This document shows, one piece after another, positions 1-64,000 of a stretch of 64,000 bases of DNA; within the stretch, counting starts at the first letter, position 1; each line of letters starts with the position of its first letter. The position numbers and the translations under genes are program-made. The notes beneath the pieces are model-generated. The model was not told the DNA's origin and made no database searches. It saw only the letters and a list, made by a program, of their open reading frames with translations. This DNA is from the human T2T-CHM13v2.0 reference genome, Homo sapiens. The stretch is from the NCBI RefSeq assembly GCF_009914755.1, contig NC_060925.1; one strand, given 5' to 3'.

Positions 1-845
1 TCCATTCTTGGCTGAAATCAATGAAAATGTCTACTATTGCTGTTGTTTTTGTTCTTTTCTCTGAAAAGTCTGTTTTTGGGAGGGCCTCAGATGGTAAAGT
101 GCCTTTTTATTGTCTCTTAAAGGGAATGGGGGAATCAACAGTTTGAGAATTTTTGTTTTATCTGTATGTATAAAATTGCCTTCTCCTTTTATTTCTTTTG
201 ATACTCTCTCTGCAGTCTCTATTCATGATCTACTCCCCATCTTTTTATGGGCCCCTTAAAGCTAGAGATTATGTTTATTCGGTTATTTATGTATTCCATT
301 TCTCCTTTTTTCTGGATCCTAATTTTGTGCCTGGTGCATACTAGGCTCTCAATTTTAGTTTGTTGAATTACTGTTATTGCTGTTTCTGATTACTTCTTGA
401 AGCGGTCTGTTTTAAAACTTCACCTGAAGGCTAAGTAATTCATCAGTATAATGGTGATCTATTATTTATCTAGCATTTTCCTAAACACTCATTGATGAAT
501 CCTTATAATACTCATCTGAAGTATCTAAATCCCAAGATGATGTGTCATGCCATAGATGGTATGGCTTTAATTTTTAATTGGGAGATGGAGATGTAACAGC
601 TGGAGATACTAAAACACAGAGAAATAAGAGCATCATTCAAGACCACAAATGTGGTTATTGTTGGAAGATAGTTTTGGGATGGGCTTCTGTGCTAGAAGCC
701 AGAACATAAAAAACTGATTAAAACTCTAAAAAGAAACCCAGATTAGGTGGGAATGAATGCTGATCTGGATTGGATTACACTTCTTTGGTGTCTGAGGGTT
801 ATGATTAGTGACTTACTTCTAATGTGCATTTGTTTTTATTTTTAG

Positions 846-927
846 CATTGCAGTGTCGAGATGGCTATGAACCCTGTGTAAATAAAGGAATGTGTGTTAC
901 CTACCACAGTGGCACAGGATACTGCAA
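846..927 (+). CDS. NOTCH2NLR: NOTCH2NL exon 2 (EGF1 N-terminal part): (A)[27 protein letters not shown]; internal Met40 ATG at 890-892
   Basis: tttag|CATTG acceptor, GCAA|gtaag donor, 82 nt; translation is NOTCH2 EGF1-like. Confidence 0.95.
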
Positions 928-1184
928 GTAAGTTTTTCTCTTCATATATTTTCTTTTTGCGATAGAACACTGGACAAGATTTGATTCTACTCCTCTATTT
1001 TTAATGCTTCTGTGGAATGTTACTGGTTCTTGAGCTTTCCTGGTACAGATTTTGGTTGGGGGTGAGGATGGAAGGATGTGGATGCCAGATAATTGGCTAA
1101 TAAGAACTTCTTACTATCTTACTGTTATCTTTCTCACTATGAAAAAGACTTTTCAGTGAGTGGCTAGTTAATGTATATGGGGTA

Positions 1185-1550
<366 letters not shown>

Positions 1551-2781
1551 TTAACATGTTACCTATTATCTTGTTTTTAAGTAAAACCAAATAGATATCA
1601 ACTTTAATATTCGGCCCAGTATATGTGAATATTATATTCATATTTTTTTCTAGTGTAAAAAATCTAATTCTGAAAGTGAGACAGTGAGAGAGGAAGATGT
1701 GTGCATGTGTGTAGATTGAGGGGGAGCAGGGGCTTTGGGTGTGTATTATTATATGGGGATAAAAGAGTAAGGATGAAGGAAAATGTAGGCTAGTTCTTGG
1801 CTTAAGAGCATTTTTTTTTTCCTTTTTCTCCAACCATCTACTCTAGCCAAGACGTTTTGTTTGTTTGAGGAAGGCTGTGAGATAATTTCATAATAGCTTT
1901 TCTAGGTTTCCTGCAAATAATTTTTTTTCTTCTGCCTCAATTGAAAATTTTTAAGAGGAATATGTATCCATTCTTTTTATTTCAGGGAAGATGCTGGAGA
2001 AATAAAATTTGGTAATATGAAATTTCTCTTCTTTTCCTTCATTTTTGTGAGGAGTAGTTGTTCTTTGCTTTGGTGGAGGTACTTGCTTAGTAAGCATTTT
2101 AAGTGAGTTTATCCAACACATTTTTATTTCTTACCAGGAATGTAATTACAACTTTTTTCCAGTGAGATCTGTTCTGACACCAGGATTTAGTTTTTTAATG
2201 TTATAAACAAGATTTTTTTTTTCAAGTCAGAAATAATTTTCTTCACTAAAGTGAAAATATTTTAAGCTGTGATGACAGTAAAGCTTAACAATAGGTTGTT
2301 TGGATTGGAATAAAGATAACATTGGAAATAAAGGTTTTATGTAGCTTATTATGAGCTGCTCATTTAGTTTTTCTAGCTGGGGGAAAAAAAAAACATGTGG
2401 TGCATTCTCCTCTAAGAATGGAGATACAACTGGAGATAATAAGGGAGGGAACTTAATACCTTAGAGTAGGCCACTGAAATCTTGTTTAGTCTTTTTGTGG
2501 CATTTGGTGCCTTAGTTGCTTGCTTTATTCTGTTATGCAACTCTTGTGGTAGTTAACCCCATTGCATTATGGTCATTTGTTGATGTGTTTCTTTTGCTAG
2601 AATGTGAGGTCTTAGTCTTATGCATTTTTTGCATAGTTAATGCCTAGTACAGTGCCTGGTGTAGTTATTGTTCAGCAATGTGTTTCTTAAACTAAAAGGT
2701 GCTAAGTAGATACCATCATGCACATGTTTCTTATCTATTTATGTTAAATAAGAAGACACTGGTTCTCTCCTTTAAAAATTT

Positions 2782-3375
2782 CAGTGTGGCGATTCCTCAA
2801 GGATCTAGAACCAGAAATACCATTTGGCCCAGCAATCCCATTACTGAGTATATACCCAAAGGATTATAAATCATTCTACTATAAGGACACATGCACATGT
2901 GTGTTTACTGCAGCACTATTTACAGTAGGAAAGACTTGGAACCAACCCAAATGCCCAACGGTGATAGACTGGATAAAGAAAATGTGGCATGTATACACGA
3001 TGGAATACTATGCAGCCATAAAAAAGAATGAGTTCATGTCCTTTGCAGGGACATGGATGAAGCTGGAAGCCATCATTCTCAGCAAACTAACACAGGAACA
3101 GAAAACCAAACACGGCATGTTCTCACTCATAAGTGGGAGCTGAACAATGAGAACACATGGACACAGGGAGGGGAACATCACACACTGGGGCCTGTCAGGG
3201 GGTGGGGGGAAAGGGAGGGGAGAGCATTAGGATGAATACCTAATGCACGTGGGGCTTAAAACCTGGATGACGGGTTGATAGGTGCAGCAAACCACCATGG
3301 CACATGTATACCTATGAAACAAACCTGCACATTCTGCACATGTATCCCAAAACTTAAAAGTAAAATTTAAAAAAA
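2782..3375 (+). mobile_element. 5'-truncated L1PA (ORF2 C-terminus + 3'UTR)
   Basis: ORF 2784..3143 is the L1 ORF2 C-terminus (KKMWHVYTMEYYAAIKKNE); G-rich 3'UTR tract and A tail. Confidence 0.95.
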
Positions 3376-3662
3376 ATTTATTTACTTCACATAGCATTCA
3401 GGGTGGTAATACCATACAGAGAGGCAAATTGGTTCTATTTGAAGATCATTCAACTTGGTGACTTATATATGGAGAATTTCAAATATGTTCTAAGTGTTCG
3501 CCTATATATTTTTGGTCTGACATGGGGAAAGAAGGTTTCTAGGGGAGACTAATCTCTGAGCACTTACCAGGAGAGGACACCTAAGGGTCACTGTTGGGAA
3601 GAAGTCCAATAGTTCTTTGTTGGACTGTTGGGCTGCTAGTCTCATACTCTCCAACCAAGGTT

Positions 3663-4193
<531 letters not shown>

Positions 4194-7100
4194 TCAATCA
4201 TTCTACAGTGCTTTGCCAGCCTCCACAGAATTTTAAGCAAAATTTTATGCAAAAATAATGTGTACCTAGCAGAGCTTTCAGTGTATTTTCACCAACCTTA
4301 CCTTTTTTTCTGTGGAGAAAGAAGATGATCTAGCTTGTTCAGTAAATATTATTTTCACAAAATAGAAAATAAATATTAAAACACTTAGAAGATTTAAAAA
4401 AATTCTATCAGGCATGCAGGGCATGTGATTATCTTTTTATTCATGCGATTGCTTAGTGGATTAAGAAAAGAAAGTTGAAGCCAAATTCCTTTTACAGGGC
4501 CAGCGTGGGGGTGAGTGGTGAGTGGTGGGATGGGAACTGGTAGAAAGTGTTTTAAAATAGAAGGAATCTGACTATCTGTTTAGACAGCATAATGCTACTG
4601 ATTCAGCTAAAATATAATGATTGTTTATAGAAATTATAAAAATCCTTGATAAGATCACATTGACAGATGAAGATAACTACTTTTGAAGATTAGTTTTGTA
4701 CTCAGCTCCACTGTTTTTTCTCACTGTTAGGAGCCTAAGTACCCTATCAGTCTGTGATTAGATTTTGATGCCAGATTAGGAGAACGTGTATAATCTTGCA
4801 TAAAACTCAATTATTGCTGTTAAATAACTACTGTCAAATCTTAATAAAGCCCTCTCACTACAGGGAGATAAGATATTTTATTCTTTCCCTTGTCCTACTG
4901 GGAGGTGTAAATATGTAATTAAATTTGATGTCATTAATCACTTTCAAGTTGTTGTTTGCTTCAGACTTTCAAATATAAACCATTCTAAATCCCAATTTGA
5001 TTAAAGATCATGGACAACTCAAGTTCACTAGGATTCTGGGGGTAGGTTAGGTTATGATTTGTATAATTGACAAAATATGTATTTTAAGGACATTTATTGT
5101 AGTTATTTAAAATCTTTGTCTGCTGGTTCTTAACAACTGGGTTGTCTATGGATGTGTTTCTATTTCTATCAACTGCTCCTTCTTTGGACCATGGGTATGA
5201 CTTCCCTTTACTTTACACATGTATGGTAGTTTTACATTACTTACTGGACATTGTGGGTGATAGATTTTAAAGTTTATCTCCCACTAAAGAATGTTGAATT
5301 TTGTCAAGATTGGCAGATCATCTTGATCCTATGGATGCTAGGTTTTAGGACACGTTAGGGTGGGCCTACTTCTGTTCTGCCCTTAGTCCGATGACACAAA
5401 TCTTAGTCATGGGATAGGGCTCTTATTCCCAAGATGGGACCCTTCTAGGGGTTCAGTGGAAAGTGTGAGGGGCCTACCAAGCCCTGAGGTGTTCATTAAG
5501 CCCCTCTAAGGCAGAACTTGTCCTCCCAGCCCCAGGAGCCTTCTGCTCAGTCTTTTCAGCCGTCCAGCTCTTACTTTCTCTTGGGTTTCTGAATCTTATC
5601 TTGCTCATGCATAGTCAGGAATTATTTAAGGATTTGAGCAGAGTTGTATGCATACTTTGAAGCTACCCACTCTGTGGTTCTGTCTTTTCCAGGAATTTTT
5701 CTCCTCATATTCTAGCTGCTGTGACAGCTCCAGATACCTCTGACTCCTCAGTATCACAGGACTTCCGTTTTCTGCTTGCACACTCTTCCTCTTCTGCTGC
5801 ATGAACTGGGGTGTACCTTCACGATAAAAAAAAAAAACAAAACTGTAAATGTGGGTTTCATATAGTTTGCTTCGCTTTTTCTGAGGCTTATATCCCTTCT
5901 AGTTTATGCCTGCTTTCAGTGATTCTCCAGTGCCTTTGATATTTTGTCCAGAGCAAGAGGGCTAGTCTGATATAAGTTACTCTGCAATTATTTTTAATGA
6001 TGAAAATTGGAAATATAAAGGGGCCTTTCAGAATTTCATACATACCACTTGGTAAATATCTAACATAGTGTTTGTAAAACAGCAGAAAGTCACTGTGAGT
6101 TGTATACGTTCCTGTAGATGGGTGCTTGCATTTGAGAATGTCCACTTTTTGCTAAAGTGCTGATCTAAAAACTACACTTTAAGGTAAATTATTATAAATA
6201 TAAAGTGTTATAAAATATAACTTTGTGTCACATTTTGTCTAAAACTTGTCTGCTAGCTGTAATAAACATTAAACATTAACAGCTAACAATTTTCCTTGCC
6301 AGGATTAGGCAGTCATGTTGGTGGTCCAGATTTCCTGAATCCATCCAAGAAAAACTAGAGCCATTGCCTTCTTTGTCTTCTTGGTAAATGTCTGTATAGT
6401 AAGTAGAGAGTAGAGACACTCATAATCCCTTAGAACTTAGCTTTTTATGGAGGATGCATTCGCAATGGTTCTGTTGTGGTGCTTCTCCCCCAAAAAGGCG
6501 TTTTCAGAAGTCATGGCTGACTCAGCATTTCCCCTTTTCCTTCACCTTCTTGTGAGTGCATTCAGGGAGGCACAGGGGCATTGTCAGATCAAAGAAATAG
6601 ACAGGGAAAAATATCAACTGTTAAATTACTTTCTCTTTCTTCTCAGCTGAAACTGGTTCTGCCAGCCTAGTTCCTTCAAGTACGGTGCCTATTTAGCTGA
6701 ACATTGTGTATATAGTTTTTCTGGAAAATGATAGCAGAAGCTTGGCCAGTTTTCCATAGTTCATTTATCTTTTTAACATAAAACAAAGAATGCTGTTTTT
6801 TTGGCTCATTAAATACCTCTCATAGAGTAATCTTTTCTTAAAATGTAATGTGTTCAGGTTTTATTAATTCAAGAGTTATTTATTGCATGCTATTTATGTG
6901 TACCACATATAACAGATAACTCAAGTCTGTGGTAGTAGTTGCAGTTAATCAATATTGTTATCATATTATTTCACACTTCTTTGGGAAGTCATAAAATAAT
7001 TACCAGTTCATTAACTTGGGCTTCTTAGAGAGGTTCAGAGTAAAGCCAAGTATGAAAAAAACTGACTATAATGTGGCCTTCTGTACAGGGGCCGCCAGTG

Positions 7101-7367
7101 AATGGCAGGGCTGGGACCATGGTGAGGCAAGTAAGGCACAGGCCTCTCTTGTGAAATTTAAGAGAGTGCCAAAAAACTCACTAATCAAAATAATGTTTGT
7201 ATGTAGTTGTTCAAAAAATCAAAATTAATGCAAAATAAGTTGAAAATTATCAAAATTTTAAATAAGGAGATCAGTACTACTGATTTTTTCTTTTGCCTTA
7301 TGATCTAGTATGGTTCAGCCTGCACTGGTGAGTGGAGTAAGGGTCCTGGAAGATCCTTGACTGGTGA

Positions 7368-7686
<319 letters not shown>

Positions 7687-8711
7687 GAGGACATAGGTTT
7701 TTTTATGCCAGATAGACTTAAGTTTGAGTCCTGATTCCTATTAACAATTGGATCTTTGGCAAGTTAAAGTCTATAATGCTAGCTAACATTATTGCATATT
7801 AGGGTCTGTTCTCAAGTAGTTTAACATGTATTTACTTTAGTCCTCATGTGAGAGAGAGACTATATGGAAGCTAAGAGAAGTTAAATAATTCACTCAAGAT
7901 CCCATCACTCTGTAGCTAACCTGAGATATACTCGTGGAAAATGTACTGTCACCTTGAGTCTCAGTTTGCCTGTCAATAAAATGGGACAGAATTACCTGTT
8001 TTAAGTTGGTAGTTCAAATGGAACCTTCTGAAAAGGAAGTGTGGAACATTTGAAAGTATACAAAAAGGGGACTTTTCAGATCAGGAATATGATTAAAACA
8101 CTGATTTATGTAATTTCTAAATTTAAAGACAGTAGCATTAGGTAGGCCTGAGTACCTCATATCATTCTAGAACACTAAATCTGCATATAGTTACATGAGT
8201 GTACATGGGCCAGGTTTGGTGAATACTGCATTTCTGAGAAATGGCCTTTAACATGAAAGCTCAATGTAATAACTGTGGATGAAATAGAAGAAGAGGGCAG
8301 TGAAGGTGGGGATAGAGGATATTGTCTATTAAAGTGTGCTTCAGTAGAGAGAACTAATTTGAAACTTCTCCTTTCTTTTTACTAATGGAACAGGAGCAAG
8401 TCCAGACAGATTTATGCAGTTGTGAAATTGAGACAGGTTAAATTCAGTGATTTTTGATAAATGTTGTTGCCAGCACAAAAGTCACAAGTTGTTGAATATG
8501 GCACCTTACATTTGCATAGTGAGTTACAGATGCATATGAGTATGTCCTGTGAGGCTTTTCCTTGTATTAGGACTTGAGATCTGGACCCTTTAACAGTACC
8601 ATTCCTAAGTGATTCTTATTAATACTTATGTCCTATTAAAATCCTTTATCAAATATGATGTTTCCCTAAGGGGTCTTTTGTAAAGGAAGTCTTGGTTACT
8701 AGCATCTCCAT

Positions 8712-8940
8712 CTGTGGCCCAGGCTTGAGTGCAGTAGAGCAATCATGGATCACTGCAGCCTCCACCTCCTAGGCTCAAGCCATCCATCCTCCTGCCTCAG
8801 TCTCCCATTTTTAAAACTTTTTATAGAGACACGGTCTCACATGTTGCTCAGGCTGGTCTCGAATTCCTGGGCTCAAGTGATCCTCCCACTTCTGCCTCCC
8901 AAAGGGCTGGAATTACAGGCCTGAACCACTGTGCCTGGCC
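8712..8940 (-). mobile_element. AluJ, internally deleted
   Basis: Reverse AluJ motifs (ctcctaggctcaagc, ctggtctcgaattcctgggctcaagtgatcc). Confidence 0.85.
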
Positions 8941-11900
8941 AGTTAGTAGCTTGTTAACACATAGCAACATAATTTCCATACTATTTTCAACTAATTTTTA
9001 TTCTTTCAGTTGGGACCTTTATATATTTCAGTGTTCAGTGAAGAAGTAGGAGAATCTGGTTCTTAGGCTCTGCCTATATCCTTTTACCTGTCTTGGGTAA
9101 CTGCCAAGAAATTAAATCAACAAATTTTGGCCTGCAGTCTGGCATTAATAGATGTGAATTTAGCTAGGTTTCTTTCAACACAGTCTCCAGGTCAATCGTA
9201 ATCTTATGTGAAGTTTCTTATTCAGGCATGTCTCATTAGCACCATTAATTTCACACAGGAATTCTTTTTTTCTCCCTTTTTTTGTGACTAAGCAAAATGA
9301 GAAATATTTCTCTTTCAGGATATGGAGAGGCTTAATTAAATTCTTTAATTTTGTCTACATCTGCCCTTATGAATGATAGCAAAGGAATGGGGGATATCAG
9401 AATATGAGAAAAAGTAATCATCTAAAAATTTCCAAGCACTTTAAAATTTGTTAAGCTAGCATAAATATGTGGGTGTGATAGAGGTTTTCATTAGGCCTCC
9501 TCTCAACATACAGTAGTTAGGAATGAAGTTTAGTGTCTCTCCGTCCTCCTGTCATATGTGTGTATGCACACATGTGTGCACATGCGACTGTGTTATGCAT
9601 TTTGTTTTCATATTTCTTTTAGTTGAGTTTTACCTTACAACCCAACGTAAGGTAAATTAAAATTTCTATTGGATTTCCGCACATTTTCTAGATCCTATTT
9701 ATTCACTGTCAGTGACCTTCACTAGCACTTAGTCCTCTGTGTCCAAAAATGTATTGCCAATTCTTAGACTCCATCAGCCTTCTCCTATGAAAAAGTAATG
9801 CAGTTAATTTCTGCTCGAAATGCTCTTCTCCTAAACAGTCTTCTACTTGATCTTTATGAAAAGAGTTTTATGAAAGAAAAGTGAAAATAAAGACTAAGAA
9901 AGGCATTATTTAAGTGATGGGTGATATTATTCAGCGAACACATTCAACTAGAGCATTCTATCCAGTTTTTTGCCTTCACGTAAATATGAGGAGAAAGGTA
10001 GGTGTTAATAAGAAAATAATCTGATTAGGATTTATGTAGAATGGTAGCATTTAGAGTATTAAATCTGTATAGATTCAGGTCATTTTCCTGCAGTCACTGT
10101 CTATAATCCTGTGTGCTGAACACTGAAAGTTAGATGGACTCTGAAGCACTATAGAATCCTCACTTTTCAAACAAAAGTTTAATTTTTATCACACTAGTAT
10201 TTATTGAGCAGGCTACTATAACTGATCACTGTACTGGGTATTGTGAATACCCAGAAAAGCCCAAGAGGCCTGTGTTACCTGACTTCCTTATTCACAAGTA
10301 TACGTACCCAGAGACTGTCTGACAGTGAATGCAGTTTCTCCTGCATAAGACATGGTGGCAGTCTTCTGAAGTCTTGCTGGGGAGATGAAGCATACAGAGA
10401 TGTGTAAAATAAAACAGTTTGTAATATCCCAGTGTAGGGGCACAGATAATAACTATGGACACTCAGACAAAGGAACAAGTACTGTGGGACAAAAGAGTAA
10501 AATCAGAGGACTTTTGGTGCACTGCTTAGATCCTAAATCTTTGAATATTAGTGGTGCCTTAGAAGACGGATAGGTAGGAGAAGGGTGAGAAGAAGGGAGC
10601 TGAGGAGACTAGAAGGGACTGTTATTTCCTGGAATAATCATTACCAATTTCTTCATCACATTTTCTTAATGACACAGTTTCAAACGTTTTCTTCATCTTG
10701 ATTGCTGTCTTCTGTGTATATGCTGGTTTGTGTGAGGTTTTACTAAACCAGTATGTGGATTAATCTAGTTTCACAGTGACAGGTAAGTGATTTAGAAAAT
10801 CCTTCCTTTAGCACATGTTAACTTGAACGTTTGGAGGTAGAATGCCTAGAGTGAGGGTGAAGGAGAGGACCTGGGGACAGGAAGAGAGGGCAGCTGGGAG
10901 CAATTATGCTCCTTCCCTCAGACCTTTTTGGCCTTGACTCTTGATTCTTGTACTTCTACCAGACAGAGAGGCGGTAGGCTTGTGGCCATGTTTTGCGAGG
11001 AAAATCAGAATCTAAGAATCTCTAAGGCAAGAGCAAGAATGGATTGGGATAGGGGAAGTGATAGGAAAACAGAGGCACTAAGAAGAGGGTTGGTTTTCAT
11101 GTACTGCATAGTTCATTCCCTTAGTTGAGAAATCAGGTATCTCAACCTCAGATATCTTCTGTCCAGCATATCGCTGGCCAGATCTGATTCATATGAGGGA
11201 TCCAGAGTAAGGAAGCATCTGTTAGCCAAGTCTTTGGTTACCCCAAATTAGCTCAGGTCCTTTACTGCTTGTTTCCTCTGATTATATAGTACATATCCAA
11301 ACCCTCAATTTTCCAGAATAAACTAGGTCTGCCTATTCTGTGTGGAAAACATTTGATGGTGGTTAAGATTCTCTTGCCTAGACGATGGTAGTGCCTTAGT
11401 CGTTTAACTGCCTGTCACTTTAAGATTTTGAAATACTGGTTCTCGTTGTGTAAGCCAGACACATCTTGAGAATATTTTACGGGGCAACTTGCCCTTTCTG
11501 AAACCTCAGTCATCCTGAAAAGTAACTCTGTACCTCCTTGACTTTAATTTTTCTGTCTTAATTCTATTTGTATACAATGTTTGTGGTGTCTGATTCTCTG
11601 TCTCGTATTGCTGAAACTCATGGCCTTGAATTTCTGGGTCACTCTTAAAAAATAGACATAACTTGATTACTAATGAAAAAGTGACTCATTTTCTTCCAGG
11701 CAAAGGCTGACACTGACTGTCACAGTTTGTGACAGAAGCAAACTCTCTAATTAGGAGACATCACCTATTCTTTTCTAAATTTTATAAGAATTGATGATAG
11801 CATCATGAGATGGGAAGTGAGTAAGATAAGCGTTTATGCTTGTAGAGAGGATGCATAAAAATGAAATCTGGATAAAGTTCTATCTGAATTTACCATTTTA

Positions 11901-14900
11901 AGTGGTTGATTCCCTGTGAGCTTAAATTTAGTGCTTCTCTTCCCAGACCGTTGTCTTACATACACACTTCAGTCAGTTTTAGCCTTGTATAACTAATCAG
12001 CAGGTCAGATTCCATAGAGGCTGAAATACCTACCACCATTCTATGCTCAAGAAAACAGGCTCTCATGTTGGCCAGTTGTTTGGGATAGAAGATGGTTAGA
12101 CCTTTCTATCCCTTTTAAACACAAGATTCTTTTTCATTCCCCTTATCTTGTTTAAATATATTGTTCCTTCTGTTTGGTTGTTCTTTGCTTTCTTATGCAT
12201 CTGTGAGGGGCTAGCTGAAAGTGTGAGTTGTGGAACAATTCATTTACATAAGTGTATATTGAATTATCTGTGCACCTAGAGGGTGATGGGCACTGTGAGG
12301 GATATTAAAAAAGAGACACAGTACAGTTCTTACCCTAGGATCCCCTGCTTGGAGTGGGACAGTGGTCAAGACATATACAACCACAAACACCCAAACATTA
12401 ACATCAGCAAGCATCATTACATCCTTGGGTGGTATTGCCAAGGGACTTCAAAGGCCAAGATTATAGAGTCATCACACTTAGGAGGTCAAAGGGACTTTGG
12501 AAAGCACCTTTGTCACTCATTTTGTTTTATAAGTGAGGCGGCTGAGGTGTAATACAGCTAAGCGAATTAGCCTTTATTACATAACTCATTAGAATGTAGA
12601 CTGGGACTAAGAGCTGTTTCTCCAGATCCCATTAGGCAATCTAAAGATTCTGCACTATTTCTTTTTCATTTTTGGTATCCAAATAGGTACAGTTGTTTTT
12701 GATCTAGGAAAATCCTTTTAGACTAAACAGTAAGCTTTTTAAATTACTCTGCTTTTAGATAGTTTTTGGACTTCAGAACTTTGAAGGTGGTCATCCACCA
12801 ACATTGGGGAATGGAAAGAAGGCTCCAACACTTTTCTTTCTAGAGATCTTCTTTAATTTTCAATGGCAGTCACTACAGAATCTAGCAGTTCATGCTATTG
12901 AGACCACTTTGTAGGATTTTTTTTTTTTTTAGTCAGGGCTCCAGGTCCCTGGTGGTTTATGTAGTCAGTCTTTTATCAACAACCGATGAAAGACTAATAA
13001 AAGTGCAAGAGGGAATGAGGACTGTGTGTGTGTATGTCTGCACATGCACACATGCCTCTCTGTGTGTGTTGGTTAACTTCATATTTGGTAGGTGGGAGGG
13101 AAGGTGATTAAAAAATAATCTACTTTGCATGGAGTTGGCCCAATTTGACTGATATAGGGGTGAGTGGGGGTTAAGAAGTAGTCTATATATCAGGAATCTT
13201 AATTAGTTTTGAAAATCCTTTAGGTAAATAGCTCAACCCAGTTGTTCCCAAACTTCAAGTGTATTTATAGGGTCTTTTTAAGGGGTAAAGATTCCACAGA
13301 GCCCTTCACTTTGACCTTTTGCTTCTGCACTGAATAGTTGAATGCCTTCTATATGCCAGTCATTGTGTTAGGCACTGGGAGTATGAGAATTAATAATTTT
13401 AGTCTGTTGACAGATAATCATAATAAGGGCTAATGAGTAACACAGGCTCAGGGTTATTAAGAACAGAGGGGGTATCAAGGCTGTTTTTCACAGGAAATAA
13501 CATTTAAGTTGAGACTTAATGAAATTTTAGGGCTTAGCCATGAGAAAGTGGGGAAAAGCATTTTGGGCTGACTGAACAGCGTGTACAGAGGTCTGGAAGT
13601 GAGAAGTAGTGTACTATAGCATTTTCTAGGAGCTGAAAGGCGTTTAGCAAGAGTATAGTGCATAAAGGAGAGAGCTTGAGATGAAACAATTTCTCAGTGT
13701 GTTGTTTGAATACAATGTATACTGTCAAAATCTAAGAATTCAAGAATCATTTAATATATCTTTATGTTTTACTAGTCATAAAAGCATATACATATATTTA
13801 AATATGGACAAGATACTGTTTAGTAGTTTAGAAAGTGATTTATAAGGATTGCAATCCCTTGCAATAACTCCACAGCCCATACCTTGGGAACAACTGAGCT
13901 AACTCATTCAGTTTTGTCCATTACATCGAAGGGTGTTTTTTGTAAACTCATATGTCTAGAATGTGTTTGCCATGTTTTAATCACAAGTAGATATTTTCTC
14001 AGGGTCCAGTGCAGTGAAGTATGGTAAGATCCTGATTGTGTTCTGGAACACAGAGGAAAGACCACCTTCTGTTATAGCAACAACACAAGTCTTTTAACAC
14101 TGTGTGCCCCTTCCCAATCTTTCAAGTGATGATTGAAGAGACTAGGTGCTCAGCTCAGCCTTTGAGTTCTGATAAATGAGCCCAGACTGTAAACTGGAAG
14201 ATAAGGATGTTTGTAAAGTTCTTGTATAAATAAAGCATGGTTTCTCATTGCAGTGGTTACTGATTTCATAGTCTGAGTGAAGATGAATGATGCTGTGAAT
14301 CAACAGCTTTAAAGTCCGTATCACTTCAGCTTCTTTTTGGTTTAGGTTTCTTAAAATCAGTGTGTATTTAATGCTTTATTCAGATGAGGGGGTGAAAAAC
14401 CTAACACATGTAAACTAAGTGAGGTGGGGTTTCAGAGATAATTCCCAGCCTCACAATTCCTCGTGAAGTTCTTTTCCTGTGGGAAACTTTTAATTTGGAA
14501 GCATGCAACCTAATGTGGGAACCAAGATTAACATTTTCTGAAATACTTCTACAAGAAAAGCAGAAATGGTCTGTCCAGGAAGCTGAATTTACATAGTAGA
14601 AAAATGAGCTGCCCTGCAGTATTTGGTAGTCTTTGTGTATTAGTTGTGATAAAAGTGTGTATGTGTGTGTGTACGTGTGTGAGAGTGAGAGATTGTATAC
14701 TTGTCTTTGTTTCTTCACATACAACTAGTAAGGCCCTAGAAAAACTACACTAGAAAGTGTGTTTTACCACAAGCGTCCCAGTTCTGGACACCAATCTATA
14801 CACAAATACTTTTTTTTAAAGTTCTTTTTGTTTTTCCTTCTTGCTGAGTAAGCTATAGTATTTCCTTTTTTTCTTTCTTTTTTTTTTGAGAGAAGGGGGG

Positions 14901-16423
14901 GTTGAGAGTAGAGTGGGAATGGCAAGAAGTAGTATGACAGAGCTTCTTCTCTTTTTTTCCCCTCTTTACCAGGAAGTTAACTAGAAGTCCTCATGCATGT
15001 TTTTAAAACAAAGTTGGTAATTAGCATAACCTAGTTAGTTACCTTTACACAGAGAGAATTAAAAAGTTGACAAGCCCATCAGACCTCAGCCAGGAGGTAC
15101 TGAAAGGAGGGAGACCAGTGAGTTTAGACCAATAGGTGGGTTAGGCCTCCTGAATGCCAGCCTAGAAGTTTAGACTTGATTCTATAGGCTCTGGGGTACC
15201 TACAAGTTTGTAGTCGGAGCCTTGGGAATTGAATGTTACATAGGAACTTTCACTGGTTCCAGCTAGCCTTGGCTGTTAGCAATTACTTTTATCTACTTTA
15301 ACAGGGGGGACAGAGTAGGGGGGCAGGAAACTAAGCTGGCATTATGGTCACAGGAAAGAACAGACTGATTTGGAGCCTTTCAAACTGCAGACCTTTGTTA
15401 CTGACCGATGCTTAATTTGGTTTCTGGGTTTTGTTAGTTTTTTCCCCTGCCCTTACCTCATTTACCTTAATGACAGCTCCCCCCTCTAGAGCTCAGCTAG
15501 GGCAGGCTGCCACTGCGGATTGGGGGGCCAAGAGGCCCAGCGCAAGAAGAAAGTGGGTTGAAAGCAGAGTTCTGTTCAAAGAATTTTCTGCTGGAAACTA
15601 GCCCAGAGGGAGTAAAGAGGAGCTTTAATGAGGAGCAGCTTCAGTGCCGACGCAACCCACATGAGACTTTTTTTTCCCCTTCGTTCCACATTCTGTATAG
15701 TTTTTTTAAAAATCATGATTTTGAAATAGCTGTTTTGTAAAGCATGCCTCTCTTTTTCTTCTTGTATGTGGTGGGATTTTGCTTTGTTGTTGTTGTTGTT
15801 TTTTTTTGAATGGCCAAATCCTCGTTTTAAAAAAAAAAAAAAAAAAAAAAAGCTAAAGACAGAGCTGCAGCAAAGCCCTGGATGCAATTTGGCCTCACCC
15901 TGCTGATACAGAACATTCGGTGGAGAAAACAAGGGGAGAGAACACTGGCTTTTATTTGGAAAAGGGGCTTATTTCCTGCTCAGACTTCAGTCATCTTGGA
16001 GCTGACACAAGCTGCTACACTGTTTTAAGCTTTTCTGTAGACGAGTGGCTATTCACTTAGGAAACGTGAAAGAACAAATTTTTCTGTCCTGTATTACTAG
16101 GGAGACTGATCCTGAACTGTAGCCATTGCCAGATAGATTGGAATTGCTATTCAGATCCCAGCTTCGTTGAAATCTGTAAAGTGGCTACATGTAAACTAAT
16201 CCAGGCTGCTAGTGAGATGTGAGGGTTGGGGTCTGGTTTTCATCTGCTTAAGTGAGAGGAAACTGTAGGGGTATCCTTCAAATGGAATGTTTTCTAGTTC
16301 CATTAGGAGGAATCCCTTGTTTTTCTCTGTTTTCTTCCTTCCTTTGCTTTTCTACATCCAACCCCATGCGTATGTTTGAACAGTAACAATGGAAATGTGG
16401 ACCTCTCAATGTCAGAAATGACA

Positions 16424-16560
16424 CTTTTTTTTTTTTGAGATGGGGTTCTCACCATGTTGCCCGTGTTGTCTAGGCAGGTCTCGAACTTCTGCTCTAGCAA
16501 TCTGCTTGCCTTGGCCTCCCACAGTGCTGGGATTACAGGTGTGAGCCACTGTGCCCAGCT
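16424..16560 (-). mobile_element. Alu monomer (FLAM/AluJ left arm)
   Basis: poly(T) followed by a single reverse Alu arm. Confidence 0.85.
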
Positions 16561-18759
16561 GAGACTTTTAAAGAAAAAGTCATAAATACATCTTTATGGA
16601 CCTGGTAAGTATTCAGATTAGTTTATGGAGTTTAAAATGGAAAAATGCTCCCCAAACCTTTCTCTGTATTCACAACCTCATCTGCGAAGTATGTTCTTTC
16701 AGAGTTCAATGCTAGAGAAGAGAGAGTAAGTAAAAGTCACTGAGAGACATTGAAGAGACAGTTATGAAAATAATTAATAAACTCCCTACAGGAGGGAAAC
16801 ATTCATATAGTTTTGCGGATGAAAGGCATCTGTTAGATTTTTGTGGTTATTTTTTAGAATATACACCTTTAGTTCAAGTGGTAGACTATTTTCCAAAATG
16901 TGTGCTGGGTAGCTTAATGGAATTATAGATATGTAAGGGGTGTTGGGTGTTTAGCCATGTTTTCACTCTCTAACCAAATTCAACTTTAGCCATCTCAAGA
17001 AGACAGCTATTTAAGCCCTTGTTTTCAAGCAGAGAACCTTACTTTCCACCAAGACTAACAGAGTATATTTTCTCCTTATACCACAGTTGAACAGGGATTT
17101 GCAAGTTGAAAGATCTCCTGCCTTAGGAAACAAGGGTCTGTTATTTCTGACTGTCTTACCTATTACTCCCCTTTCTTCCCATGTCCATAATGCTGCTTAG
17201 CTTCCTGGGGTGTGAAGGATAATTCTGTACCTCAGGATGACTATTAGGTTGATTTGGCCTGTTATTCTACCAGGCAGATCACAGAGTAGAGATGGATTTT
17301 GTGGAACATTTGGATTGAGAGACTGACTTTATCCATCACATGAAATTTAGCCTGCTATGGAACCAGCTGCTTAGTGGGGTTTAGGTACTCAGGTATTCAG
17401 GGAACCTACACCAAGGGTTCAAGACAGGCTCTTCCCCACAAAAACTATCTAGATGGGAGTTTGAGAAAGGTACAGCAAAGACATAACAGTGGCTTAAATA
17501 AAGAAGAACCATACCAGTGGAGACAATGTAGTGCATGACATGGCACTACATCTGCTGTTGGAAGGATCAGAGACAGGTGGGATGATTTGTAGAAGGCTTA
17601 CTATAGGACAGGTTTACAGCAGATTTTTGAAAAAAGGGTGGAAGAAAGGAACCTAAGTTGGAGATATACCAGAAGGGAAGCATGATGTTTCTCACTGGAA
17701 ATTAAAAAGATTTTAATATAGGGGACAGTAAACAAGATTGTGGAAATAATATGGAGTGTTCGAGTTATGGATTACTAAAGAGTAAGATGGTTAGATGATT
17801 GGAATGGGACAGACAGGCAGATCAGAGATTGTAAAGAACTTGGATTTGAAAGGCTTGGTATTAATACTGTTGCTAGTTTCTGAGCAGAAGAATGACATGA
17901 AAATTATGCTTAGGAAAGATTATTCTTTTAGTCATATGCTTAGGTTCAGCAAGGAATTTCCAGACTGTCCTTAGGGAGAGGAGAGGTATGGATAGGATGC
18001 TGGTCCATTTAGGATGTTAGAGCTGATTGAATAGGTGCTAGTCTTGGGGCAAGACTTAGTCATACACTTTCAGTTAAGTACTGTTTCATTGCAAGGTCTA
18101 GGTGAAGATAGGGATATATTTGTAAAACTGGGGAAATTGCTAGATTCACAGATAACCAACTTTGGGTAGATCAGTTAGCTTTGGTGTCCTTTTCAGTGCT
18201 ATAGGGGTTCAGACCATTTGGTTTCTGAGATCACTGCTGAAATTCTGTGATTGTATGAGTATAATGTAAAAGTTGTCTCAATCAAGGAAACTTGGAGTAA
18301 AGACTCAATATGATGGATTTAAAAGGAATGAATGATAGTTCCAATTATTGGGTTCAAAAAACATGTGCTACAAGTATAAGATGAGAAAAATAGGGTACAC
18401 TAGTAGTTCATGTGAAATAAGGCTCTGAATATTTTAGCTGAGTGTGTATTCCATAGCACATAGTAGTATTTTGTGGCTTCTAAAAAAGTACACATATCCA
18501 TTGGGTATGAGTCGGAGCATTATTCTTTCTTGAACTGCGCTCTCACGATGCCTCCTCAGTTTAAGAACTTACTCTGAAATAGTAAAAGCATAGTGTCCAG
18601 ATCAGGAGGTCATGGTTCAGCTCTGTGCTGCACTGGTAAGAACATGTGTTAAGCCTTTTTCCATTTTGAGCCTCACTTTTTAAAGAGGTTTTTGATGAAC
18701 TGGAGTCATCCAGTGATGGGGAGGCAGGATAGCCTAGTGTTGAAGCACACGCACTCTAG

Positions 18760-19098
<339 letters not shown>

Positions 19099-19544
19099 CT
19101 TAGCTGTAAAATCTTAATCTTTCTAAGCTTCGAGTTCCTCATATATAAAATGGAGATTATAATATAGCACTGGAGCGAGTAATACAAGAGACAATAGCTA
19201 TCAAATGCTTAGCAAATATACAATACATAGTTAAGTACTTAGAAAATATGTTTTCAGTTACTTCGGGTATATACCTGGGAAGGGAGGCAGAAAATTTTGG
19301 TCATTCTGATTATTATTACTACTATTAAGCATAGAAGCACCACTAAAAAGGTGAAGAAGCCTGGAAATAACCCTATACTGAGGAATACGCCAAACCATTG
19401 AATCCTGGAAAAAAGAAAACAAAAGGCCCACATAACTATCTTCAGATTCTTGAAGGGCTACGTGTAAGAGAAGCAGAAGGCTTGTTCTTTTTTGTTCTAG
19501 AGGGTAGAGATAACCTGGAAATTGTAGAGAGACAAAGTTTGTTC

Positions 19545-20062
19545 TTTTCAAAGTTAAGACATAATTTATGTATCATAAAATTTACCCTTTTAAAGTGTTT
19601 AATTTAGTAGACTTTAGTATTTCCAGAGTTATGAGACCACCACCATTATCTAATTTCGAAACATTTTTATCACCCTGAAAGAAATTCTCTACTGCTTAGT
19701 AGTCACTGTCTATTTCCCTTTCTTTACAGCTCCTGGCAACACTAATCTACTTTCTATCTCTACGGATTTGCATATTCTGGACATTTCATATAAATGGAAT
19801 TATATAATATGTGGCCTTTTGTGTGTGGCTTCTTTCACTTAGCATGTTTTCAAGGTTCATCCATGTTGTAGCATGTATCAGAATGTCATTCCTTTTCATG
19901 GCCACATATTTCATTTATGGATATACCACATTTTATTTATCTGTTCATCAGCTTATAGGCATTTGGGTTGTTTCTACTTTTTAGCTATTATGAATAATGC
20001 TGCTATGAACATTTTTATTATGTGGGCATATGTTTTCAGTTATCTCGGGTATATACCTAGGA
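19545..20062 (-). mobile_element. Old L1M (L1MB-like) 3' end
   Basis: Motifs ctggacatttcatataaatggaat and ttcaaggttcatccatgttgtagca. Confidence 0.85.
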
Positions 20063-22216
20063 AGGGAGGCAGAATTTGAAGAATTAAGAAAGAGCTTTCT
20101 CACAGTGGAATCCACCCACATTGAAGACTGTTCTTTTGTTGAAGTAGTCAGCCAGTAATTTCACTTAACAAATGCATAGTGTTTACTATGTGCTGGATAG
20201 TGTTCTAAGTGCTTTACCCTTATTTAAAAATCCTATGAAGTAGGCACTGTTATTACATCTCTTTTACAACAGGGAAGTTTAGTACCTTGCCCAAGATTAC
20301 ACATTGAGTAAATGGTGGAGTTGGGATTGAAATCCAGGTGGTCTGGTTCCAGAGTCTGTACTCTTAAGAGCAGAACAATAATAACTCCAAGCATTTATTA
20401 AATTCTCAAGATTTATCCGGCACCATGCTACATGCTTGTATTCAAGCAGAGGCTGGTGATCATCTTTTAGAAATATTTTAGAAATGATTACTTAATTGGA
20501 TAGAAATTAAATTTCTTGAATCTGAAGGTTCTGTTATTCCAAGGATGGCTGGAAATGGGGGAAAAGCCAGCAACAAGATGATGTCTGGCCTGAGGCTTTT
20601 AAGATGATCAGAATTTGTATCAAAAAGGAAACTGTGAACACGAATGATAAGTATTATAGGAATTCAGTTAACAAGTCTTGTCAGAATGTGGTAATAAATT
20701 ATATACAACTTAAAGAGATGAAGTTACTTTAAATTGTGTGTGGAAGCCTTAGAAAAATTGAATAATTAAAGTTTCTTGGGAAGATGATCTCCTTTTACAA
20801 ATGTTTAGTTTCAAATAGTGGCAGCACATATTAGGATAGAGAGATGACTTCTAGAAAACTGAACATATGGGACTGGAACAGTGTATTTTGGAGTCAGTTA
20901 CAGGAAGGAAGTTGTTTAAAACCAAGTGAACAACAGTAACAAATGCATTTGAGAGAAAGAGCAGTGCAGTCCAGACTTAAACGTTAGGGTGGCCATAATA
21001 TATGGGGAAGAAGGAGAAATCAGCAATCCAGACTAAGACTTCACTGGGTTTTGAGTTAGACAGAGGGAGTCATAGAAGCCAAGGTAAAATGATTAAAACG
21101 GTACATGGAGTGGTTAGCAATTCTCCCTATAGGAGAGAGAATTTCCTTATGAAGTTTCAGATGAGACCACTGAACTTGACTAGAGGAAAGTCATTGTTTT
21201 TAGAAAACAGTTTCTAAGCAATAATTAGAATTAAAGTTTTGTTGCAGAGGGATAAGTAAGAAGTAGATGGAAAAGAAAGAGAAATATCTGAAATTAGGCT
21301 ACAGTCATAGAAGGTTAGCTGTGAAACAATAATTTGGAAAGGTAAATGGGACCTCATGAAAGTGTGGGTTAAAAGAGACTTGTATATCTTCTAAGGTAAA
21401 AGTAAAGAACTAAGCTGATGTCCAGCCCTCTAAAACATTTTAAATAGAAATCAAACTTTATTAATACAGTAGGTCTAGTTTCACATAAAGCAAATATATG
21501 GTTCTGTACACCGGCTTTAGGAGAGTAAGTCTGTTGTACCTCATATGTAAGTATTATCCCATTTAGAGGAAAACCCTAAGTCTTTCTTTACAGTGGCTTA
21601 AAGGCCCCAATTGATCCACATCCCAGTTACAGCTCTCATCTATTTTCTGCTGCTCCAGATATTCTTGCTGTTTCTCAAACACGCTAGGGCTGCTCTCTGT
21701 GTTATGGCCTTTGCATTTGCTGTTCCCTTTCTCATGAATGTGTTTCCCTAAGATACCTGCATGATTACTCTCACCTTATTTAGGTCTCAACTCAAGTATT
21801 GTCAGTGAAGGTCTTCTCTGATTTTCCTATTCTAAACTGAGATACTTCTCTTTGCTCACCCCACACCCTCATCCCCAGTTCCATTCCATTCCTTCCTGTT
21901 TAATTTTTTTTCACAGCACTTAACTCCATCTATTGTGCATCTTTTACTTAGTAATTTTGTTTTCGTCTTCAGCTATTAGAATGTAAACTCCAAGAGTGTA
22001 AGAATTTTTCTGCCAGGACTCAAAAGGACATGGGAGTACGTGGTTAAGTTCTCTAAGGACTCTTTCTTCTAAAGGGAAGCAGTTTTATAGGTGGTACTTG
22101 TAGGTCTGTTGATTCACAATCTCGTGCTTTCTTGATTGGACTGTATTGTTTTACTGTAATTTTTTGGACTTACAAGAAGTCAGGTGTTTTCATGGACTCT
22201 TCTCTTTTCCATACAG

Positions 22217-22476
22217 ATGTCCAGAAGGCTTCTTGGGGGAATATTGTCAACATCGAGACCCCTGTGAGAAGAACCGCTGCCAGAATGGTGGGACTTGTGT
22301 GGCCCAGGCCATGCTGGGGAAAGCCACGTGCCGGTGTGCCTCAGGGTTTACAGGAGAGGACTGCCAGTACTCGACACCTCATCCATGCTTTGTGTCTCGA
22401 CCTTGCCTGAATGGCGGCACATGCCATATGCTCAGCCGGGATACCTATGAGTGCACCTGTCAAGTCGGGTTTACAG
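22217..22476 (+). CDS. NOTCH2NLR: NOTCH2NL exon 3 (end of EGF1, EGF2, most of EGF3): [10 protein letters not shown]...TCQVGFT
   Basis: atacag|ATGTCC acceptor, ACAG|gtaact donor, 260 nt; overlaps ORF 22146..22484. Confidence 0.97.
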
Positions 22477-22717
22477 GTAACTAATGAGACCAAAGCCAGT
22501 GCTTCCCTACCTTCAGCAGATACCTTTATTTAGCATCTTTTAGATCATGGTGTCTGGCTCTTAAATGTCCCCCAGCTCTGGTGCACATTTAACATTATGA
22601 TAAGGAACTGGGATGTTCCAGACAACTATCCCTAACTTCCTTTTAAGAGTTTCAGGGGGCAGAGAAAGAGAAAGAAAAAGGACCAAATACTTTGACTGCT
22701 TAAAGTATATATGTCAG

Positions 22718-23053
<336 letters not shown>

Positions 23054-24330
23054 TTACTTCACTAAAAGAAATAAGTACACTGTCACCAGAGGAAAAGTTG
23101 CTGATGTTATTGACTATTTGCTTTTAGAAATCTCCCTCCCTAGACATTCAGGGCACTGGCTTTTCTGGTTTTCTGAACCCTGTTCCTTTTGCTTCTTCAT
23201 TACCTTGTTCTTATCCATTAAATGTTTGTGCTCCCTGGAGCACTGTTTTGCGCCCTCTTTTGAGCCACATCACAGCTCTCCCTAGGGAATTTCACTGTCT
23301 GTATTCGCCTCCACTGCCACTGTCTTCATTAGCTTGCTGATGAATCTCACCATCATTCCCTTAGCTCCACCCAACCCTGACATTCAGGCTCATGTTTCTA
23401 GCTATCCTTTGTATGTTCTCCTTGGAGATATTCTACAGGTACTTTCAGCTCACCTTGTTGACAGAAATACGTAGCAACCATGTACATCCCAAATACCCAC
23501 GCTAGAAACTCCCTGTCCCTTGTTCTGACCTCATTTCAACTCAGTCACCCAAGCCAACCTCTGAGTTGCCTTTCACCTGTCTATTCCTCCCATTTCCTCT
23601 GCTACCCTGTAGTTGAGGGCCATGTTATCTCTCACCTGGACTTCTGAAGTAGTTTCTGAATACGTTTTCTTGCCTTTATTCTCTCCCCATCTCATTCACC
23701 CATGATATTACTACATCTTTGATTATAAATGCAAATATTCTAACAATCTCACCTGCTTACAATGTCTAATATTTTTTCATCATCCGCAGAATAAACTGCA
23801 AACTCTTTTACATGACTTCCATAGCTCTCTACAGCCTAGACTTTACATCTTTTTATAGCCTGGCCTCCCCACAAGCATCTAGGCCTAGTCACACCAAATT
23901 CTCCTTATTTCCTGAAAATGTTGTACTTATTATTGCTTCCATACAGTTACACACCCTTTTGCCTGGAATGCCCTTTTCTACAACTGGTGATTGTCCAATG
24001 TTATTTAAAACTGTGTCTTAGTGACCCTTTCATGATTCCTTTAGGCAAATGGTCTCTAAGTTTTATTAGTTTTATGTATCACATTTTATTGTAATTTTTT
24101 TTACACATATCTCACCTGAATAGATTGTGGGTTTTTCTAGGTGGGTCTGAGCTTTATTCAAAAGTGTTTATTAAATTAGATGAGAAAAGGAGGAACATTC
24201 TTCATTTTTTCTCCTGCTTTAAGCACTAAACCAAGAGTTCTATAAATGCAATAAGCAAAAAAGTGAAAAATGTACTCAGAAGACTATACTGGATCAGTTA
24301 GTGTAGAATACTGTTATATTAATTTTTCAT

Positions 24331-24839
24331 TGTATTAGGGTTCTCTAGAGGGATGGAACTGATGGAATATATATGTATGTATATATATTCCAACCCAAAG
24401 TGTCTTGGTGGCAATCTTAATATATATATATTGGCAATCTTTATATATATATAAAGGAGAGTTTGTTAAGTATTAATTCACATGATCACAAGGTCCCACA
24501 ATAGGCTGTCTGCAGGCTGAGGAGCAAGGAGAGCCAGTCTGAGTTCCAAAACCGAAGAACTTGGGGTTCGATATTTGAGGGCAGGAAACATCCAGCACGG
24601 GAAAAAGATGTAGGCTGGGAGGCTAGGCCAGTCTCGCTTTTTCATGTTTTTCTGCCTGCTTTATATTTGCTGACAGATGATCAAATGGTGTCCATCCAGA
24701 TTAAGGGTGGGTCTGCCTTCCCCAGCCCACTGACTCAAATGTTAATCTCCTTTGGCAACACCTTCACAGACACACCCAAGATCAATACTTTGTATCCTTC
24801 AATTCAATCAAGTTGACACACTCAGTTTTAACCACCACA
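24331..24839 (-). mobile_element. MLT2A (HERV-L) 3' LTR
   Basis: Minus strand TGTGGTGGTTAAAACTGAGTG...AGAGAACCCTAATACA with TG..CA termini; preceded by purine tract GACAAGGGGTAGATT. Confidence 0.9.
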
Positions 24840-26304
24840 AATCTACCCCTTGTCAACTTGAACCCATACACATCTCCTGAGATCACACATAATCTTCAAA
24901 TAAAGACAATAATTAGGTCATAATTACACCTGATGTAGTACAACTATTCTTCGTACATCCGGAAACACACCAGTCCCCAACTGAAACACTCTTACATAAA
25001 GTTAACGATACTTAAATGCTGATGTGAAGTCAATAAATCTTATGTCACATGATAAAGGAGAAAGGAAATAAAATGAAGATATTTTCTTAGTACAAGTGTG
25101 TGCAAGCACAGACATGTTTTTAATAAAAGAAGGAGGAAATACTGAGGACAATTACAGTCCTCATTTCTGCAGCTGGTCACATGGTAGTAGGTGGTATTGA
25201 TGACTACCTTCTTCTACCCATTTTGTATTCCTTTTGCCTTCAGCAAACACCTCAGCAGGTTGTGTTTTTTTTTTTTTCCTGATGGAGAGGCCCAAACCTT
25301 CATTCATCCAGGCGGGACCATTTGTAGTCCCGCCTGGATTGGGCTGTTGTAGTTGCCCATTGACCTTAATCACAGGGCATGGTAATACTAAGAGACGCCC
25401 TAATGGATCTCCTGTATTCCATGAATACTCTTTCTTACCTCCGTTCTGGAGTAGTAGACTGATTTCATCTTGATAGCCTGGGTCTTGATAGCCTTGATGT
25501 CCCAGCCAACACTGTAACGCCTTTCTTAGCCTGTTTACTTAAAGGTAGGAACCCAAAGTGTCCTGGTGGCAATCTTAACTACCAGTTTAATGGAATTGTT
25601 GTTGTGTCTTCTGGTGGCAGCATTCCTCCCTCTGGAACTAAGACCTCTAGGCCAGCAGAACTTAATGTTGCGGGAACAGGAAGCAAACATTTTGCTAGTG
25701 GATCACTAGGGGTGATGGTGAGTGGTACCACTTCCATTTCCACCCCGTGATTCCTGGACCTGTGAATCCTGGCTATGGGAGAAGCAGTACCACATATTGG
25801 ACGCTGATTCAGAGCATACACAGCCTTCTTGAGAACTTTGCCCCAACCCTGCAAAGTATTCTCACCTAGTTGGCATTGTAATTGTGACTGCAAAAGGCCA
25901 TTCCACCGTTCTGCTTCAGGATGTTGGGGAACATGGTAAGACCAGTGAATTCCATGAGCCTGAGCCCACTGCTGCACTTCTTTAGCCATAAAGTGAATGC
26001 CTTGGTCAGAGGCAATGCTGTGTGGAATACCATGACAGTGGATAAGGCATTCCATGAGTCCGCGGATGGTAGTCTTGGCAGAACCATTGCATGCAGGATA
26101 GGCAAACCCATATCCAGAGTAAGTGTTTATTCCAGTAAGGACAAACGTCTGCCCTTTTCACAATGGAAGAAGTCCAACATAATCAACCTGCCACCAAGTA
26201 GCTGGCTGATCACCCTGAGGAATAGTGCCATATCAAAGGCGCAGTGTTGGTTTCTGCTGCTGGCAAATTGGGCACTCTGCGGTGGCAGTAGCCAGGTCAG
26301 CTTT
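24840..26304 (-). mobile_element. HERV-L internal 3' part: degenerate integrase (Zn-finger end + core) and dUTPase
   Basis: ECPICQQQKPTL, IPHSIASDQG, WSYHVP..PEAERWNGLL and VLVPEGGMLPP peptides in broken minus-strand ORFs. Confidence 0.92.
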
Positions 26305-26544
26305 CCACCGGCCCATCTTGTTTTCTGCACTGGGAAGGTGGGGCATGAGCACAAATGTTAGGACCTGAAAGGTGGTGAACTCTGCCTGGGCAGGGCAAAG
26401 CCAGAGGAAACTCTGGTGGAGGTCCGTAGCAGTCCTGATGTGCAAATCGGTCATCCAACCTGGGTGTAGGGGCGAAAGACTAATTGAACCATCTAGTAGC
26501 TGGTTCCCTCCAAAGTTTCCCTCGGGATAGCTGGCACTCTCGCA
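26305..26544 (+). pseudogene. 28S rRNA fragment (~240 nt, diverged, CpG-decayed)
   Basis: ttaggacc.gaaag.tggtgaact.tgcctgggcaggg...gccagaggaaactctggtggaggtccgtagc...ggggcgaaagactaat.gaaccatctagtagctggttccctcc.aagtttccctc.ggatagctggc is conserved LSU core sequence. Confidence 0.95.
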
Positions 26545-26548
26545 AAAA

Positions 26549-26921
26549 CCCCACTCTTGGTACCAATTTACTGTATTAGTCCATTTTCACGCTGCTGATA
26601 AAGATATCCCCGAGACCGGGAAGAAAAGAGGTTTAATTGGACTTACAGTTCCATATGGCTGGGGAGGCCTCAGAATTATGGTGGGAGGCAAAAGGCACTT
26701 CTTTCGTGGTGGTGGCAAGAGAAAATTAGGAAGAAGCAAAAGCAGAACCCCTGAGGAACCCATCAGATCTCATGAGACTTATTCACTATCATGAGAATAG
26801 CACAGGAAAGACTGGCCCCCATGATACAGTTACCCCACTGGGTCCCTCCCACAACACATGGGAATTCTGGGAGATACAATTCAAGTTGAGATTTGGGTGG
26901 GGACACTACCAAACCATATCA
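26549..26921 (-). mobile_element. THE1A (MaLR) 5' LTR (26572-26921) plus first ~23 nt of THE1-int
   Basis: Minus strand TGATATGGTTT...GGACTAATACA (350 bp) followed by GTAAATTGGTACCAAGAGTGGGG, the THE1 internal start. Confidence 0.92.
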
Positions 26922-27253
26922 TTCATCAAAAGGTGTTGGTGGGGTAGAGGGTAGTTAGGATGATCCATGATCTCCATCATGATGATGATGGTATTGATGA
27001 TGTAAGTCACTGAAAATATTTGGTGTTATAAGAATAATTTCTTCCTGATTGTCAGTTTTGAGTTGTTTTGCTATTAGGAGGCAAAGTAGGGGGGCATATA
27101 CCCACTTAAAATATTTCAATTCTGGCTAGTGGAAATGACAGTAATGCCTTCTTCATAATTAAAATGTCACTCTGAAATGGTCCCAAATTAAAACTTCTTC
27201 CTTGTTGTTAAGAAGGATCTCTTCTTGGTGTGTTCTGCAAGATTCTGATCACC

Positions 27254-27556
27254 TTTTTTTTTTTTTTTTTTTTTTTTGAGATGGAGTATTGCTTTGTCAT
27301 CCAGGCTGGAGTGCAGGGCGCAATCTCGGTTCACTGCAAGTTCCACCTCCCGGGTTCACGCCATTCTTCTGCCTCAGCCTCCTGAGTAGCTGGGACTACA
27401 GGCACCTACCGCCATGCCCGGCTAATTTTTGTATTTTTAGTAGAGATGGGCTTTCACCTTGTTAGCCAGAATGGTCTGGATCGCCTGACCTCATGATCCA
27501 CCCGCCTCGGCCTCCCAAAGTGCTGGGATTACAGGTGTGAGCCACCACACCGGGCC
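27254..27556 (-). mobile_element. AluY with TSD GATTCTGATCA
   Basis: Reverse Alu; direct repeat at 27241 and 27557. Confidence 0.95.
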
Positions 27557-27758
27557 GATTCTGATCATCTTTTATACATATGCTATTTTTGTCTATCACT
27601 TTAGGAATCATCACAGATCAAGGTCATCCTTTTGGTTTTTGTGATAGCACTATACCTCAGTCAGCTTACTAGCTCATCTCCACTCAGAGATGAAGAAGCA
27701 GAGGCAGCAAGTTAGTGCCTATACATAATATATATGGAAACCAAATTCAGGGTTGATT

Positions 27759-27778
27759 CTTTCTTTCTTTCTCCCTCC

Positions 27779-27836
<58 letters not shown>

Positions 27837-28143
27837 CTTTCTCTCTCTTTCCCTCTCTCTTTCTGTCTTTCTTTCTTCTCACTCTGTTGCTTAGTACAGT
27901 GGCGCAGTCTCGGCTCACTGCAACCTCCACCTCTTGGGTTCGAGTGATTCTTGTGCCTCAGCCTCCCAGGTAGCTGGGATTACAGGTATGCGCTATGAAG
28001 CCCGGCTAATTTTTGTATTTTTAGAAAAGATGGCGTTTCACCATGTTGGCCAGGCTGGTCTCAAACTCCTAACCACAAGTGATCTGCCCACCTCAGCCTC
28101 CCAAAGTGCTGGGATTACAGGCATCAGCCACCACTTCCGGCCC
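27759..28143 (-). mobile_element. AluS with tail expanded into a (CTTT)n microsatellite (~27759-27880)
   Basis: Reverse Alu preceded by a tetranucleotide array. Confidence 0.92.
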
Positions 28144-28523
28144 AGGGATCTTTCTGTTTCAGTTGTGGGCATCACTCTGAAAATCACACTTGCTAGAAGT
28201 GAGCATTTATATCTCTTCTCCACTGTAAATAAGTGCCTCTTAGTGACATGAGTGGAAAGACAAGAAGAATTGCAGTTCCTTCATTTTCTGTCTTAGCTCC
28301 CTGAGATGTATATGCTGTGCCTAAATTTGTGTTATAGTTTTCTCCTTTGATTTGACATTCCTTGATAGGCAGAGAGCACTTTTCTGTGCTCATATGTCAC
28401 ATCTCGCATCCTTTTCCCTTATAGAAAAACTCTTGTGTCTCCCATTTACCTTTCTATGAGGTCAGAGATTTAGATACTTTCCTAGACAATCAACTGGAGT
28501 ATTAACAAATTCAAGGAGTTCTC

Positions 28524-29056
28524 GCCATCCCATTACTGGATATATACCCAAAGAATTATAAATCGTGCTGCTATAAAGACACATGCACACGTATGTTTAT
28601 TGCGGCACTATTCACAATAGCAAAGAGTTGGAACCAGCCCAAATGTCCATCAATGATAGACTGGATTAAGAAAATGTGGCACATATACACCATGGAATAC
28701 TATTCAGCCATAAAAAAGGATGAGTTCATGTCCTTTGTAGGGACATGGATGAAGCTGGAAACCATCATTCTCAGCAAACTATTGCAAGGACAAAAAACCA
28801 AACACCGCATGTTCTCACTCATAGGTGGGAATTGAACAATGAGAACACTTGGACACAGGAAGGGGAACATCACAAACCGGGGCCTGTCGTGGGGTGGTGG
28901 GATGGGGGAGGGATAGCATTAGGAGATGTACCTAATGTAAATGACGAGTTAATGGGTGCAGCACACCAACATGGCACATATATACATATGTAACAAACCT
29001 GCATGTTGTGCACGTGTACCCTAGAACTTAAAGTATAATAATAATAATAGTAATAA
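28524..29056 (+). mobile_element. 5'-truncated L1PA with 17-bp TSD AAATTCAAGGAGTTCTC
   Basis: ORF2 C-terminus + 3'UTR + (TAA)n tail; perfect TSD at 28507-28523 and 29057-29073. Confidence 0.96.
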
Positions 29057-29749
29057 AAATTCAAGGAGTTCTCATCTCTGTAGTTTAAATAATAAGTGAC
29101 TTAGACTAATGACAACAAAAAGCCAGCCATGTGAATACCAAATTTACTAGTTCTGTGAGGATATTTTTTTCTCTTTCTCTTTCTGCCTCAAAGAATCTGC
29201 TTTGCTTCCCCTGCCATCATGATTTAGTTTTCAACCCGTCAGAGTCTTCCTGCTAGTGCTGGTACTTTCCTACTTGAGAAAGTCCATGGAATACCTTCGA
29301 GACCTCTGTCCTCCTGATGGCTTCTATTTCATTTGTTATATAGGGACCCAGAGTTCCTTCATCATTTTCAAACACATCAACAGATATTTATAGCAAGGCC
29401 ACAATTAATAAAATGTTTCCCAGAATATATGTGTGTGTTACATTTAGAGGAAACAGAAGTAGTATTGACTTGTTTCTATCACCAGAGGTCTATTTAGTAA
29501 CTATATTTTGTGGAAAATATCGATATATTTTATCCATTCAACAGACATGATTTGAGAGCATACCATGGAGACCCAACCCTGCCAGTGTGGCAGGTGGTAT
29601 AATAGAAGAAAATAGCAAACTTGGTGTATCTGTGTTTGCGCACATGTATGTATGTGAGGGGCACTAAGGATGACTTTACAGAGGTTGGAACTTTTGAGTA
29701 CAGTTGCCAAGATAGGGAGAGTTCACTAGGAAAACAGAAGGGAAGTTGA

Positions 29750-30042
<293 letters not shown>

Positions 30043-30403
30043 CAGAAGTTGATATTCAAACAGGAGCAGCATATGCAAAGACAGTGAGCTCTGAGAGAGT
30101 AGATGGATCCAGACTCCTATTGCTAATAGCGTCCTGCAGGATTGGGCTTCAATGTGACTAACCTACAATTGCCTCCAGGTGCTCCACCCACTGAGTCCTT
30201 GTGTCTCTGCTGAGGTCCTTGGAGAGTTACTGGAGAGGGCTCTGTGTCAGATTACCTTGAGGAGGCTCTGATTTAGCCTTTTGTAAAATGCAAAGAGTTG
30301 AGGTCTTCTCCACGCAAGAGCTCGCTGATGTCAATGAGGTATTGAGGATGGGGCCATCTCCTATTTCTGTGGCCAGTACTGAGTTTTGTTATCCTTCCTT
30401 TAG

Positions 30404-30739
30404 GTAAGGAGTGCCAATGGACCGATGCCTGCCTGTCTCATCTCTGTGCAAATGGAAGTACCTGTACCACTGTGGCCAACCAGTTCTCCTGCAAATGCCT
30501 CACAGGCTTCACAGGGCAGAAGTGTGAGACTGATGTCAATGAGTGTGACATTCCAGGACACTGCCAGCATGGTGGCACCTGCCTCAACCTGCCTGGTTCC
30601 TACCAGTGCCAGTGCCTTCAGGGCTTCACAGGCCAGTACTGTGACAGACTGTATGTGCCCTGTGCACACTCGCCTTGTGTCAATGGAGGCACCTGTCGGC
30701 AGACTGGTGACTTCACTTTTGAGTGCAACTGCCTTCCAG
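30404..30739 (+). CDS. NOTCH2NLR: NOTCH2NL exon 4 (EGF4, calcium-binding EGF5, most of EGF6): [15 protein letters not shown]...FECNCLP
   Basis: ctttag|GTAAGG acceptor, CCAG|gtaagg donor, 336 nt; DVNEC cbEGF motif; overlaps ORF 30472..30927. Confidence 0.97.
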
Positions 30740-30989
30740 GTAAGGAGCTCCCTAGTGTCCCAGGATTAGGGGACAAACCCCTAGCACAGGAGGTAGTGGG
30801 TGTGGCTCAATTGCATTTTTTAGGAAGCGCAAGGAAAAAGGGAAGTGAGAATTTTGTGTGGGGTGGGTTGCTAGTGAGGGAGGAGTTTTATGGGCCCACT
30901 GTGGTCCATAAACTGAGCAGGGGATAATTTAGCATGTCAGGGTTTATGATGATGAGTGGCTAGAAAATTGTTTATTGTCCCTTTTGTAG

Positions 30990-31063
30990 AAACAGTGAGA
31001 AATAAGAGGAACAGAGCTCTGGGAAAGAGACAGGCAAGTCTGGAATGGAAAAGAACACGATGA
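30990..31063 (+). CDS. NOTCH2NLR: NOTCH2NL-specific terminal exon 5 (exonised NOTCH2 intron 4), coding part [24 protein letters not shown]
   Basis: cttttgtag|AAACAG acceptor, phase 1, TGA at 31061-31063. Removing AATA (31001-31004) gives [25 protein letters not shown] (TAG 31068-31070), the NOTCH2NLA/B/C-type tail. Confidence 0.92.
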
Positions 31064-31096
31064 GAATTAGACACTGGAAAATATGTATGTGTGGTT

Positions 31097-31102
31097 AATA
31101 AA
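31097..31102 (+). terminator. Candidate polyadenylation signal AATAAA for exon 5
   Basis: Canonical hexamer 33 nt after the stop codon, with U/GU-rich sequence downstream. Confidence 0.5.
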
Positions 31103-33160
31103 GTGCTTTAAACTGAATTGACATTAACAGTAGGTGATCAACTTTACTATGTGCTTGTGCTTTTGCTTTTGATGGAGTAATTCATTGTTTTCTTATCCAC
31201 CTAAATGCACCCAGCTGCCCTTGATTTTCTCTGGGCTACTGGCCTTCACAACCCTCTCCCATGTACCCTCTCTGACTTTGGGGTAACCCTCCCCTAACTT
31301 AAAGCTAGAGAATTCTGAAACTGAGGAGGGGATCCTCTGTTAATCAGTGAGCACTTTTTGATGAGCTGATAGATGATATATGAGAGACTATGTGTGGCAC
31401 AATACTTTGTTACACTCTTCACTGATACAAGTGTTGTAGAGTGCACACACAACCCAAAGATAGAAATAAAAAGAGGAGCAGTGTCGGGGAGCTTGGGGCC
31501 TGGTGTTCCATGGAGAGGGAGAAAGGAACAAGCTTGGCCAATTCATTCAACTCCTTATAAAAATGATGAGGAGGCTGAAAACCAAGAATTTTGATTGGGA
31601 ACAGAATACAAGCAGCTGAAGCAGATGAATTACTAAGCAACAAAGATCCTGTTTTTATACAAATATCCTTAGTACAAAAACAAAAGAAGGAAAACTGTAG
31701 GAGGGAGTAATGTGCTAAGTAAGCAGAATTGCCTCAAAAAGAAGTTGTTCTAGTTACTCTTTCAGAGTGGGAATCTTAGATTCTGGTATTGTGGATATGG
31801 TTCACATATAATGGGATTGTGTGTTTTATTTTGGAGGGATTAAAGGTCATAGTTTGGTCCTCAGTATAAAATCAACTGGTAATTTATTCATTTCATTTGG
31901 TAAAAATGTATTGACTGCCTGCTATGTTCTAGGCACCATGCTATGTATTTGGAATACAGCTATACAAAGCATTGTCACATAATTGAAATGAAAATTTTAT
32001 ATTATTTAAGTCACAAGAACAAGCTATTTAATTATATTACTTTTAGTTTCTCTTTTAATAAAGAATAGATAATGCTATCATTCTAGATACTAAATAAGTA
32101 TTTTCTTAACATAATATTACTATCCACTTTATCTTGTAGAAGAAGTAACTAAAATACATCTGTCTTCACTCCTGTATTTGTTTGCATTTTAAGGGTTAAA
32201 GACAGAAATAGAAATGTAAACAACTTTATTTTGAAAATATTTCAACACTGCAAATATCTCTGGGTCTGATATTCTAGTAATCTAATTGGCTAGTAATTGA
32301 TGTTAGTGTGATTTATTGTTGAAGGCTAAATGTGTTTTTCAGTTTCAAGAAAATTGCTTTTAATAATTGCCTAGAACAAGAGGTTGATTTGGCAGCAAGA
32401 TGTTGACGGGAAGTTAGAGAAGTCAATAAAGGAAGTTTTTAGCTGAGAGAGAGTGATTATTCACTCCCATAGCCTCTGCATTGTTATCCATTAGCCACGA
32501 TAAGAACCTTAGGGAATTCTGAGAGTGTGTCCAGGAAAGGATCTGTCAAACTAGAATAGTATCTCCTCCTTGAGAAAGGAAATAACCAAGGATTCCGCAG
32601 CTGAGAGGCTGCCAGGGCTAGTGAAATAGAGTAAGGAAATCTTGGCTGTCTCTTATTCTCTGGTTGTAGTTTAACGCAAGACACTTATTTACTCACTGAT
32701 GGTGTGTGTGTGTGTGGGAGGGGAGATTAGCATGAGGGGTGGGAATGGGGAGATTTGATGAAGAGAAAACTAACATTTTTTTGGTGACTCAGGAACTGTG
32801 CCAGGTACTTCCATGCTTATTAGCTCAATTACACAAAAATCTTGGGACCAGGTATTATTTTTCAAGTCTTCCCACATGAAGTAACTGAAGTTTGGAGATG
32901 TTAAGTGATTCACCCAAAGTTGTACAGCTAATATGTGGTTAGGCTGGGTCCTGAAACCGAGGCAGTTTATTTTCAAAGCCTTTGCTTTGTGCATCTTACT
33001 GCGCCACATTGCACTGCACATCTGCTTCCTGAAAGCACTTTGTAGGTGTGTAAAACTTTTCGTTAAATGCTTTAAGCTGTTTGGGTTAAAAATATATGTT
33101 CATGTTATAAGAAAACCAAGACACTCCTAATTATAATCAAATAGTACTTGTTACATATCA

Positions 33161-33163
<3 letters not shown>

Positions 33164-33192
<29 letters not shown>
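33164..33192. repeat. (GT)n microsatellite
   Basis: Seen directly. Confidence 0.95.
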
Positions 33193-33197
<5 letters not shown>

Positions 33198-35743
33198 CCG
33201 TTGTGCAGATGTTTAAAAGTAGTTACATAGACTAGTTCTTGCTTTTCAGGGTCCCATAATCTAAACCAGATGACTTCAGCTTTGGATAAATATATAGAAG
33301 GAAATTTAAAGAGAATTCAAAACAATAGATGATGCAGTGACACTGTGAATAAATGTTATTTATACAGTTTGTAAGATTTCATGCTCATTGTTCGTATGTC
33401 CCAGGTGGAGTTCAGAAAATATTCACTTCATTTCCACAAAGGGAAATAGTGCCTAGAGATGGTTTTCTTTTAAAAAGTCCTTTTCATAATGCAGTGCCCT
33501 TCCTTCCATTGCCCTTCATTCCATTGCTTCCCATGCTTGTCAAGAGACTAAAATGTTACTTATAGTAATAGTCACTATCTCAATGTAAATAGCACCCTTA
33601 TTTGATGAGAATTATTATTTCAGTTCTAAAAATGGGGAAGCAAAGTCAGCAGGAGGCAAAGTAGCTTGTTAAAGTATTCTGCAACTTTCAAATGGTTGCT
33701 TCCACTGCATTTCACGTCTTGGCACTTCTAATTGAGGGTTACTCTAACCACCCTATTTAAAATTGTAACTGTCCCCCACCCCCTTAATTACTAACCCTGG
33801 TCTACTTTTTGTTTTCTTTTTCTGTAACTCTTATCTTCTTACTATATAATTTATACTATATAATTTACTTCATTATGTCTATTGTTTATTGTCTGTCTTT
33901 TCCAAATTCTACTGCCTCTTACCCTCTCCAGAATGAAAACTAGTATCTTTGTTTTTGTTTACTGATGTAACCCAAACACCTACAAACAGTGCCCAGTATA
34001 TACTAGGCCCGCAAATATATATTGGCTGACTGACTGTATGGTTTAGTATCATGTCATAGTATTGAGACTGTAACTTTGGTCTTCTCATTTTCTTCTTTGT
34101 ATTGTGCGTCCTAGACTTAGTTTGGCCTCTCCTTCTGTCCTTGTATACTCTAATACTGGATAAGAATTTTGGAGTCTTTTTCAACTCTGAGTCAGTGAAT
34201 GCCACATAACTTAGTGACTATATTTAAATGGTTAATTTACAATTTTTTCCCTGCAAAGGATACTGTAGTCACTGTGAGTATTTTAGTATTATTGTAGGAC
34301 TCAAGAGGGAATTAAAACTACAAAAATGACTCGTCTTGTATGACACAGAAAGAAATGTTTCTTCACAGAGGGAGGAGAAAAATATCTTCAAGAGAGAACT
34401 AATTGAATCAAATCAATGAACCATGTCTCATCTTTTTGGATAAGTAACTGTTAGTAATCCAGACACTTCATGAGCTTTCATTATGTAAAGTCTTTAGCAG
34501 AAGCTAAAGGAGGGGCACCAACCACAGTAATTTTAACTTAAGAACAAAATGGAGCATGAAAATAAATTATTAAATCATTTACTCCCACTATTTTTGGGTT
34601 AGGGCCAATAATGGGGAGAGAAAGAGGTAGACTAGTTTTGTGTTTGTGGCTATTTTAATAGAGTAGCACAAGTAATCAAAAAACAGTAGGCTGTTTTGAA
34701 TTTACTGGCTGTCCCTTATGAGTTCACAGTTAGATTGGACTGTCCTCAATGTACTTTCTTTTTTTTCTTTCTTTCCCACATCTCTTTATTTCTCTGATTT
34801 TGTTTAAACTTCATAAAGAGCTCTCTGATCTTTCCTTTCCAAACAATGAAGGTTTATCCTTTGTAAACTACCTCTGTACTCCACAGGCTGATGATATATG
34901 ATATCCCTATATCATTAAAGTAAAGCCTAAGCACATTCTGTGGCTTTTGTGTCTACTCTGTTGTTGCTGAGCTTATGAACTATTAGAAATAATTCCCTCT
35001 TGCATTTTCACACATGGGGAATGTGATGTTCTCTTGGGTATTATGCTAATCATATTTTGGCAGGTTTCTCTGAAGCAGATGCAGAAATGATCATACCACT
35101 TTCCAGGGTGTATTATTTTAGCTCCTTTGACTTGGGCCCTAAGTCTGTTTTACCTGATGTTCCTGAAAGATGTTCCTGATGTCCCTCACTGTTCTTTCAT
35201 GCTGGATGTTCTTGCCTATGCTGCCTCCTCAGCTATCACCCTCTCTTCCCCTTTTTAATGTAGAACTCATTCTTAATGATTTGTCAAAGGCACCCTATTT
35301 CACTGAAATGCCTTCTATATTCCCTACCCTCCAAGTGGATTGTAGACCTTCTAAGGTCTTTTGACATCTGCATATCTCTAGCACAGCACTTATCACGGTG
35401 ATTATTTATCTGTTCATCTTTCCAAGTAGACACTCTCATTTTAACTCCCTACCCTAGTCGCCAGCATCCCCAGCATAGTGCCTGTCATAAAATGGTGCCA
35501 CAATGAAAATTTGAAAAATGAATGAATTGAACGTGATAAACATAGATGAGAATCCTATATTCTACAATTTTTTAAATGTACTGAAATTATTCTTTTTGAA
35601 TCCTCCTATTTATTTCTGTGACTTCTTTGGTGACAAAGTTAGAAAAAAGTGGAGGTCAGTAGGGAGATATGAAGGGACGCAGGTGGAAGCAGTGAGCCTG
35701 GGCGGGTGATGGAGTGGGCGATACGTGGCACAGGGGTCAGTGA

Positions 35744-36200
<457 letters not shown>

Positions 36201-37209
36201 TGATCGTATATTTGCAGGTTTGCTTTTGTGACAGACTTCTTCTGGGGGAAAAAAAGTATCCTTCTATCTTTTTACTTTTGTCCAGTTCCAGGTATCCCTG
36301 TTTTTTTCTTCACTCTTCCTTCCTTGTTCATGGGAGTTTTTCTTGAGGACTTCAAGCCCAGCTTCGGAGAATCCTGGTTGTGTCATCTCATCTCCTTTCT
36401 GCTCTCTTCTCTACCTAGCCTTTCCACCCTCACACCTCCCGGGGTCTGAAAATGGAAAGATAAGGGTGTTTCCCTGAAAGTTGCTCTTCTGTGTGGGGAT
36501 GACAGGTTCTAAAGACTCTTTTCTGGTCCCTGCCCTCATTGCCATGATTAATCAGTTAAGTGGCCCGAGGTTTTGTAACAGCACAGTCTTAAAATGCTTC
36601 TCCCAAGTTTAATTTCTCTCCATTTGACCTTTTAAGGATGTGAATTGGCTTTAAGCAGTAGACTCCCTTTAGTACGGCACTGTGAGCCTCTCAGTGAATC
36701 TGCTACATCCATTCCACCCACGGGTCTGGAAACTTGTCTGTTTACCTTTCCCTAAAAACCTAAGATATATTTTTAAGAAGTGCCTTGTAACTTTTCATAT
36801 AGCCTTTCCCCTACTTTGGGTAGACTGTTTCTTACAGGAATTTGGTAGATCTTTCCAAAGAGAATTCTGTATCTCTATTTTTAAAGCATAAATCCTGTCA
36901 ACTTTGGAGGAGAACTGATTTGGCTTGAGTCTTCTCAGACATGGGAACTTTTGACCTAAGTTTGTATTTTACATTGTTGAAAGGGAACTCCGGGATCCCA
37001 GAAAACATATGGACTGCAATTGGGTAAAGTTTCTGTTTCAGTACTTATTCCTACTTACTAGCCGTTTAATCTTGGTCAAGTCAGCCATGTGGCTCTCAAC
37101 TTCCTCATCTGTAACATAAAAGGATTAGAGTAGACAATCTCTAACAAATGCTATAATACCACTGACAAATAATAATATTAGCTAATATGTGTAAGGCACT
37201 GTGTTTAGT

Positions 37210-38460
37210 GCTTTTTCCCTTAATACAATAGCTTTGAGATATAATTTATATACCATACAATTTACTTCTTAAAAAAGTACACAATTCAGTAATTTTAGTA
37301 GATAGGAGTAACCATCACCACAGTCAATTCTAGAATATTTTTATACATCAGAAGAAACCCTTTACCCATTATCAATTACTCTCCATTCCTCCTAACTCCC
37401 TCCCAGCCCTAGGCAACTACTAGTCTACTTTCTGTCTTTATTTGCCTCTTCTGGACATTTCATACAAATGGAAACATGCAGCATGTAGTAATTTATGACA
37501 GCTTCTTTCACTTAGCATGAGGTTTTCAAAGTTCATTGATGTGGTAGCATTTATCAGTACTCTGTGCCTTTTTATGGCTGAATAATATTTTATCATATGG
37601 ATTTACCACATTTTATCATTTTATTTATCCATCATCAGTTGATTGACATTTGAGTTGCTTCTACTTTTTGAGTATTATCAATAATTCTGTTATGAACATT
37701 CTTGTATAATTTTTTGGTAAACATTTATCTTCATATTTCTTGGATATATACCTAGGAGCAGAATTGCTGCCTCAGATGGTAATGCTGTTTAACCTTTTCA
37801 GGAACTGTCAGACTGTTCTGAAGTGGGTACATTATTTTACATTCCAACCAGCAGTGTATGAGAATTCCAGTTTCTCCACATCCTCATCAACAGTTGTTAT
37901 TGTCTGTCTTTTTTATTATATTCATCTGTAATGTGAAGTGTTTATCTCATTGTGGTTTTGATTTACATTTCCCTGATGGTTGATGATTTTCAACATCTTT
38001 TCATATACTTATTAGTCATTATGTATCTTCTTTGGAGAATGTCTGTTCAGATCCTTTACCTACTTTATAATTGGTTTATCTTTTTAATATTGAACTGTAA
38101 TAGTTTTTAAAAAATATATCCTAAATACAAGTCTCTTATCAGATAATATGATTTGCAGATATTTTCTGTCATTCTATGTACTGTCTTTTCACATTCTTGA
38201 TGATATACTTTTCAGCCCAAATGTTTTTAACTTGATGGAATACAATTTATTTTTTCTTTTGTTGCTTGTGCTTTCAGTCATATTTGTGAAAACTTTGCTT
38301 ATCCCACATTACAAAGATTTACTATTTCTAAGTGATTTATAATTTTACCACCTACCTTTAGGTCTCTGATCCATTTTGAGTTAATTTTTATGTGCGAGGA
38401 GGGAGTCTAACTTGATTCTTTTACATGTGGATATTTAGTTGTCCCAGGACCATTTGTTGA
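37210..38460 (-). mobile_element. Old L1M (L1MB-like) 3' fragment
   Basis: Typical reverse L1M 3' motifs (ctggacatttcatacaaatgg, ggatatatacctaggagcagaattgctg). Confidence 0.85.
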
Positions 38461-38790
38461 ATTAAGTGCCCAGAACAAGTACATCTATATATAGAGAAAG
38501 TAGATTAGTGGTTGTCAGAGACTGCAAGAAGTGGGGAATTGGAGAGTGACTGCCCATAGGTACAGGCATGCTTTTTGGCATTATGAAAATATACTGGAAT
38601 TAGGTAGTGGTGATGGTTGCAGAACTTTTGGAATATGGTAAAAGACACTGAAATATATGCTTAAAAATGGTGATTTTTGTGATATATGAATTATACTATA
38701 GAACTAATAATAACAGTAATAAAGCAAGGTGTCTTTCCACATCTCCATGCCTTGTATTTTCATTAAAAAAAAAAAAAAAAAGCATTTCAG

Positions 38791-39094
38791 GGCCAGGCTC
38801 AGTGGTTTACTCCTGTAATCCCAGCACTTTTGGAGGCCTAGGTGGGAGGATCGCTTGAGGCCAGAAGTTCAAAACCAGCCTGAGCAACATAGCAAGACCT
38901 TGTCTCCATGAAAAATAAAAAACTAGCCAGAAATGGTGATGTGTGCCTAGAGTTCCAACTACTTGGAAAGCTGAGGCAGGAGGATCGCTTGAGCCTAGGA
39001 GTTCAAGGTTGCAGTGATCTATAATCACCACTGCACTCCAGCCTGGGTGACAGAACAAGACCCTGTCTCAAAAAAAAAAAAAAAAAAAAAAAAA
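38791..39094 (+). mobile_element. AluJ
   Basis: Full dimer with long A tail. Confidence 0.92.
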
Positions 39095-42000
39095 GGCATC
39101 TCACTTTAATAGTAAGAGGCCAGAATATGATGCTGGTAGCATGTTGTGAGGAAATGTATTAGATGAAAGAAGTTAAATTCCAGTTCTCCTTTTTTCAGAA
39201 ATGAGGTATAGGGGAGAGAAACACGTACTTGGAAAGAATTGACCCAGCTGAATTGGAAAATGTGGGAAGGGGATGGGGAAGAGGCTGCTCCACCTGAGAT
39301 CTGGCTCCAGGACTTACAGCAAGGGGAACTTGGGCAAGTTACAGACTGTCTATGCCTCAGTTTCTTTATCAGCAAAACAGAATCATCCCATAAACTATAA
39401 GGTCGATGGTATCAGCGGGTCCCCAAACTGACTGCACATCTGAGTCATGTTAACAAACACATTCCAGGCCCCACCTGAGCCCTCTGAATGAGAATCCCTG
39501 TAAGGAGGACGATGAACTTGAATTTGCACTGACTTTCCCAGCTGTTTCTTACTCTGATCAACTTGGGGGTAGGACCCATTGAGCTGCATCACATCATTCC
39601 AAAGCCAAAACACAACAGCAGGACAAGAAGATTTTCAAGGCAGTCTCTAAAGCAGAGGAGAAACTGTTGAGTGAACCTAGAAGTAAAGGAGATCTGGCTT
39701 GCTGGACTCCATTTGAACTTTGAGTACAACAGAGACATGAGCCCTTCGGGACACATGCCTGAGGTAGTGACAGTCCAACTTTGGAAGAGTGGAAGCCCTA
39801 GTTTCAAATTCAAGCATGCTTTGAATATAAATTAAGTTTACCTCTTTTTGCACAGCAACATGGCCAATCTTTCCTAAGCTGCTCAGCTTACAAGAAAAGG
39901 AATCATACTGCTAAGAATTCAAACTTCAGCAGTCATAGGTAAGTAAGGAAGTCTTATAAACCTATTCTAGCCACCTAACTAGAAACTCGAAATTTAACAG
40001 GTTCTTTCAGTTTCAGGACAGTTGTGTTCACTAGATCAGAGGCATTGAGACATGAAGAACAGACCCTTAAAAAGGGAAAGTGTTCCCTTCAGTTTGAGGA
40101 CATCACTGGAACATTAGGGAAGTGGGAACACAGCTGCTCACTCTACAGTGTGGGTTGCCTTTGTGTCTGGAATGTGTCTGACGTCCTGATCCCTGTGCAC
40201 ATTTCAGGGAGCCTTGGGAGGACCCCGAATCACTGATGGAATTGGGCAGTGCATGGAGATGGCTCAGCAGGATGAGGGTAAATGCAGGGGCAAGTCCAGG
40301 TCATACTGAGAGACAATGAGTGGCGCTGATGAGGACAAAGATAAAATCAAAAGTTTGTGCTTCATCTTCAAAAACTCAAGCTGATAACAAACTTGGCCTG
40401 ATGAGAAATAATAAGTATTTTTCTATTTACATGAGAATTTAATCTCAAAACAGAAATCAGAAAAATATGAAGTCCAGGGCATAAAACCTAAAACTATTGC
40501 TCATATTTATTCTTTCTAAATAGAGCAAAGTGTAAAATCTTCTCCATAAGACATACATTGTGGTTATAAAAAGGCAAAAGTCTTAGTGAGAATCATTGGT
40601 ATTCCATAGAAGAGTGAATTAAACACAGCCAAGGGAAGACCCATGTCTCATACTTCTCTTGTATATTCCAAAGTTCCAGGGAAATTCCAGGTGATAGAGG
40701 TTATTTCCCATACTGTTAAAGCAAGGTTTCAGACACTTCTGAATTTTGGTCCCAGTACTCTAGAAGGGCACACCTCTGTCCTGGAAAATAATACAGGAAT
40801 GAATACTCTTCCCGTGACCCATTCTGGTCATTCTTCCAGCATCACAAAAACCAAAAAATGGAAATATGGCCAAATACGTGATTAGCTGTCCCTCATCTTC
40901 AGGTTTCTTATCTGTTACTTGTAGATAATAGCATTACCTTAAGGATTATGATGAAGATACAATGTCCAAATATAAACACAGTTTTGAGCAAAATGCCTTG
41001 TACGAATTGGTCAATGAATAATTACTAAATATGTGAATATTTACTGGATTGTATGGATCCTATGAATAATTACTGAATAATTATTGTGATTGCTTTTATT
41101 GGCAGTGCTGAAAACTCATCCCTTTGTGACCTCAAGTAACCCATGACACTTTGTGAACCTGCAGTTTTTTCATTTAGAAACTTGACAGATTTTCATTCTG
41201 ACACAGAATGTCAGGTCTCCCAGACCCTAGAAAATACATTGACTTAAAGCCTTTGATACATCTCAAAGCAGTATCCTTACAGTGTCACTGGAAGATGGTG
41301 CGGGCTGCAGAGAGGGATGCTTTCAAATGGGATTAACCAGTCCTCCTTCCTTCACTTCCACATGAATGCTGGGCAGCCCAGGGTCAACCCACTGCACCCT
41401 CAACTCAGGCAAGTCCAGCAGCCAATCTTAGGAGACCTGGGCTACAGAACAGTCTCTCAAGTTCCAGGCTCACAAAACGTAGGTGGGGATGAAAGCTGAG
41501 AAAGCGAAGAGGTGGTTCAGAGGATCACTGTTTCCTACTTGTTCCTCTCACCTCAAACTCACCTTCTACTGCACAGCAACACTGAGGATCGCCAACCAAC
41601 CCTGACCATAACCTTGATCTTGCCATGTTCTGTTAGTGGAATGCAACCCAAAATCAATGGTGTTAGGTCATCTCAACAAAATATATATCAAACCATATTC
41701 CATAAGAACTGCTCGTGGCCCTGTTCTTTTCAGTATATGGGAAAACAAAATGGAAACAACAAAATAGTATCAGGTTTACAAAACTTCCCAAGATAGATGG
41801 TCACACATGTTTTCAGGAGACCTCTATATAAATGATTTGATCACTTGATACCTTGAAAAGAGGTCTTGTGGCACTAGAATGACATCTATAAGTGACAAGT
41901 TTAAAATGTAGTGCTCAGTGACATTAAAAAACACATCAACCCACATAGAGGAAGAGCTTTGGACGTAGGGATGTCAAACTGGTCTAGAATGTAATGAAAA

Positions 42001-42541
42001 CCCAAGAAGGTGCCCCAGTAAGAAAGAAGAAATCAATCTAACAATGGGATGCAGCAGCAAGAATACTGAGACAGGAAAGAAAATATTTTTAAAAAATGAA
42101 TTATTCATTCACTTTCTAGTGGATACAGAAAAAACTGCAGAAGACCCGGAGGATATCAGGGCAGGCTAAAAGTTTGATATCTTACACCTGTGGAAAAGCC
42201 TTAAGCTCTGTTTTAACTGAGAGCAGGTGGGGTGACTTCATGACTACCATTAAGAAAATATAACCTGTTGGGAAACTGTTTCTGCCTTGATGATGTTGTA
42301 CAGACAAGAGATAAACAGTGAGGAATATGCTTAGATGTATTGGGAAAGACACGGGTCTGTGGCATTGTCAACAAGGGTACACGAATACTGAGAGTGAATG
42401 CTGAAGGAATGATCCCCATTGGTGGTGACCCTCAGGTGAGACTAGGGTGCCTGTGTTTCAGCAAAGCCTGGGCAATTGGAATGCAGGGCTCCTAAGTTTC
42501 CATGACACCCCCACCTTCTAATTCTGTTATTGCAACTGCAG

Positions 42542-42696
42542 ACGGTTACCTGGCACGCTGGCCACATTCTGCCTCACTCTTATCAGAGTCTGAGCTACTG
42601 GCAGTGCTTTCAGCTCTGAGTTGAGGCACCTCGAACCTTGTTTTTGTGGTGAAGGATCCTAAAGTGCTGTGGGGAGTGATCACATTTTTCACAACA
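42542..42696 (+). other. Probable NBPF non-coding 5' exon (alternative acceptors at 42542 or 42614)
   Basis: ACAACA|gtaag donor 102 nt upstream of the first coding exon; candidate acceptors actgcag| and tttcag|; resembles recalled NBPF 5'UTR sequence. Confidence 0.5.
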
Positions 42697-42798
42697 GTAA
42701 GGTAAGAATTTCAGTTACTGACATCCCTCAGTCCTGATTAAACCGATTTGATTTCACCAGTTTTTAACCCATCATATGTTTGGGTTTCTTCTCCCCAG

Positions 42799-43008
42799 TC
42801 CCTGACTCCACCTCTTCTGCCACAAACGTCAGCATGGTGGTATCAGCCGGCCATTGGTCCAGTGAGAAGGCAGAGATGAACATTCTAGAAATCAACGAGA
42901 CATTGCGCCCCCAGCTGCCAGAGAACAAACAGCAGTTGAGAAACCTCAAAGAGAAATGTTTTCTAACTCAACTGGCCGGCTTCCTGGCCAACCGACAGAA
43001 GAAATACA
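42799..43008 (+). CDS. NBPF26: NBPF exon, coiled-coil module copy 1 ([33 protein letters not shown]...RQKKY); canonical ATG at 42834
   Basis: ctccccag|TC acceptor, TACA|gtaag donor, 210 nt. Confidence 0.95.
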
Positions 43009-43555
43009 GTAAGATCTATAGGCTCACCATCATGAAAGTGATGAATGATATCCTGTCTTCTCTCTGAGACACTAAATGCTCTCTCCATCAAAAAGAATTT
43101 CATCCTTCCTGTACTTCTAGGAAAACAGAAATGGGTATTTTAACATTTTGTTAAAGTTGGAAGACAGAGGTACCAAAATATTTAGCAACTTTCCATGTTT
43201 GCAATCAGATGGGGGTGGAACTAGAGTTAAACTCACAGTTATTGATTTCTAACACAGGCACAGAATGACCTGTTTTCTCCAAGGGGCTCAATCATGTTTT
43301 TAAGAATCCTCTCTGTACCATATAAGATCCTGCAGACAAATAACATCTAGTCTGTTGTTCTAAATGTCTAGGACTAGTGAACTTTTATTCAGTTCAAGTT
43401 TCTGTTGAGGCCCAACAGGCAAAGCTCTGTTCTAGTGACTCTGAGGGGAACTTGGTGATAGTACCCAGTACCTGTTCTGAGGGGCTTCAAGGGGAGTCTG
43501 CTCCTAATAGAACCTGTGCTATCTATAAGTGACAGCATCAAGAGCAGGGAGTAGG

Positions 43556-43881
43556 GGCCGTGCAACGTGGCTCACTCCTATAATCTCAGCACTTTGGGAG
43601 GCTGAGGCGGGCAGAGCACGAGGTCAGCAGTTTGAGACTAGCCTGGGCAACATGGAGAAACCCCATCTCCACTAAAAATACAAAAAGTAGATGGGCATCG
43701 TGGCGGGCAACTGTAATCACCACTAATCGGGAGGCTGAGGCAGAAGAATCCTTTGAACCCAGCAGGCAGATGTTGCAGTGAGCCAAGATTGCACTATTGA
43801 ACTCCAGCATGGGTGACAGGGCAAGACTCGTCAAAAAACAAACAAACAAAACGATAAATAAATCAAAAATAAAAATAAAAA
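43556..43881 (+). mobile_element. AluS in duplicate copy 1
   Basis: Full dimer; paralogous to 49886-50221. Confidence 0.92.
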
Positions 43882-44849
43882 GCAGAGAGTACCTTGGTGA
43901 GAGTGAAGTCCTGCTTCCTGGTGCACAGGCTCTTGTTCCTAAAGAGGAAGAAAGATCACACCCGAGAATGTGTGGAAGCAGCAGTGCAGTGTGCAAAGCA
44001 GGGACCCTCAGCCTGTCTCCTGGGCTCCATCCAAGTTGCTTGTCTTGTCTGTCCCTCAGTTTCCTCATCTGTTCAGAGGGTACTACAATAATACCTACCT
44101 CTGTAAATTGCTGCAATGAATTACATGAGGTATTTCCTGTCAATCTCCTTGAACATTAATTGGCACAGTGTAAACACTATCTATTCTTCATTCTGATGTT
44201 TCTAAATTAACACTAACTAAGCTTATGCTGTTTCTAAATTAACACAACTAATCTAAATCTTAATGCTGCCTCTCATACTAATAAAGTATTTGGGCATATT
44301 TCCTTCATGGCCTTATTGTCTTATGTCTCACACTTTATGCTTCAGATATGATTCTTAAAACCATATCTGAATATTGATTTAAAAATGAAATATTTTTAAA
44401 GTCCTTGACATATTTGTCCTTGAAATACCCAGTAAAAGGGAAACCATCAGTCCCATAGTCCTAGGGGCCTTCCCGACTGTACAAGAAATCACTACTTCAT
44501 GCCCCAGTGCAGTGTTTTAGAGGAGAGGCTGCAAGGCTTGGGAAAGTGGCCCCGCATTCAGAGTCAGACCTCAGGGACTGTGAGTTCTGACTCCACTTCG
44601 TTGTGGTTGAATCATCTTGTCAACTTCCTTGATGCGCCCTTGAGTTTCTCTTTCTTCGTCTTTAAATTTTGGAGGATCAGATGCCAGAAAGTCAGGAGAC
44701 TGAAGAGTAAAGATGTGGAAATCCCTGTCTAGACCCTGGTACTGGGGAGAGTTTTGTCCTTGGGATGGACCTGGCTCCTGCCCTGTAGGCAATGACCACA
44801 GCAGCATGTCCAGCCTTCCACTGAGGCAGGTGTGTCTGTCTTTTCTCAG

Positions 44850-44952
44850 AGTATGAAGAGTGTAAAGACCTCATAAAATTTATGCTGAGGAATGAGCGAC
44901 AGTTCAAGGAGGAGAAGCTTGCAGAGCAGCTCAAGCAAGCTGAGGAGCTCAG
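44850..44952 (+). CDS. NBPF26: NBPF exon [35 protein letters not shown]
   Basis: ctcag|AG ... CAG|gtgag, 103 nt, frame continuous. Confidence 0.95.
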
Positions 44953-45787
44953 GTGAGGGGACCCCATGGGGGCAGGCAGGGGGGCAGGTGTGTAAATCTC
45001 TGAAGTACAGCAGCTCGGTGGGGAGACGTAAGAGCTAAGCTGGGCCAGGGGAAGGGCAGGAATTGCCATGGCAGGCTCGCTACACACAAATATTTATCAA
45101 ACAGAGAAGGAGGATAGTAAAAATGTATGGGTTGCAGTTGTTTCTCAGAGCCTTGTTTTCTCTTTTTCAAACAAGTAATTGTTGATGTGAAATTTACATA
45201 ACACAAAATTTACCAAAGGAGTGGGAACCACCCAGCAGCATTCAGTATAATCAAAATGGTGTGCCATCACCACCCCACTTACCCTTAGTGAGAATCACCT
45301 CCTGACTGACTGCGGCTTCTCATTCTTTCACTCAATCAATGTTGCCTTCTCGACCCTGTCATTCTTTTCTTCTTTCATCTTTTCAATTCGCCCCATCTGC
45401 ACCTGGCCTCATTTCTGTACATGGCTTTGTATCTAGTGGCCGCAAGATGCACTATGTGTATTTTCACATGGAAATGTCCATGGCCAGAGTGAGGAACTGA
45501 AAGGATGTCTTTTTGAAACGGAATTAGGAAGACACCTACTTTTGTTTACAGAAGAGAAAGATGAATGGAACATCATCGAGGATCTTGCAGGAGCCCTCTC
45601 TGATACAGAGGAAGCCTGTAAACCATTTTCTATTCTTTCTCTTGGCCACAGACATTCCTTTCAACGTGTGCTGACCTTCTGTTTCAAGGTCTCCTTGAGG
45701 ACATTGTCTCAGAAGTCTCTGTTGCAATATTTGAACGGATCACTCAACCCTTTCTACTCTTAAATTTTCTCTACCGTCTCACCTTAG

Positions 45788-46002
45788 GCAATATAAAGTC
45801 CTGGTTCACTCTCAGGAACGAGAGCTGACGCAGTTAAAGGAGAAGTTACGGGAAGGGAGAGATGCCTCCCGCTCATTGAATGAGCATCTCCAGGCCCTCC
45901 TCACTCCGGATGAGCCGGACAAGTCCCAGGGGCAGGACCTCCAAGAACAGCTGGCTGAGGGGTGTAGACTGGCACAGCACCTTGTCCAAAAGCTCAGCCC
46001 AG
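45788..46002 (+). CDS. NBPF26: NBPF exon [27 protein letters not shown]...HLVQKLSP
   Basis: ccttag|G ... CAG|gtaag, 215 nt. Confidence 0.95.
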
Positions 46003-47053
46003 GTAAGGTGGCCATAGGCCCTGATGACCCAAAACCCCAGGCTTATGAGAGGCTCCAGACCTCCATACTTTCACAATGACAGTTGTATCAGTGGGGTTTT
46101 TTTCTACTACACCTATGTGGCCATGACATGATCAGGACTTCCTGGGTAAGCACAGAGATGGGAAACCCATGGGTTTGGAGGTCACAGTATTGCAAGTGTC
46201 CCTCCTTCCTTGATGGAAGGTGGTCTTTGGAGCAAGAGGCAGCATCTATCTAGTTTTAAAGGACAGGAAGGAGGCTGTGATGGGAGGGCGCTTGTTGGAG
46301 TGAAAAGAGCTCTGGGCTAAGAATGAAGGTTCCCAGGCTGTCTTTTTGGCAATGTTCTTAGTAAGTGTCAGTGAGTGAGTGATTTATCTTTCCAGAGTTT
46401 CTCTCTCTCCATCTGCAAAGGCAGACAAATTGTCTCTTGCAAGGGTCTGAAGCATCCAAATATGGGAACACTTACGAATGCTTTTCAAAATGAGATGAAG
46501 CCCCTCTCCATGTGGTGTTGGAGAAGGCACTTGATGTGGGGTCATTTGGTGGTAGGAAGTGCTTCAGACTGGAGCACTCCCCATGGATAGAATGTCCCTG
46601 AATAACACAGCAGAAGCCACATGGAGGGCCTGTGCAGTCTCATGACGCATAGAGGACTGTGGGACAAGTTTGTCCTCTCCTAAGAGAAAGAATGAGGTTT
46701 GAAATGCGAACTGTGACAGGACACCAAGCCTGTTCCTGGGAATCAGATCTGTGGCAGGATGGGGGAGACAGCTGCCAAAGTCCAGAGAGAGGCTGCACAA
46801 GCCTCCAGTGATATGGGAAGCAAAAGGTCTTTTCAGTATTTGGCCACATCTTGATGGTGGCCCTCCACATCAGAAATGCATTGCCCGATGGAGCAGGAAA
46901 CCATGCCAGGGCATTTTGTGAAAGATAAAACATGAGAGTTTTCAGTACAATGCTGAACCATACATAGATGTTCATGTCTCTGTGCACGTTGGGCTGACTG
47001 TGCTTGCAGAATGTGAAGTGGGAAATATCTGAACGAACATTTTGTATTTATAG

Positions 47054-47126
47054 AAAATGACGAAGATGAGGATGAAGATGTTCAAGTTGAGGAGGATGAG
47101 AAAGTACTGGAATCATCTGCCCCCAG
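47054..47126 (+). CDS. NBPF26: NBPF small acidic exon ENDEDEDEDVQVEEDEKVLESSAPR (CON1 copy 1)
   Basis: ttatag|AA ... CAG|gtaac, 73 nt. Confidence 0.95.
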
Positions 47127-47589
47127 GTAACACTGAATACTCAGGAGCAAGTAATGGGTGGTAACATATGAAAATGTCTAGGAGGCACACCCTCTCTGGC
47201 ATCTATGGTGGGCCAAAAGCCCACATCCCCTTGGCCACAGTATGTGAAATTCAACCCAGCTTAGACACAGGGTGCGGCAGCTGTCGTGTTTCTCTATGTG
47301 TGCCAAGTGTCATGTCTGTACCATACAGGGATAGCTGAGTCTTCATCCTCCTCAGCTCCTATCTGTCCAGTGCACTGAACACCAGCTGCTCTCTTCCTCT
47401 CTGGCTCCCATGGCAGCCATGCTCTGTTGCAGAGAGAAGCGGATTGCCTGTTTCCTCTTTAAGGGAACCTCCGTTTTGCTTTCTGGAACCACTCTCTTAA
47501 TGCCGCCTGTCAAAACCAGCTAGGACTCCATGGGGTCCAATCCCTCTGTGTTTAATCTTCTGTCATCTCTGTCCCACCTGGCTCATCAG

Positions 47590-47801
47590 GGAGGTGCAGA
47601 AGACTGAAGAGAGCAAAGTCCCTGAGGACTCACTGGAGGAATGTGCCATCACTTGTTCAAATAGCCACGGCCCTTGTGACTCCAACCAGCCTCACAAGAA
47701 CATCAAAATCACATTTGAGGAAGACGAAGTCAACTCAACTCTGGTTGTAGACAGAGAATCCTCTCATGATGAATGTCAGGATGCTCTAAACATTCTCCCA
47801 G
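47590..47801 (+). CDS. NBPF26: Olduvai CON1 large exon copy 1 ([27 protein letters not shown]...ALNILP)
   Basis: catcag|G ... CAG|gtagc, 212 nt. Confidence 0.95.
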
Positions 47802-47915
47802 GTAGCCTCTATTTTCCTTGTGTCTCATACCTCTGTCTAGGCTATGGAAGGTCAATTCTGAGGACAGGCTGTATATACACATATTGTTATTGTTTTAGTC
47901 AGAAACTGGGATGGA

Positions 47916-48820
47916 GCTAGGTGCTGTGACTCACACATATAATCACAGCACTTTGGAAGGCCCAAGTGGGACGATGACTTGAGTTCAGGAGTTGAAGACC
48001 AGCCTACACAATATGGTGAAACCCATCTTTACAAAGAATACAAAAAATTAGGCAGGCATGGTGCTGCATGCCTATAGTCCCAACTGCTCAGGAGACTTAG
48101 GTGGGAGGATGGGCTGAGATGATCCTCCCACTCTAATTCACTTCTGTCAGGCTAGACTCTCTCTCCTTTTCATTGGCTTGTCTTAGCTATTAATAAGTCT
48201 CGGCTGGGCGCAGTGGGTCACACCTGTAATCCGAGCACTTTGGGAGGCCGAGGCGGGTGGATCATGAGGTCAGGAGATTGAGACCATCCTGGCTAACACG
48301 GTGAAACCCCGTCTTTACTAAAAATACAAAAAAAAAAAAAATTAGCTGGGTGTGGTGGTGGGTGCCTGTAGTCCCAGCTACTCAGGAGGCTGAGGCAGGA
48401 GAATGGCATGAACCCAGGAACCGGAGCTTGCAGTGAGCCAAGATTGTGCCACTGCACTCCAGCCTGGGAGACAGAGCGAGACTCCATCTCAAAAAAAAAA
48501 AGTCTCTGACCAGGGGCGCTGGCTCACATCTTAATCCCAACACTTTGGGAGGCCGAGGTGGGCGGAACACCTGAGCTCAGGAGTTCAAAACCAGCCTGTC
48601 CAAGATGGCGAAACCCCATCTCTACTAAAAATACAAAAATTAGCTGGCATGTTACTTGGCGCTTGTAATCCCAGATGCTTGGCAGGCTGAGGGATGAGAA
48701 TCACTTGAACCCGGGCGGCAGAGGTGGCAGTGAGCTGAGATTGTGCCTCTGCACTGCAGCCTGCGCGACAGAGTGAGACTCCGTCTCAAACAAAAAAACC
48801 AAAAAAGAAAATTAAGCAAA
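47916..48820 (+). mobile_element. Alu cluster in the spacer between the duplicates: AluJ fragment (~47916-48130), AluY (48202-48501), AluS (48508-48820)
   Basis: Three consecutive + strand Alu bodies. Confidence 0.9.
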
Positions 48821-49128
48821 ACGAAATCTTTTGTGCTACACAGAAACATTGGCCACTCATGGGGTAAAAATCTCAGGGCCAAGCCTTGCTTTATAGAAAC
48901 GTATAAGCAAGAAAAGTGTAGAAGTGTTTATGTCTTGGTTTCAAGGTGACTGCATAGCTAAGACAAGTTGACTTAAAGGAGATCAAGACTGGAGATGACA
49001 AGAGTGAAACCAGGGAAACATCTTCAAATAAGTAAACAAGGCTACCAGTGACATCCCTCAGTCCTGATTAAGCCTATTTGATTTCACCAGTTTTTAACCC
49101 ATCATGTGTTTGCCTTTCTTCTCCCCAG

Positions 49129-49338
49129 TCCCTGGCCCCACCTCTTCTGCCACAAACGTCAGCATGGTGGTATCAGCCGGCCCTTTGTCCGGCGAGAAGG
49201 CAGCGATAAACATTCTAGAAATCAATGAGAAATTGCGCCCCCAGCTGGCAGAGAAGAAACAGCAGTTCAGAAACCTCAAAGAGAAATGTTTTCTAACTCA
49301 ACTGGCCGGCTTCCTGGCCAACCAGCAGAACAAATACA
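49129..49338 (+). CDS. NBPF26: NBPF exon, coiled-coil module copy 2 ([33 protein letters not shown]...QQNKY)
   Basis: ctccccag|TC ... TACA|gtaag, 210 nt. Confidence 0.95.
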
Positions 49339-49885
49339 GTAAGATCTATTGGCTCACCATCACGAAAGTGATGAACGAGGTCCTGTCTTCTCTCTGAGAC
49401 ACTAAATGCTCTCTCCATCAAAAATAATGTCATCCTCCCCGTACTTCTAGGAAAACAGAAATGGGTATTTTAACATTTTGTCAAAGTTGGAAGACAGAGG
49501 TACCAAAGTATTTAGCAACTTTCCATGTTTGCAATCAGGTGGGGGTGGGACTAGAGTTAAACTGCCATTTATTGATTTCTGACACAGGCACAGAATGACC
49601 TGTTTTCTCCAAGAGGCTCAATCGTGTTTTCAAGAATCCTCTCTGTACCATATAAGATCCTGCAGACAAATAACATCTAGTCTGTTGTTCTAAATGTCTG
49701 AGACTAGTGAACTTTTATTCAGTTCAAGTTTCTGTTGAGGCCCAACAGGCAAAGCTCTGTTCTAGTGACTCTGAGGGAAACTTGGTGATAGTAGCCAGTA
49801 CCTGCTCTGAGGGGCTTCAAGAGGAGTCTACCCCTAATAGAACCTGTGCTGTCTATAAATGACAGCATCAAGAGCAGGGAGTAGG

Positions 49886-50164
49886 GGCCGTGCATGGTGG
49901 CTCACTCCTGTAATCCCAGCACTTTGGGAGGCTGAGGCGGGCAGATCATGAGGTCAGGAGTTTGAGACCAGCCTGGGCAACATGGAGAAACCCCATCTCC
50001 ACTAAAAATACAAAAAGTAGATGGGCGTGGTGGCAGGTGACTGTAATCACCCCTGCTCAGGAGGCTGAGGCAGGAGAATCCTTTGAACCCAGGAGGCTGA
50101 GGTTGCAGTGAGCCAAGATTTTGCCATTGCACTCCAGCCTGGGCGACAGGGCAAGACTGCTAAA

Positions 50165-50207
<43 letters not shown>

Positions 50208-50221
50208 AATAAGAATAAAAA
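49886..50221 (+). mobile_element. AluS in duplicate copy 2 with (TAA)n tail
   Basis: Full dimer at the same position as in copy 1. Confidence 0.92.
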
Positions 50222-51133
50222 GCAGAGAGTAGCTTGGTGAGAGTGAAGTCCTGCTTCCTGGGGCACAGAGTCTTGTTGCTAAAGAGGAAGAAAGATCGCA
50301 CCCGAGAATGTGTGGAGATAGCAGTGCAGTGTACAGAGCAGGGACCGTGGGCCTGTCTCCTGGGCTCCATCCAAGTTGCTTGTCTTGTCTGTCCCTCAGT
50401 TTCCTCACCTGTTCAGAGGGTACTACAATAATACCTACCTCTGTAAATTGCTGCAGTGAATTACATGAGCTATTTCTTGTCAATCTCCTAGAACATTTAT
50501 TGGCACAGAGTAAACACTATCTATTAGTTCTTCATTCTGCTGTTTCTAAATTAACACAAACTTTATTAACATTTGGGCATATTTCCTTCATGGCCTAATG
50601 GTGTTATGTGTCACACTTTATGCTTCAGATATGATTCTTAAAATCATAACTGGAGATATGATTTAAAAATCAAAGATTTTAAAAATCTTTCGCATACTTG
50701 TCCTTGAAATTCCCAGTAAAAGGGAAACCATCAGTCCCATAGTCCTAGGGGCTTTCCCAACTGTACAAGAAATCACTACTTCATGCCCCAGTGCAGTGTT
50801 TTAGAGGAGAGGCTGCAAGGCTTGGGAAAGTGGCCCCGCATTCAGAGTCAGACCTCAGGGACTGTGAATTCTGACTCCACTTCGTTGTGGTTGAATCATC
50901 TTGTCAACTTCCTTGATGTGCCCTTGAGGTTCTCTTTCTTCATCTCTAAATTTTGGAGGATCAGATGCCAGAAAGTCAGGAGACTGAAGAGTAAAGATGT
51001 GGAAATCCCTGTCTAGACCCTGGTACTGGGGAGAGTTTTGTCCTTGGGATGGACCTGGCTCCTGTCCTGTAGGCAATGACCACAGCAGCATGTCCAGCCT
51101 TCCACTGAGGCAGGTGTGTCTGTCTTTTCTCAG

Positions 51134-51236
51134 AATATGAAGAGTGCAAAGATCTCATAAAATCTATGCTGAGGAATGAGCGACAGTTCAAGGAGGAGAA
51201 GCTTGCAGAGCAGCTCAAGCAAGCTGAGGAGCTCAG
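51134..51236 (+). CDS. NBPF26: NBPF exon [35 protein letters not shown] (copy 2)
   Basis: ctcag|AA ... CAG|gtgag, 103 nt. Confidence 0.95.
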
Positions 51237-52071
51237 GTGAGGGGACCCCATGGGGGCAGGCAGGGGGGCAGGTGTGTAAATCTCTGAAGTACAGCAGCTC
51301 GGTGGGGAGACGTAAGAGCTAAGCTGGGCCAGGGGAAGGGCAGGAATTGCCATGGCAGGCTCGCTACACACAAATATTTATCAAACAGAGAAGGAGGATA
51401 GTAAAAATGTATGGGTTGCAGTTGTTTCTCAGAGCCTTGTTTTCTCTTTTTCAAACAAGTAATTGTTGATGTGAAATTTACATAACACAAAATTAACCAA
51501 AGGAGTGTGAACCACACAGCAGCATTCAGTATACTCAAAATGGTGTGCCATCACCACCCCACTTACCCTTAGTGAGAATCACCTCCTGACTGACTGCGGC
51601 TTCTCATTCTTTCACTCAATCAATGTTGCCTTCTCGACCCTGTCATTCTTTTCTTCTTTCTTCTTTTCAATTCGCCCCATCTGCACCTGGCCTCATTTCT
51701 GTACATGGCTTTGTATCTAGTGGCCGCAAGATGCACTATGTGTATTTTCACATGGAAATGTCCATGGCCAGAGTGAGGAACTGAAAGGATGTCTTTTTGA
51801 AAGGGAATTAGGAAGACACCTACTTTTGTTTACAGAAGAGAAAGATGAATGGAACATCATCGAGGATCTTGCAAGAGCCCTCTCTGATTCAGAGGAAGCC
51901 TGTAAACCATTTTCTATTCTTTCTCTTGGCCACAGACATTCCTTTAAACATGTGCTGACCTTCTGCTTCGAGGTCTCCTTGAGGACATTGTCTCAGAAAT
52001 CTCTGTTGCAATATTTGAGCGGATCACTCAACCCTTTCTACTCTTAAATTTTCTCTACCGTCTCACCTTAG

Positions 52072-52286
52072 GCAATATAAAGTCCTGGTTCACGCTCAGG
52101 AACGAGAGCTGACCCAGTTAAGGGAGAAGTTGCGGGAAGGGAGAGATGCCTCCCGCTCATTGAATGAGCATCTCCAGGCCCTCCTCACTCCGGATGAGCC
52201 GGACAAGTCCCAGGGGCAGGACCTCCAAGAACAGCTGGCTGAGGGGTGTAGACTGGCACAGCACCTTGTCCAAAAGCTCAGCCCAG
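52072..52286 (+). CDS. NBPF26: NBPF exon [27 protein letters not shown]...QKLSP (copy 2)
   Basis: ccttag|G ... CAG|gtaag, 215 nt. Confidence 0.95.
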
Positions 52287-53327
52287 GTAAGGTGGCCATA
52301 GGCCCTGATGACCCAAAATCCCAGGCTTATGAGAGACTCCAGACCTCCATACTTTCACAATGACAGTTGTATCAGTGGTGTTTTTTTCCACTAAGCTTAT
52401 GTGGCCATGACATGACCAGGACTTCTTGGGTAAGAACAGAGATGGGAAACCCATGGGGTTGGAGGTCACAGTATTGCAAGTGTCCCTCCTTCCTTGATGG
52501 AAGGTGGTCTTTGGAGCAAGAGGCAGCATCTATCTAGTTTTAAAGGACAGGAAGGAGGCTGGGATGGGAGCAGGCTTGTTAGAGTGAAAAGAGCTCTGGA
52601 CTAAGAATGAAGGTTCCCAGGCTGTCTTTTCGACAATGTTCTTAGTAACTGTCAGAGAGTGAATGACTTGTCCTTCCTGAGTTTCTCTCTCTCCGTGGCA
52701 GACAAATTGTCTCTTGCAAGTGTCTGAAGCATTCAAATGTGGGAACACTTACAACTGCTTTCCAAAATGAGATGAAGTCCCTCGCCGTGTGATGTTGGAG
52801 AAGGCACTTTATGTGGGGGCGTTTTGTGGTAGGAAGTGCTTCAGACTGGAGCACTCCCCATGGATAGAATGTCCCTGAAGAACACAGCAGAAGCCACTTG
52901 GAGGCTTGAAATCTTCTGATGCATAGAGGACTGTGGGACAAGTTTGTCTGCTTCTAAGAGAAAGAATTAGGTTTGAAATGCAAACCGTGACAGGACACCA
53001 AGCCTGTGCCTGGGAATCAGATCTGGCAGGATGGGGGAGACAGCTGCCAACGTCCAGAGAGAGGCTGCACAAGCCTCCAGTGATATGGGAAGCAAAAGGT
53101 CTTTTCAATATTTGGCCACATCTTGATGGTGGCCCTCCAGATCAGAAATGCATTGCCTGATGGATCAGGAAACCATGCCAGGGCATTCTGTTAAAGATAA
53201 ATCATGAGAGTTTTCAGTTGAACGGTGACCCATGCCTAGATGTTCATGTCTCTGTTGCACATTGGGCTGACTGTGCTTGCAGACTGTGAAGTGGGAAATA
53301 TCTGAACGAACACTTCTGTATTTACAG

Positions 53328-53400
53328 AAAATGACAACGATGACGATGAAGATGTTCAAGTTGAGGTGGCTGAGAAAGTGCAGAAATCGTCTGCCCCCAG
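53328..53400 (+). CDS. NBPF26: NBPF small exon [25 protein letters not shown] (CON1 copy 2)
   Basis: ttacag|AA ... CAG|gtaac, 73 nt. Confidence 0.95.
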
Positions 53401-53864
53401 GTAACACTGAATACTCAGGAACAATTAATGGATGGTAACATATGAGGAATATCTAGGAGGCACACCCTCTCTGGCATCTATGATGGACCAAAAACCCGCA
53501 TTCGCTTGGCCACAGTATGTGAAATATAACCCAGCTTAGACACAGGGTGCGGTAGCTGTCATGTTTCTCTATGTGTGCCGAGTGTCATGTCTGCACCGTA
53601 CAGGGATAGCTGAGTCTTCATCCTCCTCAGCTCCTATCTGTCCAGTGCAATGAACAGCAGCTGCTCTCTTCCTCTCTGGTTCCCATGGCAGCCATGCTCT
53701 GTTGCAGAGAGAACAGGATTGCATGTTCCCTCTTAATGGGAACCTCCATTTTGCTTTCTGGGACCACTCTCTTAATGCCGCCTGTCAAAACCAGCTAGGA
53801 CTCCCTGGGGTCCAATCCCTCTGTGTTTAATCTTCTGTCATCTCTGTCCCACCTGGCTCATCAG

Positions 53865-54070
53865 GGAGATGCAGAAGGCTGAAGAAAAGGAAGTCCCTGA
53901 GGACTCACTGGAGGAATGTGCCATCACTTGTTCAAATAGCCATGGCCCTTATGACTGCAACCAGCCACATAGGAAAACCAAAATCACATTTGAGGAAGAC
54001 AAAGTCGACTCAACTCTCATTGGCTCATCCTCTCATGTTGAATGGGAGGATGCTGTACACATTATTCCAG
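53865..54070 (+). CDS. NBPF26: Olduvai CON1 large exon copy 2 ([18 protein letters not shown]...AVHIIP)
   Basis: catcag|G ... CAG|gtagc, 206 nt. Confidence 0.95.
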
Positions 54071-54655
54071 GTAGCCTCTGTTTTCCTTGTGTCTCATACC
54101 TCTTTCTTGGCTGAGGAAGATAAACTCTGAAGACAGGCTCTATAAACACAAATTCATTTGAATAAAAAACTGTGATGGGTTTCTAAACAGATATCAGGGA
54201 GTTTTTTGTCCTTCTCAGCTAATGTCATGACTTTGTCTGCCAGTCCCCAGTATCAAGTTACTCAACCCCAGGCAAGTGTGACAATCTCATAGTCACCTGA
54301 GTGCAGGAGGTGCACAGGCAGTATCTGTCAGGCCTCCTAGCTTCGATTCAATATCTCTTGTCATCTGTGATTAAGTCATCTGTCCCTGAACAATGTCCAT
54401 GGAGTTTCTATGCCTGTTTAAGGAAGCTGGCAGCCTTGCCTTTGTATTTGGAAATATTGTTCACCAGGCTTCACTGCTCTCAGCTTTCATCTGGATCTCC
54501 TTTAAGTCAGCTTGCTTAGCTGCACAGTCACCCTGAAATCAGGACAGAAACTTTTCTTCTTTACTTTGCTGATATATTTCCATAAAGCAAGGCTGGACCC
54601 TGGTTCTCCACCCTGTCAATGCAATGGCTGATCCAATGTTTCTTTGTAGCATCGT

Positions 54656-54658
<3 letters not shown>

Positions 54659-54690
<32 letters not shown>

Positions 54691-54933
54691 GATGGAGTCT
54701 TGCTCTGTCACCCAGGCTGGAGTGCAGTGGCACCATCTTGGCTTGGTGCAACCTCTGCCTCCCAGATTCAAGTGATTCTCCTGCCTCAGCCTCCTGAGTT
54801 GCTGGGACCACAGGTGCACAACATCACATCTGGCTAATTTTTGTATTTTTAGTAGAGACAGGGTTTCCCCATATTGGCCAGGGTAGTCCTGAACTCATGA
54901 CCTCAAATGATTCACCTGTCTTGGCCTCCCAAA
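54659..54933 (-). mobile_element. AluS, 5' end slightly truncated
   Basis: 30-nt poly(T) followed by reverse Alu. Confidence 0.92.
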
Positions 54934-55364
54934 TCACAGATTCTTTTTAAAGCAAGAGTTGTTCAAATTTATCTATCAGTCGTGTTTCATGTATAGATGC
55001 CTCTAAACATTTAATGTCCATGTTACCTGGTGATATAAGTCCATATCGCAGCAACACTCTTAGAAAATTGTTTGACCAATTTTTGGAGATTTTTTTGGGG
55101 AAAAAATTTTGTTTAACTTTGACTCAAGCAGGGAATATGGCATTATGGTCTACACATAGAGGGAGATTTTGGCCTGTGGGTCTGGAAAGCAGGGTCATCT
55201 AATTCTCACCAAAGTTAATCTAGGACAACCTAGAATATTCCTGTCAGAATCCTTATTCTTGCACTGAGAATAGTTATGTCCTTGTGCTATGACTGGACAG
55301 TGATTTGTTCATATGTGAAGTATGAATTGCTTAATGTGACCTGCTTCTCTGAATTTATTTACAG

Positions 55365-55416
55365 AAAATGAAAGTGATGATGAGGAAGAGGAAGAAAAAG
55401 GACCAGTGTCTCCCAG
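55365..55416 (+). CDS. NBPF26: Olduvai CON2 small exon ENESDDEEEEEKGPVSPR
   Basis: ttacag|AA ... CAG|gtaat, 52 nt. Confidence 0.95.
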
Positions 55417-55656
55417 GTAATGTTGTGGAATTGTTGGCTGTTAATTCAGTAGTGACATCTGGAGATTGTAGATTTAGGGAAAATGAGGAAGTGATGAATA
55501 GAACTATTTCTTCCATTCACCCAGCTACAAATTGTGCTGATTTACAATGTTGTATGTTATTTGTGGCACTTGTATTGGTTTTAATTTCATAGTCCTCTCA
55601 AGATAGGAACTTGCCATCAGATGAGCCAGGTGAACTAGCCAAACAGGGTTTTCTTG

Positions 55657-57686
55657 TTGATCTTTTCAAAAAACCAGCCCTGGATTCATTGATTTTTTGA
55701 AGGGTTTTTTGTGTCTCTCTCTCCTTTAGTTCTGCTCTGATCTTAGTTACTTCTTGTCTTCTGCTAGCTTTTGAATTTGTTTGCTTTGCTTCTCTCGTTA
55801 TTTTAATTGTGATGTTAGGGTGTCAATTTTAGGTCTTTTCTGCTTTCTCTTGTGGGCATTTAGTGCTATAATTTTCCCTCTACACATTGCTTTAAATGTG
55901 TCCCAGAGATTCTGGTATGTTGTATCTTTGTTCTCATTGGTTTCAAAGAACATCTTTATTTCTGCCTTCATTTTGTTATTTTCCCAGTAGTCATTCAGGA
56001 GCAGGTTGTTCAGTTTCCATGTAGTTGTGCGGTTTTGAGTGAGTTTCTTAATCCTGAGTTCTAATTTGATGGCACTGTGGTCTGACAGTTTGTTGTGATT
56101 TCCATTCTTTTACATTTGCTGACGAGTGCTTTACCTCCAACTATGTGGTCAATTTTGGAATAAGTGTGATGTGGTGCTGAGAAGAATGTATATTCTGTTG
56201 ATTTGGTGTGGAGAGTTCTGTAGATGTCTTTTAGGTCTGCTTGGTGGAGAGCTGAGTTCAAGTCCTGGATATCCTTGTTAAGCTTCTGTCTCATTGATCT
56301 GTTTAATATTGACAGTGGGGTGTTAAAGTCTCCCATGATGATTTTGTGGAGTCTAAATCTCTTTGTAGGTCTCTCAGGACTTGCTTTATGAATCTGGGTG
56401 CTCCTGTTTAGGGTGCATATATATTTAGGATAGTTAACTCTTCTTGTTGAATTGATCCCTTTACCATTATGTAGTGGCCTTCTTTGTCTCTTTTGATCTT
56501 TGTTGGTTTAAAGTCTGTTTTATCAGAGACTAGGATTGCAACCCCTGCCTTTTTTTTGTTTTCCATTTGCTTGGTAGATCTTCCTCCATCCCTTTATTTT
56601 GAGCCTATGTGTGTCTCTGCATGTGAGATGGGTTTCCTGAGTACAGCACACTGATGGGTCTTGACTCTTTATCCAATTTGCCATTCTGTGTTTTTTAACT
56701 GGGGCATTTAGCCCATTTACATTTAAGGTTAATATTGTTATGTGTGAATTTGATCCTGTCGTTATGATGTTAGCTGGTTATTTCGCCCGTTAGTTGATGC
56801 AGTTTCTTCCTAGCGTCAATGGTCTTTACAGTTTGGCATGTTTTTGCAGTGGCTGGTACCGATTGTTCCTTTCCATGTTTAGTGCTTCCTTTAGGAGCTC
56901 TTGTAAGGCAGGCCTGGTGGTGACAAAATCTCTCAGCATTTGCTTCTCTGTAAAGGATTTATTTCTCCTTCACTTATGAAGCTTTGTTTGGCTGGATATG
57001 AAATTCTTGGATGAAAATTCTTTTCTTTAAGAATGTTGAAGATGCTGGAGAGGATGTGGAGAAATAGGAACACTTTTACACTGTTGGTGGGACTGTAAAC
57101 TAGTTCAACGATTGTGGAAGGCAGTGTGGCAATTCCTCAGGGATCTAGAACTAGAAATACCATTTGACCCAGCCATCCCATTACTGGGTGTATACCCAAA
57201 GGATTATAAATCATGCTGCTGTAAAGACACATGCACACATATGTTTATTGCGGCACTATTCACAATAGCAAAGACTTGGAACCAAGCCAAATATCCAGCA
57301 ATGATAGACTGGATTAAGAAAATGTGGCACATATACACCATGGAATACTATGCAGCTATAAAAAATGATGAGTTCATGTCCTTTGTAGGGGCATGGATGA
57401 AGCTGGAAACCATCATTCTCAGCAAACTATTGCAAGGACAAAAAACCAAATACCGCATGTTCTTACTCACAGGTGGGAATTGAACAATGAGAACACATGG
57501 ACACAGAAAGGGGAACATCACACACTGGGGCCTGTTGTAGGGTGGGGGGAGGGAGGAGGGGTAGCATTAGGAGATATACCTAATGTTAAATGATGAGTTA
57601 ATGGGTGAAGCACACCAATGTGGACATGTATACATATGTAACTAACCTGCACGTTGTGCACATGTACCCTAAGACTTAAAGTATTA

Positions 57687-57734
<48 letters not shown>

Positions 57735-58776
57735 CACACAAAAAATAATAAAGGAAAACTATACATATGGAAAAAAAAAAGAATGTTGAATATTGCTCCC
57801 ACTCTCTTCTGGCTTGTAGGGTTTGTGCCAAGAGATCTGCTGCTAGTCTGATGGGTTTCCCTTTGTGGGTAATCCGACCTTTCTCTCTGGCTGCCCTTAG
57901 CATTTTTTCCTTCATTTCAACCTTGGTGAATCTGACAATTACGTGTTTTGGGGTTGCTCTTCTCGAGGAGTATCTTTATGGTGTTCTCTGTGTTTCCTGA
58001 ATTTGAATGTTGGCCTTCCTTGCTAGGTTGGGGAAGTCCTCCTGGATAATATCCTGAAGAATGTTTCCCAGCTTGGTTCCATTCTCCCCGTCACTTTCAG
58101 TACACCAATCAAACGTAGATTTGGTCTTTCCACATAGTCCCATATTTATTGGAGGCTTGTTCATTTCTTTTTACTCTTTTTTCTCTAAACTTCTCTTCTC
58201 GCTTCATTTCACTAATTTGATCTTGAATCACTGATACCGTTTCTTGCACTTGATCGAATTGGCTACTGAAGCTTGTGCATGCATCACATAGTTCTCGTGC
58301 CATGGTTTTCAGCTCCATCAGGTCATTTAAGGTCTTCTCTACACTGTTCATTCTGGTTAGCCATTCGTCTAATCTTTTTTCAAGGTTTTTAGCTTCCTTG
58401 CGATGAGTTCGCACATCCTCCTTTAGCTCAGAGAAGTTTGTTATTACCGACTTTCTGAAGCCTACTTCTGTCAGCTCATCAAAGTCATTCTCCATCCTGC
58501 TTTGTTCCATTGCTGGCGAGGAGCTGCGATCCTTTGGAGGAGAAGGGATGTCAGGTTTTTGGAATTTTCAGCTTTTGTGCTCTGGTTTCTCCCCACCTTT
58601 GTGGTTTTATCTACCCTTGGTCTTTGATGATGGCGACCTACAGATGGGGTTTTGGGGTGGATGTCTTTTTTGTTGATGTTGATGCTATTCCTTTCTGTGT
58701 GTTAGTTTTCCTTCTAACAGTCAGGTCCCTCAGCTTCAGGTCTGTTGGAGTTTGCTGGAAGTCCACTCCAGACCCT
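55657..58776 (-). mobile_element. L1PA internal fragment (5'UTR end, ORF1, ORF2 endonuclease region), interrupted by a second L1
   Basis: Minus-strand ORFs 58109..58510 and 57676..57915 (ORF1p) and 56061..56336 (GDFNTPLS endonuclease motif). Confidence 0.93.
57041..57778 (+). mobile_element. Nested 5'-truncated L1PA with TSD AAGAATGTTGAA, (TA)n tract and extended tail
   Basis: ORF 57112..57483 is the ORF2 C-terminus; TSD at 57029-57040 and 57779-57790. Confidence 0.95.
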
Positions 58777-59343
58777 CAAACAGGGATTTCTTGGTGTTGC
58801 CTATTCTCTCCCATGTGTTTAAATCCAGGGAGAGGTGTATATATGCTTTCTTCCTATTTGTTGGTAGTATGTTGGCTAGTATTTTTGCAAGAAAAGAAAT
58901 TGAAAAAGTAAATATATTATATCAAAATATTGGGAAAATGGGGCCCTTAATACACAAGATCTGTGTCTGCACTGCGTCAAGAACTCTCTTCACTTGAATG
59001 CTGCATGTAAAATTCAACCCAATTTATGCAAAGTAGTTGAAGCCCTGTGTCAGTTCTCTGTGCTGCAAGTCATGATGGTAGTTTACAGGGAGAGTCTGGG
59101 TGCCCTGAGTTGGCTCATCTGTGGCAAATGTACTGAGCACACGCTGCCCATTTTTGCTCTGTCCCCAGAGCAGTCACCCTCCACCCTGTATTTAGAAGGA
59201 TAGTTTTATTCCTCTTGAAGGAAAAATGCCTTTGGTTTCTGTGACCACTCCATTCTGTCTCCCATCAGATCATCTGGGAGGTTTTGTTGTCTAAAGTCTG
59301 TTGGTTAAATCTTCTGTCATCCCTGTCCTGCCTGGCTCATCAG

Positions 59344-59507
59344 GAATCTGCAGGAGTCTGAAGAGGAGGAAGTCCCCCAGGAGTCCTGGGATGAAGGTTA
59401 TTCGACTCTCTCAATTCCTCCTGAAATGTTAGCCTCGTACAAGTCTTACAGCAGCACATTTCACTCATTAGAGGAACAGCAAGTCTGCATGGCTGTTGAC
59501 ATAGGCA
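59344..59507 (+). CDS. NBPF26: Olduvai CON2 large exon [32 protein letters not shown]...MAVDIG
   Basis: catcag|G ... GCA|gtgag, 164 nt. Confidence 0.95.
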
Positions 59508-60548
59508 GTGAGTACTCCATTGTGAAGGTGATAAAGCTCCAGTTCATGGCCCAGGTAGACCCCATAATCTTTGGGCCTTGTGCCCCTTCTTGGGCTGAGA
59601 TTTGCCATCACTGTGGGCTGAACCTATATATCAATGTAGATTTCAATCACTCTGGAGTCGAGTCTGAAGCACAGGCATGGGGTGGGTCAGTGAGCTTTGC
59701 TCTCTTCCTAGTCTCAGGCCATGCCCGTGCCAACCTGGACTGACTGTCACGACATTGAACTCAAGGCAGGTGTGGCAAACTCACACCAAACTATGCAGCA
59801 CATGCCCAGGAGTTGTCTGTCAGCTCAGCTCATCTGAATTAAATGTCTCTTGCCAGCTACAAAATTCCTTATGAGTTTTGTTCCCAAAGCATGTCTGTGT
59901 GGTTCTTTACCTGCCCAAGGCCAGTGTCACCCTTGTCTACCTCTCAGTGAAAGATGTGACCCAGGTTTCACTGAATTTATTCCCATTTTCTGTGTCTTCT
60001 AAGTTCGCTTGTTTTAGCTCATCTGTCCGTCATGTTCCTGGTATGTTTTCTAGATAAATGGCTGACTTTTCACCCACAAAAGCCATAATAGCTGATGCTT
60101 CTGTGTAGAACCAAGTTTCATTTTGACTCAAGAGCTGGTACATTGCACCCTTTCATCAAATCTCTGTGTCCACAATCTCATAAACTATCAAATTCTGGGT
60201 ATTTAATGAGAAAAGCCTAATATTGAAGTATCTCTCCTATGAGGTGTTAGAACTATTTGCCTACAATTTATTGGGGAAAAAATTGCTCATTTGTGTACAT
60301 AAACCTAGGACAGAGCACATAGGGAAGATAACATTCCAACACAGGGGAATTTTGCCCAAGGCTCATGAAAGAACCCAAGCCAGTTTTCTCAAGACTTGAC
60401 CTCAGGCCTACTGGAATATTTCTCTCAAAGTCTCCTGTTCTCACACTGACAAGACTGATGTCCCTGTGTTAGGATTGGACAGAGGAATGTTTCTGTGTGC
60501 AAGGAAGAACTGCTTAATGTAAGAGGGCCCATCTGAATTTATTTGCAG

Positions 60549-60600
60549 GACATCGGTGGGATCAAGTGAAAAAGGAGGACCACGAGGCAACAGGTCCCAG
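60549..60600 (+). CDS. NBPF26: Olduvai HLS1 small exon RHRWDQVKKEDHEATGPR
   Basis: ttgcag|GA ... CAG|gtgag, 52 nt. Confidence 0.95.
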
Positions 60601-60989
60601 GTGAGTCTGAGAAATTGTGGACAGTTAATTTGATGTTGACACCTGGAGATGCCAAGTCCAGGGAAAACAGTACATGCTGAAAATAATGATTTTGTCTTGT
60701 CAGACAAGTCTGAATTATGCCTACTACATTGCTTTTTGGTTCTCATTAGAGTAAATCTTTAGGTTTCCATTTCTTCCTACCCTTATCATTTACTAACCTA
60801 GTGAAAGTTGACCATACCTCAAAAGCTGTATTCTCATGGTAACTGCAGGGAAACTTGACCACATTTTACGCAAAATTATTGAGGACATGCTTTTCATGAT
60901 CACTGTTCACTGTGTGTCCTGAGAGCACAAATACAGAGTGTCCTTTGACTCCCTCATCAGTGTGTCACCTGACCAATTCACTGAGCTCG

Positions 60990-60992
<3 letters not shown>

Positions 60993-61031
<39 letters not shown>
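60993..61031. repeat. (TG)n microsatellite in the HLS1 intron
   Basis: Seen directly. Confidence 0.95.
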
Positions 61032-61032
<1 letters not shown>

Positions 61033-61213
61033 TTTCATCTTTTTCTACCTGGCCCTGTTCTATCCCAACATAAAGGCAATAATCTGTTACCTCATTAATG
61101 GATCTGTCCTTTTTCTTTTCAAACTCTTCCTTACATTAGCCATGAAATCTAGCTGGGGCTGTGTGGTTTCTGATTCCCCCTGGCTTATTCTTTACTTTTT
61201 CCCACTTTTCCAG

Positions 61214-61386
61214 GCTCAGCAGAGAGCTGCTGGATGAGAAAGGGCCTGAAGTCTTGCAGGACTCACTGGATAGATGTTATTCAACTCCTTCAGGTTGTCT
61301 TGAACTGACTGACTCATGCCAGCCCTACAGAAGTGCCTTTTACGTATTGGAGCAACAGCGTGTTGGCTTGGCTGTTGACATGGATG
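61214..61386 (+). CDS. NBPF26: Olduvai HLS1 large exon [57 protein letters not shown]
   Basis: ttccag|G ... ATG|gtgag, 173 nt. Confidence 0.95.
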
Positions 61387-62105
61387 GTGAGTACCTTTCT
61401 ATGAAGGTGATAAGGATCCACTGAGTCTTCTGGTTAGGGTCATATTCCTACTGCAAGTGGCCCTTACTGAGCTGAGAGATGTCATTGCCACAGGGAGGAC
61501 CTATAGGCACATGTAGGTTGAATGAAACTCTAGTTCCACTTGGAAGCCCAGACAAGGGATGGGTCAGTGAGCAAGGCTCTCTTCCTAGTCTCAGGCCATG
61601 CCTGTGGCACCCTAATCCTACTCTCATGACATTGGACCTGGGCAGATGTGACAAATTCACACAACTCTGATTTTGTCTCAATTTTGTAGATCTTGTAGAT
61701 TTCATCCTTCACTCTAATTTCAGCGTCTAAAATCCTCACTACCATGAACAATCTGAGTATTTGATGAGACAGGGCTGAATAGTGCAGTTTTTCTCCTAGC
61801 AACCATTTGGGGGCATTTGCTTTAAATCGATTGGAAAAATATGGCATAACCATTTGCACAAACTTGGGACAAATGATATTGGGATAACGATCTACCAGAA
61901 TAGGGAATTTTACCCACAGTTTCTGGGACAAAAACCAAGGAATCTCTATGGTGATCAGCCTTCAGGCCTCCTGAAGAATATCTCTCACAGTGTCCTATTC
62001 TCATGCTGAGGAGCCTGAAGTCCCTGTGTGAGGATTAGACAGTGGATTGTTATGTGTGTAGGAGAACCAGCTTAATATGTCTGTCCATGTCTGAACTTAT
62101 TGCAG

Positions 62106-62157
62106 AAATTGAAAAGTACCAAGAAGTGGAAGAAGACCAAGACCCATCATGCCCCAG
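62106..62157 (+). CDS. NBPF26: Olduvai HLS2 small exon EIEKYQEVEEDQDPSCPR
   Basis: ttgcag|AA ... CAG|gtaac, 52 nt. Confidence 0.95.
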
Positions 62158-62757
62158 GTAACTTTGAGCAATTATGGATGCTTAATTCTGTGTTGACACC
62201 TGGAGATGCCAGGTCCAGGGAAAACAAGAGTGTGTTCAATTTCATGTTTTCAACGAAGGTTGAATTACTCCTACTGACATTGCTGTTGGTTTACATTGCG
62301 GTAGATGTTTAGGTTTCCATTTCTTCCTCCCCTTATCATTTACTAACTTACTATAGGTTGACCATACCTCAAAGGCTGTATGGCAACTGCATGGAATCTT
62401 GAGCAAGTTTATGGAAAATTATTGAGTCCACTCTTTTCATGATCACTGTTCGCTGTGTGTCCCGAGGGCACTAACTCAGAGTGTCCTTTGACCCCTTCAT
62501 CAGTGTGTCACCCGGCCAACTCGCTGAGCTCACTTTCTCCTCTCTCTCTCTCTCTCTGCCTCTCCCTGTCTTTCTCTTTCATTCTTTTCTACCTGGCCCT
62601 GGTCTATCCCAACCTAAAGGCAATAATTCATTACCTCATTAATGGATCTGTCCTTTTTCTTTTTAAACAGTTCCTTATGTTAGCCATGAAATCTAGCTGG
62701 GGCTGTGTGGTTTCTGATTCCCCCTGGCTTATTCTTTACTTTTTCCTACTTTTCCAG

Positions 62758-62930
62758 GCTCAGCAGGGAGCTGCTGGATGAGAAAGAGCCTGAAGTCTTG
62801 CAGGACTCACTGGGTAGATGTTATTCGACTCCTTCAGGTTATCTTGAACTGCCTGACTTAGGCCAGCCCTACAGCAGTGCTGTTTACTCATTGGAGGAAC
62901 AGTACCTTGGCTTGGCTCTTGACGTGGACA
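62758..62930 (+). CDS. NBPF26: Olduvai HLS2 large exon [57 protein letters not shown]
   Basis: ttccag|G ... ACA|gtgag, 173 nt. Confidence 0.95.
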
Positions 62931-63639
62931 GTGAGTACCTTACTATGAAGGTGATAAGCCTCCACCTGGTCTTCCAGATAGGGGTGATATTCCTGTTCCA
63001 AGTGGCCCTTACTGACCCGAGAGATGTCATTGCCGCAGGCAGGACCTATGGGCGCATATAGGTTGTAATGAAACTGTAGTCTCAGTTGGAAGCCTAGACA
63101 TGAAATGGGTCAGTGAGCAAGGCTCCATTCCTAGTCTCCAGCCATGCCTGTGGCAACCTGAGCCCGCTCTCAGCACATTGGACCCAGGCAGATGTAAAAA
63201 ATTCACAGAAGTATGATTTGGACTCAAGGGTTTGTAGATTTCCTCCTTCATTCTAATTTCAGTGTCTAAAATTCTTGCATCCATGAACGAGCTGGGCATT
63301 TGATGAGACAGGGCTGAATACTGCAGTTTTCCTCCTAGAAATCATCTGGGGCATTTTCTTTGAACTGATGGGAACAATAAGGCATAACTGTTTGCACAAA
63401 CTTGGGATAAATGATTTTGGGATAACGATCTACCAGAATGGGGATATTTCACCCTTGGTTCTGAGATGCAAACCAAAGAATATCATGACCAGCTTTCAGG
63501 CCTCCTGAAGTATATCTCTCACATTGTCCTGTTCTCATGCTGAGGAGCCTGAGATCCCTGTGTGGGGATTAGACAGTGGACTGTTATGGGTGTAGGTGAA
63601 TTGGCTTATTTTGTCTGTCCCTGTCTGAATGTATTGCAG

Positions 63640-63691
63640 GAATTAAAAAGGACCAAGAAGAGGAAGAAGACCAAGGCCCACCATGCCCCAG
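63640..63691 (+). CDS. NBPF26: Olduvai HLS3 small exon RIKKDQEEEEDQGPPCPR
   Basis: ttgcag|GA ... CAG|gtaac, 52 nt. Confidence 0.93.
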
Positions 63692-64000
63692 GTAACTGAG
63701 CAATTGTGAACAGCTACTTCTGTGTTGACATCTGGAGACTCCTGGTTCAGGGAAAACAGAGCGGGCTGACATTATCGATTACATCTTTTCAACCAAGCCT
63801 GAATTATTCCTACTAACATTGCTGTTGGTTTTCATTGCAGTAGATATTTAGGTTTCCATTTCTTCCTCCCCTTCTCATTTACTAACCTACTGTAGGTGGA
63901 CCAGACTTCAAAAACTGTATTCTCATGGCGACTGCATGGAAACTTGAGCACATTTTATGGAAAATTATTGAGCACAGTCTTTTCATGATCCCTGTATGCT

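What the first reader, a model, noticed from the sequence alone, without database searches (positions are those of the whole stretch)
24326..26926. Tri-chimeric provirus: THE1A LTR + 28S rRNA + HERV-L IN/dUTPase + MLT2A LTR inside one TSD-like repeat
Seen: on the minus strand the order is THE1A LTR (26921-26572), ~23 nt of THE1-int, an antisense 28S rRNA piece (26544-26305), HERV-L starting inside the integrase Zn finger and running to the polypurine tract, then an MLT2A LTR (24839-24331). The same 5-mer TTCAT lies immediately outside both TG..CA termini (24326-24330 and 26922-26926). Known: ERV-L/MaLR integrations create 5-bp TSDs; normal reverse transcription makes both LTRs identical; MaLRs such as THE1 are non-autonomous and are thought to use ERV-L enzymes. 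Inference: this was integrated as one molecule joined from a MaLR 5' end and a HERV-L 3' end, bridged by cellular rRNA sequence. That would be a fossil of THE1A/HERV-L co-packaging. A repeat masker would list four unrelated hits and miss the structure.
Basis: partly seen in the sequence, partly recalled or inferred. Interest (0 to 1): 0.85.

Follow-up and report, generated by a model that had tools for sequence, protein, structure and literature searches.

The report
Hybrid THE1/HERV-L provirus patched with rRNA
One ancient retroviral insertion in a NOTCH2-family intron starts with the repeat and primer site of a THE1 element, continues through 240 bases of backwards 28S rRNA and ends as the tail of a HERV-L virus, which suggests that the two elements were being copied in the same particle.

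Summary
On the minus strand: ATGAA | THE1-type LTR (26921-26572) | 6-nt spacer and 18-nt primer binding site (PBS, 26565-26548) | TTT | antisense 28S rRNA (26544-26305) | HERV-L from the middle of the integrase zinc finger to the polypurine tract (26304-24840) | complete MLT2A-type LTR (24839-24331) | ATGAA.

New here:
- The "23 nt of THE1-int" is a spacer plus a PBS matching tRNA-Leu(UAA) at 17 of 18 positions. The THE1 part is therefore what plus-strand strong-stop DNA contains.
- The rRNA is antisense. That fits plus-strand DNA copied from rRNA, not minus-strand recombination.
- A HERV-L copy has the same PBS type, and both LTRs end in CTAATACA.
- The rRNA piece and one HERV-L LTR pair are about 5-7% diverged per lineage. 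Each viral part is about 10% from its nearest copy.
- NOTCH2 and four NOTCH2NL paralogs all carry the whole element. No other copy of the two junctions was found.

Best reading: one integrase-mediated insertion of a hybrid reverse-transcription product, a fossil of THE1 and HERV-L intermediates sharing a particle.

Not tested: the empty site in other primates, because no such genomes are held. The 5-mer match has a chance rate of about 0.1%. It is a new variant of known mosaic ERVs.

The parts
26922..26926 (-). 5' copy of the 5-bp target-site duplication (ATGAA on the minus strand, TTCAT on the plus strand)
   Evidence: It reads ATGAA in 4 of 5 paralogs and ATGAG in L015.
26572..26921 (-). Complete THE1-type MaLR LTR (TGATATGG...CTAATACA)
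   Evidence: 87.6-90.7% identity over positions 1-350 to the 25 fetched copies.
26566..26571 (-). Spacer GTAAAT between the LTR and the PBS
   Evidence: the same spacer is read in nearly all of the 23 loci that have a PBS (L064 reads GTATAT).
26548..26565 (-). 18-nt primer binding site, complementary to the 3' end of tRNA-Leu(UAA)
   Evidence: 17 of 18 positions match the complement of a genomic tRNA-Leu(TAA) gene end plus CCA. The CCA is added after transcription; that is established knowledge, not seen in the gene.
26545..26547 (-). TTT of uncertain origin at the THE1/rRNA junction
   Evidence: Three sources are possible: untemplated bases, read-through into the tRNA, or a decayed overlap of THE1-int (..ATTGC) with antisense 28S (..TCTGC).
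26305..26544 (+). 240-nt piece of 28S rRNA, sense on the + strand and therefore antisense within the element
   Evidence: (Rfam E 2.5e-41), (212 of 240, no gaps).
24840..26304 (-). HERV-L internal part, from the middle of the integrase zinc finger to the polypurine tract
   Evidence: co-linear with 25 of 25 HERV-L copies. One search places the junction within the zinc finger.
25918..26148 (-). Integrase core (rve) domain
   Evidence: PF00665, E 1.7e-11.
25504..25683 (-). Decayed dUTPase domain (N-terminal half in this frame, with an in-frame stop)
   Evidence: PF00692, E 0.0045, 17.2 bits, below the cut-off of 22. Frames are shown.
24842..24853 (-). Purine-rich tract (ACAAGGGGTAGA) just before the 3' LTR
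   Evidence: The same context lies before the 3' LTR of the copy in L037.
24331..24839 (-). Complete MLT2A-type (HERV-L) LTR, TGTGGTGG...CTAATACA
24393..24422 (-). 30-nt copy of the element's own dUTPase-region sequence (25580-25551), set between (TA)n runs inside the LTR
   Evidence: 27 of 30 identical. It is present in 5 of 5 paralogs and 0 of 25 other HERV-L loci.
24326..24330 (-). 3' copy of the 5-bp target-site duplication (ATGAA on the minus strand)
   Evidence: identical in 5 of 5 paralogs.

Best explanation
This is one integrase-mediated insertion of a hybrid DNA made during reverse transcription in a particle or complex that held THE1 RNA, HERV-L RNA and 28S rRNA.

Inferred sequence of events:
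1. THE1 reverse transcription reached plus-strand strong-stop DNA (U3-R-U5 plus the 18 nt copied from the tRNA-Leu primer).
2. At or within a few bases of the normal plus-strand transfer, that 3' end was instead extended for 240 nt on 28S rRNA. This writes antisense rRNA into the plus strand.
3. The extended end then paired end-to-end with a HERV-L minus-strand DNA whose 3' end lay in the integrase zinc-finger region.
4. Each strand was completed on the other.

The product carried a THE1 U3 end on the left and a HERV-L U5 end on the right. Both LTRs end in CTAATACA. It was integrated with a 5-bp duplication (ATGAA). The element is defective, and no second copy with these junctions was found outside the later NOTCH2/NOTCH2NL segmental duplications.

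Shown: the anatomy, the PBS identity, the orientation of the rRNA, the sharp junctions, the duplication and the similar divergence figures. Inferred: the order of strand events, and co-packaging.
For: **One integration**
- Intact TG..CA ends and identical flanking 5-mers. The chance rate is 0.11-0.12%.
- Unrelated THE1 5' flanks paired with HERV-L 3' flanks gave 0 of 63 identical pairs. This control has low power.
- Two ordinary elements show 5-bp flanking repeats. A HERV-L provirus has CCCGG/CCCAG, differing by one CpG transition. A solo THE1 LTR has GCTTT/GTTTT.

**Not the normal product of one chimeric RNA**
- Both LTRs are complete and unrelated to each other. Normal reverse transcription makes the two LTRs identical (established knowledge; PMC3187697, passages read).

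**The THE1 part is LTR plus PBS**
- The PBS matches the tRNA-Leu(TAA) gene end plus CCA at 17 of 18 positions.
- The THE1 part ends 0-6 nt after the PBS, whereas 22 of 23 other THE1 copies that have a PBS continue into the internal region. That region is about 1.3 kb or longer.
- The PBS has the tRNA's length. Of the 23 other copies, 18 carry a 2-nt insertion and 5 do not.

**Orientation of the rRNA**
- It is antisense to the element. That is the orientation made when a plus-strand 3' end copies rRNA.

**Shared cis signals**
- A HERV-L copy has the same PBS type, 15 of 18, 5 nt after an LTR ending CTAATACA.

**Similar divergence of the parts**
- rRNA piece: 5.2% substitutions other than CpG transitions (10 over 194 non-CpG bases), plus 18 CpG transitions.
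- Nearest relatives: THE1 LTR 90%, HERV-L integrase region 89%, 3' LTR 90%.
- One HERV-L provirus has 58 mismatches in 445 aligned LTR columns.

**Single event**
- The only hits spanning both junctions are the five paralogs (40 of 1535 candidates scored).

**Precedent**
- Retroviral nonhomologous recombination often uses a third, host-RNA template as a patch (PMC4997597, passages read).
Against: - No outgroup or empty site could be examined, so 'one event' rests on a single 5-mer match and on anatomy.
- In the copy taken to be NOTCH2 (L015) the 5' 5-mer is ATGAG. The ancestral state is inferred only indirectly: 13 of 15 polarisable L015-specific differences are derived in L015.
- Neither junction shows clear microhomology. 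The rRNA-to-HERV-L junction is blunt. The THE1-to-rRNA junction has an unexplained TTT, and the THE1 part may run up to 6 nt past the PBS.
- The PBS-boundary argument was formed after seeing the sequence.
- The PBS-length argument could reflect THE1 subfamily structure instead.
- The age comparison uses nearest neighbours among the few best-scored copies, and only one HERV-L LTR pair.
- The plus-strand route needs two rare events in one particle.
Confidence: 0.55

Rival explanations
1. There was still one integration event and the two elements still shared a complex, but host end-joining made the inner joints rather than reverse transcriptase. Two incomplete cDNAs (a THE1 LTR+PBS duplex and the 3' part of a HERV-L DNA) were held in one intasome. 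Their outer ends were integrated in concert, and their inner ends were ligated with an rRNA-cDNA fragment as filler.
For: - The rRNA-to-HERV-L junction is blunt, and there are 3 unassigned bases at the THE1-to-rRNA junction. Both are typical of end-joining.
- The duplication and the intact LTR ends fit this reading as well.
- The LTR+PBS boundary is also explained if the fragment was strong-stop DNA.
Against: - It needs a double-stranded rRNA cDNA fragment and two ligations inside an integration complex.
- It predicts a random orientation for the filler, so the antisense orientation is not explained. That is only a factor of two.
- No call separates it from the best explanation.
Confidence: 0.2
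2. There were two independent insertions followed by a rearrangement. A HERV-L provirus and a THE1 element landed next to or inside each other. A later deletion removed everything from just after the THE1 PBS to the HERV-L integrase, with rRNA-derived filler at the break. The identical flanking 5-mers are then either chance, or THE1 happened to integrate exactly at the HERV-L 5' duplication.
For: - Mosaic chains made by secondary integration are common among HERVs (PMC4724089, passages read).
- The 5' 5-mer is only 4 of 5 in L015. A match of 4 or more of 5 has a chance rate of 1.7%.
- No empty site was available to test (the flanks occur only in the five paralogs).
Against: - A 5-of-5 match has a chance rate of 0.11-0.12%, and A at 26922 is probably ancestral.
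- The deletion would also have to start within 0-6 nt of the PBS end, out of an internal region of about 1.3 kb or longer.
- It would have to capture rRNA sequence as well.
- The divergence figures for the parts are similar.
Confidence: 0.12
3. It is an assembly or duplication artefact with no biological junctions.
For: The region lies in recent segmental duplications, which are hard to assemble.
Against: Five separately assembled paralogs, 98.7-99.5% identical, carry the same two junctions and both ends.
Confidence: 0.01

Closest known systems
Tertiary-template ('patch repair') insertions at nonhomologous retroviral recombination junctions. Source: the review PMC4997597, passages read. The primary paper it cites, Duggal et al. 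2007, is not held.
   Same: - Two unrelated viral genomes are joined.
- A stretch of packaged host RNA is copied in between them.
- The whole thing is made during reverse transcription in one particle.
   Different: - Those cases are experimental vectors and are attributed to template switching between RNA templates, which would write a host RNA in sense (my inference).
- Here the patch is antisense and begins at the PBS, which points to plus-strand synthesis.
- The product has two different LTRs.
- It is a germline fossil that joins a non-autonomous element to its presumed helper.
Complex LTR-retrotransposon insertions with flanking duplications, made by abnormal template switching in Triticeae (Sabot and Schulman 2007, PMC1950507; abstract and Results read)
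   Same: - The argument has the same form: a composite element flanked by one 5-bp duplication is one integration of one aberrant reverse-transcription product.
- Co-packaging of two different RNAs is invoked there too.
   Different: - The plant complexes join closely related elements.
- They have three LTRs, and their outer LTRs are highly similar.
- Here the two outer LTRs belong to different families, there is no internal LTR, and host rRNA is included.
Mosaic and recombinant HERVs, such as HARLEQUIN and HERVS with a class I env (Vargiu et al. 2016, PMC4724089; Kojima 2018, PMC5753468; passages read in both)
   Same: These are proviruses built from parts of different ERV families, explained by cross-packaging and recombination.
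   Different: - For some mosaic chains Vargiu et al. present evidence of infectious recombinants capable of reintegration (PMC4724089, passage read); that such families have matching LTRs is my inference.
- MaLR pieces in HERV chains were mostly judged to be secondary insertions or software artefacts (PMC4724089).
- This element is a dead-end single event with unlike LTRs and a shared duplication.
LTR swapping between autonomous and non-autonomous retrotransposon partners in soybean (Du et al. 2010). Seen only as a reference in PMC6894440; its content is recalled.
   Same: It shows exchange of LTRs between a helper family and the non-autonomous family that depends on it.
   Different: - It is a plant Gypsy system.
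- The exchange there gave new replicating lineages, not a single hybrid with two different LTRs.

Membership tests
Integrase-mediated LTR-element insertion (a single provirus) | Termini TG...CA at the outer ends | tested here: met
   TGATATGG... at 26921 and ...CTAATACA at 24331.
Integrase-mediated LTR-element insertion (a single provirus) | Short direct repeat of host DNA of the family's length (5 bp for ERV-L/MaLR) directly outside both ends | tested here: met
   ATGAA on both sides in 4 of 5 paralogs and ATGAG/ATGAA in the fifth. The chance rate is 0.11-0.12%. The 5-bp length was seen in one HERV-L provirus and one THE1 solo LTR, 4 of 5 each.
Integrase-mediated LTR-element insertion (a single provirus) | Two LTRs that were identical at integration | tested here: not met
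   The 5' LTR is THE1-type and the 3' LTR is MLT2A-type, with no similarity between them. This is the feature that makes the element abnormal.
Integrase-mediated LTR-element insertion (a single provirus) | Empty site with one copy of the 5-mer in species lacking the element | not testable with these tools
   No primate genomes are held. The flanks occur only in the five paralogs.
HERV-L (ERV-L, class III) | pol with an integrase core followed by a dUTPase | tested here: met
   rve E 1.7e-11. dUTPase is weak, E 0.0045 and below the cut-off. The part is co-linear with 25 of 25 HERV-L copies.
HERV-L (ERV-L, class III) | Full provirus: 5' MLT2 LTR, tRNA-Leu PBS, gag, pro, RT | tested here: not met
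   Everything upstream of the second half of the integrase zinc finger is absent.
THE1 (MaLR) | THE1 LTR followed by a spacer and a tRNA-Leu-type PBS | tested here: met
THE1 (MaLR) | THE1 internal region and a second THE1 LTR | tested here: not met
   Homology ends 0-6 nt after the PBS.
THE1 (MaLR) | Subfamily A rather than B, C or D; likewise MLT2A1 versus MLT2A2 for the 3' LTR | not testable with these tools
No Dfam or Repbase library is held.
Host-RNA patch at a retroviral nonhomologous recombination junction | Host RNA sequence lies between two unrelated viral segments | tested here: met
   240 nt of 28S rRNA lie between the THE1 PBS and the HERV-L integrase region.
Host-RNA patch at a retroviral nonhomologous recombination junction | Microhomology that splints the junctions | tested here: inconclusive
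   There is none at the rRNA-to-HERV-L junction. At most 3-4 nt, blurred by TTT, lie at the THE1-to-rRNA junction.

The most novel reading that the evidence does not exclude
The element is a physical record that a non-autonomous MaLR (THE1) and HERV-L were reverse-transcribed inside the same particle in the primate germ line. THE1 plus-strand strong-stop DNA failed its normal transfer, copied packaged 28S rRNA, and was completed on HERV-L minus-strand DNA. This would be direct evidence for the long-assumed dependence of MaLRs on ERV-L machinery (they share a tRNA-Leu(UAA) PBS and a CTAATACA LTR end). It would also point to a class of plus-strand-transfer accidents that could be searched for genome-wide. 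One other THE1 copy, L048, also breaks right after the PBS.
Probability: 0.5. Interest if true: 0.65.

Novelty: new variant of a known kind. Interest (0 to 1): 0.55.

Why it matters
MaLRs such as THE1 are among the most numerous LTR elements in the human genome. They encode no polymerase or integrase, and their reliance on ERV-L enzymes is assumed from similarity rather than shown. A single integration product with a THE1 left end and a HERV-L right end places replication intermediates of both in one complex. It also shows that both kinds of LTR end were accepted in one integration.

The antisense rRNA that starts at the PBS gives an unusually readable trace of which strand was being made when the error happened. 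It also gives a concrete search pattern for more such fossils: an LTR plus PBS, then foreign sequence, then an unlike 3' LTR, all inside one duplication.

For NOTCH2 and NOTCH2NL biology it is probably neutral intronic sequence.

Tried and rejected
1. **Empty site from paralogous repeats.** Both flanks (26922-27245 and 23900-24330) hit only the five paralogs, so the site cannot be rebuilt that way.
2. **Other copies of the junctions.** A query across both junctions found only the five paralogs and the rDNA units (40 of 1535 candidates scored).
3. **Minus-strand template switching onto rRNA.** Rejected, because it would write rRNA in sense, and the rRNA here is antisense.
4. **Retrotransposition of a pre-existing chimeric RNA.** Rejected, because it would give two identical hybrid LTRs.
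5. **tRNA read-through as the source of TTT.** The tRNA gene predicts T then CGAACC after the PBS, so at most the first T fits.
6. **Empirical chance control with real flanks.** Only 3 HERV-L 3' flanks passed my filter, giving 0 of 63 cross pairs. Power is low. A first version of the script timed out.
7. **L048 as a second example.** No partner 5-mer (ACTCC) and no RNA family other than Alu-like hits lie within 1.5 kb downstream. Inconclusive.
8. **More duplication controls and a genome-wide scan for unlike-LTR pairs.** Not done.
10. **Literature.** Six full-text searches listed no report of a THE1/HERV-L hybrid with unlike LTRs or of rRNA inside an ERV-L. Only the top 8-15 papers of each search were seen as listings. 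Supplements of PMC4724089, which list individual mosaic chains, were not opened and may include this locus.
Full report
**Where it is**

The window is human chr1 (T2T-CHM13), in the intron of NOTCH2NLR between the exons at 22217-22476 and 30404-30739. The element lies on the minus strand from 26921 to 24331. All orders below are given on that strand.

**Anatomy**

Reading the sequence gives this order:
- host ...CTTTTG, then ATGAA
- TGATATGG...CTAATACA (26921-26572)
- G TAAAT
- TGGTACCAAGAGTGGGGT (26565-26548)
- TTT
- 240 nt (26544-26305)
- HERV-L pol sequence down to a purine tract (ACAAGGGGTAGA, 24853-24842)
- TGTGGTGG...CTAATACA (24839-24331)
- ATGAA, then host AAATTAAT...

**The four parts**

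1. *THE1-type LTR.* It matches other genomic copies at 88-90% across its whole length. The search scored 40 of 6012 candidates; 5 are paralogs of this locus and 35 are other copies.
   - In 23 of the 25 fetched loci the LTR is followed by the same spacer and a PBS.
   - In the other 2 loci (L062, L066) unrelated sequence follows straight after the LTR end.
2. *28S rRNA piece.* Rfam finds LSU_rRNA_eukarya on the + strand at E 2.5e-41. Against the rDNA units on contig 13, the match is window 26305-26544, 212 of 240 identical and ungapped. The rRNA is therefore antisense within the element.
3. *HERV-L part.* Twenty-five fetched HERV-L copies align co-linearly from the junction down into the 3' LTR.
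   - In 20 the alignment starts exactly at 26304, and in 5 at 26295-26300.
   - In none does it pass 26304, although each locus holds 1,500 more bases upstream.
   - Translation of 7 copies shows ...H-EQSG-H...(about 27 residues)...C-P-I-C. The element starts at K-ADLATATAE-CPIC, between the two halves of the integrase zinc finger.
   - Pfam finds the integrase core at E 1.7e-11.
   - The dUTPase match is weak: E 0.0045, 17.2 bits, below the cut-off of 22, with one stop read as X.
4. *3' LTR.* It matches other LTRs of the kind attached to those HERV-L copies at 86-90% (one row at 83%) from its first base (40 of 3999 candidates scored). The match is interrupted only by an insert of about 58 nt near its end.

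No repeat library is held, so the subfamilies were not tested.

**The '23 nt of THE1-int' is a primer binding site**

A tRNA-Leu(TAA) gene was fetched from contig 6 and confirmed by ARAGORN. It ends ...GGTTCGAACCCCACTCCTGGTA. With the CCA that is added after transcription (established knowledge), its last 18 nt are complementary to the element's 26565-26548 at 17 of 18 positions.

The THE1-derived part is therefore U3-R-U5, a 6-nt spacer and the PBS, and it stops there:
- 22 of the 23 other THE1 copies with a PBS run on into the internal region (...TTGCTGAAAAGATACC...). One, L048, also diverges right after the PBS.
- The three T at 26547-26545 cannot be assigned. THE1-int would read ATTGC here and antisense 28S would read TCTGC, so the break lies 0-6 nt after the PBS.
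- The THE1 internal region is at least about 1.3 kb. It measures about 1.3 and 1.43 kb in the two loci that reach the 3' LTR. A random break would fall in this 7-nt stretch about 0.5% of the time. This argument was made after seeing the data.

**Junctions**

At the rRNA-to-HERV-L junction the rRNA ends ...GGGCCGGTGG and HERV-L starts AA(A/G)GCTGACC. There is no overlap between them.

**One integration or two?**

*For one integration:*
- The outer ends are intact LTR termini, and the 5-mer next to each is ATGAA.
- Identical 5-mers at this spacing occur at 72 of 61,399 positions in the window (0.12%). Base composition predicts 0.11%, and 1.7% for a match of 4 or more of 5.
- Real but unrelated flanks (21 THE1 5' flanks against 3 HERV-L 3' flanks) gave 0 of 63 matches. 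This is too few to add much.
- Ordinary members show 5-bp repeats:
  - A HERV-L provirus on contig 1 has CCCGG/CCCAG, one CpG transition apart.
  - A solo THE1 LTR has GCTTT/GTTTT.

*Against:*
- The fifth paralog, L015, which by position and strand is probably NOTCH2 itself, reads ATGAG at the 5' side.
- Of 15 sites where L015 differs from the other four copies and the family copies or rDNA give a polarity, 13 are derived in L015 and 2 on the other branch. A is therefore probably ancestral, but this is indirect.
- The flanks occur nowhere else in the genome, and no other primate genome is held. The empty-site test could not be made.

**Why it cannot be an ordinary copy of a chimeric RNA**

Normal reverse transcription builds both LTRs from the same U3, R and U5 (PMC3187697, passages read). 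Here the two LTRs are complete and unrelated. The hybrid must therefore have formed from two sets of intermediates.

**Proposed mechanism (inferred)**

Plus-strand strong-stop DNA consists of U3-R-U5 plus a copy of part of the tRNA primer (PMC3187697). That is the content of the THE1 part.
1. The 3' end of this DNA, instead of completing the normal plus-strand transfer, was extended on a 28S rRNA molecule. The new DNA is then complementary to rRNA, so antisense rRNA appears in the plus strand, as observed.
2. The extended plus strand and a HERV-L minus-strand DNA ending in the integrase region then served as templates for each other.
3. The result has a THE1 U3 end on the left and a HERV-L U5 end on the right.

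Points that bear on this:
- A switch during minus-strand synthesis would write the rRNA in sense.
- Both LTRs end in CTAATACA.
- The one HERV-L 5' end examined has the same PBS type (TGGTACCAGGAGTGG..., 15 of 18) placed 5 nt after its LTR. The two families thus share primer and end signals.
- The element's PBS has the tRNA's length, whereas 18 of 23 other THE1 copies carry a 2-nt insertion. This is expected if the PBS was copied from the tRNA, but it could also reflect subfamily structure.
- Copying of packaged host RNA as a third template at nonhomologous junctions is documented for retroviruses (PMC4997597, passages read). The primary paper is not held.

**Ages**

- The rRNA piece has 28 differences from rDNA. 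Eighteen are CpG transitions and 10 are others over 194 non-CpG bases, or 5.2%.
- The nearest non-paralog relatives are 90% (THE1 LTR), 89% (HERV-L integrase region) and 90% (3' LTR). That is about 5% per lineage if the sources were alike.
- The two LTRs of the HERV-L provirus on contig 1 differ at 58 of 445 aligned columns, plus 18 gap positions. That is about 6.5% per LTR.
- These figures are compatible with one date for all parts, roughly the early anthropoid era by recalled neutral rates. The comparison is coarse.

**Later history**

All five paralogs (four NOTCH2NL-type and L015) carry the entire element at 98.7-99.5% identity, with the same junctions. The element therefore predates the duplications, and it is not an assembly artefact.

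**Rivals**

- *Host end-joining of two partial cDNAs within one integration complex.* This fits almost as well and still implies that the two elements shared a complex. Only the rRNA orientation and parsimony favour synthesis by reverse transcriptase.
- *Two insertions plus a deletion with filler.* This needs a 0.1% coincidence, or a THE1 hit exactly on the HERV-L duplication. It also needs a deletion edge at the PBS and the capture of rRNA.

**Comparison with the literature**

- Mosaic HERVs are common and are attributed to cross-packaging (PMC4724089). Recombinant families such as HARLEQUIN are catalogued (PMC5753468).
- In plants, composite elements inside one duplication were explained by abnormal template switching, but their outer LTRs are alike (PMC1950507, Results read).
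- Six searches listed no THE1/HERV-L hybrid with unlike LTRs and no rRNA patch in an ERV-L. Supplementary tables of PMC4724089 were not opened.

**Verdict**

- I put about 0.75-0.8 on a single integration of a hybrid molecule, and about 0.55 on the full plus-strand account.
- It is a new variant of a known kind. It is of real interest to people who study retroelement replication and of little consequence for the host gene.

Noticed in passing
window 24384-24442 (core copy at 24393-24422): Inside the 3' LTR, between (TA)n runs, sits a 30-nt copy (27 of 30 identical) of the element's own dUTPase-region sequence at 25580-25551, plus a shorter partial copy (AAGATTGCCAA). It is present in 5 of 5 paralogs and in 0 of 25 other HERV-L loci. 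It may be a further template switch from the same reverse transcription, or a later templated repair at the TA repeat.
   Followed up: partly
L048 (G000:C16:95186315-95189693, minus strand): This is another THE1 5' LTR plus PBS whose homology to THE1 stops right after the PBS. GC-rich, partly tandem sequence follows. No matching 5-mer and no RNA family other than Alu-like hits lie within 1.5 kb. It may be a second plus-strand-transfer accident, or simply a deletion.
   Followed up: partly
window 24180-27070 compared with L015 (G000:C1:120013264-120016968): Where polarity can be inferred, 13 of 15 differences between the presumed NOTCH2 copy and the four NOTCH2NL-type copies are derived in the NOTCH2 copy. 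This asymmetry may reflect gene conversion among the paralogs.
   Followed up: no
window 25299-25319 and 25276-25277: One paralog (L014) lacks 21 nt of the dUTPase region. The window copy has two extra A in the A-run at about 25265-25277.
   Followed up: no
window 26233-26586, minus strand: A stop-free frame of 117 codons runs from the end of the THE1 LTR through the PBS and the antisense rRNA, in frame with the integrase fragment. There is no Pfam match. It is probably chance in GC-rich sequence.
   Followed up: partly
L046-L070 (THE1 5' ends): THE1 copies carry two PBS forms: one of the tRNA's length (5 of 23) and one with a 2-nt insertion (18 of 23). Such a mixture could arise if the plus-strand PBS is copied from the tRNA and the minus-strand PBS from a mutated genomic PBS. 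It could also mark subfamilies.
   Followed up: no
window 27276-27555 and 28025-28141: Alu-type repeats lie just upstream of the element. Rfam reports them as Metazoa_SRP and mir-1268 matches below the gathering scores.
   Followed up: no
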